From Candidatus Heimdallarchaeota archaeon (GTDB taxonomy: Archaea > Asgardarchaeota > Heimdallarchaeia > Heimdallarchaeales > Heimdallarchaeaceae): DNA of 64,000 nt. This document shows, one piece after another, positions 1 through 64,000 of the stretch (its first letter is position 1; each line of letters starts with the position of its first letter). The notes beneath the pieces were generated by a model. That model was not told where the DNA came from. It saw only the letters and a program-made list of their open reading frames with translations, and searched no databases. The DNA is taken from positions 160,001-224,000 of the forward strand of contig JAHLWR010000002.1 in the NCBI GenBank assembly GCA_019057815.1. The letters are read 5' to 3'. The position numbers and the translations under genes are program-made.

Positions 1-663
1 TCCGCATATGTTATCAACCTTCTTAATATTGAAACAATTATCATCATTTATGTCATAAATATTTTTCAAACAGTCTGTATCAGTTGTCAGATATTCCTTA
101 AAGATTCCAGGAATAGTATTAAGAAGAGCTTTTACTTTTAAATCCTCACTTGATTCACCAAAACCTCTAATCCCATCCCAAACCGAATTAAACACATTTT
201 CAAAAACTTCAACCATATTTCTTTTATCAACATCATCGATGTGTGAATTTAATACATTCCACAATAAAAATGAATGAGTTAGTGATTCTGAGACTTTTCG
301 CCTATAGGATCCCTCTAATTCATTCAATAGATCCCTAGCTGATTGAGTATCGCGAATATCAAACGCGTTTAGAAATAATTTCATATAGAAAAACAATTGT
401 GATGTTATCATTTCTTCTGAATATGTAACAGGGTTTACAAGAATAAATAGAAAAGAAAATTTGCTTAAAAAAACAATTTTAGCTTCGTTTAAATGAATGG
501 TTTGAACTCCATTAAATAAATCACTTCCCTCAACGTTACTATAGAAAGAAAGAATCATGTCTATATTGTTATCAACATCTTCATCAGAAAAACCTTCAAC
601 TTGCAAAGGTTTGCAGAAAAGAACGTCGTATGTATCTTTGTTGACAATATAGAAACCTTTCAT
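1..663 (-). CDS. Longin-like domain protein (3' end runs off window)
   Basis: Manual translation from ATG at 663: MKGFYIVNKDTYDVLFCK...VQTIHLNEAKIVFLSKFSFLFILV; open to window edge; GGTGA SD upstream; pattern resembles Asgard longins. Confidence 0.5.
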   Translation of the reverse strand, partial: MKGFYIVNKDTYDVLFCKPLQVEGFSDEDVDNNIDMILSFYSNVEGSDLFNGVQTIHLNEAKIVFLSKFSFLFILVNPVTYSEEMITSQLFFYMKLFLNAFDIRDTQSARDLLNELEGSYRRKVSESLTHSFLLWNVLNSHIDDVDKRNMVEVFENVFNSVWDGIRGFGESSEDLKVKALLNTIPGIFKEYLTTDTDCLKNIYDINDDNCFNIKKVDNICG

Positions 664-771
664 TGTATCTAATCACCAGATATCTATTAATGAAATAATA
701 AAAAATCATTTAAAAGATTATCCGCAGTTGCAATAACAAAAGAAAAGCAGGTAGAATGTAACCTAAAGTTT

Positions 772-2958
<2,187 letters not shown>

Positions 2959-3126
2959 TTACGATTCCTCAACAAGCTATAGCCATTTAATTACTTCAAT
3001 TTTTGATAAATATCTATCTTTATAATGGTTTGTTTTCTAACCTATTTTCATTTATCAAATGTAGAATTTAGTATTTAATCCCGTGTAAAAATTAATTAAA
3101 TGAGATAAAAAGTAAAAGGAAAGAAC

Positions 3127-4050
3127 TTAAAATCGGAAAGTTAGCTTTAGTGCTCCTTCATCACACGCTTCTACGCACTCTAAACAATTTATACACATCT
3201 TGTTTTTGATATTTTTGTCATAGGATAATATCGGAACTTGCATTGGACAGGCTTGCTCACATTTATTGCAACCACTAACGCACCGATTGGGATTCCTCTG
3301 TATTCCTAGTAAACTATGTTTGCTAAAGAAACCTAATATTGCGCCAGTTGGGCAAATCCATCTACAATAGGCTCTTGGATAAATTGCTATTAGTATTAAT
3401 ACTATTACAAAGATAATAAGTCGAAGAATAAACATGAATCTCCATTGTCCTATTTCTGCACCAAATGAATCCGTTACAAGTCCCCATTTTAAATAATAGT
3501 ATAAAGAAGCAAATAATGTAGAAGAAGGATCAAGAGTACTAAAAGGCATATCCTTTCCTGCACCAAATGCAAGTTTGTTAATTTCACCTCTATTATATGT
3601 TATACCTATGATAGCAGCCATTGCGATCACAAATCCCGCAATAACAATAGCTATTTTACCTAAACTTACATTTGTTGGTTTTGAAACCTTCTTTTTCTTA
3701 GTGGGAATATAGCTAACCAAATCTTGAACTAAACCAAATGGACATGCCCAACCACATGTAGTTTTACCAACAACTGCTCCAAATAAAACGAATATGGAGA
3801 TAGCTAGATAGGGAAAAACCCAGAAAGACAGTGCATATTGCAAGGCTTCAAAAGCATTCCATACCGTGGAAAAAGCAGCACCAGTTGGGTATTCAATCGG
3901 GAGTAAAATTGGAAGACGGGGTAATCCAAACATAAGACCATTTAATAATCCAAAAATTACTAACTGTACAATAGTTCTAATTATTCGAATCTTACGATTA
4001 AGCACAGGGCGTAAAAATGCCGAAAGATTAAGTTTTTGTGACGTTGCCAT
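3127..4050 (-). CDS. Membrane 4Fe-4S protein, NapH/MauN/YccM-like
   Basis: TM helices, CGWACP and CRWICP motifs, C-terminal 2x ferredoxin-type Cys motifs. Confidence 0.8.
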   Translation of the reverse strand: MATSQKLNLSAFLRPVLNRKIRIIRTIVQLVIFGLLNGLMFGLPRLPILLPIEYPTGAAFSTVWNAFEALQYALSFWVFPYLAISIFVLFGAVVGKTTCGWACPFGLVQDLVSYIPTKKKKVSKPTNVSLGKIAIVIAGFVIAMAAIIGITYNRGEINKLAFGAGKDMPFSTLDPSSTLFASLYYYLKWGLVTDSFGAEIGQWRFMFILRLIIFVIVLILIAIYPRAYCRWICPTGAILGFFSKHSLLGIQRNPNRCVSGCNKCEQACPMQVPILSYDKNIKNKMCINCLECVEACDEGALKLTFRF

Positions 4051-4071
4051 ATATTATCCCTTTCCTTTTTA

Positions 4072-4254
4072 TTACGACCACGGATGTGGGAAACCATTAA
4101 GATAAGCACTTAGAAAATCTTTTACTGACTTATCATTAAAATCGCTAATCAGCTCGTACATACCCATTTGTTCAGGTACAACTATTGCTATAATTAAGAA
4201 TATTATTCCTATTGAAAGAAAAAATAACAAATTGATTCGACTTCTTGCACTCAT
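4072..4254 (-). CDS. Small single-TM protein upstream of NapH-like gene
   Basis: Hydrophobic N-terminal helix, co-oriented with next gene; likely ATG start at MSARSR. Confidence 0.5.
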   Translation of the reverse strand: MSARSRINLLFFLSIGIIFLIIAIVVPEQMGMYELISDFNDKSVKDFLSAYLNGFPHPWS

Positions 4255-4443
4255 TGTAACTAAAGACTTCAAAAAACAAATGTCATTAAAAATGTTGTCT
4301 TTAGTAGGTCATCGTTCAGTCATTAAAGACTCTTACAAAAAAAAGAGTTTTTAACACACACCTTTTGAGGAAAAGAGAAAGGAATTTTGGATATTTCAAG
4401 CTAAATGGTAAAACATTTATAGAACATTTTTTGCTATTCAACC

Positions 4444-4710
4444 ATGGGATCAAATGACACATGGAAAATAGCTCCTTTAACCTCATGCATTCTAGAAATT
4501 TTAGAAAAAAGAGGTGGAGTTATTCTTGAGAATGATCTTGATAACCCTTTAAGAGAAATATATGGTGATTTTTCAATAACAGAGATTAATAGAGCATTAA
4601 TGAGTCTTGAGAATCAAGGATTAGTACATGTTAGTTGGGTTTCGAAGACTCGCCGTAGAATACAGAAAATGACACAAGACATGGTAATAATGGGAGTCGA
4701 AGAAGACTAA
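4444..4710 (+). CDS. Small winged-helix protein
   Basis: wHTH pattern EINRALMSLENQGLVHV; TATA about 25 nt upstream (likely leaderless). Confidence 0.7.
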   Translation: MGSNDTWKIAPLTSCILEILEKRGGVILENDLDNPLREIYGDFSITEINRALMSLENQGLVHVSWVSKTRRRIQKMTQDMVIMGVEED

Positions 4711-4721
4711 TTTTTTCCCTA

Positions 4722-5972
4722 TCAACAGCGATTAATGAATACAACAAGTTTTCTAGAAATAACATTATGTTTTCTTCCAATGTCAAGTGGTAAAACAACA
4801 TTGAAAAATTTTGACTGTTTCATTGATGTAAGACCAGATAATTTCTCAATTTTTATAATGTTAGGTGTAAGAATATTATCTTTTGAGTAGTTGTATGCTG
4901 GAAAGATTATGACGACTCTACCCTCTTTTTTGAGTAGTTTTTTACAGTTCATCAAAACTTTTGTGTACAACGTTTCTAAACTTTTCATGGTTTCTTTTCC
5001 TTCGTCTAACTCTGGAAGTTGTTTTAAAAACGGACCTAAATAAGGTTCAGTAATTACTGCATCAATTTCAGTCTTAATAATTTGGTTTAATTGCCTTGAA
5101 TCATATTTATACATATTCCACTTAAGCTCTTTCTTTTTTATTATAGAAGTACTTTTACAAAAATAGGTTAAATTTTCTTTTGATGCTCTCACGCATCTAG
5201 GGTCATTATCAATCCCTGCAACATTTACTGATTGCCTAAGCCCACACTGCAAAACAGTTCCTGTCCCAGCAAAAGGGTCGAGTAACCAACCATTCTTAGG
5301 AATTTTTGCAATATTAATCAGTGTTCGAGTCATTTTAAATGATAAACCATGAGTAAATAATCTTATTGGGCGTTTTTCATCATCTTCTATATCAATAAAG
5401 GGATTCGTCACCCACAGAGTGAAACCGAAATAGATTTTAGATTTAATAACAAAACAATTCAGCTCTATTCCCCTTTTAATCATATTATTTTTGTGATATT
5501 CATAAGGGGAAAGCTCCATTGTTATTCTTTTTGAAGGCAGCATTTTTACTTTAAATTGATAATCGTAAGCTAACTTTTTTATTGCTGACCTAAGCTGTGA
5601 CCCTATTTTTGCTGTTGTATCTTTAGAATTAGTTTGTATATTTAAAGAAAATTTGATTTGTTTGTTTATGTCTATTTTCAAATTTTGAATACATTGAAAG
5701 ATATGTTTTGAAAATAACTCAAGCATATTAGTATCTGGTGTGTAAGTTTTTTCAAACAGTATTTTCCCCACTTTAACAATACTACCAGTGTGTGACAATT
5801 TTTGTGTAAATTTGTTAAAAATAGGTTTATCTATATCTAAGAAGATATGCTCTTTCCATTCAACATAACTGACCTTACTGAATTCAATTTTCTCTAACAC
5901 TGATGACAAATCCAATTTTGAGAGATTTTTATTGAAACCTAGTTTCACAAAAGTGGTATACTTTGATGACAT
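4722..5972 (-). CDS. SAM-dependent RNA amino-methyltransferase, Trm11/TrmG10-like
   Basis: LLDPFAGTGT motif I, TEPYLGP motif IV, THUMP-like N-region. Confidence 0.7.
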   Translation of the reverse strand: MSSKYTTFVKLGFNKNLSKLDLSSVLEKIEFSKVSYVEWKEHIFLDIDKPIFNKFTQKLSHTGSIVKVGKILFEKTYTPDTNMLELFSKHIFQCIQNLKIDINKQIKFSLNIQTNSKDTTAKIGSQLRSAIKKLAYDYQFKVKMLPSKRITMELSPYEYHKNNMIKRGIELNCFVIKSKIYFGFTLWVTNPFIDIEDDEKRPIRLFTHGLSFKMTRTLINIAKIPKNGWLLDPFAGTGTVLQCGLRQSVNVAGIDNDPRCVRASKENLTYFCKSTSIIKKKELKWNMYKYDSRQLNQIIKTEIDAVITEPYLGPFLKQLPELDEGKETMKSLETLYTKVLMNCKKLLKKEGRVVIIFPAYNYSKDNILTPNIIKIEKLSGLTSMKQSKFFNVVLPLDIGRKHNVISRKLVVFINRC

Positions 5973-5978
5973 TTTGTA

Positions 5979-7013
5979 TCAACCAAAAAAAGCGTCAAGT
6001 CGTTTTTGTCTCAGAGAAGTATCTTGTCCCTTTTTTGCTTTTTTAAGCGTATTTTCAACCCTATCTTTGCTGAAACCACGCTCATTACAAAGGAAGTCAA
6101 CAACACCTTCAATATCTAAGGGCTTGAATTTGATGTTATATTCGTTAGATATAACGGGGTTAAGAAAAATATCTCTTATAGCTTCATAGTCAGCATCTAT
6201 GACAATTTCCTCATTTTCAACAACCATTTCGAGGTTTCCATGTTTTGTGATATATTTATAAGCTGTTTTAGGACCAATACCTTTGATACCATCTGGATTG
6301 AAATCGGTACCTATCAATATAGACATATCTACCAGTTGTTCTCTTGATAAATCGAGAGTTTTTAACAGTTCTTTTAGGTTGTACGTTTCAACATTTATGT
6401 TAATATACCTATTAGAGTGAGGTAATTTTCTTTTTCCTGAAAGAGTAAGGTTTCTAACCATTATAGGAGAACCAAATAAGATACTGTCATAATCTTGAGA
6501 TGCAACTGCCCAAACTTTTCCCTTTTTAACAAGATGAGCTGCTTGAGCTTCTCCTTCTTGTTCAGCTTCTACAACGGGAATACCCATAAGATCAAGTAAT
6601 CGTTTACTATCCTCAACCATTGATTCTGTTAATTTACTTGTTCTTTGAGCTACAATCCTTGCACGTACTAAATCTCCTTTTTCGAGAGCTTCCTCTAGTT
6701 CTTCACGAGCTTTCTTTTTAGCTTCTGCTCTTCTTCTTAACTCCTTTCGCTTCATTAATGAAGGGGTTCCATCAAACACATAAACTAATTGGATACCCTT
6801 TTCCAATAATCTAGCATTTCTGTAGAGCAATCCTGTCAAATGACTAGTCACTATTCCTTCTTTATCAGTAAGAAGAGAACCATCATAACCACGTATTGAT
6901 GCAAGAAATTGGTAAATTATATTATAAGCATCAACTGCAAGTTTTTTTTGACTTAATTCATTAAGATTGATGGGTGTCCCCTTAAACAAATCGCTGATAT
7001 TCTTTACACCCAA
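5979..7013 (-). CDS. fen: Flap endonuclease 1
   Basis: AVDAYN, EGEAQAA, SQDYD, GTDFNPDG motifs; C-terminal PIP box QKRLDAFF; TTG start (MGVK) after GGTGG SD. Confidence 0.97.
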   Translation of the reverse strand: MGVKNISDLFKGTPINLNELSQKKLAVDAYNIIYQFLASIRGYDGSLLTDKEGIVTSHLTGLLYRNARLLEKGIQLVYVFDGTPSLMKRKELRRRAEAKKKAREELEEALEKGDLVRARIVAQRTSKLTESMVEDSKRLLDLMGIPVVEAEQEGEAQAAHLVKKGKVWAVASQDYDSILFGSPIMVRNLTLSGKRKLPHSNRYININVETYNLKELLKTLDLSREQLVDMSILIGTDFNPDGIKGIGPKTAYKYITKHGNLEMVVENEEIVIDADYEAIRDIFLNPVISNEYNIKFKPLDIEGVVDFLCNERGFSKDRVENTLKKAKKGQDTSLRQKRLDAFFG

Positions 7014-7091
7014 GAATTGCCACCACATTCGGTTAGAAGTTGTAATTTTTTAAAGTTTGTTCAAGAGAATAAAACAACTCAATGATGGATT

Positions 7092-7781
7092 TCAGCCATA
7101 TTTTCCCGTTAATGGAACAAACGCCACTCCACCTAGATTTCTTTTAGAAAGATTACCATTTTCATCTTTTGTTATTAATACTAATTCTTGATATAACATT
7201 TTGTTAACAGGAATAACTAAACGTCCATTGATAGCCATTTGTTCTTGCAGAGGAGGAGGTATCAATTTACTTGCAGCAGCTACAGAAATTATGTCAAATG
7301 GAGCTTTTTCTGGATAGCCTTTTCCTCCATCGCTTTCTAATATTGTCACACGATCAGCGAATCCTGATCTTTCGATATTATCCTTTGCAAATGTAGCTAA
7401 TTCAGGAATAATTTCAATTGCATATATATGACCTGGATTTTCTACCCCCTCTGGTGCAACCATTTCAGCAAAAATAGCTGCGTTATATCCACTACCTGCA
7501 CCAATTTCAAGTACTGTCTCTCCAACTTGAGGGTCAGTACAAGAAGGAGAAACGTATATCATCACCATATGAATTGCACTAATTGTTTGCCCAGCTTGTA
7601 TTGGTAAAGGGGTATCAATATATGCACGATTTTTATATTTAGGTAAAACAAATTCTTCTCTAGGCACATTTAGAAATGCCTTCTTCATCCTTTCTGTTAT
7701 CTTAATATTATGAAATCGTAATTTAGATAATACATTTAATTTTTCCCGAAGAAGTTCACCATCAGGTTTCATTTGATACAT
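7092..7781 (-). CDS. pcm: Protein-L-isoaspartate O-methyltransferase
   Basis: VPREEF, GQTISA, LEIGAGSGY, APFD, FVPL motifs. Confidence 0.95.
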   Translation of the reverse strand: MYQMKPDGELLREKLNVLSKLRFHNIKITERMKKAFLNVPREEFVLPKYKNRAYIDTPLPIQAGQTISAIHMVMIYVSPSCTDPQVGETVLEIGAGSGYNAAIFAEMVAPEGVENPGHIYAIEIIPELATFAKDNIERSGFADRVTILESDGGKGYPEKAPFDIISVAAASKLIPPPLQEQMAINGRLVIPVNKMLYQELVLITKDENGNLSKRNLGGVAFVPLTGKYG

Positions 7782-8019
7782 ACCTAGATTAGACTCAACA
7801 TCTTATGTTTTTAATTTTATGCAAAAGTCTCGAAGGAATAATGTAAACTTGAATAGTTACAACTTTGTTGTTGAAACCTTTTGTTAAAAGGTTTCCTTAA
7901 AAGGATTGAGAATAACATATTCTTTAAAAATAGGTTAATAATACGTACACTATAATTTAATTTAAATATGAAAGGCTAATTATTAGATTGAGTACTAATC
8001 ATGCGAGGAGTAACCCTTT

Positions 8020-8319
8020 ATGATTTCACAAAAACAATTTGAAGAAACCCTTAAAAAATTGGAAACACATCCTGGCGTAAGAGGCGTCATAATCACAAGT
8101 AATGATGGTTTACCTATATCAAGTACAAAGAATTTATCTATGGAAATGAGGGAAAACGTTTCTGCCTTAGTAGCTTCTTTAGTTGGTAGAGCAAAAGCAG
8201 TTGTAACCGAATTAAGAGAAGGGGAATTGAATTTTTTCACGTTAGACACCAGCAAAGGTGAAATACTAGTAGCACCTGAAAACGATTATATTTTAATCGT
8301 ATTAAGAGTCAAAAGCTAA
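8020..8319 (+). CDS. Roadblock/LC7 (MglB-like) protein
   Basis: [17 protein letters not shown] roadblock signature; directly upstream of GTPase. Confidence 0.9.
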
Positions 8320-8347
8320 TACCAAAGCAAATTATTGAGGATAGAAG

Positions 8348-8914
8348 ATGAGAAAAGACGCATCTGGAAAAATGCACTTTAAGCTGGTTTTTGTCGGACC
8401 AAGTATGGCTGGCAAAACAACATTTCTTAAAAAACTTCATACAGATGTAACTGGAATTAAAAAAGGAGGATTGAACAGTATCGAAGATCCTTCTGGACGA
8501 ACGATTTATTTTGACTTTAGCCCGTTCATGGCAACATCAAATGTTATTCTAGATATATATACGGTAGCAGGTCAAAGAAGACATAGGCATCAGAGATCTT
8601 TGGTATTAAAAGGAGTAGATGGATTGCTTTTTGTGGCAGATTCATCAAGAGATTTATTAGCAGATAACGTTGAATCAGCAGAAGAATTGAAAAAAGAATT
8701 AGGAGACAAAATCATAACTGAAATTCCTATAGTTTTATCTTTGAATAAAAGAGATGTTCCAGATGCCATGGATAAAAGAGAGTTAATAGATGCATTAGAT
8801 TTGGGTGATGGTATTCCTGTTTTTGAGACAATCGCAATAGAAGGAATAGGAGTTAAACGAGCCTTTCAATCCTTAGCACGAGATGTTATGTTAAAAAAGT
8901 TATATCAAATTTAA
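8348..8914 (+). CDS. MglA-like small GTPase
   Basis: G1 GPSMAGKTT, switch I GRTIYFDF, G3 TVAGQ, G4 NKRD. Confidence 0.9.
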   Translation: MRKDASGKMHFKLVFVGPSMAGKTTFLKKLHTDVTGIKKGGLNSIEDPSGRTIYFDFSPFMATSNVILDIYTVAGQRRHRHQRSLVLKGVDGLLFVADSSRDLLADNVESAEELKKELGDKIITEIPIVLSLNKRDVPDAMDKRELIDALDLGDGIPVFETIAIEGIGVKRAFQSLARDVMLKKLYQI

Positions 8915-8951
8915 ATTGTCTTTCTCTTTTACATTGAAAGTGGGTAGAATA

Positions 8952-9677
8952 TTAGCTTTTCCCAGGTAGTAATAATATGTGATTTATATTACTAGTTTCG
9001 TTTTGATCTATAATCATCCTTACTACCTTTGCAACATCACTCGAAGAGAGCATTTTATTTCTGTCAATATCCTTACCATCAAACCAAGGAGTGTCTACTG
9101 ACCCAGGATTAATAGTTGCTACTTTCACCATGGTCCCTTTTAACTCATCACGTAAACACCCAACCATAGCTTGAACAGCATGTTTTGTTGCTGCATAAAG
9201 ACTACACCTTGCAGCTGTTTTCAATCCTAGATTCGAAGATGTTACTATAATCTGCCCTTTATTTTGTGCTTTCAATAGAGGTAGTGTTTTGTTCATCCAG
9301 AGGAAAACTCCTTTTACATTTGTATTGAACTGCTCATCATATTGTTCAATTGTTAAATCTTCCAAATTACCAAAGTAACCTACGCCAGCATTAGCAAAAA
9401 GAACATCAATTCCACCTAGTTTTTGCTTGATATTATTGAACATACGTTCTGTATCTTCTTCGTTCCCGACATTTCCAACATCATAATATGCTTCACAACC
9501 TAGAGAATGTAGACTTTCTACAATCTTCTTCAATCGACCATCATTTCGTCCCATAAGGAAAAAACAATGATTACTTTTAGCCATTTCAAAAGCAACTGCT
9601 TCGCCTATGCCACTTGATCCTCCAGTAATTACAATGCGTAGAGAATCTTCGATTATCGTTCCATTCATATGCTTCAA
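8952..9677 (-). CDS. Short-chain dehydrogenase/reductase
   Basis: TGGSSGIG, NAG, YAATK motifs. Confidence 0.92.
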   Translation of the reverse strand: MKHMNGTIIEDSLRIVITGGSSGIGEAVAFEMAKSNHCFFLMGRNDGRLKKIVESLHSLGCEAYYDVGNVGNEEDTERMFNNIKQKLGGIDVLFANAGVGYFGNLEDLTIEQYDEQFNTNVKGVFLWMNKTLPLLKAQNKGQIIVTSSNLGLKTAARCSLYAATKHAVQAMVGCLRDELKGTMVKVATINPGSVDTPWFDGKDIDRNKMLSSSDVAKVVRMIIDQNETSNINHILLLPGKS

Positions 9678-9769
9678 GTTTTGAACTTCTTAATATCCTT
9701 TTAGTATTGCAAAAAGAGCAAGGAATACAATAGGATTCTTACGAAGATAGTAAATATAACAAATATACG

Positions 9770-11173
9770 CTACATCTCTATTTCTTCTTTCACTAATCTT
9801 CTTAATAAAATAATACTAGTTCTTACCCCTTTTTCAAACCATTCCACCATTAGATTCTCATTTGGAGCATGGTTTGCTTCATCTGGTTGGGCATAAGGTA
9901 TAATGTACATTGGTTTTTCTATAATTTTGTATAGAGAATATAAAGGTAAACTCCCTCCTGCAAGGGGAACCTTCAATGGTTTCTCTTGGAAACCTTCTTC
10001 AATAGATTCTTCTAAGATTTTTGTCCATTGAAGTTCTAAGGATGTAAACATTGGATAAAAACTAGCTCCAAACTCTATTTTACATCTATCAATAACCGCA
10101 GCCATTCTCTCTGATTTTTGACTTATTTTACCCAAATGCGCAAGAAATAACTTTTCTATCTTTTCTGGGGTTTGGTTAGGAACTAATCGTACATCTATTT
10201 CAATAACAGCATCTTTTGGTATAATCGTTTTAGCTTTTCCTCTTACGCTTCCAGATTGAATACCTCTAATGTTAAATGTAGGTCTGAACATTACTCGATG
10301 CGATAAAGGTTGATCTAATTCTTCTCCAAAATAATCTATTCCTAATTGCTGTTTGTATACCTCTGGATTTCGATTCAACTCTTTTGCAGCGTCTAGAGCT
10401 TCTTTTGAAGGCGTAAAAACATCATCATAAAAACCTTCAATTAAACATTTACCACCATCATTTCTCATTGTTTTTAAAATCGAAATTAAATCCCACACTG
10501 GATTGGGTTGGATACCACCAAAATTACCTGAATGTACATCATCATTAGCGCTTTGTAGATTTATTTGTATTGTTTGAATTCCTCTAGCTCCAAATTCTAA
10601 AGTGGGTTTCCAAGTTGGATCTGCTGGACCATCAGAAACAATAATTAAATCTACATCTTTGAAGAGCTCAGATTTTTTTTCTAAGGCTTTTTCAAGATTT
10701 GGTGAACCTAATTCTTCTTCTCCATCGAAAACAAATATTACTCTAACATCCAGCTCATTAGATTGATGAATACATTCGATAGCACGAAGATTAGCAAAAA
10801 GTTGTCCTTTATTATCTCCTACCCCTCTTGCATAAATCCTTCCATCTCGTATTTCAGGTTCAAAGGGAGGTGAAATCCATTTGTCTAGAGGTTCGGGAGG
10901 TTGGACATCATAATGACCATAAAACAATATACATGGAACCTTTTGATGAATATTGTTATCGTTTTGAGGATCCCATTTGGCTAGAATAACTGGATTTCCC
11001 AAAGTATCTAATAATTCAGCATAGTCAGCTGTTTTCTTCAAACGTTTCATCAACCAGTCTGCAGCGTCCTTTACTGCATTTCGATCTCTTGTAACGCTTG
11101 GAATTCTAATAAAATCGAATAAGTCATCTAAACATTCTTTTCTTGTATTGTTAAAAAATTCAAGAGCTTTCAA
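9770..11173 (-). CDS. M20/M25/M40 metallopeptidase (dipeptidase-like)
   Basis: GHYDVQP, RGVGDNKG, GEEE, HSG, NHAPNE. Confidence 0.92.
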   Translation of the reverse strand: MKALEFFNNTRKECLDDLFDFIRIPSVTRDRNAVKDAADWLMKRLKKTADYAELLDTLGNPVILAKWDPQNDNNIHQKVPCILFYGHYDVQPPEPLDKWISPPFEPEIRDGRIYARGVGDNKGQLFANLRAIECIHQSNELDVRVIFVFDGEEELGSPNLEKALEKKSELFKDVDLIIVSDGPADPTWKPTLEFGARGIQTIQINLQSANDDVHSGNFGGIQPNPVWDLISILKTMRNDGGKCLIEGFYDDVFTPSKEALDAAKELNRNPEVYKQQLGIDYFGEELDQPLSHRVMFRPTFNIRGIQSGSVRGKAKTIIPKDAVIEIDVRLVPNQTPEKIEKLFLAHLGKISQKSERMAAVIDRCKIEFGASFYPMFTSLELQWTKILEESIEEGFQEKPLKVPLAGGSLPLYSLYKIIEKPMYIIPYAQPDEANHAPNENLMVEWFEKGVRTSIILLRRLVKEEIEM

Positions 11174-11254
11174 TTATACAACTTCCTTATGTCACTCAAT
11201 ATACAATCCATTAACTACTTACTTAACAGAATTATTTAAAAATGTAAGTTTGAA

Positions 11255-11270
11255 AACGAAAGTTTTATTA
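11255..11270 (+). promoter_or_regulatory. BRE/TATA promoter of tRNA-Lys(CTT)
   Basis: AACGAAAGTTTTATTA; 15/16 identical to the element upstream of tRNA-Lys(TTT). Confidence 0.6.
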
Positions 11271-11328
11271 AAAAATGGAAGGGAGAGATGAATGAACGAT
11301 AGATTTAGGGCAATTGTTCAAGAAAAGA

Positions 11329-11438
11329 GGGCCATTGGCTCAGCTAGGTAGAGCAGCGGACTCTTAAACAAGATTAGCTGAAAATCATCTCGTAGAGTAA
11401 TCCGTCGGTCGCCGGTTCAAATCCGGCATGGCTCGCCA
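11329..11438 (+). tRNA. tRNA-Lys(CTT) with 33-nt intron (11367-11399) at position 37/38; CCA encoded
   Basis: Acceptor GGGCCAT/ATGGCTC, D-arm GCTC/GAGC, anticodon stem GCGGA/TCCGT, T-arm GCCGG-TTCAAAT-CCGGC; bulge-helix-bulge with central CTCT/AGAG helix. Confidence 0.95.
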
Positions 11439-11442
11439 TATC

Positions 11443-12447
11443 TCAATTTATTTCAAAAATAATCTTTGGGCGTCTTATCATTCTCTTTAGTACTATTAAA
11501 ATTATTATAATAGAATCAAGTATAAAATAAAATTTCACCTCAGATGTCGTGCTTGTTTCTGTTGTAACAACTGGAGAAATACCATTTGTTAAGGGGTATT
11601 TATCGGTTTTTCCCGCTGGTCCATCTATATCATAGTAGTTTATTCCTAACCAATCGGACCAATAATTTCCTTCGGAAGATAAAACGTCATACCAAATATT
11701 TCCTTCTCCAGTGTCATAACCTTGCGATTCTCCTCCCTTATTGTTATTAACAAACCTATTATGGTGTACAGCGTGATAATTAACATCTTGAGCCAGATAC
11801 AAACCATATCCACCATTTTTTTGTAATATATTGCTGGTTATTAATCCTGCGTCACAGTGTAATAGTTGCAAACCATAATCACTATTACCTGAACAATTAT
11901 TATTTGATACAATAGCTTTATCACTATAAATAAAATACATCCCTTTTGTGTTATTTGTACAGGTATTATTCTTTAATATAGTTCGAGAAGTGTAATGAAT
12001 ATTTATTCCATTAACTATATTATTAGTACAAGTATTATTCATGATTTTAACAGTTTCATCTTTTACATTACTAATATATATTCCATAAGAATGTCCTGAA
12101 AGATAACAATTGCGTATAATTATTGATAGTGTGGTTGTAGAAATTGCTATTGCTTTATTATATGTAGTTGTTATATTATAATTTTCAATAACATAAGGAT
12201 CTTCTTTTGTTCCATTTCCAGGGAAATTATAAGATATCAAATCGTCATCGGATAGTATAATTATCTCTTCATATTCAACTAAATATTTGTTTTGAAAATA
12301 AATATTAACATTGTCTGAAAGAGATTCACTTTTTATTATTGAACTAGAATCAGTTAAAAGAAAGCACGTACTAGTTAATAGAATACCGATAAGAATGAAT
12401 TTCTTAAAAAAGGAATTCGTTGAATTAACCATTCTACATAATCCCAT
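11443..12447 (-). CDS. Secreted, membrane-anchored parallel beta-helix (NosD/CASH) protein
   Basis: Signal peptide, GNGTKEDPYVIEN, NNTCxxN repeats, GNYWSD...DKYPL, Thr-rich linker, C-terminal TM with basic tail. Confidence 0.85.
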   Translation of the reverse strand: MGLCRMVNSTNSFFKKFILIGILLTSTCFLLTDSSSIIKSESLSDNVNIYFQNKYLVEYEEIIILSDDDLISYNFPGNGTKEDPYVIENYNITTTYNKAIAISTTTLSIIIRNCYLSGHSYGIYISNVKDETVKIMNNTCTNNIVNGINIHYTSRTILKNNTCTNNTKGMYFIYSDKAIVSNNNCSGNSDYGLQLLHCDAGLITSNILQKNGGYGLYLAQDVNYHAVHHNRFVNNNKGGESQGYDTGEGNIWYDVLSSEGNYWSDWLGINYYDIDGPAGKTDKYPLTNGISPVVTTETSTTSEVKFYFILDSIIIILIVLKRMIRRPKIIFEIN

Positions 12448-12511
12448 TCATTAAATGTCTGTTTTTGTGTTTTATATTACCACACTTATAAAATATGTCT
12501 TTCTTAGAAAC

Positions 12512-13438
12512 TTAAAAATTTTCTATAGTTTGTATAGCTATTATCTCTCTTTCTTGTTCCTTTATCAGGTGCTTTTCCCAAGTTTCTGAGTCCAAAATCA
12601 TTTGAAGCATCTGTTCAAATTGCTTTCTATTCTCAAAAATCTCGAATGCTCCTTCGATCCCATCACTATCAAAACTTAACCAATCATTGCAAACTTCAGC
12701 AACAAATTCTGCAAATCTTTGATAAGCTTTCTTTTGGTCTTTGTTCTGGGTAATAACAATAGCAAAAGCTTTTTGGATTACTTTGAAATAAATGGTTAGC
12801 TTTTCTCCCTCTATTTTTTTTAATTTTCCTATCCCAATAAGTTGCCCTAAATCTAATATTGCGGATACGAAAGAAGAAAAAAGTACTGCATCATATGGTA
12901 ACAAAAGTGTAGTCATCATATATACTGGTTGGCCTGAACTGGTAGCTATAAGTAAGTCAACGTCACTAATCAATAGAGCATCACTGTCTTCATCTTTGCT
13001 TTCTACAGCAATTTCTGTTTCCAATTTAACACGTTTGTTTATAATTAAATTTAGATGCCTAGCGAATCTAGAGATATATTTTTGTTCTTTTAAAAGGAAT
13101 GATTCTTCTGCTAACAGGCTATTAATCTCATCTTTGTTTACTAAAGGATGGAAATTGTTTTTGAACTCATTCTTCACTCTTTTTACAATTGATTGTTTTG
13201 TATATTGATTTTTTACAATTGCCAAAATATAATCGTTCTTCGTTTCACAAATAATCTCGAAATCTTCAAACTCAATATTTTTTGGTGATGTTTCACCTAA
13301 TTCTGTGATAATAGTAGTGATAGCGGTTAAATAGCTTACAATTCCTACCTGTAAATCATCCTTTCCCCATTCATCGTTGTAAATGCGATAATATCGACAG
13401 GAACCACTCTTCTTCAATATCAAAATAGCTTTTACCAA
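12512..13438 (-). CDS. Tandem longin-like domain protein
   Basis: Two units of the pattern ILIxxxSG...FxSAI...IE...(ILILKKSG...YLTAI and LLIATSSG...FVSAI). Confidence 0.65.
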   Translation of the reverse strand: MVKAILILKKSGSCRYYRIYNDEWGKDDLQVGIVSYLTAITTIITELGETSPKNIEFEDFEIICETKNDYILAIVKNQYTKQSIVKRVKNEFKNNFHPLVNKDEINSLLAEESFLLKEQKYISRFARHLNLIINKRVKLETEIAVESKDEDSDALLISDVDLLIATSSGQPVYMMTTLLLPYDAVLFSSFVSAILDLGQLIGIGKLKKIEGEKLTIYFKVIQKAFAIVITQNKDQKKAYQRFAEFVAEVCNDWLSFDSDGIEGAFEIFENRKQFEQMLQMILDSETWEKHLIKEQEREIIAIQTIENF

Positions 13439-13522
13439 TTAACGGCCACATCACTAATTATCTTTGTTTTGTTTCTTATACAAAAAAATAACTCTTAAAA
13501 GCTTCCTTCGTGACGTTAATTA

Positions 13523-14590
13523 ATGAAAGATGTTGCTTGTGGAATCCGTATTCCTTACTCTCATGCTGAAATCTTGCGTAAAAAACTAATTTCTCTTGGA
13601 GTGATTGACCATTCTTTAGCATTCATAAGAGAGGAGGAGAATTTGATTATTCCAATTGTTCTTACTAAGAAAGAAGCTGAAAAGCTACTATCAAGTTCTT
13701 ATGAAAAAGTCAATCTTGAAATTGGAGAGTTTACTTTTTTAAGAATTCAAAAATCACCCAACAGTTTACAAGAAGCTTTAGAAGACATAATTCCAGAGGA
13801 TCTCCAAATGTTCGTTCCAAAATCTTTTGATGTGATTGGAGACATAGTTGTTATTGATATTCCACCAGAGATAACAGCATACAAGAAAATAATTGGAGTG
13901 GAGTTATTATCAATTGTTTCTTCTGTAAAAACCATATATAGAAAAGCATCTCCAGTTTCAGGTCAAAAAAGAATAAGAGAATTAGATTTCTTAACAGGAG
14001 AAAAAAAGTGTAGTACTCTCCACACAGAACATGGAATCAAATTATATGTTGATATTTGTGATGCTTATTTTAGTCCTCGTCTAGGAAATGAGCACCATCG
14101 TGTTGCTTTAAGTTGTAAAAATCGGGAGATAATCACAGATTTATTTACAGGTGTTGGAGCTTTCCCCCTTCACATTGCAAAAGAACATGATGTAACAATC
14201 TATGCTATCGATATTAACAAAAGAGCAATTGAATGTTTGGAAGAATCCATAAAAATCAATAAACTCAAAGGAAAAATTATTCCAATAAATAATGATTGTA
14301 GGGAAATTATAAACGAAATACCTAAAGCAAACCGAATTATAATGAATCTTCCTAGCCATTCACATAATTTTCTTGATGTTATGTGCAACATAATTCAACC
14401 AGAAGGAATCCTTTACTTCTACCATTTTGTTGATGAAGAAAATGCTGAAAAGGAAATTCAACAAATACTTGAAGATGGTTTAAATAGAAACGCGTGGAAA
14501 ATAAGTAAAATTGTGAATTTTCACAAAATAAGAGAAAGCGCTCCTCGAGAAATTCATGTTTGTTTAGAAGTTAAGGTTTCTCCTCTATAG
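13523..14590 (+). CDS. trm5: tRNA (guanine37-N1) methyltransferase, Trm5/Taw2 family
   Basis: FDVIGDIVV, YFSPRL, DLFTGVGAF, IIMNLP. Confidence 0.9.
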   Translation: MKDVACGIRIPYSHAEILRKKLISLGVIDHSLAFIREEENLIIPIVLTKKEAEKLLSSSYEKVNLEIGEFTFLRIQKSPNSLQEALEDIIPEDLQMFVPKSFDVIGDIVVIDIPPEITAYKKIIGVELLSIVSSVKTIYRKASPVSGQKRIRELDFLTGEKKCSTLHTEHGIKLYVDICDAYFSPRLGNEHHRVALSCKNREIITDLFTGVGAFPLHIAKEHDVTIYAIDINKRAIECLEESIKINKLKGKIIPINNDCREIINEIPKANRIIMNLPSHSHNFLDVMCNIIQPEGILYFYHFVDEENAEKEIQQILEDGLNRNAWKISKIVNFHKIRESAPREIHVCLEVKVSPL

Positions 14591-15003
14591 ATTTTTATTG
14601 TAACTTTCATTTCCATTTCAGGGTTTTTCATTTCATCAATCATTTTTCTTGAAAGCTGACTTGCAGACTTATTTGCGTTTATCATCAATGTTCTAGGGCA
14701 TACAAAATTGCTTTTCCTTACTATTATTGCTCTTTTATCGGATAATAAAAGGTTAGGATGACCTTTTCCTATTATTTTTTCACAAAACTTATCCACCTCA
14801 ATTAGGAGAACAATATCAGTATTTAAGCTCTTAATAGAATTTTTGATAATTTCAGGTAGAACACTTAGAGAACTACTAGCGTTTATTCCTATTATACAAT
14901 TTCCTTTTAATGATAAATCTGTATCTGTAGTAATTTCAATAGTTGTTTTATGCGTTCCTAGTATTTTTTCATGGCCTTTACAAAAGAAAGAAAAAGATTT
15001 CAT
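14554..15003 (-). CDS. DUF371 domain protein
   Basis: GHEKILGTHKTTIEITTD...GNCIIGI...RKSNF..RTL..ANK pattern. Confidence 0.85.
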   Translation of the reverse strand: MKSFSFFCKGHEKILGTHKTTIEITTDTDLSLKGNCIIGINASSSLSVLPEIIKNSIKSLNTDIVLLIEVDKFCEKIIGKGHPNLLLSDKRAIIVRKSNFVCPRTLMINANKSASQLSRKMIDEMKNPEMEMKVTIKIYRGETLTSKQT

Positions 15004-15126
15004 AGTTCTTCTTTTGACATTCTCTTTTATTTTTGTTTTGCTCTCGAAAGGAAAAGTTTTTTCAAACTATTCCAACAAAATATTAAAAAACAAACTGCAG
15101 ATAATTTCCTTGACAGGTAGACATCA

Positions 15127-16344
15127 ATGACTCAAAAGTTGCTATTAAGCGAAGCATTAGACTGGTTTAGTAAACAGATATCTTCCACTCTGGCAAGTTA
15201 CAGAAATAATGCTCATAAAAATATAAGAACAATCCATAATAAAATTGAAGATTTAATAACTGCAGCCCACAGGTTTGACTACTCAGATATTAAAGACCCT
15301 GATGTGTACCAAAATTATGCTACAACTATTTTTAATAAAACAATTGAAATATTTGAAAAAATAGTACCACCAGAAGTAGTAACTTACAAAAAGATTGAAG
15401 AATACAATAATATTTGTAAAAATCAAATTGCTACATATATGAATCTCCTCTCCAAATACCTTTCATGGTTAAAAAGAGACCGCTCTTACAAAGACAAAGT
15501 AAAGAATCTTGATCGAGTTCTAGGGAGATTAAAAGAAGAAGTCCACAAGTTTGAAAATAAGACAATGGTACATTATTCTGAAATCATAAAATATGAAAAA
15601 GTTATTGATGACATCGAAGAATTACAAATTAATGTTCAAAGTAGAACTGAGTTGAATGAAGAAATTGATTCACACTCTGAAGATATCAAGAGATTGACAG
15701 AAATAGTTGAAGAAAAGAATGGTGTACTAAAAGAACTTAAAGATCATCCTGGTTTTGTGCAATTTGAACAGAATAAGCACGAATTAGAAAAAATCGAAAT
15801 TATTCTTTCAAACAAAGTATCAGAAATTAAGAAACTCTCAAATAAAGTGATTAAAGCAGTAGAATCAAAGAAAATAGAAATCGATAACTATGACAAAGAA
15901 ACACTAAAAAATTTGATAAAAGACCCTTTGGGAGTTTTAATAAGAGAATCAGATGGATATAGAGGTTTAAAGGCTATATTGAACACGCTTAAAGAAAGCA
16001 GCACTCTTCCAGCTATTCAAATGAAGAAAGATAAACTTGAGAGAGCTTATGAAAACATAGACGAAATATTAAACGATGAGTTGCTAGAACACCAAAAAAG
16101 AGCAAAATTCCTGATACAACAAAATGATGCAATAGACTATAAATTCAAAGAAATGGAAATAGATGTCAAAATAAAAAGATATGAAAAGGAAATTGACAAT
16201 CTTAAAATTGATATAGACAGAATCACCCTACCTCTTCGAAGAGAATTAGAAAATGTAGAGAAAAAAATTACGACAGCAAAAGAAACTATTGAAACAAGAG
16301 TTCTTAATTTTACGAAACAGTCAGTTTCTCTAATATTTGATTAA
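15127..16344 (+). CDS. Uncharacterised coiled-coil protein
   Basis: 405-aa ORF, K/E-rich heptads, AGGT SD. Confidence 0.75.
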   Translation: MTQKLLLSEALDWFSKQISSTLASYRNNAHKNIRTIHNKIEDLITAAHRFDYSDIKDPDVYQNYATTIFNKTIEIFEKIVPPEVVTYKKIEEYNNICKNQIATYMNLLSKYLSWLKRDRSYKDKVKNLDRVLGRLKEEVHKFENKTMVHYSEIIKYEKVIDDIEELQINVQSRTELNEEIDSHSEDIKRLTEIVEEKNGVLKELKDHPGFVQFEQNKHELEKIEIILSNKVSEIKKLSNKVIKAVESKKIEIDNYDKETLKNLIKDPLGVLIRESDGYRGLKAILNTLKESSTLPAIQMKKDKLERAYENIDEILNDELLEHQKRAKFLIQQNDAIDYKFKEMEIDVKIKRYEKEIDNLKIDIDRITLPLRRELENVEKKITTAKETIETRVLNFTKQSVSLIFD

Positions 16345-16429
16345 TTTAGCCCTATCTAAGTAAGGTTACTAGTGTTGTGGTCATTTAAAGATAAGCTAAT
16401 TCAATATCTTCTGATAAAGGGGGAAGGCA

Positions 16430-17350
16430 TTAAAGCAAACCTTTCTCAACAAGTAAACGAAACTCGCTCATTGAGAGATTTTCTCCTTCCTCATACTTCG
16501 AAAAAGCCTTTTGAACATTCTCCTCGAGACTACTTTGTATTTGATCTTTCCTTTCTTTTCTAATCTGCTTTTGGATGCTTTTCATCTTTTGTCTTAAATC
16601 ATGCCTGAGTCGTACTTTGGAAAGGAAATCTCTGTGAAAATGGTCAGCTTTCTTTTTAGTCACTAAAAATTTATTATGCCAGTCATTAGCATCTTTTCGG
16701 AGCTTATTTACTTGTTGAAAAGATTGTGATCCTAAATTATGATAGATTTGAGATTCTTTTGCATCATTAATTATTCGTTGGTTTAAACTATGAAGCTTCT
16801 TCTGTGAAGAATTTATAACCTGCCATAGTAGAGTTCCTTTTGTAGATAGATTAACCTTTTTAGCAATTCCATTAAATTGTTCAGATAAACTCTCTAACTG
16901 TTGAATTATCTCTTTCTCTTTATTTATTGATAAAATTTGAGTTTGAAGGTTCCATTCAAGCTTTTTAATTTGATCATTCAACCTATGCATCTGTTTTCTG
17001 TTTTTTCTGAGTTCACCTTCACCCATCTTTTCATCTGATTCAGAAAGTAATGAAAGTTCTATTCTACTCTCTTTAAGAGTTTCTTGATCTTTTTTTCTTG
17101 TATCTTTCAACTCTTTTACTTGAATATTAGTCTCATCTCTTTTAGAAATGTAATCCTTTGCTATTTTCAAATGATTACTAATCTCTTGGTTAATTTCGTT
17201 TCGTTTTGTTAAGGCTTCTTTTGTTAGAGTATTATTGTCATCTCTTTCTTTTTTGAGAATCTGGATTTCTTCTTGAAGTTTACTCAACGCAACAGCTATC
17301 TCCTCTATATTATTTTGCTCAACTGTTGGTTCATCTATCATATTACACAA
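16430..17350 (-). CDS. Archaeal coiled-coil protein (COG1340-like), paralog of 42088-43002
   Basis: Long heptads, LEWNLQT and C-terminal YEEGENLSMSEFRLL motif. Confidence 0.75.
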   Translation of the reverse strand: MCNMIDEPTVEQNNIEEIAVALSKLQEEIQILKKERDDNNTLTKEALTKRNEINQEISNHLKIAKDYISKRDETNIQVKELKDTRKKDQETLKESRIELSLLSESDEKMGEGELRKNRKQMHRLNDQIKKLEWNLQTQILSINKEKEIIQQLESLSEQFNGIAKKVNLSTKGTLLWQVINSSQKKLHSLNQRIINDAKESQIYHNLGSQSFQQVNKLRKDANDWHNKFLVTKKKADHFHRDFLSKVRLRHDLRQKMKSIQKQIRKERKDQIQSSLEENVQKAFSKYEEGENLSMSEFRLLVEKGLL

Positions 17351-17492
17351 AAGAGGAAGAATAAGTAGTTTTTAAAGACTTTTCGTAATGTGAGTGTTGA
17401 GAAAAAAATGTAAAAAAAAGGCTATAGATAATAGTAAGTAATACAAGAGAAAGAAATACTTGAAAATATAATATCAATTTGTTTTTATGTAC

Positions 17493-18733
17493 CAGTACTT
17501 GAACATGAACTTCTCTTACCACTTCACCTCCTCTAGAGCGAAGAGCGTGCGACAGTAAAACAAATAACTGTGGTGATAAACCTGATGTTGCTCCAAAGGA
17601 CAGGGAGCAAAACGGTTACAGTTCCACACTGCAAGGGGAATAAGGGTGAGGAGGAGGTAATGGAGTAAGGTATGCAAGATTAGTGCACTCCACAGGAGCT
17701 GGAAACGCACACAAGCGTTATGAGAACATGTTCGGAGGAGGAGAGGACGCATATCGCGGAAAGCATTCTCTATACGGAAGCGACGTTTATACCACTGAAC
17801 GATCCTGTAAGCACTGTAATGTGCGAGAGAAGTAACCCAAGGGTTGGCACCATCTCGACTATAATAGACCACTCCACGTGTTGTAATATGGCGACGACCA
17901 AGGGATTTTCCCGACAGGATACGATGATGGAAAGTATACCCATCTCCCTCCTTGCCTTGTTGTTCTAATGCCAAACAGCTTTTCTTTAGTCCTCCTGCAT
18001 AATAACCTCTAATAATATAGTCCCACCCATAAGTGTGTAAAGTGTTGAGTAGACCAATATGGTAATATTTACCATCACCAAGGAAAACTATCTTTTGTCC
18101 AGTTAGAAACCATTGTTGGAGTTCTTGAACAAGAAGGATAGCTGTCTTTGCTTCTGACTCTTTCATGGGACTCAACGCCACCAACAGTGGTCTTCCAGGA
18201 TGGACAATATAGAGTGTTATAACTCTCGTAAACGTTGTTGTTGACTGCTTTCTTCTCCCCCCACAGATCCAATCCATTTTTTTACCATAATAAGGTTCGT
18301 CATGGGCATCGACAGCTAAGAAAATGGTTTTCTTCCTGTACCTTCTTTGGATGCAGTAGAATTTCTTACTTAAGAACACATTCACTTCTTGTCGTATAGC
18401 TTCTGGCTCTCCCCTTTTTAACCTTCTAATCATCGTTTGACTCGTTGGGGTCTGCATGTATGTCTTTCTTCTTACCCCTTCGTCCTCTAATGAATTCCCA
18501 GGACTAATCATTGCTTGTATAAGGAATTTTTTAATCTCCTCTGAAGTATATTTGTCTTTCTGTTTTTCCTCACTTGCTATTGGCAGTTGTCGAACGATGT
18601 GCTCACTCAAAAGTTTATAAAAGCTTTTACCATATTTTCTATAGAGGTGTGGGTTTGTTTTTGTCATAATTACAAGCCATATACACCTCTATTTTCTCTT
18701 TGTATTACCGACAAAAAAGGTGTTCAAGTACTG
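17493..18733 (-). mobile_element. Insertion sequence, ISH3/IS4-like, 1241 bp
   Basis: 13-bp perfect TIR CAGTACTTGAACA (17493-17505, 18721-18733); GTAC duplicated at 17489-17492 and 18734-18737; visibly higher GC than flanks. Confidence 0.9.
17516..18667 (-). CDS. DDE transposase (ISH3/IS4 superfamily)
   Basis: LAVDAHDEPYYG, LGDGKYY, YKRRFRIENAFR (YREK-type) motifs. Confidence 0.9.
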   Translation of the reverse strand: MTKTNPHLYRKYGKSFYKLLSEHIVRQLPIASEEKQKDKYTSEEIKKFLIQAMISPGNSLEDEGVRRKTYMQTPTSQTMIRRLKRGEPEAIRQEVNVFLSKKFYCIQRRYRKKTIFLAVDAHDEPYYGKKMDWICGGRRKQSTTTFTRVITLYIVHPGRPLLVALSPMKESEAKTAILLVQELQQWFLTGQKIVFLGDGKYYHIGLLNTLHTYGWDYIIRGYYAGGLKKSCLALEQQGKEGDGYTFHHRILSGKSLGRRHITTRGVVYYSRDGANPWVTSLAHYSAYRIVQWYKRRFRIENAFRDMRPLLLRTCSHNACVRFQLLWSALILHTLLHYLLLTLIPLAVWNCNRFAPCPLEQHQVYHHSYLFYCRTLFALEEVKW

Positions 18734-18761
18734 GTACAAAAAATGTGCATTACAATTAGTA

Positions 18762-19151
18762 TTATGACAATAAACGTTCAACTTCTTGTGAAGCACGTGC
18801 CATATCTAAAAAGACTAAACCAAGTTTTGCTTCTTTTCTCGCTGACACAGTAAGTACAGCATTTGCTCCTGCAGAGATAGTAATAATGTAACCATAAGCT
18901 CCTTCTATGAAAATCTTTTCTAGTTCTCCTCGTTGCATTTCTTGAGCTACTCTTTCACCAAGTGACAACATTGCTGCAGTCATAGCTGCAAGACGAGCTT
19001 CTTCAATCTCTTGAGGGAGTACAGAAGCAATGGGGAGGCCTTCAATTGATACAATTGCAGCGCTGTCTATCTCTGGAACTTTTATTTTTAAATCCGCTAG
19101 AGCAGTTTTTAATTCTGTTGTTTTGTCTTCGAATGTTATACCAAAAGCCAT
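18762..19151 (-). CDS. Roadblock/LC7 (MglB-like) protein
   Basis: SAAIVSIEGLPIAS, AAMTAAMLSLGERV, AKLGLVFLDM. Confidence 0.92.
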   Translation of the reverse strand: MAFGITFEDKTTELKTALADLKIKVPEIDSAAIVSIEGLPIASVLPQEIEEARLAAMTAAMLSLGERVAQEMQRGELEKIFIEGAYGYIITISAGANAVLTVSARKEAKLGLVFLDMARASQEVERLLS

Positions 19152-19443
19152 TTTGCACTACCCATTATTATATTGGTCAGAGAGGATTTATAAATTCCGC
19201 TATTTCGTAAGTATTTTCTCTTTCACATTATTAAACCTATTCAGACGGGCAAGAGGAATTCTTTACATAGGTTCTTTTTTCTCTTTATCCTTTACGATAT
19301 GTAATAGAGTTTTCACATTATAAACATAATAACATACATTTAATCTCTATTAGATCAAAAGCAAAATCTAACTTTAGATTTGTTAACCCCGCAATAATTT
19401 ATGTAATGACATGCGTGTTGATTTAAGACGAATGTATAAATAG

Positions 19444-19932
19444 ATGTATACATCTACCTTCTTGAAGTCGATGTCTCAACGGGTCCTAAAAATTTTAAGA
19501 CGACATGAAAAAAGTATAGGATGCGTTTTTACGGGAGATTTAATGACTTCTATAAATCCTTTGAAGATTGAACAACTATTAGATCAGATTCAGCAAATTG
19601 GAAGCATAAGGAAGAATATCATTATTTTTAATCAACAATTATCTTCTGAAACTCATGTCATGTTTATAAGTAAAGGTATATCCCCAATTATTGTTCCTTC
19701 CAATAGTGACATCCATCTTACTTTAGAGGTTTTAGATATATTGAATTCTCAGCAAATGGATGTTATATGTATAGGAATAACTGATGATTCTTTACTTCCT
19801 GTAGTAATTGCAGCTCGAGAGAAAGTTGAGGTAGTATTAGTATGTCCTTCAAAAGAAGAAGCCAAAAATTACACGCCATATATCGATTACCTAATAACTA
19901 TTAAGGATTTATCAGATAATAATAATAAATGA
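19444..19932 (+). CDS. NYN/LabA (PIN-like) domain protein, degenerate
   Basis: DIHLTLEVLD...DVICIGITDDSLLPVV resembles NYN family; acidic motifs altered. Confidence 0.55.
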   Translation: MYTSTFLKSMSQRVLKILRRHEKSIGCVFTGDLMTSINPLKIEQLLDQIQQIGSIRKNIIIFNQQLSSETHVMFISKGISPIIVPSNSDIHLTLEVLDILNSQQMDVICIGITDDSLLPVVIAAREKVEVVLVCPSKEEAKNYTPYIDYLITIKDLSDNNNK

Positions 19933-20042
19933 GGACACAAAAAATACCCTTCCAAAAAAAACAATCTTCCAATTGCTTAAAAATAGCAAAGAAAATATTG
20001 ATTAAGAATTGCCAGAACAGCCTAGTTACAAAATACTAGTAA

Positions 20043-20831
20043 TTGACAATGGTGACTTCAATGCACTGGTTAATCCCGAAATTTATCTATAAGATTTATG
20101 AAAAGAAATTAAGATCAGAAATAAAAGAAGGCAATGTTCCAAAACATATAGGTATTATATTAGACGGCAACCGTCGAGCAAGCAGAAAGTTAGGTATAGT
20201 TTACGAATTAGGTTATGAGTTGGGAGCTGAGAAGCTTGAAGCAGTTCTAGATTGGATATGGGATCTTGGTGTGAAAGTTGTTTCATGCTGGATTTTTTCT
20301 ACAGACAATTTTTCCAGAGATAAAAAGCAAGTTGACATAATTATGAATCTTGCAAAAAATAAACTGATTCAAATTAGAGAAGACCCTCGAATTCACAAGA
20401 ACAAGGTGAGCATTAAAGTTTTAGGAAGACTTTCAATGTTGCCAAAAGAGATTCAAGAAGAGATAAAATTAACAGAAAGAGCCACAAAAGAGTATACTAA
20501 TTACAGATTAAATATATGCATGGCTTACGGAGGGAGAGCGGAAATAGTGGATGCTCTGAAAAGAATCATTTATGAATCAAAAGAGGGAAATCTTAGTGAT
20601 GAAGAAATAAATGAGGAGTTAATAACCAAATATCTTTACACAAATGGATTACCCGATCCTGAATTAATTATTCGAACTTCCGGCGAAGAAAGATTATCTG
20701 GTTTTCTGCTTTGGCAATCAGCATATTCTGAATATTATTTTGCTGAGGTTAACTGGCCTTTGTTTAGAAAAATAGACCTTTGGAGAGCCATAAGAACGTA
20801 TCAAAGAAGACAAAGGCGATTTGGTGCGTAG
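20043..20831 (+). CDS. uppS: cis-prenyltransferase (polyprenyl diphosphate synthase)
   Basis: HIGIILDGNRR, FSTDNF, RTSGEERLSGFLLWQ, RRFG end. Confidence 0.96.
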   Translation: MTMVTSMHWLIPKFIYKIYEKKLRSEIKEGNVPKHIGIILDGNRRASRKLGIVYELGYELGAEKLEAVLDWIWDLGVKVVSCWIFSTDNFSRDKKQVDIIMNLAKNKLIQIREDPRIHKNKVSIKVLGRLSMLPKEIQEEIKLTERATKEYTNYRLNICMAYGGRAEIVDALKRIIYESKEGNLSDEEINEELITKYLYTNGLPDPELIIRTSGEERLSGFLLWQSAYSEYYFAEVNWPLFRKIDLWRAIRTYQRRQRRFGA

Positions 20832-20843
20832 TTTTGAATTTGT

Positions 20844-21632
20844 TCATTCATAAAAATCATCTTTTTCTCCAAATTCTCTTTCAATTGTACCAACAAGGGT
20901 ATCAATATTAAATCCACTTTGAGAACTGATAGGGAACAAATCACCTGTTACTTTAAACTGATTTAACAAATCAACAATACTTAGACTAAGCTGTTGAGTG
21001 AGAGAAATATTTTGGGTTTGCCTTATGTCAGCAATAAGAGTTGAAGGTTCTTCAATCCACCTTTCAAGTCTCTCCAATTGTTGTTTTTCGATAAGGTCTT
21101 CCTTTGAAATTGCTACTATTTGTGGAAGTGAAAGTTGGAAAGCAATAGAAACACTAAGAAGTAATAGACTTGAGAATCCTTCAGGACGCATTATAAGTGA
21201 AGGATCGATTAGGAATACAGACACAGATTGACTTTCTTCGGCTATAATAGAAGAAACTAGACGACCACTACTTCGATATGCAAAAAGTTCTATCTGCCCT
21301 GGAGTATCAATAAGTAAGTATTCTGGTTTTAGATAGTCGATTTCAGATTTAACCTTGTCAATTTTTGTTGCAATAAGATCCATACTGGCTATCATAGCCC
21401 CATTTGGTCCAAGTTGATATTTTTCAATTAATTCATCAATATCGATGATATCTCTTACATCGATATCTGGATTATACGGTAATCTACGTACTCCTGCATC
21501 TAAGTTTAGAGTCGCAACATCTAGACGTTTATCATCGAACCAGTCATATAAAGTTCTAGTGAGAAATGTTTTACCACTTCCTGCTGTTCCAAGCATAAAA
21601 ATTGTATAATATCTTTGAGCCATTTTTCTCAT
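20844..21632 (-). CDS. GPN-loop GTPase
   Basis: GTAGSGKT, LGPNG, DTPGQIELF. Confidence 0.93.
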   Translation of the reverse strand: MRKMAQRYYTIFMLGTAGSGKTFLTRTLYDWFDDKRLDVATLNLDAGVRRLPYNPDIDVRDIIDIDELIEKYQLGPNGAMIASMDLIATKIDKVKSEIDYLKPEYLLIDTPGQIELFAYRSSGRLVSSIIAEESQSVSVFLIDPSLIMRPEGFSSLLLLSVSIAFQLSLPQIVAISKEDLIEKQQLERLERWIEEPSTLIADIRQTQNISLTQQLSLSIVDLLNQFKVTGDLFPISSQSGFNIDTLVGTIEREFGEKDDFYE

Positions 21633-22420
21633 TCTCGAATATTTTCAATTTCAACTGATTCTATATTACTCACAAACAGTTGTTCTAGCATTTTTCTGGC
21701 TTTATGTATATGCTTTTTAGCTTCATCTCCAAAGCCTGATAAGTGAAATACTATTCCTTTTGATTCTTTATGTACTGGATGAGATTTTATATACAAGAAA
21801 GGAAATTTTCCTTTTATTTGGTTGATAAAAGGAGCAAGTTGACTTTCAAAACAGTTTAGAACACGAAACTTTACCTCGTATAGTTTGTCATACCCTTTTG
21901 AAGACAAGAAAGGGATTATGTGTCTAGTAAATATATCTTTCATTTCGCTTGGAACACCAGGCAAGCAAAAGATATCGATATTTTCATATTGGATTAGACA
22001 TCCAGGTGCGCCTCCAACCTTGTTATCAAGAACTTTTGAGTTTATAGGCATATTAGCCATCTTTCTTCTCTCCTTAGTCAACTCTAAACCTTTTGCTTTA
22101 TAATATTCCCTGACTTGTTCTAAAGCTTCTTGATTTTCATCAATTTCAATATTGGTAGCTTTCGATATTACAGCAAGTTGTATGTCATCATAAGTGGGTC
22201 CTAAACCACCAGAAACTATAACAACATTGGGCTTTCTTTCAAATAATTCAAGAAATAATTCCACTGCTAATTCTAAATCATCTCTAATACATGTAATTCT
22301 TCTTACTTCAAACCCCATTTTAGTTAATTGGTTTCCAATAAATGTTGCATTTGTGTTAACAGTAGCACCAATTAATAGTTCAGTGCCTAAACAGACTATT
22401 TCACAAATTTGGGGAGGCAG
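21629..22420 (-). CDS. cinA: CinA/MoCF-domain protein; N-terminus extends upstream of listed ATG to a probable CTG start
   Basis: In-frame extension EIVCLGTELLIGATVNTNA; SGGLGPTYDD, GGAPG, LPGVPSEM. Confidence 0.88.
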   Translation of the reverse strand: MPPQICEIVCLGTELLIGATVNTNATFIGNQLTKMGFEVRRITCIRDDLELAVELFLELFERKPNVVIVSGGLGPTYDDIQLAVISKATNIEIDENQEALEQVREYYKAKGLELTKERRKMANMPINSKVLDNKVGGAPGCLIQYENIDIFCLPGVPSEMKDIFTRHIIPFLSSKGYDKLYEVKFRVLNCFESQLAPFINQIKGKFPFLYIKSHPVHKESKGIVFHLSGFGDEAKKHIHKARKMLEQLFVSNIESVEIENIRE

Positions 22421-22437
22421 AATATTTCACCTATAAA

Positions 22438-23511
22438 TTACTTTTCTCTATATACGCCCATTTTACTAATATTGATAAGAAGTTCTTTATATTGTACATT
22501 CAATTTAGGGCTAGCTTTTTCTAAGAAATCAATTGACATTTTAAAAAGCTCTTCTGCCTTCTTTTTAGCATAGTCCACAGCTCCTGTTTCTTTCATTATT
22601 AGACACACTTGCTCTATTTCCTCCTGGGTTGCACTACTATTGCCTACAATCTTAGAGAGCATTTTCTTTTGTTCCTCTGTGGAATTCTCTATCGTTTTAA
22701 TTAGTAAAATAGTTTTTTTTCCTTCCTTAATATCGCTATCTACAGGCTTACCTGTTTTCGCAGGATCACCAAAAGTTCCAATAATATCATCAACTATTTG
22801 AAAAGCTATTCCTGCATTCTTTCCATAATTTCCGAGGCTTTCAATTTGAGATTCTGTTCCACCGGCAAATATTGCCCCTATTCGAGCTGATTTCTCGAAC
22901 AAAGCAGCTGTTTTTCTTTTATTCATTTCGATATATTGTTTTTCAGTTACTTCTAACTTGTTTATCATATCTGTTTCTAAAATAACGCCCTTTACGATAC
23001 TCATAAAACCTTCATTGAACTCTTTGTAGGCTTTTAACTTAGTTTCTGCGGAGAATTTGCCTTCTTGAATCGCTTTGTATGCTAGATTATATGCAAAATC
23101 TCCTCCCAATATACCCATGGATAAGCCATAATTCAAAGCATCGGTGTTTTTTGATGGATACATTTTTGTTGCATAATCTTGAAAAGTACAATGAAATGCC
23201 TTTATTCCTCGTCTTGATTCAGCTTTATCCATGATATCGTCATGAATTAAACTAGCATTATGCAAGAGCTCGAGTGAAAGAGAAACACGAAATAGATCTT
23301 TTCCCAAAATTTTTGGATTAACAGCAGCAGCAGAAACAGCCAGTAATACCGGTCGAAACCTCTTTCCTCCAGAGAATAAAAAATTTCTAATTTGTTCATA
23401 GTAGTAAGTGAAAAATTCATTGTCTCTAATCGTTAATGATTGATCATTCATAAAATCTTGAAGCGCAGAATCAATGTTAACCCTTAGATTTTCGAAAGAT
23501 TCTTTCGTCAT
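22438..23511 (-). CDS. Geranylgeranyl diphosphate synthase
   Basis: GGKRFRP, HDDIMD, KTA, FQIVDDI. Confidence 0.93.
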   Translation of the reverse strand: MTKESFENLRVNIDSALQDFMNDQSLTIRDNEFFTYYYEQIRNFLFSGGKRFRPVLLAVSAAAVNPKILGKDLFRVSLSLELLHNASLIHDDIMDKAESRRGIKAFHCTFQDYATKMYPSKNTDALNYGLSMGILGGDFAYNLAYKAIQEGKFSAETKLKAYKEFNEGFMSIVKGVILETDMINKLEVTEKQYIEMNKRKTAALFEKSARIGAIFAGGTESQIESLGNYGKNAGIAFQIVDDIIGTFGDPAKTGKPVDSDIKEGKKTILLIKTIENSTEEQKKMLSKIVGNSSATQEEIEQVCLIMKETGAVDYAKKKAEELFKMSIDFLEKASPKLNVQYKELLINISKMGVYREK

Positions 23512-23625
23512 TGAAAATTACCTCTTGGTTTCATTAGAACGAAAAAAAGCAAGTATTAATCTTTTTGCTTCTTAAGTCAAGTTTACCTAATCATAAGATA
23601 TTAGTAATCCTTTATTAGAGATTAC

Positions 23626-24261
23626 TTGAAGATGATAGATACATCAACATTTCAGACTTTATCAGAAAAGATAGAAAGAAGATTGGTTTCACTTAATGAA
23701 ACCAGAGACAATTTAATGAGATTATCCCGTGATGTTGTGAAGTATTCGGGAAGAAGTATCGAAAGTTTTCATAGAAAACAAATTAATCAAACTGAACAGA
23801 ATTTGGAAAAGGCAGAAAATAATTTAATCGAATTGACTAAAATTCTTGAAACAGAACCTTCTTTTTACCAATTAGGGTTAGTTAACGTGGCTCTACAAGA
23901 GTATACCGAAGCTAAATTGCTCCTTGATATTGTAGAAAAAGGAAAATTTTCTACTGTAGAGGAACTTAAGGTAACAGAACAAACGTATTTACTAGGCATT
24001 GCAGATTTAATAGGTGAGTTACGAAGACATACTTTGGAAAAACTTCTAGAAGGTGAAATAGGGAAAGCAAAATCTGTTTACAATATTATGAAAGAAATTT
24101 ATGGAACATTCATGCAAATTGATTATGGAAAGAATTTAGTTTCTGATTTCAGAAGAAAAAAAGATATAGCTAGAGTGTTAATTGAAAGAACGTTATCAGA
24201 TCTACTAGGGGCAATCCAAAGCGAAAAAATAAGAGTAAATATTAACAAAGACAATATCTAA
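23626..24261 (+). CDS. Translin/Trax (C3PO-like) family protein
   Basis: QEYTEA and YLLGIADLIGELRR motifs. Confidence 0.85.
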   Translation: MKMIDTSTFQTLSEKIERRLVSLNETRDNLMRLSRDVVKYSGRSIESFHRKQINQTEQNLEKAENNLIELTKILETEPSFYQLGLVNVALQEYTEAKLLLDIVEKGKFSTVEELKVTEQTYLLGIADLIGELRRHTLEKLLEGEIGKAKSVYNIMKEIYGTFMQIDYGKNLVSDFRRKKDIARVLIERTLSDLLGAIQSEKIRVNINKDNI

Positions 24262-25650
24262 CTACATAATTTGCTCAATTAAAATAATGATGATATCCAT
24301 CAGATTTGTACCAGTGTGACCAGTTAATATTTCTCCTCCTTCTAATCGAAAGAATCGATTAGAATCATGCTGTTCTAAACACCTTAAAGCTTTTTCTCTT
24401 TTCTGCAAGTTGGATAATGTAAATGGACCAACTATTGCTCCAGCAGCAGACGAAGATCCATCAATACCATCAGTACCTAATGCTATCATAAATACTGGAA
24501 CCTCTTTGTTAATAGTAAGAGCAAAAGACAAAGCTAATTCTTGATTTCTCCCTCCTTTACTACTAGATTTTGATTGAAGTGTTACAGTTGTCTCACCACC
24601 GAATAAAAAGACTAGAAACTGTTCAGAACCTTTCTTTCTATTCGAGTATTTTGTGAGTGCAAAATGTGCAAGATTTTCGCCAACTGCAGAAGCTTCCCCT
24701 TGAAGCGCATAATCAACAACTGAGGCGGTAATAGCACTGTCTAAACCGTCTTTAGTTCGCTCTAAAAGTTGTTGATTATCCCCAATCATGAAATTGTGAA
24801 CTCGAGAAAATAAAACTGAATCTGAAGGTGTATCGGGTATTGTCCCATTAATTCCTTTATTTATGACAAAAAGAATAGAATCAGGTAATGTAGGAATTAA
24901 ACCGTATTTCTGGAAAATCTGCCAACAATCATTCCAAGTTGTTTTATCAGGAACAGTTGGACCAGAAGAAATGGTGGAAATATCGTTTCCTATTACATCA
25001 GAAATTATTAAAGAAACTATAGAAGCTCTAGTATTTATACAAAATTTTCCACCCTTAGTTTTTGAGAAATGTTTACGTACTGTATTTATTTCATGTATTG
25101 GAGCACCGCAAGACAACATGGTTTCCATAAGTAAAAGATAATCATTGAAAGGAACGTTAAAATCTGGAAAATCTAGCAATGATGAACCACCTCCAGATAT
25201 CAAGAATATACACAAATCATCTTTTTTCAGTGACCGTAAAAGATTTAACACCTCTTCTGCCGCTTGAAGGCTTTTATTATCAGGTTTAGGATGTCCTGCT
25301 TTGTAAAATGAGCAAAATGACTCATTATTATATTTTCCACTACTCTCTGATGGAGAGGAGATAATAATATTCTTGAATTTTTTAGTGCTATTCTCAGTCA
25401 TCCACGCCGCCATAGGCTGTGATGCTTTGCCAAAAGCGATTAAATAGATTTCATTATATGAAGAAAAACTGAATTCTGTATCCTGAACCTTGAAGCTATT
25501 TTCGCCAAATGAGATAGAAGTTGCTAATAGCTTTGACGGTTGTGCGTTGGAAAGAATTTCATCTATTTTATCAATAAGAAAAAGAAGAATGGACTTTTCA
25601 TTAGCATTACGCGCTAGTGAAAATATAGCATCACGGTTCTTAATGAACAT
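24262..25650 (-). CDS. Glycerate 2-kinase (MOFRL/DUF4147)
   Basis: GKAS, SGGGSSL, GGETTV, GGRNQE, GTDGIDG, TGTNLMD. Confidence 0.92.
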   Translation of the reverse strand: MFIKNRDAIFSLARNANEKSILLFLIDKIDEILSNAQPSKLLATSISFGENSFKVQDTEFSFSSYNEIYLIAFGKASQPMAAWMTENSTKKFKNIIISSPSESSGKYNNESFCSFYKAGHPKPDNKSLQAAEEVLNLLRSLKKDDLCIFLISGGGSSLLDFPDFNVPFNDYLLLMETMLSCGAPIHEINTVRKHFSKTKGGKFCINTRASIVSLIISDVIGNDISTISSGPTVPDKTTWNDCWQIFQKYGLIPTLPDSILFVINKGINGTIPDTPSDSVLFSRVHNFMIGDNQQLLERTKDGLDSAITASVVDYALQGEASAVGENLAHFALTKYSNRKKGSEQFLVFLFGGETTVTLQSKSSSKGGRNQELALSFALTINKEVPVFMIALGTDGIDGSSSAAGAIVGPFTLSNLQKREKALRCLEQHDSNRFFRLEGGEILTGHTGTNLMDIIIILIEQIM

Positions 25651-25718
25651 ATCAATGAGTAATACTTTCTCAGATTTTAAGCTATTGTTTGGATAAGAAT
25701 ATTACAAGTAAAGGAGCT

Positions 25719-26363
25719 TTAGCTATTTTTAAAGTTATAATTTATAATAGTTTGAACAATCTTTGAAGTTGACTTGCCTGGAATGTATTGCTTCATTCTT
25801 ATGATTTTAATATGACCAAAACCTCTTTCAGAAAGCTGTTTGTGAAGACTTTTTTCCTCAAATACTTGATCGTAACCTAGTGTTATAATATCCGGTTGTA
25901 TGAAATCTATGGTTGAGATGAAGTCTTCTTCAGTTCCTACCAAAGCACAATCAACTTCCTTAATATGTTGAACAACTTTAGTTCGTTCATCTTGAGAATT
26001 TGTAGGAGTACGACTTTTTAATTTCTGAACATTCTTATCTGTTGCTAAAACCACAACAAGGATGTCTCCTAAGAGTTTTGCCTGTTGAAAAGTAAAAATG
26101 TGTCCAATATGTAACAAATCAAAAACCCCCGATGTCATCACCACTGTTACTAATTTTCGTCCAAAAGGTGATAAAGAATAAATCTCATTTGAATTAAGCT
26201 TTAAAGTATCTTCTGTGACAAGAGAGGAGAGGACAGGTTTAAGATATGATGGTTTTAATTCTAATTGTCTTGAAATTGTTAGCAAAGAAGATTCAATATT
26301 ATTAATTTTATTAGAAAAAACTAACTTAATGACAGTTTTCTCGATTGATTTATCCATTTTCAT
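25719..26363 (-). CDS. ribL: FAD synthase RibL with N-terminal wHTH-like extension
   Basis: GVFDLLHIGH, PDIITLGYDQ, STSKI; adjacent to ribK. Confidence 0.85.
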   Translation of the reverse strand: MKMDKSIEKTVIKLVFSNKINNIESSLLTISRQLELKPSYLKPVLSSLVTEDTLKLNSNEIYSLSPFGRKLVTVVMTSGVFDLLHIGHIFTFQQAKLLGDILVVVLATDKNVQKLKSRTPTNSQDERTKVVQHIKEVDCALVGTEEDFISTIDFIQPDIITLGYDQVFEEKSLHKQLSERGFGHIKIIRMKQYIPGKSTSKIVQTIINYNFKNS

Positions 26364-26364
26364 C

Positions 26365-27063
26365 TTACTCTTTGCTTTGTTTCAAAGAATATTCAATTTC
26401 GATTTCATCACCATCTTCAAGGGTTAAAGCTTCTCTTAAATACACATCACTAATTAGTTCAAGAATGTTTTCCCCATAATGTGTACGACGTGGTATGATA
26501 ATCGCTACTTTTGCCTTTAGTTTAGGAAGTTGTGCAGGGTAGCATAGAACATCTCCAAAGCGTCTTTCTTTCTCCTCAAAACCAGGAATAACAACAGGCC
26601 AAGAACCTTTAATCACGTCAAGAAAATCTTCATCTTCAGAACGAATTCTAATATTTAAAGTCCCAGGAAAAGGTCGATAACCAAGTTTAGATTGAAAAGA
26701 ATCCATATAAGGAGGACGCGAGATGTAATAACCTCCCTCTCTCAAACCTGAAAAAATTTTACCTTTAAGAATAATAAAATTATGTTCAGGGTGGAGAGCT
26801 CTTTCTAATTCGTATCTCAACTTGTGAAGTAGTGAAAGACTAAGATTCGTTAAACGAACTTTTGACCCCTTTGGGTCTGAAGCCCAAATGATTAAACCTT
26901 CTTCATGAGCTTGAATAAGGCACCGCGACGCGCTTTGTTGAGAAATACCAAAATACTCAGCTATTTTGGAAGTTGTAAGTTCAACTTCCCGATCTATAGT
27001 ACATCGCTGAGCTAAATAAATCAGAAGACCTATATCACGACTGGAACGCTGAAAGATATTCAT
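26365..27063 (-). CDS. ribK: CTP-dependent riboflavin kinase with wHTH (RbkR-type)
   Basis: ISQQSASR HTH; SGLREGGYY, PFPGTLN, PRRTHY, LRE. Confidence 0.93.
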   Translation of the reverse strand: MNIFQRSSRDIGLLIYLAQRCTIDREVELTTSKIAEYFGISQQSASRCLIQAHEEGLIIWASDPKGSKVRLTNLSLSLLHKLRYELERALHPEHNFIILKGKIFSGLREGGYYISRPPYMDSFQSKLGYRPFPGTLNIRIRSEDEDFLDVIKGSWPVVIPGFEEKERRFGDVLCYPAQLPKLKAKVAIIIPRRTHYGENILELISDVYLREALTLEDGDEIEIEYSLKQSKE

Positions 27064-27105
27064 TCCAACACCACTACAATAAGATACAATTAAATCAACA
27101 AATAA

Positions 27106-27119
27106 GAGTAGTGTTACTC
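27106..27119. promoter_or_regulatory. Putative operator palindrome upstream of ribK
   Basis: GAGTA-GTGT-TACTC immediately downstream of minus-strand TATA (27121-27129). Confidence 0.4.
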
Positions 27120-27226
27120 ATAATAAAAATTGTTGCATATGTAAGAAAAAAAGCAGTAAAAAAGTAGAATTGAAACATTTTAAGTAACTTTTTTGTAAAT
27201 ATAGTAAACCATTTTATTAGTTAACC

Positions 27227-27242
27227 AACGAAAATTTTATTA
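27227..27242 (+). promoter_or_regulatory. BRE/TATA promoter of tRNA-Lys(TTT)
   Basis: AACGAAAATTTTATTA. Confidence 0.6.
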
Positions 27243-27288
27243 GACTTTGAAGAAAAATGAAGATAACACGATAAATCATGAATTTTTT

Positions 27289-27365
27289 GGGCTAGTAGCT
27301 CAGCTAGGCAGAGCAGCAGGCTTTTAACCTGATGGCCGCCGGTTCAAATCCGGCTTAGCCCGCCA
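27289..27365 (+). tRNA. tRNA-Lys(TTT), CCA encoded
   Basis: GGGCTAG/TTAGCCC acceptor, anticodon loop CT-TTT-AA, T-arm GCCGG-TTCAAAT-CCGGC. Confidence 0.96.
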
Positions 27366-27474
27366 AAACACTCTTTTAATGGATTTGTTCGATGGAAAAT
27401 TAGTTAATTTATTCTATGATAACATATTCTTTTTATGTTGTTTAAATTCCGTTAAACTAAACAAGGTGCATGAA

Positions 27475-29373
27475 TTGAGATTTTTTCAGCCTATTTCACA
27501 ATATGGATTTGCGAGAACATTAGTTGAAACACGCACCCAATTCCCATTATCACCAGGGATTATTTCAATAGAGGATACCATTCTATCCAGTGGTTATTCA
27601 GCTTCTTTCAAATTACCATTTCCACCCGATTTTAGTAATAAAAAAGAAAAAGAAATCTATCTCTCTTGGAATATTCCAGAAAAGCTGAAATCGAAAGCAC
27701 TTTCAAACGACTTTGTTTTATCTATTCAACCATTTTATCCCTCATCAATAGACAAATCAATTTCTGAAGATGATCTGATATCATATATTAACTCTTTTCT
27801 TGACTTACCATCAAAATATAAACAAATATTCACACTTCCTTATACGTTCATAGATCATCCCATCATTGAACAGATTTTAGACACAGAGTGTTCACTTGTA
27901 ATATTATCCGGTTTCCAAAATCTTTTCAACAATCAACGTAGGCTAGCTGAAACGTTTATATCTCTTAGAGAAAATCTCTCACCAGATATCGCTCTCTATA
28001 TTCCAGGTCCTGTATCTCCCTCTCATTATTCATTCCTTATATATTCTGGTATTGATTTCTTTGACAATTCGATTGCTTATTATATTTCACAAAATGGTAA
28101 ATTTCTATTGAATGATGGCACATATAAATTAACATCACACCCTAATTGTTATTGCCCACATTGTTTCAACTCTCCACCAGATGTTTTCAAACATAATGAA
28201 CTTATTCTTAAGAATTCCATGTCTAGAATTCAGTTCGCTCTTGGGAATGGAACACTCAGAAATCTAGTAGAAAAAGACGTTCACAATTCTGTTACTTTAG
28301 CTGCTACTCTACGATATTATGATAAAAAATACTCTATTTCTTTCCAAAAAAGAATACCATTAGCATCTAAATCTAAAGTTGAATGTATAGGAGAAGAATC
28401 TCTTTTTCGACCGGAAGTTATGGAATACAGGAAGAGGATAGAAACACGCTTTAAACCCGTTCCCTCCTCTAAACTGATTTTATTACTCCCTTGTTCAGCT
28501 AGGAAACCATATTCTCTCTCAAAATCTCATATGGTTTTCAATAGATCTGTTAGTAGAGGTGGTAAAGGAATATTTTCTATTCTCTCTGAATTAATATTGA
28601 CGTCTCCTCTTTCACTCGTCCCCAGAGAATTAGAACAAACTTTTCCAGCAAAGAATTATGATATCCCCGTAACAGGAGAGTGGTCCACCGAGGAAATCGA
28701 TGTTACAGCTAAACTTCTGGAAAAAGTTTTAGCAAAATATCCAGAAGATGCAATTATTATCAACCATACATGTGGTAAGAGTTATTCAGAAATTGTCAAA
28801 AAGGCAACTTTATCACATAATTACGAAGTCTATAATACATCACTAGAATCCCCCCCCACAAGCTATAAATCACTGGAAAACCTATCAAAAATCTTACACA
28901 AAATAAGATCTGAAACTAGATTTGATGAAATAAATAAATTATCACATTACGCAAGACGTTTTCAAGCTATAGCAGATTACCAATATGGCCCAGGGACAGG
29001 AAAAATACTCTTCCCTTCAGGTATAAAAGTAAAAGGAAAATATCCAAGAAATTTGAATGTATTCTACGATAAGAAACAAGTAGCAACTTTTCGTACAGCT
29101 GAAGGATTACTCTCTATTTCGCCAGAACATGCACAATTAATTGTTGAGCATTCTCTTGTAAAATTAGAATTTGGTGCGGAGAAAATAGTGGGAAGCAGTA
29201 TTTTTGCTCCAGGAGTATTAAAAGCAGATAATACTATTTTACCCAAAGACGAGGTTCTGATAATTCATGCAGGTGAAGTTATAGGAACAGCTATTTCACT
29301 AGTTTCAGGAGTAGATATGAATAAAATGAGTTCAGGAAGTGTTGCAAAAGTAAAGAAGAAAAGGAAGGTATGA
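27475..29373 (+). CDS. arcS: Archaeosine synthase subunit alpha (ArcS)
   Basis: TGT-like barrel, LPCSARKPYSLSKSH motif, ADYQYG, C-terminal PUA; TTG start after AAGGTG (ORF track starts at 27379). Confidence 0.9.
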   Translation: MRFFQPISQYGFARTLVETRTQFPLSPGIISIEDTILSSGYSASFKLPFPPDFSNKKEKEIYLSWNIPEKLKSKALSNDFVLSIQPFYPSSIDKSISEDDLISYINSFLDLPSKYKQIFTLPYTFIDHPIIEQILDTECSLVILSGFQNLFNNQRRLAETFISLRENLSPDIALYIPGPVSPSHYSFLIYSGIDFFDNSIAYYISQNGKFLLNDGTYKLTSHPNCYCPHCFNSPPDVFKHNELILKNSMSRIQFALGNGTLRNLVEKDVHNSVTLAATLRYYDKKYSISFQKRIPLASKSKVECIGEESLFRPEVMEYRKRIETRFKPVPSSKLILLLPCSARKPYSLSKSHMVFNRSVSRGGKGIFSILSELILTSPLSLVPRELEQTFPAKNYDIPVTGEWSTEEIDVTAKLLEKVLAKYPEDAIIINHTCGKSYSEIVKKATLSHNYEVYNTSLESPPTSYKSLENLSKILHKIRSETRFDEINKLSHYARRFQAIADYQYGPGTGKILFPSGIKVKGKYPRNLNVFYDKKQVATFRTAEGLLSISPEHAQLIVEHSLVKLEFGAEKIVGSSIFAPGVLKADNTILPKDEVLIIHAGEVIGTAISLVSGVDMNKMSSGSVAKVKKKRKV

Positions 29374-29377
29374 TAAG

Positions 29378-30439
29378 TTGAAATTCAACCCTAAATTCGC
29401 AAAACTAATAAAATCAACACGAGAATCATTTTTAGCAAAACGTTCTCATACTAGAAAACTCATTTACTGGGAAGAAAACCACCGCCTTCGTGATGGCCCA
29501 GGAAAAGCCCTTGTTTTTATAATCCCCACCCGAGGTTGTTCTTGGGCTATGTCCAAAAGTGGAGGGTGCTCAATATGTGGATATTTATATGATAATCCTG
29601 AACAACCAGATTTTGAAAAAATTGTTGAGAGCTTTGATAAAATTATAAGAGAATGTATCCAAAATAATCAAATTCATTCAATCAAACTTTTTACCAGTGG
29701 AAGTATATTGGACTCAAAGGAAATGCCAAGAAATGTTCTCAAAGCAATTCTTTCCACTCTTAAAAAATATAATGAAATAGAAGAAGTTGTATTAGAATCC
29801 CGCCCAGAGTACATAACAGACCAAGTTCTAGAGCAAATAGATTCTAACATCGATATTTCAAAAATCGAAATCGCAATAGGGCTCGAAAGTGCTAATAATA
29901 AAATCTTAAAAGATTCAATAAATAAAGGTTTTTTGTGGGAGGATTTTGAGAGAGTTGTACCAAGAATTTTGGATAATGGTGCAAAAGTAAAAGCTTATCT
30001 TCTATTCAAACCTCCATTTATTTCAGAATATGATTCAATTGTGGACATTATGGAGTCTGTGGAAAAATGTGTTCAGTTGGATATTGATACAGTTTCAATA
30101 AATTCAATAAGTATCCACAGAGGGACTTTCTTATCGGAACTATTTGATAGGAGAGTGTATAGAACACCTTGGCTCAGATCTCTGACTTATTTGTGCAAAA
30201 AAATAAAATTGGAATTTCCTAGTTTACGTGTAATATGTGACCCTGTTTCAGGAGGTAACGAAAGAGGAGCGCACAATTGTGGAGACTGTGATAAGTCATT
30301 TATTGATGCTCTAAAAGAATTTACTTTGACACAGGATATAGCTGTCTTTAACAAAATTCAGAATTGTAGTTGCAAAAGTGATTGGAAAAGCTATCTCATT
30401 CACGAGAAAATTAGTAACAAAGAAGTGGTTTTACCTTAG
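29378..30439 (+). CDS. raSEA: Archaeosine biosynthesis radical SAM protein RaSEA
   Basis: TRGCSWA..GGCSICGY, KLFTSGS, ESRPE, RGAHNCG; follows arcS. Confidence 0.9.
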   Translation: MKFNPKFAKLIKSTRESFLAKRSHTRKLIYWEENHRLRDGPGKALVFIIPTRGCSWAMSKSGGCSICGYLYDNPEQPDFEKIVESFDKIIRECIQNNQIHSIKLFTSGSILDSKEMPRNVLKAILSTLKKYNEIEEVVLESRPEYITDQVLEQIDSNIDISKIEIAIGLESANNKILKDSINKGFLWEDFERVVPRILDNGAKVKAYLLFKPPFISEYDSIVDIMESVEKCVQLDIDTVSINSISIHRGTFLSELFDRRVYRTPWLRSLTYLCKKIKLEFPSLRVICDPVSGGNERGAHNCGDCDKSFIDALKEFTLTQDIAVFNKIQNCSCKSDWKSYLIHEKISNKEVVLP

Positions 30440-30449
30440 GTTAATGAAG

Positions 30450-31415
30450 CTAGATTGAATTATGTATTGCTTGATTTATTCTACTGGAAATTCTACTCAG
30501 TATGGGACCTAGAAGAACCAAATTAACCTCTTTTTTTGCTATAATGTAGAGAAAGTGGTCAGCATCCATAGGTGTAAAAGTTAACTTATAATTTTCAGCT
30601 ATTTCTAGAACATTTTCAAGATTTTCATCTTTCATTATCGCTATAATATCCTCTAAATATTTTCGTATAACCTTCATGGTTCCATCAACATAGTGTTCTG
30701 TCAATTCACCATCATGAAAATAGACTTTTGCATTTGTATTATCATGCTCAACAATAATTAAATGAGAGATTCCTTTGAAACTATGTCGAAGTGAGTATGT
30801 AAGGTTGGTCAACACTTCCTTCTGCCCTTTACCAGCAGATTTTTCTTTCAGTGGAAGAATTTCTTCCTTTGGGGAGATAAGCAATTCCTCTTCTGAAGAA
30901 GAGGATTCTTTTTTTGTGTCTGCTACAACCTCTTGACGTTTTTGTTTTAACTTATCCTGCTCTGCTTTAACATCTTTAAAAAGATCATCTACAACTTTTT
31001 CGAAAGCAGATGAAGCACCTGAAAAGACTTCAGACTGATTATGAGAGTAGAATTTTAATCTAGACTTTTCTTCAAAAAACTCTACTATTGCTTTAAGAAG
31101 AGTTCTTGCTTTCTTTATATCACTAATTCTGTGATTAAGAACAAATACAATATCAAGGTATTTATTAAATGTTATACTCGAACGCGAGAGAACAATTGTA
31201 CCATGGTTAGAAATTTTGGTTTCTTCAGCAAATGAACAAATAGCTTTAACTACATTTTTTAAGATCAGTTGGGGACAAAATTCATTGTTAAATACTCGCT
31301 CCTTTAATATTTCTCCATCACTATTGCCCAAAAAGAATCCATATATCGATGCAGCATTTGATAAAAGTATGTTCTTAATATCAGTCGTAATTATCCCCTT
31401 TAAAATTACTAACAC
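30450..31415 (-). CDS. Longin-like domain plus roadblock/profilin-like domain protein
   Basis: N-domain FFLGNSDGEIL...AICSFAEE; charged linker; C-domain GISHLIIV...FLYIIAKKEVNLVLL. Confidence 0.55.
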   Translation of the reverse strand: MLVILKGIITTDIKNILLSNAASIYGFFLGNSDGEILKERVFNNEFCPQLILKNVVKAICSFAEETKISNHGTIVLSRSSITFNKYLDIVFVLNHRISDIKKARTLLKAIVEFFEEKSRLKFYSHNQSEVFSGASSAFEKVVDDLFKDVKAEQDKLKQKRQEVVADTKKESSSSEEELLISPKEEILPLKEKSAGKGQKEVLTNLTYSLRHSFKGISHLIIVEHDNTNAKVYFHDGELTEHYVDGTMKVIRKYLEDIIAIMKDENLENVLEIAENYKLTFTPMDADHFLYIIAKKEVNLVLLGPILSRISSRINQAIHNSI

Positions 31416-31493
31416 TCTAGAATATCTTTTTTTTGGTTATAACAATATTCGAATTAACTTTGCTATGAAGAATTAAACAAAACAACTTTAAAC

Positions 31494-33803
31494 TTGTCCC
31501 GTTATGTGTTAAATATGGATAAGGAAGCTTCATTAGATGAAAATCTTTTCACAGAAACCGATTACAAAATCTATGGCTTTCTATGTAAACAGGGTTTTGC
31601 TACAGTTAAGGAAGTATCAAAAGCGTTGAAAATACCTAGTTCTTCTGTGCAAGCACTGGTAGAAAAATTGTATAGGGCAAATTGGTTAAAACAAGATGGT
31701 AGCAGTAGGAAATATCATGTTAATTTACTAAAAATCCCTAATAATTCAACAAACAACCTGCTTAAAGAATACCAAAATAATAGAAAAAAGGAAGAAGATT
31801 TCGTTCTAAAAACATCTACTAGTTTAACTGAGGCCACAACAGCCGCTAATAATCATTTAACAAAATCCATGGAGAATCTTTTTAATGAATCAGATTCATT
31901 AGGAGGAAATCTTGTTGAAGAAATAATATCACAGATTAGTAAGTTTGAAAATAACCGGCTTCGTGCTTTTGGATCATATAGAATTAACTTAGATTCCTTC
32001 ATGAGAGGAGTAAAAGAAGACATTTTCCGAGATCTTAGGAAAAACTTAGGATTCACATCATCAGGAGAAATTATTTTCAAAGAGGCTTCGTTAGATATGC
32101 CTGAGATGCCTTCTGCGTTATATATTGCTGATACAATAAATAATTCAAGAAAGCTAATTAAAAGAGGTTTTTCTGATATAGAAAGCAAAACAAGGCAAGT
32201 TTTTGAAAAAAAGAGGGAAGAATTTCAAAATAATCAGAATGAACTAATTTCATCGTTAGAAAAGGACATGAAAATAATAAAAAACGAAAAAAAAGAGATA
32301 TTCTCTTCAAAAACTGAATTATTCTTATCAATAGTTAAAAAATATCAAAATCAATTTGAAATTCTTTATTCTTCAAATATGATATCAATTGAAAACGCGA
32401 AAAATAGTTTAATTGACAACTTTAATCAGAAGAAAGTCTTGTTCAAGAACGAATTTGAACAGATTACAAACAAGCTAATCGTTAAAACGAAAAGCACCAT
32501 TTCAGATGTGTTGAAGAGGTTTACTGCATTTCCAGAAATAATAAAGAAAGATTTAGAATCTGTAAAACAAGAAAAAAGCCAAAAGAAAATACAGAAATTA
32601 GGCAATATACTAAGGAAAAGTAATTCAGGGTTTGTTCAAGATGCAAAAGAAATAGTGCAACAAATCCAAGTTTTGTTAAATAGTAATAAAGAATTTGCAC
32701 AAAAACAAGGAAATATTATTACCGACATCATGAAACTTAAAACAACAATTAACGACCTTGTGGAAGAAAGAAACTACGAAGAATTACGAATAGGAATTGA
32801 AAATCTAAACAATTTTCTTGAAAATCTCGAGAATGGTTATTCACATTTTTCCTCTCATGGAATAGATATTAAAAAGCGCTTGGAGAGTTACAATGAGAGA
32901 CTAGAAGAAAGATTGAATAAAATAGAAAATCAAGAGAGTAGTATCGAAACTACACTAGCTACATCTTATGACTTACAAATGTCAGCTGTTTTTCAAAATG
33001 TACAGCTATCTCTCGGAAATCTTTTACAAAACATATCTAATGAGTTGTTATTAATAAATGATGGGTTTGAAAGAGAGATTGAAAATCAGAATCAAGTAAT
33101 TTTGGAAGAAATAGACAATTCTTTTGAAACAATTTTAAATAATATTACAAAGAACATTCAAAATCAAAAATTATCGTTTGAAAACGGTATCAATAGAATT
33201 AATGATGAGTTTAGTAAAGTTTCTTCCGAAATTGAGATAGATTTAACAAAAATGATGGAAGAAAACAATCAGTTTCTTGATACTGGTTTCACAACATTGA
33301 AAGAACATACCTTTAAGGTTACGAATATTTACGAAATCAATCACGTAAAATTGATATTAGATTTGAAACAATTATTTGAGAACATGTCAATTTCTTTTAC
33401 TGGTTTAGTCAACTCACTTGAAAGTAAATTAGGTGATGAATATAGAAATCTACTCGAGTATTTCGAAAAAACAAAGGAAACAACAATGGGAACAGCAAAA
33501 AACCTACTAGAAGATTTAACAAATCGTCTTACAGATCAGATTGACAAAATTTGGACAAATGCATTAAAAGAATTAAACACATTACAAGAGAAAACACAAA
33601 CAACAAAAATTCATCAAACATTAAAAAACAAACTTTTGGAAACCAATGTAAAAATAAGAAATGCGATCCAAAACCAAATCAAAGGTGGAGAAATTGCCTT
33701 AGAAATGCTTGAAAACAGCATTAGAATGTCTTTTGACGATTTAAATATTCAAATGAGGGAAGCCTCAGAGAGTTTTAGTAAAAAAACAGAAGAAATTAAA
33801 TAA
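31494..33803 (+). CDS. TrmB-like wHTH fused to about 680-aa helical region
   Basis: TDYKIYGFL...ATVKEVSKALKIPSSSVQALVEKL; remainder helical. Confidence 0.7.
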   Translation: MSRYVLNMDKEASLDENLFTETDYKIYGFLCKQGFATVKEVSKALKIPSSSVQALVEKLYRANWLKQDGSSRKYHVNLLKIPNNSTNNLLKEYQNNRKKEEDFVLKTSTSLTEATTAANNHLTKSMENLFNESDSLGGNLVEEIISQISKFENNRLRAFGSYRINLDSFMRGVKEDIFRDLRKNLGFTSSGEIIFKEASLDMPEMPSALYIADTINNSRKLIKRGFSDIESKTRQVFEKKREEFQNNQNELISSLEKDMKIIKNEKKEIFSSKTELFLSIVKKYQNQFEILYSSNMISIENAKNSLIDNFNQKKVLFKNEFEQITNKLIVKTKSTISDVLKRFTAFPEIIKKDLESVKQEKSQKKIQKLGNILRKSNSGFVQDAKEIVQQIQVLLNSNKEFAQKQGNIITDIMKLKTTINDLVEERNYEELRIGIENLNNFLENLENGYSHFSSHGIDIKKRLESYNERLEERLNKIENQESSIETTLATSYDLQMSAVFQNVQLSLGNLLQNISNELLLINDGFEREIENQNQVILEEIDNSFETILNNITKNIQNQKLSFENGINRINDEFSKVSSEIEIDLTKMMEENNQFLDTGFTTLKEHTFKVTNIYEINHVKLILDLKQLFENMSISFTGLVNSLESKLGDEYRNLLEYFEKTKETTMGTAKNLLEDLTNRLTDQIDKIWTNALKELNTLQEKTQTTKIHQTLKNKLLETNVKIRNAIQNQIKGGEIALEMLENSIRMSFDDLNIQMREASESFSKKTEEIK

Positions 33804-33985
33804 CAAGTTACTGAAACTCTATTATAAAAAACCGATTTACTACCAACTCTCCGTTTTATTACCTTTGTCCAAAAGAATGTTTTTATAGAATGTTGAAAAA
33901 GAGTATTTAGTGTTAGAGAGAAATTAAGTACAAGTCTTTTTTCTTCGATAAAAAGATTAGTGGAATATTAAATCGGGGAATCTGT

Positions 33986-36064
33986 ATGGATAGAACTAAA
34001 GAAACTAACAATTTAGTAGAATTTCTATACCAACTAAGAAATAGAAAAATTAAGGATTCTAGTAAAAAAGAACAGATTCTTCGCCAAATATGCAATATTA
34101 TCCCCAATAAACTTGGTGATGTTCAAGTTACAATTGGTTTTTATGATAAAAATAACACACACTTTCACATATTTGTAGCTACAGACGAAAATATTTATGA
34201 AACATTTGAGATTGACACTTTTGACAATTCTGATCTTATTGCTAGTTTACAGATGACAACAGTGCCAATATGGTCTAAAGTCGAAAATATGCCGGAAAGA
34301 TACAAATGTAAAAAGATATTTCTCGAAAAAGGTCTTCAAGAATTGTATATAGCTCCAATAAGATATAAGGTTCAAACAGTTATAGGAGGTTTATGTGTAA
34401 TTCTCTCACCAAGAACAAGCAAACTTGGTACTGAACAAATAGTTCAATTCATAACTGAAACTTCTAACTTAGTATCTTTAATCATTACTTCTTGGGTAGA
34501 ACAATATGATTACCAATTGAAACAAGAGCAAACAGAATTAATTGTTGAGATGTCAAATCTAACATTAGAGACAACTGAAATCCAAATTATACTTAACACA
34601 ATCATCCCAAAAATCCAAAAAATAACGGGAATAAAACAATATGGAGTTTTTATAAAAGAAATAAATCAATTTAAAATTGTTAACAAAGTTGGTTTATCAG
34701 AAGAAATAATCGAATACATATCTCAACCATCTCTTGAAATCTCTAAACTACCTTATTATAATACAGTAGAGAAGATAATAGAAGAAGAAACTGCAGGTCA
34801 TCACCCTGAATACAGGATTATTCTTCCTATTGGTTCCACAAACTTAATGCTCGGTTTCTTACTTATCATTTCGGATACGCAAGATGTTTTATCAAATACT
34901 AATGTCAATTTCCTAAGAATAGTCGCCAATCAATTATTCCTAACCTTACAACGCAAAAGATTACTTGATGATATCCAAATAATAACACAAACAGCTGAAT
35001 TTTCATCTTTTCCATTAATTCTTGTAGACAATAGGCTTGATGTTATATATCTAAATATGCAATCAGAAAAAACATTCAATATCAGTCATGGAGAGACAAT
35101 TGGAGAAAATATAGAATATGCTTTGAAACTAGATACCGACAGAAAAATATTGTTAAGACAAAAGATAAATGAAGTACTCACTAACATTTCAAAAATTTCT
35201 TTTCAAATAGATTTGGATATATTTGAAGCAGGTAAGATGGATACTAGAACATTCTTAGTTCAACTATCTCCTACGATAAATAATTTAACAGGTGAGTATT
35301 GTGTTGTAATGTCCTTGGTTGATATTTCAGAAGCAACTAAGCTTCAAACAATAGCAAAAGAATACAATAGTAGAACACGAATGTATCTGAATGTTCTCAC
35401 ACACGATATTTACAACATATTTTTCGGTATTTCGGGTTATTACGAATTATTACGAAACACTATCTCACCAGAACAACAGGAAACAATTAAGCGAACAGAG
35501 CATCTTGTAAAACGTGGTACAGCTATTGTTCAAGATATACGATTATTGAGCAATGTTTTAGAATCATACTCTGAGAAACAATTAATATCCGTTCCTTTGA
35601 AAATGGCAATTACAACAGTCGTAAACAAAATTCATGAAGAGAATAATGAAAAGGGAATTGTGTTTAATATAGATGTTTCTAAAGAAATTAAGGTGCTCGG
35701 TGGAGCTTATCTCAGTAGCTTATTCTTATATGCAATCACAACTTTACTAAGAAAATCAAAGAAGAGAGAGATAGAAATAGAAATTAAAGGAACAACTAAG
35801 GAGATTGATTCCAACATTTTTTACGAGATAAGTATTTTTGATGAGGAAGGAACAGCACCTTCAATAAGAGAAGAAGGTAAAAGAGCATTTAACAAACTAT
35901 TTGATGAATATGTTAGAAAATATTTAGAAATAATGATTGTTTACGAAATCGCAAGAAAATACGATTATGCAATCAGTTTCAAAGATGTAGATGAAACTGA
36001 TTGGACCAAAGGTACTCATATAATTATTACCATGCCAGTTGCAATTGAAACAGAAAAAGAGTAG
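33986..36064 (+). CDS. GAF-GAF-PAS sensor with HisKA and degenerate HATPase domain
   Basis: PAS LILVD..YLN, H-box LTHDIYN; N/G1/G2 boxes not conserved. Confidence 0.75.
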   Translation: MDRTKETNNLVEFLYQLRNRKIKDSSKKEQILRQICNIIPNKLGDVQVTIGFYDKNNTHFHIFVATDENIYETFEIDTFDNSDLIASLQMTTVPIWSKVENMPERYKCKKIFLEKGLQELYIAPIRYKVQTVIGGLCVILSPRTSKLGTEQIVQFITETSNLVSLIITSWVEQYDYQLKQEQTELIVEMSNLTLETTEIQIILNTIIPKIQKITGIKQYGVFIKEINQFKIVNKVGLSEEIIEYISQPSLEISKLPYYNTVEKIIEEETAGHHPEYRIILPIGSTNLMLGFLLIISDTQDVLSNTNVNFLRIVANQLFLTLQRKRLLDDIQIITQTAEFSSFPLILVDNRLDVIYLNMQSEKTFNISHGETIGENIEYALKLDTDRKILLRQKINEVLTNISKISFQIDLDIFEAGKMDTRTFLVQLSPTINNLTGEYCVVMSLVDISEATKLQTIAKEYNSRTRMYLNVLTHDIYNIFFGISGYYELLRNTISPEQQETIKRTEHLVKRGTAIVQDIRLLSNVLESYSEKQLISVPLKMAITTVVNKIHEENNEKGIVFNIDVSKEIKVLGGAYLSSLFLYAITTLLRKSKKREIEIEIKGTTKEIDSNIFYEISIFDEEGTAPSIREEGKRAFNKLFDEYVRKYLEIMIVYEIARKYDYAISFKDVDETDWTKGTHIIITMPVAIETEKE

Positions 36065-36079
36065 TTTAAAATGAAACAA

Positions 36080-36349
36080 TTATAGACGAGTAACAAAAGT
36101 CATTTGTATTGTTGAAACACATTCTAGTGCATTTATGTAATCTTCTAACTCATCTTGTGCTCCGTCTTCTTCAGGAATAATGAATTGTGCAACAATACCA
36201 GTTATACCAAAAAATAGTGGTTTTTCTTCGACTTTTTCTTTCATCTCATATTTATCAGAAAGACCACCACGAACAGATTTCTCTAATTCTTGAGGGGTGA
36301 TTTCTGGTTTTTCTGGTCTAATTTCGTAAACTAATAGTACTGAACCCAT
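36080..36349 (-). CDS. ef1b: Translation elongation factor aEF-1beta
   Basis: MGSVLLVYEIRP, EKPLFFGI; typical linkage to Zn-ribbon gene. Confidence 0.9.
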   Translation of the reverse strand: MGSVLLVYEIRPEKPEITPQELEKSVRGGLSDKYEMKEKVEEKPLFFGITGIVAQFIIPEEDGAQDELEDYINALECVSTIQMTFVTRL

Positions 36350-36367
36350 TTATATCACATCTCAACA

Positions 36368-36559
36368 TTAAGGACCGGTAAAACCGCATTTAGGACAGAT
36401 ATATTGGTTCCCAAAACGCCTACATTTATTACATCTAATTATTAACACTTCATTACAATTAGGGCAGGAGAATCTTGTAGAACCTGTTTCACTTGGGGAG
36501 ATGTTTCTATTACAACTTGTGCATCGAGGCATAATTATTTCTTTACTCATAATTACCAC
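36368..36559 (-). CDS. Zn-ribbon protein (DUF1610/HVO_2753-like)
   Basis: [27 protein letters not shown]. Confidence 0.92.
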
Positions 36560-36736
36560 AGTTTACTTGTCTGTAATGGAACGAGCATGGTCTTGTTTTA
36601 AGCTTTTTGTCTTTTGCTTTATTTCAATCTCGTTAAGAAAATAAAAAATGAGCTTTAAAAGATAATAACGAAGCTTTAATATATTGATTTTGACTTTCCC
36701 TAGTTAAGAACAGTTGTTAAATTCTACCAATAATGG

Positions 36737-37903
36737 ATGATGAATATGAGTGGGTATTCACCAATATGGACGCATAAAGGTAGCGATAAACTACGAACAC
36801 TACAAATTACAAAAATATTAATGAACTCCTTAAAGAGAGTAATTTCCTCTTTTGACCTATCAAAAAAAGACACAAAGGAAGTAATCATCTATGCAATAGC
36901 TGAGACCATTCACAGATATTTCACTCCAAATCAAGAATTAGGGCTAGAAGAACAAATTAGGTTGTTCATTGAACTTTTGGGATGGAAAACTCTCACTATT
37001 AACATGAGTGAGGAGAAAGCCGAAGTGAAACTTGGAGCCAATCGTTTCTTCGTTTCAGAAAGTAAAGATCCAACATACTTGGTTATTGTTTCAGGTATAA
37101 TGAAAGCTGTTGGGTATCTGCTCTTCAATACTGATGTTGAACTGGAACAAATTCCAAGCCGCTTTGAATCTCAGCAATTACAAGTAGATATTAGTAAAAC
37201 ATCAAAAGACATTCCTGCAGCAAAAGAACACCTAATCGAAGCAGAATGGAATGTAAGTACACCTATAACACCAACCCAAACTTCTTCAGAAAAAACAGCA
37301 GATTCAAGTGATGTTAAAGGAAAGGAAGAAGTAGAAATCAAATCAACTATAGAGGTAGAACTAAGCGCGATTTTTTCTCCAATTCTGAAAGAATATCCAA
37401 CACTAACAATGTTTCCGATATTCCATAAGGTTTTATCAGAAATTACATCTACATTCTTCAGTGAAATAGAGGATGCAAACATTAAGAAAGCAAAAACAGA
37501 ATCCACTGAAAATAATATTCTATTCTTGATAGAATTCATACTAATCAATACTAGAGATTCAGGACAAGACTTACATGAAATCGCGGGAATGATAGGACAA
37601 TACGTAACAAAAGCATTACTAAGCAAATCAGATGACAACTTGGTAGAATTTTTACCAGATGAAATAACATCTACAATATCAAGAAGGGTTGTTTATGTAG
37701 ACTTCCCTGCAAGAAATTACTGTACATATGCACCTGGAGAAAAATGTGTGGAAGAGAAAAGAGATTTATGCGATTTTGTAATGTATATCTGGGAAGGAAT
37801 GCTTCAAGTATTATTACCAGATAAAAACTTCAAACTGGGAGATAGAATTCCAGCAACAAGAAGAGGAAAATTCTGCTTGGTTGAATTCTTAAAGAATGAG
37901 TAG
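36737..37903 (+). CDS. Tandem V4R/TRAPP(Bet3)-like domain protein
   Basis: Two domains with a T/P/S-rich linker; LLGWK..IVSGIMKA in first, C..LCDFVMYIWEGML..FCLVEF in second. Confidence 0.55.
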   Translation: MMNMSGYSPIWTHKGSDKLRTLQITKILMNSLKRVISSFDLSKKDTKEVIIYAIAETIHRYFTPNQELGLEEQIRLFIELLGWKTLTINMSEEKAEVKLGANRFFVSESKDPTYLVIVSGIMKAVGYLLFNTDVELEQIPSRFESQQLQVDISKTSKDIPAAKEHLIEAEWNVSTPITPTQTSSEKTADSSDVKGKEEVEIKSTIEVELSAIFSPILKEYPTLTMFPIFHKVLSEITSTFFSEIEDANIKKAKTESTENNILFLIEFILINTRDSGQDLHEIAGMIGQYVTKALLSKSDDNLVEFLPDEITSTISRRVVYVDFPARNYCTYAPGEKCVEEKRDLCDFVMYIWEGMLQVLLPDKNFKLGDRIPATRRGKFCLVEFLKNE

Positions 37904-37957
37904 AATAAGAGAAAAAATAAAAAGAATAAAGAAATAATTAGTATAGGTGAAAGTCAA

Positions 37958-38422
37958 ATGGGTAGAAGAGTTGTAAAAAGAGTTTATAGAGATACATATG
38001 CAGCTGGGCAACGAGATACTAAAGAATTCGGCGACAGGTATATGGTAAGAATAGAATTGATATCTTTAAAAGTACTAGAAGATAGAGATTTGTTTGGGAA
38101 TGAAAGCGAACTATATTTCAGAGTAGGACGAAGACCTAGGTTTAGCCACAGAATTCCCCAGAAAGGAACAATAAACATGGAGAAAAACGAAGTTTTTAAG
38201 CCACAAGAAGGATTAACACTATATACAGAATTTAAAAAAGCACCAAAAGGAGGATTAATAGAGGTACCATTCCACTTATTTGAGAGAGATCCAGGAAAAA
38301 ACGATGATTGCATCATTGACCACGAATTATCGATTCCTTTGGGTTCTTCTGATTATAGAATTATCACGCAAAACTCTATTAAAATCAAGCTCAAATTGTC
38401 TGGAATACGAACTAGATACTAG
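37958..38422 (+). CDS. C2-domain-like protein
   Basis: EDRDLFGNESELYF and FERDPGKNDDCI match C2 calcium loops 1 and 3. Confidence 0.55.
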   Translation: MGRRVVKRVYRDTYAAGQRDTKEFGDRYMVRIELISLKVLEDRDLFGNESELYFRVGRRPRFSHRIPQKGTINMEKNEVFKPQEGLTLYTEFKKAPKGGLIEVPFHLFERDPGKNDDCIIDHELSIPLGSSDYRIITQNSIKIKLKLSGIRTRY

Positions 38423-38432
38423 TTATCTAATT

Positions 38433-39683
38433 TCAGAGCACTTTCTTTCTTTTTGTTTTTATTAGAAATTTTACGCTAGTTTTTGCTACAAAAGGTAAGA
38501 AACGCAAATCTAACAGTAATTTAAAGACAATCTTTTTCTGATTATCTACATCTCCAATTTTTGATATTTTTTCTTTTCTCTTTTGAGTACTCAATAATTC
38601 AAAGAGTCGTTCAAGCTCTTTTTCGTTTAATGAATTAAGATATTGACGAACTAATTTCATTATTGTCAAATTACTTCTCATTTCTTTCTTCCAATACTTT
38701 TCATAATTTGAAAGAAAACGTGCGCTATAATTTCCGGTTTTTAGCGCTTCTGCAGCCATTTCTCCTGCTTTTATTGCTGCAAGACCACCTAATATTACTC
38801 CTCCACCTGTTGTTGGTTTTATTTGACCTGCTGCGTCTCCAACCACCATAATATTATCTGTATAGGTCTTTCGGATGAAAGAACCTACAGGAATCGCACC
38901 ACTCATCTGTTTTTCAATAGAAGCAGAAGAAAGCTTATGTTTTGCAATCGGATGTTTTGTAATGAAATGTTGCAAATGTTTCCCTGTAGGGCGAGAACGT
39001 GAGCCTAAGCCCACTTTTGCTTCATCTTCACCTATTGGAATTATCCATGCAAAAAAACCTGGAGCGAATTCAGGAGTTTGATATACTTCTACATATTTCA
39101 AGTCTATATTTTTTACGCCAGACATAATATATTGAGTAGTAAAGACTATTTTACTATAAGATGGAGAAGGAAGACCAATTTGTTGATTTAAATGGGGAAA
39201 TCTTCCTTCTGCAAGTATTAATAGTGGGGAAGTTACATTATTAGTCAGACTCTTCTTCCCTAAAGTTAATTTTATTCTATTATTATCACGTTTGATAGAA
39301 GTGACCTTAGAATTGGTATGGATTACGACACCTTTTTCTTCTGCTAATCTCAATAAATGTTGGTCAAACTTTGATCTATCAACAACCCAAGCTGTTACAC
39401 TACTCTTTTGAACAGTTATGTTTATACCAGAAGGAGAAAATAATCTAGAACCTATAATACTACGATTTTGCACCATCTCTGGAGGTAAATTGCTTAAACC
39501 TAATCGATTCAAACCATCTACACTAAGCAAACCAGCGCAATGCTCGTATTTTCCAATACAAGATTTTGATTCAAATAAATGGGTAACTGAACCATTTTTT
39601 GCTGCTGAAATGGCTGCAAATAATCCAGCGGGGCCTCCACCAACTACTGCAATTTCCGTTTCGAGAGATGACACGTAAGACAT
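38433..39683 (-). CDS. Geranylgeranyl reductase family flavoprotein
   Basis: GGGPAG, CAG, FAWIIP, VGDAAGQIKPTTGGG. Confidence 0.9.
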   Translation of the reverse strand: MSYVSSLETEIAVVGGGPAGLFAAISAAKNGSVTHLFESKSCIGKYEHCAGLLSVDGLNRLGLSNLPPEMVQNRSIIGSRLFSPSGINITVQKSSVTAWVVDRSKFDQHLLRLAEEKGVVIHTNSKVTSIKRDNNRIKLTLGKKSLTNNVTSPLLILAEGRFPHLNQQIGLPSPSYSKIVFTTQYIMSGVKNIDLKYVEVYQTPEFAPGFFAWIIPIGEDEAKVGLGSRSRPTGKHLQHFITKHPIAKHKLSSASIEKQMSGAIPVGSFIRKTYTDNIMVVGDAAGQIKPTTGGGVILGGLAAIKAGEMAAEALKTGNYSARFLSNYEKYWKKEMRSNLTIMKLVRQYLNSLNEKELERLFELLSTQKRKEKISKIGDVDNQKKIVFKLLLDLRFLPFVAKTSVKFLIKTKRKKVL

Positions 39684-39731
39684 TAACTAATGAGAATAAA
39701 AAAATAGTCATTAATATCTTAATAAATCAAA

Positions 39732-40997
39732 CTATTTCATTAACTCTCTAAGTAAATTAGTAGCATATGAGCCCTTTTGCAGTTTAAAAGACAGATTTAT
39801 CTTGTTCTTTGTCTTGTTAAAATCGTCTTCTTCAACTTCTTTTAACTTCAAATCTTGTGGTGTAAACAATAACGATCTCCTCGCACCCTTTCCTCCAATT
39901 CTTTGAATTAACGGTGTTTTAAACTGCGTTAGAGTAATATTTTCTTTCTCAAATATTTTTGAATATATCTCTGATGTTTCTCCCTTTAAAGTAGTCTTTG
40001 AACCAACAATTGGGATGTAAACTTTTTCTTTTATCATTTCTTCACCATTCAGAGGTTTAGTGAAATCTGAACTATAATGATTATATCTTATGTTAACATA
40101 ATTATTGAAAAGAAACGCTTGGTAAGCATGAATAAACAGCTTACGTAATTGTAATGGTAGAGTATTAAACACGTTTTCGTAGTTGTTATTTCTCTTTTCC
40201 AAATCATGAAGCATCTTTCGTTCTAGAAACAGATAATGCGGAAACATCTCTAGAGAATCCTTGTTATTCCCGGTTTCCCAATAGAATTTACGTGCTTTTT
40301 TTGTTTCCTCAGGTTCTCCCTTAAAGACCATGCCGATATAGTGACGAAACGCTTCCTTCAGATTTCCTAGAATAATATGTTTTCCTACAAAATGAGTAAT
40401 TGGTCTAATATCTCCAAATCTTTGAATCCCAAAACAGTTAGGAAGGCCTCCAAATTTTTTTATATCTCTTGAAATAAGAGAAAATATTTCAGTTATATTT
40501 TCTTCACCATATTTTACATTCCTGATAGTGATACCAAATGAATTTCCCCATAAACTTCCTAGACGAACTTCAGTAAGTTTGAAACAGTGAGAATGTGTTT
40601 TTATAGTCGGTAAATTTATAGGAGAAAGAATACCTTGTTCTGAAAGTTTTCTCGCTCCCCATGCTGAAACTCTTTGAGCTGTAACAGCGCGTTTGTCTTT
40701 TGTTCCAGCTATTCCAAGATTTTCTCTAGGAATTGACCAATATCTTGCAACCAAATCAAGAGCGCGATTAGCTTCTATATCTTTTTTCCATAAAACAAAA
40801 TGTAAAAACAATCCTGTCTTTCCTGGAAGATCAAAATGCATTTTTTCAGGATCAAGAACTTGGTTATTTTCTAATATTTCTCCCACAGTAAAATCTTCAG
40901 GAATACTCTTAATATTACCGTCTAACCCTTTCTCCTTAGAAACATAAGGAGACAAGAAGAGAGAGGATTCTATCTCTCTTTTTTTCACCCATATCAC
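39732..40997 (-). CDS. truD: tRNA pseudouridine13 synthase TruD/Pus7
   Basis: PEDFTV, AGTKDKRAVT, FGIQRFG, GSYATNLLRE. Confidence 0.95.
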   Translation of the reverse strand: MIWVKKREIESSLFLSPYVSKEKGLDGNIKSIPEDFTVGEILENNQVLDPEKMHFDLPGKTGLFLHFVLWKKDIEANRALDLVARYWSIPRENLGIAGTKDKRAVTAQRVSAWGARKLSEQGILSPINLPTIKTHSHCFKLTEVRLGSLWGNSFGITIRNVKYGEENITEIFSLISRDIKKFGGLPNCFGIQRFGDIRPITHFVGKHIILGNLKEAFRHYIGMVFKGEPEETKKARKFYWETGNNKDSLEMFPHYLFLERKMLHDLEKRNNNYENVFNTLPLQLRKLFIHAYQAFLFNNYVNIRYNHYSSDFTKPLNGEEMIKEKVYIPIVGSKTTLKGETSEIYSKIFEKENITLTQFKTPLIQRIGGKGARRSLLFTPQDLKLKEVEEDDFNKTKNKINLSFKLQKGSYATNLLRELMK

Positions 40998-41357
40998 CTA
41001 TAAAAGAGGTAAATCTGCTGTTATTTTATCAATATGTTTCTCAGGAGCTGGTCCAATTCCTATAACTGTTGTAGTTCCAGGTGGTAGTTGAGTAAGTCCA
41101 GCGTCATTAATAATAGAAAATGGAAAATCTAATTTTTGTGACTTTGCAGCTAGTTCCTTTATATCTTTCTCTGAATGAATCTTTACAGTTATCTTTTTTT
41201 GACCCTCTTTCAACCAACTATTTGCCCATTCAGGGTAGTATTTTTCTGCTTTAACATACGCAGATAATGAGCCATGAGCCACTTGAACTGCTGTTTTACC
41301 TTTTGACATCTTCAAATCTAAACGAACAGCTATAACTTGTTTATACTCAAATTTCAT
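40998..41357 (-). CDS. pth2: Peptidyl-tRNA hydrolase Pth2
   Basis: KMSKGKTAVQVAH, GQKKI, DAGLTQ, GIGP. Confidence 0.96.
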   Translation of the reverse strand: MKFEYKQVIAVRLDLKMSKGKTAVQVAHGSLSAYVKAEKYYPEWANSWLKEGQKKITVKIHSEKDIKELAAKSQKLDFPFSIINDAGLTQLPPGTTTVIGIGPAPEKHIDKITADLPLL

Positions 41358-41460
41358 TTCGTTCTGTGAATATATAAGTTACCTTAAATTAATACCGGTT
41401 GGAAGAAAAAAACAACTAAAACAATAATTGTTGAAAATATATAAATGAAAAGAAAAAATA

Positions 41461-41979
41461 TCATACATACTCAATGTACGCCTCAGTACCCAGAACTGAT
41501 GCAACTGTTTGAATTATTATACCTTCAGGAATTGGTAAAGAATCTTTGTATTTTTTTTGGATTTCGATTTTGTATTCTTTATCCGAAAAAGGTGGTATGT
41601 ATATTATTGAAACTTGTTTGACAGGTATGGGATCAAGTAGACTTTCAACTAATTTCTTTGGATCTTTTGTTCTTTCGAGAAATCTTATTTCCTTTTGAGT
41701 AACATCTCGAATTTGGGAGATAATATTTGGGGAGGAAAGTAGACTAATATCTTTCCCACGTGTAACAATTATCACATTATCTTCAAGTTCAAGAGATGAA
41801 TAGAAAGCAATATCTTTCAGTTGTTGATTTGATTTAGACATAGTGAGAAATAATTTAGAAAGTTTAATGTCAATATCATCGATTTTTCCTTCTTGATAGA
41901 GTTTTTTACATTTTCGACATAAAATGCCAGTTTGAGCGTCAATTGTACATATTGGTAGTTTCAATCTATGAATCTCCAC
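41461..41979 (-). CDS. NusA-like KH-domain protein with N-terminal Zn motif
   Basis: LPICTIDAQTGILCRKC N-terminus. Confidence 0.75.
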   Translation of the reverse strand: MEIHRLKLPICTIDAQTGILCRKCKKLYQEGKIDDIDIKLSKLFLTMSKSNQQLKDIAFYSSLELEDNVIIVTRGKDISLLSSPNIISQIRDVTQKEIRFLERTKDPKKLVESLLDPIPVKQVSIIYIPPFSDKEYKIEIQKKYKDSLPIPEGIIIQTVASVLGTEAYIEYV

Positions 41980-42087
41980 AAACTTTTATGTGTCAATAGA
42001 AATAGAGAGATTTTAAGAATTGCGAATGTCGATTAATTAAAGGATAATAATTTAAATAAAAGTATTTATTACTAAAACGTTAAAATT

Positions 42088-43002
42088 CTATATTAAACCT
42101 CTTTCCATTAAAATCTTGAATTCGTCTAGATTTAACTTTGCTCCCTCTTTATAACGCCCTACTATTTCTTCAACTTTATCATCAATTTTTCGTTGGATAG
42201 CTTTCTTTGCTTCCATTTTCCTTGCTTTGCGTTGAGCTTGAAATTCATTAGAGAATTCACTCCCAATTTTCTTTACTTCTTGTGTAAGACCATCGAGTTC
42301 TTTACGAAGAGTAGTAACGGTTCCATTTAAAACTATAATTTCAGCATGAATTTCATCTGCTGCTTCCTTTATTTTTCTTGCTTCTTTGTTGGATTCTAAC
42401 ATTTTTTCTTGATGAACCTGAGATTCATGAGCAAGTGTTGTTACACTTGTATGATAAGTTCGGATTTCGGTCTGCATATAGCGCAATTTTTGTTTCATAT
42501 CACGGAATTCATTTCGTAATTCTTTGAACTGTTCCATTTTTTCGAATTCTTCAGAAAGCTCTTCAAGTTGTTTTAATGTTTGTTTTTCCATCTCTTTTGT
42601 CAAAAATGGAGTAGTCTCAAGCTGACGTTCTAGACGTCGCATCCTTTCTCCAACACGTTTATTTCTAGGAGCTCCAACTGTTTTCATTTGCGAACCTAGT
42701 TCAAGAAGACGTTTACCGATAACATCAGCATCTTCACGAAGGATATCTCGCATTTGCTTTCGAAATTGAACTTCTTCATTAATTTTATCCCTTTTCTCTT
42801 TTTCAGTTCTAGCCAAGATAAAAAGTTCTTTTGATTCCTTGTTTTTCACATCTCGAATCTTACGTAGTTCATTACGCTTATTATGAAAATTATGAAATTG
42901 CTGTATTTTATCTCTTCTTTTGGTTTTTAATTCCAAAAGATTTTGTCTTTTCTCTTCCAGTGTAAGTTCTTCTGTTTCAGTCGTCATTAGCAAATCACGC
43001 AA
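42088..43002 (-). CDS. Archaeal coiled-coil protein (COG1340-like)
   Basis: LERQLET and YKEGAKLNLDEFKIL motifs. Confidence 0.75.
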   Translation of the reverse strand: MRDLLMTTETEELTLEEKRQNLLELKTKRRDKIQQFHNFHNKRNELRKIRDVKNKESKELFILARTEKEKRDKINEEVQFRKQMRDILREDADVIGKRLLELGSQMKTVGAPRNKRVGERMRRLERQLETTPFLTKEMEKQTLKQLEELSEEFEKMEQFKELRNEFRDMKQKLRYMQTEIRTYHTSVTTLAHESQVHQEKMLESNKEARKIKEAADEIHAEIIVLNGTVTTLRKELDGLTQEVKKIGSEFSNEFQAQRKARKMEAKKAIQRKIDDKVEEIVGRYKEGAKLNLDEFKILMERGLI

Positions 43003-43119
43003 ATCTATGCAAAGGATGTTCCAAACTACTATTTACTTTCAAGTACTCAAAAGAGGAGGTGTATTTATATTTTATGACAAATCACAGATAGTATGATAAC
43101 AAAGAGAATTATTCTCTTC

Positions 43120-43278
43120 TTATTTCCTATTAGAACGTTTCATACGTAACTCAGTGGATCGACATTTACGACATTTTTTTGCATTTAAAGGGTTAGTTGC
43201 AGAGCATTTACGGCATACTTTCTTCTGCATTAAGTGTTGACGCGCGATACGACGATATTCTGGATTTGTAACAGGCAT
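43120..43278 (-). CDS. rpl40e: 50S ribosomal protein L40e (below ORF-track cutoff)
   Basis: Manual translation MPVTNPEYRRIARQHLMQKKVCRKCSATNPLNAKKCRKCRSTELRMKRSNRK; GAGGAG SD. Confidence 0.95.
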   Translation of the reverse strand: MPVTNPEYRRIARQHLMQKKVCRKCSATNPLNAKKCRKCRSTELRMKRSNRK

Positions 43279-43686
43279 TTCAAGCTCTCCTCAGTATGTT
43301 TAAGTGTCGTTTAAGAGTGGTAATAAAAAAATTTCTATTAAAGTCAAAATTAAGAAACAACATAATCAGTTGTTACAAAATTCAGAACACTTAATTATGA
43401 AGTTATTCATGATTAATAATAACATTACGAAAAACTAGAAGTTTCCTTCTTGTTAAATCAAATGATTTATTAGAAAAATATAAGGAAATTGCAGCCAAAA
43501 AATGCAAAATAACTCAAATCAGAGAAAAAATGGGTAAGGTATTCAAATATTTAGGTCTATTTTGCTTCATGCTAAGTAATAATATCACTTCTACAACTTT
43601 ATGTAGTTCTACTTTTTACGCCCCCTTATGGCGTTAGTGCAGGGTTTATGGTGATAATACGTTTTTTTGTATAATGATTAGATAGG

Positions 43687-43729
43687 TTTATATAGACATA
43701 CAGAATAATGTAAATACAGAATAGTGTAA
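43687..43729 (+). promoter_or_regulatory. TATA box followed by tandem palindromic operator
   Basis: TTTATATA at 43687-43694, then ATACAGAATAATGTAA and ATACAGAATAGTGTAA (each TACA-N6-TGTA). Confidence 0.6.
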
Positions 43730-43750
43730 GAAGATAACAAGGTGAAAAGA

Positions 43751-43861
43751 ATGTCAGAAAAAAGATTGAATGAAACGCGAAAATCAGATAAAACACATAA
43801 GAAAATCTCCAGTAATGAGATTCTAACTCAATATATTAAACATCAGTTATTGGGATATTAA
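43751..43861 (+). CDS. 36-aa microprotein
   Basis: AAGGTGA SD; MSEKRLNETRKSDKTHKKISSNEILTQYIKHQLLGY. Confidence 0.5.
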   Translation: MSEKRLNETRKSDKTHKKISSNEILTQYIKHQLLGY

Positions 43862-43882
43862 AAAATAGAGAGGTAGATAATC

Positions 43883-44014
43883 ATGAAACAAGAAGAAACT
43901 CTCCGTATTATCGATCAAGAAATTAGCAAGCTTAAGGCGGATCTTAACCGCACTCGTAAAGCTAGAAAATCCATGCGTAAGCGCCAACCTGAATACATAG
44001 TTGTTGCTTGGTGA
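43883..44014 (+). CDS. 43-aa basic coiled-coil microprotein
   Basis: GAGGT SD; MKQEETLRIIDQEISKLKADLNRTRKARKSMRKRQPEYIVVAW. Confidence 0.6.
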   Translation: MKQEETLRIIDQEISKLKADLNRTRKARKSMRKRQPEYIVVAW

Positions 44015-44023
44015 GATGATTAC

Positions 44024-44257
44024 ATGGAAATTGATGATATACCCAATCTTGTCTCCAATCTCCTCGAAGATATAAAATTTGAATTAAAGGAATCTTTAGA
44101 AGATCTTACTTTCTCTCTTAATTCAATGACACACTCTTTCAAGGTTGATTTTAAAAATAATCTTAAATCCAATCTTACTGATTTAAAGGAATTTCTTTCA
44201 GACCTTCAATATAACTTGAAGGACATTTCGTCTGACCGTTCTTCAGATGAGAGTTGA
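44024..44257 (+). CDS. 77-aa acidic amphipathic-helix protein
   Basis: GGTGA SD overlapping upstream stop; regular Leu/Phe periodicity. Confidence 0.6.
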   Translation: MEIDDIPNLVSNLLEDIKFELKESLEDLTFSLNSMTHSFKVDFKNNLKSNLTDLKEFLSDLQYNLKDISSDRSSDES

Positions 44258-44283
44258 AATATTATTAATTATGAGGTATTTAT

Positions 44284-45744
44284 ATGGCAAAAGAAGATGT
44301 TGATAATCTTAAAAAAGAGGTTGAAGAACTCAAGAAACAGAATGAGGAGCTGGCTAAGCTAATGAAGAATGTTTACAAAAAAATTGAACAATCATCTATT
44401 CCTCCTTCTGTACCCCCTGCTTCAGAAGTAGTTGAAGCACATACAGATTTTTCTAGACCACTTAGAGCACAAAGAGCACCTATTGCTCCCAAAAAGCAAA
44501 AAAAACTCAAAGATAAGGAAAAAAGAAAATACGAAAAAGTCTTAGAAAAAGATCTTTCTAAATTGATCAAAACTGAAAAGAAAAAAGGCAATGAGGTCTT
44601 TGACACCAAATTTCATTTTGACACAGAGAAATTTAATATTCAAATCAATGAAATCGCAAAAAAGGCGCAAGAATTTGCTAACAAAATTTCCAAAAATTTT
44701 TCCAGTGATTTTATGACTGGTCTCGACAAGAAGCTAAAGAAAATAGATACCACTATTGCAAAAGAAGCAGATCGTATTCGCACAATTAGCGTCATGACAG
44801 ATGAAGAGTACGAAGATATTGTTGAGGAAATTGAGGAGGCTAAAGAAGAAATTGAGGAGGCTAAAGAAGAAATTGAGGAATATCAACATCAGATTGTTGA
44901 AGTTCGTCAAAGGATGAATGAACTCAAACGAGAAATGGCAAAAGCAAAAGAACGATTTATGAATGCTAAGCTCAATGGAGATATTGAGGAAATCGAGGAA
45001 ACTAAAAATCATCTTCGCGATCTAGAGAACGAACTCCGTGAGAGTGGTGAAGATTTACAAGATTCTCTGCACTATCTCAATGATGCAAAAAGAGAGTTTG
45101 AACGAGCACGTCGTGAATATTCTAATCTTCTCCGTCGAGCTCAACGGCTTCGAAATGTTCATCGTCAATCTCCAAAAATGTTTGTAATCGGAGCCTCTAA
45201 AGGCAAAAAAGAAGATGATTTTTCTGTTAAGATTGAAGATCTTGTCACGTCTGTTGCATCTAATATTAAAAAATCTCTTGTTTCAACAATTGAAGGAGGT
45301 AAAAAAATCATTAGCCAAATCACAGATATTGATGGTGACAAGATTGTTATTACAGATGAAAAAGGAACGCGCATATCTTCTGGATCAATAGAAGATTTCA
45401 TCACAACTACAGCAGGTCTTTTTTCAGCTCTTGGCGACGAAAATCGTCTTAAAGTTCTCAAGACTCTTGAACTTGGTCCAGAATTTCAGAAAGAACTTTC
45501 TGAAAAAACTAACTTAAGAGGTGGTACTTACAAACACCATACAGACATTCTTCAAGAAGTTGATTTCATTACTCGTGAAGCTATTCGAGGTCGCTATCTT
45601 ATCACTCAATTAGGTATTGAAGCTTTGAAATTATCTGAACTACTATTTTTGCGTAAAAAGAAACTTGAAGCAGCTCAAAAACCTACTAAGAAAGATGAAA
45701 GAGATGATGAAGACGAAACAACTCTAGACATTGATATTGAATAA
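44284..45744 (+). CDS. Long coiled-coil protein with C-terminal ArsR-like wHTH
   Basis: FSALGDENRLKVLKTL...YKHHTDIL...RGRYLIT; GAGGT SD. Confidence 0.8.
   Translation: MAKEDVDNLKKEVEELKKQNEELAKLMKNVYKKIEQSSIPPSVPPASEVVEAHTDFSRPLRAQRAPIAPKKQKKLKDKEKRKYEKVLEKDLSKLIKTEKKKGNEVFDTKFHFDTEKFNIQINEIAKKAQEFANKISKNFSSDFMTGLDKKLKKIDTTIAKEADRIRTISVMTDEEYEDIVEEIEEAKEEIEEAKEEIEEYQHQIVEVRQRMNELKREMAKAKERFMNAKLNGDIEEIEETKNHLRDLENELRESGEDLQDSLHYLNDAKREFERARREYSNLLRRAQRLRNVHRQSPKMFVIGASKGKKEDDFSVKIEDLVTSVASNIKKSLVSTIEGGKKIISQITDIDGDKIVITDEKGTRISSGSIEDFITTTAGLFSALGDENRLKVLKTLELGPEFQKELSEKTNLRGGTYKHHTDILQEVDFITREAIRGRYLITQLGIEALKLSELLFLRKKKLEAAQKPTKKDERDDEDETTLDIDIE
44824..44880 (+). repeat. 21-nt tandem repeat (about 2.7 copies) encoding EEIEEAK
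   Basis: GA(G/A)GAAATTGAGGAGGCTAAA repeated in frame. Confidence 0.85.
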
Positions 45745-45753
45745 GGTGAAATC

Positions 45754-46428
45754 ATGTACCTGCAAGTGATTAACCGTCCTTTGAAAATAACTCATAGTTT
45801 TGAGCATACTTTTGACAACAAACATGTTAAAATTACATGTGCCAAAAAAGCTTTTCTTTTTCCGGTTTTCGAGGTCACACGTGATGAACAAATAGGCTTT
45901 CTATATGATGGTCCCTTAGGTATCACGTGTGATCTTTTAGTTCACTCTAAAGAAGGAGCTGTAGGGAAAATCTTTGAGGAAACCTATTCCTCAGCTCTAT
46001 TTGTTCCAGCTAACTTAGATTTTTTGAGAGATCATGTCAAAGAGTTAACACCTATTGAAGAGGAAAAGTTTCCTAAGTACGAGAAAATTATCTCCTCATT
46101 TGAGATCCACCTATCTTCCAAAAAGTTCTGTTACCACAGCAATAATGACTACTTCCTCCTTCTTAGTGGTAGGACATTTTCTATCTGGTTCATAAATGGT
46201 GAGACTACAATATCTATCACTCATGAGGAAATCATGGGAAGAACAGGAGAGCGCAAGTTATTCTGGTTCTCTCCCAAGAATATCGTTTTCACTAATGATA
46301 AAGGAGATATTTTCTCTACCTCAAATATGTTTTCAAATAAAAATATTGTCAAAATGATTCTCAAATCCTTGGAAACTAATCCTGTAAGAGATTATTTCAG
46401 TAATTTCGACAAACTTCTTTCACATTAG
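45754..46428 (+). CDS. Uncharacterised protein, last gene of operon
   Basis: AAGGTGA SD, 224-aa beta-rich ORF. Confidence 0.7.
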   Translation: MYLQVINRPLKITHSFEHTFDNKHVKITCAKKAFLFPVFEVTRDEQIGFLYDGPLGITCDLLVHSKEGAVGKIFEETYSSALFVPANLDFLRDHVKELTPIEEEKFPKYEKIISSFEIHLSSKKFCYHSNNDYFLLLSGRTFSIWFINGETTISITHEEIMGRTGERKLFWFSPKNIVFTNDKGDIFSTSNMFSNKNIVKMILKSLETNPVRDYFSNFDKLLSH

Positions 46429-46438
46429 ATACAGTTTT

Positions 46439-47416
46439 TCACAGCTGTATCTTATTTTTTATAAATTCCGCTATCTGTTTTGCGATTATTGGAGGTACTG
46501 CTTCTCCCACTTGATCGAACATAGAATCAGCTGACCCAACAAACTTGAAATTATCAGAAAACCCCATCAATCTTGCATGTTCTCTTATCGTTAGAGCTCT
46601 ATCTTCCTCTGGATGAATAAACCTAGATTTACCCATTATGGTATTTGCATTTTCTTTAGGTGCTATTCTAATCCAATTTCTTTTTTCCCTTGTGGCTCCT
46701 GAAAAATATACTCCAGCCCGACCTTTTGCTATTTTATGCACTTTTTTTGCAATTTTTTTAGGAAAGTGGACGTAAAAGTGATTATAGAAATCATTTGGGT
46801 ATGAAGGATTAGGTAGATCATTAAGGACTTCTTCAGCTCGTATTTTCTTCTTTTTTGGAAGTATAATATGTATATTAGAGATGAATAATCTATTCCTTGA
46901 AGAAGGACACCCATGTTCTTCTGCTCTTATGAAGTTGAAATGTATTTTACCATAGCCTGCAGTGATTAGTGCATCTTTTATTATTTGTTTACCCTGAGTT
47001 TCAGCCATTGGAACAACATTTTCTATCACAAAGAATTGTGGTTGTATATCACCAATTATCCTAATTGCATGAAAAATGAGATCGCCTTGAGGATCTTCAT
47101 AAAATCTTGCCCAAGGATTCTTTTTCCGTTTTGGATTTGCTGAAGTGAATGGCTCACATGGGGGAGAAGCAAGTATTATATCTGGTTTATCAGCAATTTT
47201 TGACATTATATCAAGTGAATGAACTGTTCGAACATCTCTTTTCATCATCACGGTTTGGGGGAAGTTTAGTTCATAAGTTGCTGTAGTATTTTTGTCGTTT
47301 TCAATTGCAAGCAAATCTCTGAACCCAGCTTGAACAAATCCTAGACTAAAACCACCTGCTCCTGAAAACAAATCAATAAAAGTAGGAATTTGATTTGTAC
47401 TTTTTTTTTCAAACAT
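46439..47416 (-). CDS. C5-cytosine methyltransferase (orphan)
   Basis: FSGAGG, SPPCEPFT, ENV, PSSRNR, RALTIREHARLMGF, GEAV. Confidence 0.92.
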   Translation of the reverse strand: MFEKKSTNQIPTFIDLFSGAGGFSLGFVQAGFRDLLAIENDKNTTATYELNFPQTVMMKRDVRTVHSLDIMSKIADKPDIILASPPCEPFTSANPKRKKNPWARFYEDPQGDLIFHAIRIIGDIQPQFFVIENVVPMAETQGKQIIKDALITAGYGKIHFNFIRAEEHGCPSSRNRLFISNIHIILPKKKKIRAEEVLNDLPNPSYPNDFYNHFYVHFPKKIAKKVHKIAKGRAGVYFSGATREKRNWIRIAPKENANTIMGKSRFIHPEEDRALTIREHARLMGFSDNFKFVGSADSMFDQVGEAVPPIIAKQIAEFIKNKIQL

Positions 47417-47551
47417 TTGACCACCATCTGATTCTGTTAATCAACCCATTCCTTTTCCAAATAATTCTTCTTTGCCTAGTTACTTGATATCACCCAAAAG
47501 TATTCTTTCCCCTCAAGTTGTGGAAGGTTTTCACATCCTTGCTAAAAGAAT

Positions 47552-47627
47552 TGGTGGGCAAAGCAGGAATTGAACCTGCGACCTACTCCGTGTGAGGGAG
47601 TTGTCATAGCCACTAGACCACATGCCC
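47552..47627 (-). tRNA. tRNA-Val(CAC), CCA encoded
   Basis: Anticodon arm ACTCC-CT-CAC-AC-GGAGT, T-arm GCAGG-TTCAATT-CCTGC. Confidence 0.95.
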
Positions 47628-47690
47628 GTAATTCAATCAGATATAGCATCCAAAGCTATATATTTTTTCTGTTTGGTAATTTAGAAAAAG

Positions 47691-47922
47691 CAATATAATG
47701 CCCCTGAGGTTAACACACTGCTTCATTTTTTGGGTTAACCCCACATCTACTAGTTGAGCTCCTCAGGAGCATATGTTGTCTACCAGGGTTGACCTAATAT
47801 CATTGTATGGAATGCTTCATTCCACTCAATAAGGAGCCCGTATGGTAGCCTGTAGCCTTTCTTTTTGCACTTTTCTTCATTGTTGGCCAAAGCCTACTAT
47901 GAAAAGTCCTCGATAAAAGGCA
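47691..47922 (-). ncRNA. Three-hairpin box H/ACA pseudouridylation guide RNA
   Basis: Three stem-pocket-stem-K-turn hairpins ending in ACA (47851-53), ACA (47774-76) and AUA (47694-96); hairpin 1 pocket complementary to 23S PTC UUUGC-UN-CCUCGAU. Confidence 0.8.
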
Positions 47923-48077
47923 AAATAACATTAATCTCAAATATCTTTAATGTTTTGTTTTTTAACATTAACAAAAAACAACCCTTATTCTTAATTATAA
48001 TGTCACGTCATACATGTTTAATTATAAAGTAATTTTTAAAATAAGATTGTAAAAAGGGAAAAGAAAAAGGGAATAAA

Positions 48078-49526
48078 TTACAGGTCCCTATACTCAACAA
48101 TTTTCACAGATGCAGGTTTCTTGGAGATTTCACCCAACCTTGCACCTATTACCATTGCTATACCTTTGTTGTGAGCTCGTTCAAGCAATCTCTGTGTAAT
48201 AATTCCATCGATAACAATAATTTCGGCTTTTTTTATTTCATCTAGTTTGTTGAATATTTCCGCAGCGGGAATTCTGAGTAATTCTTTGTTTTCTTCTTCG
48301 AAAACCACAGCTTCAAGTTTTTGTTTCACACTTTCAACGGTTTTGTTAAGATATTCAGGCAATTCTATTTTCCTTATAATCCTTCTAGGAGGTCGTGTCT
48401 CAGTATCGCGATACGATGTAGTGCGCCTAGAAGTACTCTCAGGTCTTCTTGTTTGACTATAACTTGTTCTAGAATCTGTAGGTCTGTATTCCCTCCTAGG
48501 TTGAAAGCTTCTTGTATCGCGTGGTCTTCTCTCAGATGTATAAGAAGGTTGACGAGGTTTATATGTAGATGGTCTTTCATAACTTTTACCTTCGTATTTG
48601 GTCTCTGGTTTAACATACGAGGGTTTTACTTGTTTTCTACCTGTTTTCGTGGATTTTTGTATGAATTTTTTAACTGTCAAGCCTTCATCAGTTCCTGTTA
48701 GGAAAACAGCTTTTTCTAAAGAAGTACACTTCTTGAGAGCTTCATTTACTTCATCCTTATTCAAATCTTCTACTTCTTTACCCTTTGGTGCTCTAGCAAC
48801 ATATTCCACGTGCGCAACTTGAAGTAATTCTTTTAATATTAAATCTCCTCCTCTATCACCATCAAGAAAAACCGTTACTGTTTTATTTTTAATTAATTCA
48901 ACGAGTCTAAGTGAAACGCTTGTACCATTAACAGCAATTGTATTATCAATTCCCATCTTCAAAAGAGTAACAACATCTGCTCTTCCTTCAACAAGTATAA
49001 TTTTCTTTGATTTTTCAAAAGCTGGTCCTGCAGCAAAACCATCAGCACCAATTTTTATCACTGAACCAACTTTAGACGATTTCTCTACCTCAAGTTTAAT
49101 TGAAGAACTAAAAGGACTCACATTTTGATCCCATTGACGGACAATCTCAGCTGCACGATCCACAATTGACTTTCTCTTATCAATTCTTACATCAACAATT
49201 TCACCTAGTTTAATCTTGCAAGTACAAGGACCTACACGATCAACAGTTTCAATAGTTGCAGCCAAAATTGCTGTTTCTGTTCGTGGAAGACTAGAAGGAA
49301 TAATAATACTTCCTCTAGTTTTCCCTTCTCTACTGGTAAGGTCTACACTTATACGACCTATTCTACCCGATTTTTGGAGTTCACGAATATCTAAATCTTC
49401 ACTTAAAAGTCCAGAAGTTTGACCATAAATAGCCCCAACAATATCGGGTGTCTCCACAACTCCCTGTATTTCAAACCTCACTACAATATTATACTTCGTA
49501 GTCGAAGCGTCATTTTTAGCACCCAT
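48078..49526 (-). CDS. dnaG: Archaeal DnaG (TOPRIM; exosome-associated)
   Basis: GAIYGQT, ELQKSGRIGRI, VEGRADV, DGDRGG, IDGIITQRL. Confidence 0.96.
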   Translation of the reverse strand: MGAKNDASTTKYNIVVRFEIQGVVETPDIVGAIYGQTSGLLSEDLDIRELQKSGRIGRISVDLTSREGKTRGSIIIPSSLPRTETAILAATIETVDRVGPCTCKIKLGEIVDVRIDKRKSIVDRAAEIVRQWDQNVSPFSSSIKLEVEKSSKVGSVIKIGADGFAAGPAFEKSKKIILVEGRADVVTLLKMGIDNTIAVNGTSVSLRLVELIKNKTVTVFLDGDRGGDLILKELLQVAHVEYVARAPKGKEVEDLNKDEVNEALKKCTSLEKAVFLTGTDEGLTVKKFIQKSTKTGRKQVKPSYVKPETKYEGKSYERPSTYKPRQPSYTSERRPRDTRSFQPRREYRPTDSRTSYSQTRRPESTSRRTTSYRDTETRPPRRIIRKIELPEYLNKTVESVKQKLEAVVFEEENKELLRIPAAEIFNKLDEIKKAEIIVIDGIITQRLLERAHNKGIAMVIGARLGEISKKPASVKIVEYRDL

Positions 49527-50004
49527 ATAATCACCTTTTATAATGTCCAATATTCATGCATTTGATTAGTCGCACATAGGTGACACACACTACTCAAAAT
49601 CCCCTGCCCAAATACACACTTCAAATTAATTTATGAGTTATTATGAATATAATTAATTTTTAACATATTATATCTTAATTCTATGTGATTGTGATAATTT
49701 TGAAATGATGATTATGATAGTGAATTGTAATGTCCATTTTGAATATTAACCCTTTATTTGTGCTAATCTAATAGGGCATGAATATATATTACTTTTACTT
49801 AATTTTCAATCATAGTCTGAACATTGTTCCTTTCTTTCAGACTTCAAGACAACATAGATTGGTCAATGTTAAAAAACTTACCATATGATACATTACTAAC
49901 TAGTTTATAAGTTCTACACTTTCATAAAATTATGGGATCAAAGTAATCAAAAGTATTTAACTATGTTTAAATAATTTGAGTTGAGAATTTTAAAGTGAAT
50001 AACA

Positions 50005-50430
50005 ATGCATCCAGCGATTATTGTCCTATTTTGTATAGGTGGAGCACTAGGTCTGCTAACAATTATTTTTCTAATCTTAAGAATAAAAAAGAAAAAGAAA
50101 AACCCTCTGATTGAACGAGCTGAATCCATATTTATCGTTATTAATCAAAGAATCCACAGCATACTAAATGAAATCCAGAAAATAGATTCAGAGGTTACAA
50201 AAATTCTAATTTTGAAGAATACAAAAGACAAGTCAAATGAAAGTGCAGAAGAACTACAAATTAAGTTAGAGGATAATCAGGTTAAAATCAAGAAGTTAAT
50301 GCTGAAAATTGAAGACTTAAAAGATTATCAAAAAGAGATTAAAAATGAGATATTGAATAAAAAACAAGGAAATTTAGACGAAATTGAAGTTATTTTTGAA
50401 AGGATAAAAGAAAAAATCGACAATTGTTGA
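50005..50430 (+). CDS. N-terminally membrane-anchored coiled-coil protein
   Basis: TM helix followed by KKKKK, then heptads. Confidence 0.7.
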   Translation: MHPAIIVLFCIGGALGLLTIIFLILRIKKKKKNPLIERAESIFIVINQRIHSILNEIQKIDSEVTKILILKNTKDKSNESAEELQIKLEDNQVKIKKLMLKIEDLKDYQKEIKNEILNKKQGNLDEIEVIFERIKEKIDNC

Positions 50431-50509
50431 GAAATCCTTAATTTTAGAATACGTTTCTAAGGCTAGTGTAGTTACAGATAGTTTAATATTCTCTATAATA
50501 AAACTTTAA

Positions 50510-51394
50510 ATGTCTTCAGCTTGGAGGATGGCACACATGTATGAGATTGTCGATAAGAAGGATTTAAACGTTGAAAATATCATGTTTAAAGTTAAAGCAC
50601 CTCAAATTGCTAGTTCTTGTAAAGCAGGTCAATTTATTATAGTACGAGCAAACGAAAAAGCAGAAAGAATCCCTCTAACAATTGCAGACTGGGATTCAAA
50701 GGAGGGGTGGATACAAATCATTTTCCAGAAAGTTGGTGCTTCAACTTATGAATTAGCTGACTACAACAAAGGTGATGAATTAATGGACTTTGTTGGACCT
50801 TTAGGTCTCCCCACGCATGCAGAAGGTGCCGGTAAAACTGTAGTAATTGGTGGAGGATTGGGAATAGCTATAGCAACACCGGTTGCTCGTGCATATAAAC
50901 AAGCTGGAAATCATGTAGATGTCATTATTGGAGCAAGAAATTCAGAACTATTAATTTTAGAAAAAGAATTGGATAAGATAGCGGATAATCTGTATATTTG
51001 CACAGATGACGGATCAAAGGGAAGAGAGGGTTTTGTGACAGAACAACTTGAAGAGTTGATTAAAAGTGGAGCAAACTATAAAACATGCTTTACAGTAGGT
51101 CCTCCAATAATGATGATGTTTGTTTCAAAGATAACAGAAAAATATGATTTAAAAACAGTAGTAAGCTTGAACAGCATAATGCTAGATGGAACAGGAATGT
51201 GTGGAGCTTGTAGAGTGTCTATAGGAGGGGAAACAAAACTAGCATGTGTAGACGGTCCAGATTTTGATGGACATCTAGTTGATTGGGAAATTTTAATGCA
51301 TCGTTTAACAGCATACAAAGATGAAGAACGTGAAGCGATGGAAGAATATCAGAAGAAAAATGAATGTTGTAACGAAAAGAAGGATGGTGCATAA
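50510..51394 (+). CDS. nfnA: NfnA/SudB flavoprotein, [2Fe-2S] subunit
   Basis: ERIPLTIAD, GPLG, TDDGS, DGTGMCGACRV..CVDGPDF. Confidence 0.92.
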   Translation: MSSAWRMAHMYEIVDKKDLNVENIMFKVKAPQIASSCKAGQFIIVRANEKAERIPLTIADWDSKEGWIQIIFQKVGASTYELADYNKGDELMDFVGPLGLPTHAEGAGKTVVIGGGLGIAIATPVARAYKQAGNHVDVIIGARNSELLILEKELDKIADNLYICTDDGSKGREGFVTEQLEELIKSGANYKTCFTVGPPIMMMFVSKITEKYDLKTVVSLNSIMLDGTGMCGACRVSIGGETKLACVDGPDFDGHLVDWEILMHRLTAYKDEEREAMEEYQKKNECCNEKKDGA

Positions 51395-52858
51395 ATGGAG
51401 AAAGCAACAGAAAGACCACAAAGAAAACCAAGACCAATGATAATAAGAACAAAACTACCTATGCCAACACAGCACCCAGAAGATAGAGCTAAGAATTTTG
51501 ATGAGGTACCATATGGCTATAACGAGGCTGAAGCAATGTTTGAGGCACAAAGATGCCTACAGTGTAAAAATCAACCATGTGTGAAGGGTTGCCCAGTTGA
51601 AGTTCCTATCAGAGACTTCATTATTTTAATTACTGAGCGCAAATTTATGGAAGCAGCAGCACTTATTAAAACTAAAAATGGTCTTCCAGCTATTACTGGT
51701 CGTGTTTGTCCCCAAGAGACTCAATGTGAAGCTCGTTGTACTCTCGGCAGACGTTATGAATCTGTTGCAATTGGCTATCTTGAGCGTTTCGTTGCAGACT
51801 ATGCACGAGATCACGGCGAAGAAGTTGCTGAAATTCCTCTCAAGACTGGTAAAAAAGTTGCTATTGTTGGTGCGGGTCCAGCAGGTTTGACTTGTGCGAG
51901 TGATCTTGCTCTTATGGGGCATGACATCAGCATTTTTGAAGCTCTTCACAAACCTGGTGGTGTTTTAGTTTATGGTATCCCCGAGTTTCGTTTACCAAAA
52001 GATATTGTCAAGTATGAAATTGATTATGTTAAAAAATTGGGTGTCGAGTTAAACACCAATTTCATTGTTGGGCGTAATAAAACAGTTGGAGAGCTTTTAA
52101 AGGAATATGATGCTGTTTTTATTGGTTCTGGCGCAGGAGGTCCTCGTTTATTAAAACTTCCAGGCATCAATTTAGTCAATGTTTATAGTGCTAATGAATA
52201 TTTAACGCGGGTAAATTTAATGAAAGCTTACCTCTTTCCCGACTATAAAACCCCAGTTAAAATAGGTAAAAATGTTGTTACGATTGGCGCGGGTAATGTT
52301 GCAATGGATTCTGCTCGTACTGCTAAGCGTTTAGGTGCTGAAAACTCTATTATTATCTATCGTCGTAGCCGTAAAGAATGTCCTGCTCGTGCTGAAGAGG
52401 TTCATCATGCAGAGGAGGAAGAAATTGAATTTAAGTTTCTTACAAATCCTGTTCGAATCATTGGAGACGAGTTGAGCAAGGTTAAAGCAGTAGAGTGCTT
52501 GGAATATGAGCTTGGCGAGCCAGATGAAAGTGGTCGTGCTAAACCTATACCTATCCCAGGTTCTGAGCATTTAATTGAATGTGATGTTGTCATTATTGCC
52601 GTTGGAAATGATCCTAATCCCTTAATTCCAATGACCACTCCAGAGCTTGAAACAACTAAATGGGGGACTATTGTCACTGAAACAGCTACTGGTAAAACAA
52701 GTATGAAGCAAGTTTATGCTGGTGGTGACATTAGTACAGGAGCTGCTACAGTCATTGCAGCTATGGGAGCAGGAAAGATTGCTGCTAAGAGCATTCACAA
52801 AGAGATAATGGCTATTAGTGATGATGATGAAAAAGTTAGCTTAGCTCAAGGTACTTGA
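51395..52858 (+). CDS. nfnB: NfnB/SudA (GltD-like) electron-bifurcating subunit
   Basis: RCLQC..CVKGCP, GRVCPQETQCE, GAGPAG, GAGNVAMD, GAATVI. Confidence 0.92.
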   Translation: MEKATERPQRKPRPMIIRTKLPMPTQHPEDRAKNFDEVPYGYNEAEAMFEAQRCLQCKNQPCVKGCPVEVPIRDFIILITERKFMEAAALIKTKNGLPAITGRVCPQETQCEARCTLGRRYESVAIGYLERFVADYARDHGEEVAEIPLKTGKKVAIVGAGPAGLTCASDLALMGHDISIFEALHKPGGVLVYGIPEFRLPKDIVKYEIDYVKKLGVELNTNFIVGRNKTVGELLKEYDAVFIGSGAGGPRLLKLPGINLVNVYSANEYLTRVNLMKAYLFPDYKTPVKIGKNVVTIGAGNVAMDSARTAKRLGAENSIIIYRRSRKECPARAEEVHHAEEEEIEFKFLTNPVRIIGDELSKVKAVECLEYELGEPDESGRAKPIPIPGSEHLIECDVVIIAVGNDPNPLIPMTTPELETTKWGTIVTETATGKTSMKQVYAGGDISTGAATVIAAMGAGKIAAKSIHKEIMAISDDDEKVSLAQGT

Positions 52859-53019
52859 AAAACAGCAGGATAAATACAGTTGATTCTTTTTACGCTTTTA
52901 TCCTCAGGATATAATTTCTTGAAAAAGCTAAAGTCTATCTGACGAAACATGCTAATTATTATTTGAAATTGTCATTATTATTTCTTAGTCTAAATTATTA
53001 TTTTTTCTTCTAGAACCAC

Positions 53020-53502
53020 TTATATGTGCTTAATCATCACATATGCGTCTGTATTATCTTCGTAATATTTTCGTATCTTAGAATCGATATGGAATCCTTC
53101 TTCTTCATAAAGCTGAATAGCTCCAGCATTATCAACTTTAACTTCTAATTTTACACTTGTGTATGCAAACTTCTTACAGCTATCAATGAAATGTCTAAGC
53201 AATTTTCTCCCATATCCCTTTCCTCTTACATCTTCTTCTATTGCTATGGATAATATATGGGATTGTCTAGGTAATGAGGTATATCCCCCTAGAATAAATC
53301 CAACGATTTCATCGCTATCAAGAACAACGAAACATAGTTCAGGTGCTCCAAGATATAGATTTGTGATTAAAGTTCTTCCGAAAGGAATTTTGAAGCTCCT
53401 TCTTTCAACATCAAAAACATCATCCATATCATTTTCAAACATATGTCTAATCGTAATCACATGTGACCCTTCGTTCTGATATTTTAATGCCCCAAAGCCC
53501 AA
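53020..53502 (-). CDS. RimI/Ard1-type N-acetyltransferase
   Basis: HILSIAI, RGKGYG, LEVKVDN, YYED. Confidence 0.9.
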   Translation of the reverse strand: MGFGALKYQNEGSHVITIRHMFENDMDDVFDVERRSFKIPFGRTLITNLYLGAPELCFVVLDSDEIVGFILGGYTSLPRQSHILSIAIEEDVRGKGYGRKLLRHFIDSCKKFAYTSVKLEVKVDNAGAIQLYEEEGFHIDSKIRKYYEDNTDAYVMIKHI

Positions 53503-53720
53503 TAATGAGTTTAGGATTTAGCTTTTACTTTTATCTATTAATCTAGTAAAAAATAAACCTTACCTTTCTCTTATTAAATTGGTCTAGTTTGAATAGAGAT
53601 AAAACATTTGTCAACAAAATCCAAGAGTAGATTAACAAGATATTACTCAGAGATAACATCCCAAATCGGTAGGATTTTATTACTATAGATAATATTGGAT
53701 ACTACAAAGAACATTCAGAG

Positions 53721-54137
53721 ATGCACATATTGAGTAAAAAAAGAGCAACAGATTATGAAAGAAAACTTGGAGAGATATTCTGGGAAAATGGTTTTGGTGT
53801 AATGAGAGCCCCCTCTTCCTCAGGAACAACTAATATTCGTCGCCCTGATCTTCTTGTTGGATCATCGAAAAAAAATCTGACTTTTGCTATTGAGGTTAAA
53901 ACATCTCGCCAAAATCAATTCTATGTAACTAAAAAACAACTATCTGGTTTACAAGAGTTTGCTTCATGTTTTGGTGCAGAACCCTATCTTGCAGTAAAAT
54001 TCGTTGGGAAACGCATGGATTTTATGTTTTTAAAGGTTCCAGATGATTTAATTTTAAGTAAGGGAGAAAGTTACAGAGTAGATATAGATATGGTTAAAGA
54101 AAAAGCAATGGAATTTTCTTCTTTAATCAATCAATAA
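53721..54137 (+). CDS. hjc: Holliday junction resolvase Hjc
   Basis: YERKL, RAPSS, PDLL, IEVK. Confidence 0.92.
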   Translation: MHILSKKRATDYERKLGEIFWENGFGVMRAPSSSGTTNIRRPDLLVGSSKKNLTFAIEVKTSRQNQFYVTKKQLSGLQEFASCFGAEPYLAVKFVGKRMDFMFLKVPDDLILSKGESYRVDIDMVKEKAMEFSSLINQ

Positions 54138-54159
54138 TACAGAAAGAAGTGAGTAAACA

Positions 54160-55251
54160 ATGAAACTGCTGAAAAAAGATTACAAGCACGGGATTATTGA
54201 ATTCATTCCGGAAACGATTGATGACCTTTATTCACTTTACCGTATTCTAAAACCTGGTGATCTATTTAGGGCTTCAACAAGCCGAAGAGTGAGAAAAAAT
54301 ACGGAAGACGGAAGGTCTGATTCTGGTGATAGAGTGAAGATGGTTTTAGAAATTAGAATTGAAGAAGTTTCTTTTGGAGGTTTTGGTGATAATCTTCGGG
54401 TTAAGGGAGTTATAGTTGCAGGAAGAGAAGATTTAGTTTCTCTAGGTTCATACCACACTATAGCATTATCAACCAAGGAAAAAGCTAGAATAACAAAAGA
54501 AAAATGGGCAACGATTGAAAAGAAAATAATAGAAGAAGCAGAAAAAAGCTCCGCATCAAGCCCAATATTAATTGTCACATTAGAAGAAGGGTCGGTTTGT
54601 ATTGCGCTAATATCTCAATACCAAATGAAAATAATAAATGAATCACGTTCAGCTATCACTAGAAAATTCAGTGATGTAAAGCAACATACTTCTACAATGG
54701 GAGTTTTCTTCCAAGATGTGCTGCAAATGATTCAAGATGCTATCTCACAATACAAAATAGATATACTCATTCTTGCTGGCCCTAGTTTCACCTCTGAAAA
54801 CTTCATGGATTTTGTGAAAAAACGTAACCAAGATATTGCAAATAAGATTCAAACTGTTCATGTTCATACAGGAGGAAGAGTTGGTCTTCATGAGGTGCTT
54901 TCAAAAAAACTACCAGAAAAAATCGCTGAAGAACAACATATAGCTAGTGAAACACGACTTTTAGATGAATTCTTCAAGAGGATAGGACAGAGTACTGGTA
55001 CCGTTGCCTATGGAGTAAAAAACGTAAAACAAGCTTTAGAAATGGGAGCCGTTGAAACCCTAATGATTAGTGATGATATGTTGAAAATAGATGATATAGC
55101 AAAAAGAGAGAGTATCGATTCATTTGTTGAACAAAATTCTCGACTTAGAGGTAAAACAGTAATAATGAGTACAATGCACGATACGGGAGAACAGCTTTCC
55201 AAATTAGGAGGTATTGCAGCTCTATTACGTTATCCTATCTCAGAATCTTGA
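54160..55251 (+). CDS. pelA: Pelota mRNA surveillance/ribosome rescue factor
   Basis: PETIDDL, GSYHT, AGPSF, LGGIAALLRY. Confidence 0.95.
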   Translation: MKLLKKDYKHGIIEFIPETIDDLYSLYRILKPGDLFRASTSRRVRKNTEDGRSDSGDRVKMVLEIRIEEVSFGGFGDNLRVKGVIVAGREDLVSLGSYHTIALSTKEKARITKEKWATIEKKIIEEAEKSSASSPILIVTLEEGSVCIALISQYQMKIINESRSAITRKFSDVKQHTSTMGVFFQDVLQMIQDAISQYKIDILILAGPSFTSENFMDFVKKRNQDIANKIQTVHVHTGGRVGLHEVLSKKLPEKIAEEQHIASETRLLDEFFKRIGQSTGTVAYGVKNVKQALEMGAVETLMISDDMLKIDDIAKRESIDSFVEQNSRLRGKTVIMSTMHDTGEQLSKLGGIAALLRYPISES

Positions 55252-56402
55252 TTTTTATTGTGAAAAATTGGATTTAGATATGTTATGAAGCCGCCATCAT
55301 ATGGATATTGATGGATAATTTCGATACTAACAATATCTCCTGTAAACTTTCGAGAAAGGCTTTTCCCAAATTTCTCTGCATATTCCCAATGGGTAGATAT
55401 TGTTTTATCTTCTTTTTTTACTTCTATAAGTTGGTCATCTATATTGTGGTCTTCTTTTAAAGCTTGCACAATAGAGGGAATAGACTGACTGTTTTCAACA
55501 TTGATTCTTGCCCGAACTATCAAACCTTCTTCTGTTATTTCATCAAATGGTTTTGCATAATTCTTAGCTCTACGAATAAATCTGTTCCTAAGTTGCACTT
55601 TGTCTTTATAACTTGAAGAGCAATAATGAAGTGGTACAGCAGATTTTCTAAATTTTTTAAGTATTTCAAGAGCAAATGTTTCGCTTCCTTTAACTGCTGC
55701 ACTAGAGTTATCCTTAACTGAAAAACCTCTTTCCCTCAAAAAATGAAAATTTGTCTCAGTGAATTCAAACTCATTTAAGTTGATAAAATCAAGACGAACT
55801 TCTGAAGCAAACGTTATAATCTCTTCCAAGGCTTCTTCATTATTTGGAATTACTGGGATTTCTATTCCCACATCCCAGTCTAGATTTTTAGCATTTTGTA
55901 TGGATTCTTTCATATTCTTTCCCAAAATAAGAAGAGGTGGATGAAAACGTATTTCATCAAGACCAGCTTGATGTAGCCTTTGCAAAGCATCCTTACTCAA
56001 TGCTTTAGAAGTATAAAGATGACAGTGAAAATCCTCCCCAAATTCTCTCTTAAAAGAAAGTATGTACCGAATAATCCTATCTAGTTTTAAAGTAGGCTCT
56101 CCTCCAGTTATACCCACACCTAAAGCAGAGATTTGTTTAGCTTCGTGAATCGCTTCCTCAACATTGAAAATTAACTGTTCATCAGCAAATTGGACATCTA
56201 GTCTCCTTTCCTTCGAAACGGGGCAGTAAAAACAGTTTGTAGAGCATTCTCCTGTAATAAAAAGAACTAGTTTGGCACCAAGCGCGCAAAATTCGCACCC
56301 TTTTGAGGGTTTACCTACTACCTTGTCTCCGTACCATTTAGCTATTTTTCCCATTTCAAGCTGAAATTCAGATTCGATAATAAAAAGAATCAGATTGAAC
56401 AT
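55230..56402 (-). CDS. Radical SAM protein (COG2108-like)
   Basis: KGCEFC, CSTNCFYC, GITGGEP, LDEIRFHP; likely start at MGKIAK. Confidence 0.88.
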   Translation of the reverse strand: MFNLILFIIESEFQLEMGKIAKWYGDKVVGKPSKGCEFCALGAKLVLFITGECSTNCFYCPVSKERRLDVQFADEQLIFNVEEAIHEAKQISALGVGITGGEPTLKLDRIIRYILSFKREFGEDFHCHLYTSKALSKDALQRLHQAGLDEIRFHPPLLILGKNMKESIQNAKNLDWDVGIEIPVIPNNEEALEEIITFASEVRLDFINLNEFEFTETNFHFLRERGFSVKDNSSAAVKGSETFALEILKKFRKSAVPLHYCSSSYKDKVQLRNRFIRRAKNYAKPFDEITEEGLIVRARINVENSQSIPSIVQALKEDHNIDDQLIEVKKEDKTISTHWEYAEKFGKSLSRKFTGDIVSIEIIHQYPYDGGFITYLNPIFHNKNQDSEIG

Positions 56403-56449
56403 CTTCGAAAGAGAGAAGCACTAACAAAACTAGTCTAATCTTTTCTATT

Positions 56450-57295
56450 TTAAAAAGGTCTCTCCTCTGACAAATCGATAATCCTATCAGATATTTCTAG
56501 CTGAATCCAGTTTAGTAAAGCAATGACTTCTTCCTCATAAAGCGCTTCATAATAGAAATAACTTACTAACCAAAAATCACTTTCTTGTTTAGCTAATTGT
56601 TTAAGATACCAACCCTCTTGTAGTTCAGAAGTATTAATCTTATTTTTTTCAAGCCTTCTGTTTTCATTTTCTGAGAGAGCAGATTTAACAAAAATTTCAC
56701 TATCAATTGAGAACGCCGTTAGTAATTCTGAGAAAAGAGCAACACTATTTTTCTCTCTTAACTCATCTCGCGAAGAGATAGCATATACTTTACCTTGATC
56801 TATATCTCCTATAAACAAGTCAACTACAAACATTTTAGCTTCTTCTTCTAAGTTTCTGAGTTTTTGTTTCAGCTGGTCTATGAAGACTTTTTCAAGTTTT
56901 TCTTCAGGGAAAATTTGAGTATATTTAGCTATTTCCTGTACTCTCTCCATAACCTCACTAGGAGGGTCAAATTTCTCATATGAGATATAGGGAGAAAGAA
57001 TTTCGAATATTTTTTGACCTCTCATCTCTAAATATTCATTGTTCTCATGTATATCAGTAAAGAATACAAAACGTAAAGGATTAGTTTCTCCAAGAGGAGA
57101 AAAGAGATAGATCTTTATTTCTTCGAGTGATGCATTTACTAGCCCTCTTTTACTTGATGTACATTCTTTTACAAAAGTATTTAACGCACAAATCATAGGC
57201 CAGATTAATTCTTGGCTAATTTGCAGGGAATCGTCGTGATAAATAGTACGACCTAAACCTATTCCAATATCCATAAAAGAAACTAAATGTATCAT
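56450..57295 (-). CDS. Longin-like domain protein (two-domain)
   Basis: MIHLVSF..G..LIWPMICALNTFVKE..LRFVFFTD pattern. Confidence 0.5.
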   Translation of the reverse strand: MIHLVSFMDIGIGLGRTIYHDDSLQISQELIWPMICALNTFVKECTSSKRGLVNASLEEIKIYLFSPLGETNPLRFVFFTDIHENNEYLEMRGQKIFEILSPYISYEKFDPPSEVMERVQEIAKYTQIFPEEKLEKVFIDQLKQKLRNLEEEAKMFVVDLFIGDIDQGKVYAISSRDELREKNSVALFSELLTAFSIDSEIFVKSALSENENRRLEKNKINTSELQEGWYLKQLAKQESDFWLVSYFYYEALYEEEVIALLNWIQLEISDRIIDLSEERPF

Positions 57296-57521
57296 TATTT
57301 AGAAATTATTCCCGCTCTTCATAAAAATATCTCTAGTTTTTATTGTGGTTTTTACTTGAATCTGATTTGTTAAACTTGAAATCTTTAGAAAAACCAAAAA
57401 AATTCTGTTTTCCGCTTTTATGGCTTTAAATAATTAGAATAACAGATATTATTTTTGTAAAGCTAAAAGAGGTCAAAAAAGACATTTTTTATATGGTTGA
57501 AATGAATAGCGATTAACATAG

Positions 57522-58724
57522 GTGATTACTATAAATACGGAGTTTCTGATTCTATTAATTATTTTTTGTGTATTCATGCTCCTTTCTGTCCTTGGTACAT
57601 GGCTTAATTTGGAGAAGTATGGCTTTTTATTCTTCCCTCTTGGATTCATTTACAAAACTGAATTTTTCAACAAAATATTAATCAAAATAGCAGATAGGGG
57701 AAAAAAACTACATGAAGTAATTTATAGATTTGGTAAAATCCTAGCTTTAGTAATTACTGGAGTGTTACTTATTTACTTCATCGTTAATCCATTTCTTTTA
57801 ATGTTCAGTTCACCATTTGGTATAGGACTTAGACTTATAATTCCTGGAGTTACTATTGATCTGAAAACTGCACTTCTCTTTATAATCCCAATAATTTTTA
57901 CTTTAATTCCTCATGAAATGGCTCATGCTATTATGGCTCGAAAAGAAGGTATAAAAATTAAATCTTCAGGTATTTTTATCTTGCTTATCCTTTTTGGGGG
58001 ATTTGTAGAACTTGCAAAAGACAGTTTGGAGAAAGCTCTTCCAAAGAAAAGAATCAAGGTTTACATGAATGGAGCCTCAATTAATGCTGTTTTTGCTGTA
58101 ATATTTTTAGGATTATATTTTTTAACACCCGCTATATCCTTAATAGGTTTCAAACAAGCAGATGGGGTTTTAGTTACAAATGTCTATGACGGATACCCAG
58201 CTGATAAGGTGGGTATTCAGAAAAAAGATGTCATAATAGGCATGGGTAAATATAATGAGAGTTTACAGGAAATTGTTTATATCCCTGTTAATAGTGTTAA
58301 AGATTACAATTTAATTATTTTACAATTTGATAATAACAGCTCTTTATATGTCCAACTTCTTCAAAAAGAGACTATAGTTGTAACACCTACAATAACCAAC
58401 CCAATTTCAGGACAAAATGTTTCAGATAAAGTATATCTAGGAATAAATATTTTCGATTACTATTCTCCAAGAGTCAAATGGTTATCGCCTATGATACCTT
58501 ATTACTTGAATATTGAAACACTATACACATTGAATCTTTGTGTAATGGCGGTTTTTGTTAATATGTTACCATTGGGGATTACTGATGGAGATAAAATATT
58601 TAGAGAATATATGAATCTGAAATCAAAGAACGAGAGTAAGAAAAGAAAAATATTATATGGTGTAAGAATCTTTTCTGCTTTAATTATAATACTAAATATT
58701 ACATTTACAATGATTAGATGGTAG
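57522..58724 (+). CDS. Site-2 protease (M50) with PDZ domain
   Basis: HEMAH, NMLPLGITDG, PDZ GYPADKVGIQKKDVI. Confidence 0.92.
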   Translation: MITINTEFLILLIIFCVFMLLSVLGTWLNLEKYGFLFFPLGFIYKTEFFNKILIKIADRGKKLHEVIYRFGKILALVITGVLLIYFIVNPFLLMFSSPFGIGLRLIIPGVTIDLKTALLFIIPIIFTLIPHEMAHAIMARKEGIKIKSSGIFILLILFGGFVELAKDSLEKALPKKRIKVYMNGASINAVFAVIFLGLYFLTPAISLIGFKQADGVLVTNVYDGYPADKVGIQKKDVIIGMGKYNESLQEIVYIPVNSVKDYNLIILQFDNNSSLYVQLLQKETIVVTPTITNPISGQNVSDKVYLGINIFDYYSPRVKWLSPMIPYYLNIETLYTLNLCVMAVFVNMLPLGITDGDKIFREYMNLKSKNESKKRKILYGVRIFSALIIILNITFTMIRW

Positions 58725-59695
58725 TAAAAATGAAATGTACATTTTGTAAACAAGATGCCGTTTATGTTAGACCTTATGATAAATCACCATTGTGTATAGT
58801 TCATTTTAACGAGAAAATCATTAGAAGAGTCCAAAAAACAATTACAAGATATAAGATGTTTGTGAGAAAAGGTAGAATCGCAGTAGGAGTTTCAGGTGGA
58901 AAAGATAGTATTGCTTTACTTGATGTTCTTACTAAAGTTGAACATAAATTCCCTGAAAGTGAAATAGTAGCTATAACAATTGATGAGGGAATAGAAGGAT
59001 ATAGAGAAGAAGGAATGAAATTTGCAAAAAAGCATGTTGAAAGATTAGATTTGGAGCATCATGTTTTTTCCTTCAAAAAAGATTTTGGTTATGATTTAGA
59101 CGAAATTATTGGAATTTTAGGGGAAAGAGGTAAAGGAAGAGAATATGGTGCTTGTAGCTACTGTGGAATATTAAGAAGAAAACTGCTTAACTTAGCTGCT
59201 AGGGAAGTAGGTGCTAATGTTATTGCTACAGGGCATAATTTAGAAGATGAAGCTGAAACAATTCTCTTAAATGTTATCAGAGGAGACACGTTACAGTTAG
59301 GTAGATTGGATCCTCATCCACGTAAAATACATGAGACTTTAATACCTAGAGCTAAACCATTTAGGCTCACTCCCCAAGCAGAAATCGTAATGTATTGTTA
59401 TATAAACGATTTAGAATACCAAGAAATTCAATGCCCTTATGCTGTTGAAGCATTCCGGGGTATAGTCAGGGATTTTATTTTTAAAACGCAAGAAAAACAG
59501 CCTATGTTGTGCTTTAGCATAGTTAGGGGACAAGACAAAATAAGACCAATTTTACAAACAGTAGAAGCGACAAAAAAACTTCAAAATTGTCAAAAATGTG
59601 GTGATGCGACAACAAATAGTCTATGTAAAGGCTGTTGGTTAAAAGAAAAAATAGAAAACATTGAGCAAATAAAAGAAGGAAGAGGAGGAACTTAA
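58718..59695 (+). CDS. tRNA 2-thiolation protein TtuA/Ncs6 family
   Basis: SGGKDS PP-loop, CSYCG, GHNLED, CPY, terminal Zn fingers. Confidence 0.92.
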   Translation: MVVKMKCTFCKQDAVYVRPYDKSPLCIVHFNEKIIRRVQKTITRYKMFVRKGRIAVGVSGGKDSIALLDVLTKVEHKFPESEIVAITIDEGIEGYREEGMKFAKKHVERLDLEHHVFSFKKDFGYDLDEIIGILGERGKGREYGACSYCGILRRKLLNLAAREVGANVIATGHNLEDEAETILLNVIRGDTLQLGRLDPHPRKIHETLIPRAKPFRLTPQAEIVMYCYINDLEYQEIQCPYAVEAFRGIVRDFIFKTQEKQPMLCFSIVRGQDKIRPILQTVEATKKLQNCQKCGDATTNSLCKGCWLKEKIENIEQIKEGRGGT

Positions 59696-60297
59696 CTTGA
59701 TTTTTGTCCGCAGTTCATGCAAAACTTGTCTTTTGATTTCAATTTCGCTCCACAGTATTCACAGAAACTAGAACTTGAGGATTTTGATTTTTGTTGTGTG
59801 TAAGGTTGGCTTGAAGGTGTGTATGGCGAGCTAGAAGGTGTGTAAGGCTGTGATGAATATCCTGAAGGAGGTCTACTTCTTCGACTAAACGATCTAATTA
59901 TACTGAAGACAATGAGAATGAATATTACAATAAAACCAATGGGGAATATAGTGAATGTGAACCAGAAGAAATCTACATCTAAGACAATCATAATGATAAC
60001 AGCAATAATAAGTGGAAACAGAAGGAAAGATAAAAATCCACAAGGTGACCTTCTATATCTTCTATGACCATACCACCCATAATGTCCTCGATAAGGTCGT
60101 CTACCATAATATCCTCTACTACCAATATAAGTTCGAGAACGAGAAGATGGTCTATGTCCTCTACTACCCGAAAAACTAGTCCTTCTTACACCACTTCCTC
60201 CTACTCTTCTAAATGACCCAGAGCTTCTGGATCTGGAACCGAATGATCGAGAACCACGCGAACCTATTGAACGAGATCTTCCACCACGAACAGGCAT
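59692..60297 (-). CDS. R/G/S-rich, 2-TM, C-terminal zinc-ribbon protein
   Basis: Low-complexity N-terminus, two hydrophobic helices, CEYCG..FCMNCG. Confidence 0.8.
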   Translation of the reverse strand: MPVRGGRSRSIGSRGSRSFGSRSRSSGSFRRVGGSGVRRTSFSGSRGHRPSSRSRTYIGSRGYYGRRPYRGHYGWYGHRRYRRSPCGFLSFLLFPLIIAVIIMIVLDVDFFWFTFTIFPIGFIVIFILIVFSIIRSFSRRSRPPSGYSSQPYTPSSSPYTPSSQPYTQQKSKSSSSSFCEYCGAKLKSKDKFCMNCGQKSS

Positions 60298-60428
60298 TCT
60301 AAGAAATTAAAGATTGAAGTTCAATATAAACTATTGCAAATATAAACATCCCTATGAGCTTACCTTGAAAGTAATAAAGCAATAAAAAAAAGAAAAACTA
60401 CTATAGTAGTTTACTGAAGTTAATTGAT

Positions 60429-60644
60429 CTATTCAGTCTTGACAGTAAATACTTTGACTAGTTGCAGTATGCAGATAACTGCTACCAAATATGCAATAAA
60501 AGCTATAGGACTCCACCAAGCACTAGTTGAGGTACCAAAGAATGCAGTGAGCATTCCGAAATCTACTGCCATGTCTAGATATCCAATTGCAAGAAATAGG
60601 CCTACTACTGTCTGAATTGCTGAGATTATTTTATATCCTGCCAT
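60429..60644 (-). CDS. Small 2-TM protein, paralog of 61360-61581
   Basis: Ungapped alignment, 41/68 identical by hand count. Confidence 0.75.
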   Translation of the reverse strand: MAGYKIISAIQTVVGLFLAIGYLDMAVDFGMLTAFFGTSTSAWWSPIAFIAYLVAVICILQLVKVFTVKTE

Positions 60645-60796
60645 GTATTGACCTTCTGATAAGTGTATAAAAATATTGTTGACATATTAGTATGTATTAT
60701 TATTTCATGTTTAACTTGATTTTATGACCATTTTAACAAATTAAAACAGCGAAAAAAATCATAAATGTTCATAAAGAAAAAAATTGTTGAAACTAA

Positions 60797-61117
60797 AACC
60801 GTTTGTAGGGACCTAAAGTTCGATTCCACATCAGAAGCCGTTTCTTACTCTTAAGCTCCACGCTGATTGCTACAAGCATCATATATTGACCTTAGCGCTG
60901 CTTACTTCCGTACCTCGCGCAGTTTGATCTTATCCTTTCTAACAGCTTCCTCCGAAGCTGCCTCTAGAATATACAATCCCATAGGTCAACGCTTCGACGC
61001 CATCCAAATAAGGCGTATCAACCTCAATGAAACCTCAGCAGTAGCATTCACCCTGGCATATAGAGCATTTCCAGTGCAGGGTAGCCCTAGCTCCCCAGCT
61101 AGTCCTAACTACCGATT
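60797..61117 (-). ncRNA. ffs: Signal recognition particle (7S) RNA
   Basis: Alu domain, helix 6 GCAGCTTC-GGAG-GAAGCTGT, helix 8 GAGG-TAC-GGAA-GTA-AGCA, terminal helix 1; ends approximate. Confidence 0.93.
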
Positions 61118-61359
61118 CAGTTTCTTACCTTATCTGATGAACAGTAAATTTAAACATTGCTATTTCTGGGAGCAAAACAGTTAAACTTTTTATAAGAATC
61201 AGAGAAATTATAAAAAAAGAAAAGAAAATACGTTATTTATGTAGCGAATTTCATGCAAGTAGTCAATTACTTACATTAAATTGTGTAACTTAAAGCCAAT
61301 CAAGGCTTCTTTTCTCAGATTTTTTTCCTCTTATTATTTGTTTGCATTATCAATCCGTT

Positions 61360-61581
61360 CTAGCTCTTTCCTTCTGTGACGATGAAGCATTTAACCAATT
61401 GTAAAATTGCTACTACCGCAAATAAGTAAGCCCAAAAGGCAAATACAGACCACCAATCAGAAGTCGAGGCTCCAAAAAATGCTTCATTCATCCCAAATTC
61501 TACTGACAAATCTAATATAGAGACAGCAGTAAAAAGAATGAATATGGATTGAAAAAATGACAAGATTCTATAACCAGCCAT
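61360..61581 (-). CDS. Small 2-TM protein, paralog of 60429-60644
   Basis: Shared AFFGxSTSxWWS and ILQLVK. Confidence 0.75.
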   Translation of the reverse strand: MAGYRILSFFQSIFILFTAVSILDLSVEFGMNEAFFGASTSDWWSVFAFWAYLFAVVAILQLVKCFIVTEGKS

Positions 61582-61629
61582 ATGGTTAATTAACAGTAAT
61601 CCTTTAAGAATATATCCAAATAAACTTGG

Positions 61630-62229
61630 ATGACTAAAACTAACTATTATTTCTTACAGAAAGAAGAATTTATCAATAACAATATATTCACTAAAATGAT
61701 GCCTAAATCCATTGAAAATCAGTTTACAGATGAGTTTATACAGAAAATAGATCGTTTTTTGGATAAAGCAAATGTTTTAGCTATTCTGGGTGTAGGAAAT
61801 GAAGATAATGGGGATGATGCGGTTGGTTTATACATAACGCGTATTTTACAGAAAGCAAGTTTAGCCAATTGGGTTGAAATTTTCTACTGTGAGCGTGTTC
61901 CTGAACATTTTTTAGGAAAACTAGACAAGTTAAAACCTAACAGGATAATAGTTCTAGATGCAACCGATATGAAAGAAATACCAGGAGCAATCGCAATATT
62001 TCCTAAAGAGATGATTTCTCAAGGTTATCATTTCTCAACTCACACACTCTCCTTAACAATGCTTGAAGAATTTTTAAAACCATCAATAAAAGATTTAAAA
62101 ACTTTATATGTGGGTATTCAACCAAAATATACTGTTTTTGAAACGCCTTTGTCAGAAGAATGTAAGAAGGAAGGAGAGGAGTTTGCAAAACTGCTTATAG
62201 AACGAATCAAGTTACGAAATGAAAAGTGA
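61630..62229 (+). CDS. hycI: Hydrogenase maturation endopeptidase HycI-type
   Basis: LGVGNEDNGDDAVG, VPE, STHTLSL, GIQP. Confidence 0.9.
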   Translation: MTKTNYYFLQKEEFINNNIFTKMMPKSIENQFTDEFIQKIDRFLDKANVLAILGVGNEDNGDDAVGLYITRILQKASLANWVEIFYCERVPEHFLGKLDKLKPNRIIVLDATDMKEIPGAIAIFPKEMISQGYHFSTHTLSLTMLEEFLKPSIKDLKTLYVGIQPKYTVFETPLSEECKKEGEEFAKLLIERIKLRNEK

Positions 62230-62442
62230 ATTTTTCTCGTTTTGCAAGAAAATAGAAGAATCCCACTGAAGGTAAATGCTATTTTACATACAGAAGAAGT
62301 GTTGTGTACTAGTTGCTACTTTATTTGGGACAGTTTTATCTTCAGTCGTTGCCATTATCGTAGATTTTATCTACTTAATTTTGTGAAAAAAATCATAGAT
62401 AAAAATAAAATTCTGAAATTAGAAAAAGAAGGAAAAGAGAGA

Positions 62443-62925
62443 TTATTGTTCTTGAGGTATTTCTTTTTTCTCAATCCCAATCAAATCTACTTTTAGTTTG
62501 CCAAGCAATGCTACAATAGCAGCTATTATGTTTTCTGGTCTAGGAGGACACCCATAAACCCAAGCATCTATAGGAAGCATCTTATCAATACCTCCAAGAA
62601 CAAAAGGGCATTCCTGGAATACTCCACCAGTCGTACAACAATTTCCCACTGCTACCACAAACTTAGGTGCAGGCATTTGCTCATATACTCTTTTTACCCT
62701 TTCCGCAACTTGTAATGTTACAGCTCCTGTTATTACTAATACTTCAGCTTGTCGAGGTGTTCCTCTTAGCAATATCCCATATTGTTCGAGATCAAACCTT
62801 GGTGTAAGAGCATCTACAATTTCAATATCACAGCCATTGCAACCACCAGCGTTCATATGAATAATCCATGGTGATCTTACTGCACAATTTACCGCAAGTT
62901 TTTTCAGCCAACCCATCATTCTCAA
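62443..62925 (-). CDS. Group 4 [NiFe]-hydrogenase small subunit (NuoB/EchC-like)
   Basis: GGCNGCDIE, VGNC, GCPPRP. Confidence 0.92.
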   Translation of the reverse strand: MRMMGWLKKLAVNCAVRSPWIIHMNAGGCNGCDIEIVDALTPRFDLEQYGILLRGTPRQAEVLVITGAVTLQVAERVKRVYEQMPAPKFVVAVGNCCTTGGVFQECPFVLGGIDKMLPIDAWVYGCPPRPENIIAAIVALLGKLKVDLIGIEKKEIPQEQ

Positions 62926-63395
62926 CTCCTGAACTCCTCAATCTCTTTGATTGTTTTTGCACCTTCTTCAATAACCTCTGCTAGTTTCTTTTCAGCTTTT
63001 TCACCTTTGAAGCTACCTTTAGCACAAATCATCTCATAGTCTTGTCTAACATTGAATGAGAACAAAGAAACAGACAAAGATGGTTCTCTATCAATGTGAA
63101 TTGCATCTTTTGGACAGTAGGTTTGACAATGCCCACACCACATACATTGAGGACGTAAAAGCCATATCATCCCATTATCTTTGTCATCTTTCTCCATCCA
63201 CAAACAATGAGTTGGACATACTTTTACACATGTTCCACACATTATACACTTTTCTTCGATAATTCTAGGAATAGTTCGAATATCTTCTGGAGGGGGATGT
63301 TTTTCTAGTCTTTCAGAAATATGTAATGTTACAGGTCCTTTTACTTGATTTTTTATTGCTTCTCCTCCCATCACTAGTAGTTTTTTCTTAGACAT
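62922..63395 (-). CDS. 2[4Fe-4S] subunit (NuoI/EchF-like)
   Basis: CIMCGTCVKVCP and CMWCGHCQTYCP. Confidence 0.9.
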   Translation of the reverse strand: MSKKKLLVMGGEAIKNQVKGPVTLHISERLEKHPPPEDIRTIPRIIEEKCIMCGTCVKVCPTHCLWMEKDDKDNGMIWLLRPQCMWCGHCQTYCPKDAIHIDREPSLSVSLFSFNVRQDYEMICAKGSFKGEKAEKKLAEVIEEGAKTIKEIEEFRS

Positions 63396-63405
63396 TCATT
63401 TCACC

Positions 63406-63999
63406 TCAGAAAAAGGGTCTATTATATTTCTTTGCTTTTATAGCTTTTAGGGCAAATTCATCTTGCCCCATAATCTTCTTTTCACCAGTTGATTGGTTAA
63501 TTATCATCACTCTATTAGTGCAAGAGAAACAAGGATCATAGCTTCTAAGAATTACAGGCATATCAGCGATATATTCACCATCCATTCTTTTGAGTGTAGC
63601 ATCAATGTTACCCAAAGATGGTGCTCTTATTTTATATCTTTCCGGTTTATCTGTTCCATTAGCAATTCCGTAATGAATGTCCTCACCTCTAGGGGCTTCA
63701 GCTCTAGTCATGTATTTGCCTTCAGAAATTCGGGGTTTAACTCGTTGTAACAACTCTCCTGAAGCTGTTTCTAACCGATCCAGTATTTGATTAAGCATTC
63801 TAAGTGATTCTAGTGTTTCATCTAGTCTAACTAAAGTTGTTGCTAGTACGTCTCCTTCAGTATAATAAACTAAGTTCCAATCAATATCGTCATACAGTTC
63901 ATAGGGGAAAGTTTTTCTGATATCATATGGCAATCCTGATCCTCTAGCGGTAGGTCCATTAGGTGTTAGTTTCTTTGCATCTTCTTTTGTTAAGACACC
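63406..63999 (-). CDS. Group 4 [NiFe]-hydrogenase large subunit (5' part off window)
   Basis: Frame open to edge (GPTARGSG), EAPRGE, L2 motif DPCFSCTNR followed by cleavable C-terminal extension. Confidence 0.92.
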   Translation of the reverse strand, partial: GVLTKEDAKKLTPNGPTARGSGLPYDIRKTFPYELYDDIDWNLVYYTEGDVLATTLVRLDETLESLRMLNQILDRLETASGELLQRVKPRISEGKYMTRAEAPRGEDIHYGIANGTDKPERYKIRAPSLGNIDATLKRMDGEYIADMPVILRSYDPCFSCTNRVMIINQSTGEKKIMGQDEFALKAIKAKKYNRPFF

Positions 64000-64000
64000 T

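Follow-up and report, generated by a model that had tools for sequence, protein, structure and literature searches.

A gene on the minus strand of a Candidatus Heimdallarchaeota archaeon contig very probably encodes a stand-alone H/ACA guide sRNA of about 228 nt that belongs to the Pab40/Pf7/Afu4 group of guide RNAs, folds into three hairpins and would direct the formation of pseudouridines (Ψ) in 23S rRNA. The stretch of DNA analysed, here termed the window, comprises 64,000 nt (positions 160,001 to 224,000 of contig JAHLWR010000002.1), and the gene, read directly in the sequence as three consecutive hairpins, occupies window positions 47694-47921 with an AT-rich composition (37% GC). Each hairpin consists of a lower stem, an asymmetric internal loop forming the pocket, an upper stem carrying a kink-turn, and an ANA box, the boxes following hairpins 1, 2 and 3 being ACA, ACA and AUA, respectively (Table 1). 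All upper stems bear the same kink-turn signature, in which AAUGA faces GA or, in this genome's hairpin 1, UA. A preliminary description of the window had proposed a three-hairpin H/ACA layout on the minus strand, and all three hairpins were found in the sequence; the stems, pocket strands and box distances that it gave for hairpins 1 and 2 proved correct. Its assignment of the RNA to the archaeal Cbf5/L7Ae type of guide is likewise sustained by the hairpins, the kink-turns, the complementarity of the pockets and the presence of the partner genes. If the RNA acts as its family does, L7Ae would bind the kink-turn of each hairpin and Cbf5-Nop10-Gar1 the lower stem and ANA box; the two pocket strands would flank a uridine by pairing with the 23S rRNA, and Cbf5 would isomerise the pocketed uridine to pseudouridine. 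All of this, from the binding of the proteins and the catalysis to the positions modified, is inferred, and so are both ends of the transcript.

Table 1. Window coordinates of the predicted guide RNA, its parts and its neighbouring elements
Feature	Position	Strand	Details
Hairpin 1	47855-47921	-	lower stem 47915-47921 / 47855-47861; upper stem 47901-47907 / 47869-47875
Hairpin 1, predicted guides	5′ AUCGAGG 47908-47914; 3′ GCAA 47865-47868	-	kink-turn A-UA / AAU-GA-A
ACA box, hairpin 1	47851-47853	-	15 nt past upper stem
Hairpin 2	47778-47850	-	lower stem 47843-47850 / 47778-47785; weak upper stem 47828-47834 / 47793-47799
Hairpin 2, predicted guides	5′ UACGGGCU 47835-47842; 3′ UCAACCC 47786-47792	-	kink-turn GA / ACAAU-GA
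ACA box, hairpin 2	47774-47776	-	16 nt past upper stem
Hairpin 3	47698-47772	-	12-bp lower stem 47761-47772 / 47698-47709
Hairpin 3, predicted guides	5′ AGCUCA 47755-47760; 3′ GUUA 47711-47714	-	kink-turn GA 47746-47747 / AAU-GA 47723-47727
Promoter-like element	47941-47960	-	A-rich BRE-like run and UUAAAGAUAU TATA-like box
3′ tail	47683-47697	-	U-AUA-UUG, then CUUUUUCU
tRNA-Val(CAC)	47552-47627	-	conserved downstream neighbour, separate from the sRNA

The promoter-like element is centred about 25 nt upstream of G47921, and from its position transcription would start near that nucleotide. The element keeps its place across the orthologues with the consensus GACAAAAAAcUUCAAGAUA while the flanking sequence varies; the preliminary description had placed a BRE/TATA-like element near 47945-47955. 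At the other end, the oligo-U run of the 3′ tail is likely to be an archaeal terminator and would set the site of termination. Downstream, the tRNA-Val(CAC) gene is preceded by a conserved A-rich element of its own, and the order sRNA/tRNA-Val is preserved throughout the family; a gene for a Toprim-domain protein lies upstream of the sRNA and one for a C5 DNA methylase past the tRNA.

The reality of the structure is supported by thermodynamic and comparative evidence. The single sequence folds with a z-score of -3.6, none of 200 shuffles folding as well, and its minimum-free-energy fold consists of the three hairpins. BLAST recovered full-length orthologues, 70-99% identical, from every one of the 24 genomes sampled in the family. 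For a covariation test, 22 complete copies were aligned and scored against a hand-drawn H/ACA structure of 58 pairs in nine helices: 92.2% of the paired cells can pair, a share that drops to 40-53% once the 3′ partners are displaced by 1-3 columns, and double-sided changes occur in 28 of the 58 pairs against 3-10 in these displaced controls; both values were matched by none of 500 shuffles, and all nine helices are supported. Compensatory change among related copies had been suggested as a check in the preliminary description, and these 28 pairs in 22 same-family orthologues provide it. RNAalifold, applied independently to the same alignment, finds the identical three hairpins. The single-stranded words (U)AUCGAGGA, GCAA, ACGGGCUC, CAACCC, GCUCA and GUUA are invariant or nearly so among these copies; fixed pockets, together with stems and non-pairing pocket bases that drift, constitute the signature of a trans-acting guide. 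The kink-turn motif, GA opposite (N)NU-GA, is invariant or nearly invariant in hairpins 2 and 3 and in most orthologues of hairpin 1, where a U.A in this genome replaces the second sheared G.A pair present in most other copies. Counted from the bottom of the upper stem, the distal G.A pair lies 10 bases away in hairpin 1, 9 in hairpin 2 and 8-9, depending on the register, in hairpin 3; the kink-turn spacing reported in the literature is 9-10 bases (PMC7075261).

A permissive Rfam scan, another check that had been suggested at the outset, returned a single full-length match, HgcG (RF00064; 51.9 bits, E 3.6e-13, model positions 1-276), whose alignment contains all three hairpins in order, though the score lies below the gathering cut-off of 77 bits. 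Across 151 Asgard genomes the HgcG model gave no match above this cut-off and sub-threshold matches in 13 of the genomes, and it matched none of 14 control genomes, among them four archaea of other orders. Since the model is blank on the controls, the missed cut-off reflects automated annotation rather than homology, and by alignment and layout the sRNA is a divergent orthologue of the known guide RNA Pab40/Pf7/Afu4 (HgcG in Rfam). The novelty implied by the preliminary description was consequently overstated, as the described family HgcG/Pab40/Pf7/Afu4 shares the stem order and the guide words. Muller et al. 2008 (PMC2377435) showed Pab40 to be a three-motif H/ACA sRNA; its motif 1 makes Ψ2588, and U2016 of stem-loop 69 is the substrate of motif 3. 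Motif 2 varies by species, and in Pf7 and Afu4 it is expected to act at the equivalent of Pyrococcus abyssi position 2678 (PMC2377435). Pab40, Pf7, Pho40 and Afu4, from Thermococcales and Archaeoglobus, have three hairpins in the same order, kink-turns and ANA boxes, and the CGAGG...GC pocket of motif 1, the AACCC of motif 2 and the GUUA 3′ guide of motif 3 in this group recur here. The present RNA differs from them in its AT-rich composition, in the 5′ guide of motif 2, which lacks the inserted stem-loop and reads ACGGGCU instead of ...GGUC, and in hairpin 3, with its 12-bp lower stem and its AUA moved to 18 nt. Two haloarchaeal hairpins have been aligned with stems II and III of Pf7 (Grosjean et al. 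2008, PMC2584109, Additional file 8). In the first of these, HP1, the 3′ guide (G)AACCC(G) is drawn on 23S Ψ2621, and in HP2 the 3′ guide (C)GUUA is drawn on Ψ1956/1958 (PMC2584109). In Haloferax volcanii these hairpins, SL1 and SL2 of sR-h45 (predicted in PMC2584109), were proved to make Ψ2605 and Ψ1940/1942, respectively, by tests in cells as well as in vitro (Majumder et al. 2020, PMC7075261). Unlike the RNA described here, sR-h45 has just two hairpins, with 56 nt of spacer between them, and nothing that corresponds to hairpin 1.

Potential targets were sought by testing every U of the organism's 16S and 23S rRNA (one gene each, the latter of 3375 nt) for bipartite complementarity to the pockets, E. 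coli numbering being derived from a pairwise alignment of the 23S gene to rrlH. In hairpin 1 the lower stem is GCCUUU(U)/(G)AAAGGC and the upper stem ACUUUUC/GAAAAGU; (U)AUCGAGG and GCAAAAA(G) form the pocket, and U-ACA follows the hairpin. Its 5′ strand UAUCGAGG pairs with CCUCGAUG over 8 bp including one G.U, GCAA pairs with UUGC over 4 bp, and U2934-A2935 of the 23S rRNA is left free; no other site has 3 bp or more on both sides, and the 12 bp were reached by none of 300 shuffled guides. U2934 aligns with E. coli 2496 in the central loop of domain V beside helix 89, and the constant offset of 92 between E. coli and P. abyssi numbering (2549/2457, 2672/2580, 2697/2605) makes it the equivalent of P. 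abyssi 2588. The Ψ at that position, guided by motif 1 of Pab40, has been detected in P. abyssi and reconstituted in vitro (PMC2377435). The most likely site of hairpin 1, as predicted by complementarity, is therefore U2934 (E. coli 2496). The preliminary description had named E. coli 2496 from the pocket itself, and a U with a unique 8+4 bp pairing is indeed found there; its reading UUUGC opposite the 3′ pocket strand does not hold, as the 23S rRNA has CUUGCUACCUCGAUG and just the GCAA of that strand pairs. Conservation follows the same division: helices 1-3 covary and the rRNA-pairing pocket bases are invariant in the 22 orthologues, the non-pairing bases of the 3′ pocket drift (GCAAAAA, GCAAUUA, GCAAGGA and a variant with AUA), and the box position is occupied by ACA, AAA or AUA, hence ANA, in all of them.

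Hairpin 2 has a lower stem CUACCA/UGGUAG that is lengthened in the orthologues to 8 bp, GGCUACCA/UGGUAGAC, of which seven pairs show compensatory changes among the 22 copies. Because the orthologues add 2 bp to the lower stem, the functional box is the second ACA rather than the one overlapping in UGGUAG-ACA. The upper stem is weak, with one U x U, a weakness likewise noted for motif 2 of Pab40 (Muller et al. 2008, PMC2377435). Within the family the pocket words ACGGGCUC and CAACCC do not vary, and other Asgard families retain them too. A canonical target in the organism's 16S and 23S rRNA does not emerge: the best pairing amounts to 7 bp, a length that 193 of 300 shuffled guides also attain, and the exact words GGGUUGA and AGCCCG are absent from its rRNA. 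Both of the sites considered in the following, U3024 and U2992, require unpaired spacer bases or a mismatch. By analogy with characterised relatives, the most likely target is U3024, corresponding to E. coli 2586 between helices 90 and 93. There, AACCC:GGGUU would form 5 bp directly 5′ of the U, and on the 5′-guide side C-[G.A]-GGCA would pair with G-A-CCGU past an unpaired A, giving 5 bp and one G.A mismatch; 1-2 guide bases beside the upper stem would be left unpaired, and the box would lie 14 nt from A47790. All genomes with the hairpin share the same sequence at U3024. Its duplex energy is -10.8 kcal/mol (rank 6 of 155). SL1 of Haloferax, which needs only 5+3 bp to make Ψ2605 within UUUA and leaves a C unpaired atop the 3′ guide strand (PMC7075261), resembles hairpin 2 in placing AACCC on GGGUU, in presenting the U of UUUA at E. 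coli 2586 and in the unpaired base atop the 3′ guide. On the 5′ side the two differ, sR-h45 using GUC (3 bp) where hairpin 2 has C-G(mismatch)-GGCA.

Alternatively, hairpin 2 might guide, instead of or besides U2586, the modification of U2554 in the A loop (helix 92), which is U2992 in this organism; we regard this as possible but distinctly the weaker candidate. With CAACCC:GGGUUG and GGGC:GCCC (6+4 bp) and U-A-C left free, the pairing is reached by 14 of 300 shuffled guides; by base pairs as well as by energy (-16.6 kcal/mol) it ranks first among the 155 sites scored in this genome, with the box 15 nt from C47791. At the A loop of families f5 and f9, GCCCGU(U) and the 5′ guide (G)ACGGGC are perfectly complementary (-13.7 and -14.5 kcal/mol), which would account for the invariance of ACGGGC. 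A single H/ACA motif may moreover serve up to three sites, and the rule of an unpaired 'UN' is a loose one (PMC2377435). Against these points, three target bases would stay unpaired in the A loop, and the A loop of f5 and f9 reads GGGCUG, which places an uncompensated A x C mismatch within the more important 3′ guide helix. In the genomes G011, G012 and G018, in addition, a G replaces the U beside CAACCC and could pair with the very U proposed as the target, and the homologous Pyrococcus and haloarchaeal stems have been assigned to U2586, not to the A loop. U3024 is accordingly preferred over the A loop on account of homology (Pf7 stem II and SL1 of Haloferax sR-h45) and of the conserved 3′ helix. 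As for the distribution of the U at 2586, families f2-f4 have a C there and gave no matches to R1, the covariance model built in this work; family f7 has U2586 and yet no R1 match, and genome G178 has U2586 but a two-hairpin RNA. The target that the preliminary description had favoured for hairpin 2, a segment resembling GUUGAUAGG close to the 23S rRNA 3′ terminus, is very improbable, for although the 23S rRNA offers UUGA[UA]GAGC at U3300 with 4+4 bp (when the first base of the upper stem is counted as guide), 8 bp arise by chance and the invariant CCC and ACGGG would go unexplained.

Hairpin 3 combines the 12-bp stem AUGCUCCUGAGG/CCUCAGGGGCAU with U-AUA, and its helices 7-9 are supported in the covariation test with 22 orthologues. 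The preliminary description had left its target open. In the rRNA scan, AGCUCA:UGAGCU and GUUA:UAAC give 6+4 bp and leave U2015-A2016 of the organism's 23S rRNA free, a pairing that 10 of 300 shuffled guides equal; in the alignment the E. coli counterpart of U2015 is 1915, in the loop of helix 69. Judged by this complementarity, hairpin 3 most likely guides U2015 (E. coli 1915). The sites obtained for hairpins 1 and 3 in a scan that was independent of the literature equal the published Pab40 targets 2588 and 2016. The 5′ guide matches the helix 69 strand of the family itself, a strand without variation among the 15 family genomes whose 23S rRNA is assembled: where Pyrococcus and haloarchaea use the 5′ guides GGUUAG and GAGGGUUU, respectively, AGCUCA is found here. 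In families f5 and f8 the 5′ guide AAGAGA pairs 4 nt further down helix 69. SL2 of sR-h45 likewise places a GUUA 3′ guide on UAAC of helix 69 and leaves UNUN unpaired, so that two pseudouridines are made; in contrast, A47755 pairs with U1917 and hairpin 3 would thus present only U1915.

Hairpin 3 could also be decaying or already inactive in this genus, its structure being kept with a box and an upper stem unfit for guiding, a reading that we consider unlikely. AUA (47694-47696), the sole ANA 3′ of the hairpin, lies 18 nt rather than 14-16 nt from the first paired base of the 3′ guide, and AUU occupies the canonical 15 nt; in active Pyrococcus guides a box spacing of 14-15 nt is typical, and 17-nt interactions are inactive (PMC2377435). 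In orthologues the AUA follows GGGGC directly in five cases (15-16 nt), and G005 has ACA. Furthermore, in the register shared by the family the upper stem contains U x U and A x A in this genome and in G001 only. On the other hand, a 5-bp alternative register is available for this stem, and both guide words, AGCUCA and GUUA, are preserved intact and can pair with helix 69 of the family. A Haloferax guide whose spacing was increased from 15 to 18 nt lost only half of its activity, and guides whose box had been mutated away were still active at spacings of up to 17 nt (PMC7075261). By comparison with these guides, hairpin 3 is probably active, perhaps weakly.

The notion that the region does not encode a guide at all (a structured leader or co-transcript of tRNA-Val, an RNA that binds proteins to some other end, or merely overlapping small ORFs) can draw on the conserved tRNA-Val neighbourhood and on ORFs of 46 and 55 aa that overlap the locus (47800-47940 on the minus and 47865-48032 on the plus strand), but it is highly improbable given that substitutions among the 22 orthologues follow a paired-RNA and not a codon pattern, that the invariant single-stranded words match rRNA flanking known pseudouridine sites, and that tRNA-Val has its own conserved upstream element, with an oligo-U run between it and the sRNA.

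The protein partners of such an RNA are encoded in the same genome. Cbf5 (TIGR00425, 419.6 bits), Nop10 (PF04135, 57.3 bits), Gar1 (PF04410, 40.9 bits) and two L7Ae-family proteins (PF01248, 91.5 and 66.6 bits) all score above the curated cut-offs. At 95% identity, the Cbf5 gene matches that of a MAG bearing the name Candidatus Heimdallarchaeota archaeon, which confirms that the organism is an Asgard archaeon. With regard to expression, four contigs assembled from RNA libraries of two studies (115-166 nt, 99-100% identical) lie entirely inside 47738-47915; none falls on the sRNA flanks or the tRNA, 47691-47737 is uncovered, and one further RNA run yielded no contig here. These are assembled contigs that carry no information on strand, ends or abundance and may include carried-over DNA; as weak but consistent support, they agree with a stable small RNA. 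The covariance model R1 matched 28 of 30 genomes of the same family, 19 of 22 in family f5 and both genomes in f6, and the HgcG model of Rfam gave sub-threshold matches in six more Asgard families. In genome G040 (family f3) a homologue of hairpin 1 is followed by only one more hairpin, whose pocket yielded no assignment. Searches with the pattern TTWTCGAGGAC...GCAA outside families f1 and f5 returned mostly chance matches. A description of H/ACA sRNAs in Asgard archaea was not found in the searchable papers, in which the spelling with a slash limits matching.

According to these results the Heimdall group has a complete guide RNA of the Pab40 type, and sub-threshold matches extend its occurrence to several other Asgard families. 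As every sampled Asgard copy falls below the Rfam cut-off, standard annotation misses this sRNA; the model R1 or the 22-copy alignment could seed the annotation of Asgard copies. The three pseudouridines predicted from the pockets would be located at functional sites, namely helix 69, the central loop of the peptidyl transferase centre, and, for hairpin 2, either the H90-H93 strand or the A loop. At the positions equivalent to P. abyssi 2016 and 2588, eukaryotic large rRNA likewise has conserved pseudouridines (PMC2377435), and human U19 and yeast snR191 have been named for the helix 69 pair (PMC2584109). Eukaryotic H/ACA snoRNAs acting at the equivalent 25S/28S positions share the mode of action and the sites. 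They differ in architecture, with two hairpins, an H box (ANANNA) and no requirement for an L7Ae kink-turn of this type, whereas the three hairpins with kink-turns and plain ANA boxes found here represent the archaeal layout. Since the helix 69 and 2496 sites and, in some eukaryotes, the 2586 site are modified in eukaryotes, the dependence of these positions on guides probably predates eukaryotes. The preliminary description had gone further and attributed to the RNA a bearing on the origin of snoRNAs; its layout is an ordinary archaeal one and contributes nothing in this respect beyond what Pyrococcus already gives.

A separate observation concerns the CRISPR loci of the same genome. One 41-nt spacer of a type III locus (C20:12460-12500) is, by BLAST, a fold-back chimera of the sRNA: spacer bases 1-22 equal window 47716-47695, the sense 3′ end of the sRNA, and bases 20-41 equal window 47772-47793, the antisense of the segment just 5′ of hairpin 3. 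The two parts share a 3-nt overlap, and the strand-switch junction is situated at the base of hairpin 3. It is the only one of 39 spacers that matches elsewhere in the genome. The arrays flank a type III system comprising Cas10-HD, RAMPs, Cas6 and Cas1, and Csm6 and a SAVED-TIR protein are encoded on C46. No RVT_1 domain was matched in this genome; the spacer has no copy in the sister genome G001, and its junction has no matches among viral and metagenome contigs. A junction of this kind is the product expected of an sRNA ending in ...CAUUAU-3′ that is self-primed at the base of hairpin 3 and then copied. That the spacer is the fossil of such a self-primed cDNA of the guide RNA is a speculative proposal to which we give little credence, and the substrate may have been fold-back DNA rather than RNA. 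Were the proposal true, an Asgard type III system would have taken up an RNA-derived spacer without a recognisable reverse transcriptase, and the spacer would mark the 3′ end of the mature sRNA.

The helix 69 loop of families f2 and f3, which belong to the same order, reads UAACCAUGA or UAACCUUGA (23S sequences L050, L053, and L063), so that the position equivalent to E. coli 1915 is C, not U. The position equivalent to E. coli 2586 is likewise C in f2–f4. In these families, no three-hairpin guide was found by R1, the covariance model built for the guide RNA. At E. coli 2555 in the A-loop (position 2993 of the organism's own 23S rRNA, L001), A is present rather than U both in this genome and in its sister genome G001. 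The same A occurs in three genomes of genus g3 (G011, G012, and G018), in three of family f7, and in one of f9, and U is retained in the remaining relatives; the change appears to have arisen several times separately.

The genome carries a single 16S and a single 23S rRNA gene, separated by approximately 900 bp. The two genes are oriented head to head, one on each strand, and cannot have a precursor in common. The 23S rRNA contains a 324-nt insertion at its own positions 2547–2870 in domain V, near the peptidyl-transferase center, which alignment places after E. coli 2452. The 23S rRNA of relatives is interrupted at the same point by unrelated sequence of different length, and in some relatives an additional stretch of about 150 nt is inserted close to own position 3038. 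These sequences resemble introns or insertions that evolve rapidly.

rRNA genes and type III CRISPR-Cas locus of the source genome
Feature	Location (own contigs)	Strand
16S rRNA gene (single)	C23:18421-19894	minus
23S rRNA gene (single), L001	C23:20801-24175	plus
Type III CRISPR-Cas locus (L170, L171)	C20:280-12350 and C46:73000-85958	

A CRISPR spacer of 41 nt (C20:12460-12500, L170) is a fold-back chimera of the guide RNA gene. Its sense part corresponds to 22 nt of the guide RNA 3′ end (window 47695-47716) and its antisense part to 22 nt immediately upstream of hairpin 3 (window 47772-47793), with a 3-nt overlap shared at the junction. Of the 39 spacers, it alone has a match elsewhere in the genome; within the array it lies near the end that is degenerate and old. 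The type III locus, in which a CRISPR array connects the end of C46 to the start of C20, encodes an HD-domain Cas10, several RAMP proteins, Cas6, a stand-alone Cas1, Csm6, and a SAVED-TIR protein of 972 amino acids. A search of the whole genome returned no RVT_1 domain.

A 115-nt RNA-library contig from run X3, within window 47831-47915, is itself a fold-back chimera, in which plus-strand 47831-47915 is followed by minus-strand 47860-47831. The junction coincides with the upper end of the lower stem of hairpin 1, and the contig probably arose as an artefact, through snap-back of cDNA made from a structured RNA.

Between the oligo-U run of the guide RNA and the tRNA-Val gene lies an A-rich element, CAAACAGAAAAAAUAUAUAG (window 47630-47682), which is kept across orthologues and is probably the tRNA gene's own promoter. 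Elsewhere in the window, a tRNA match at 11329-11435 (Rfam tRNA, 53.4 bits) presumably represents an intron-containing tRNA gene, given its length of 107 nt.
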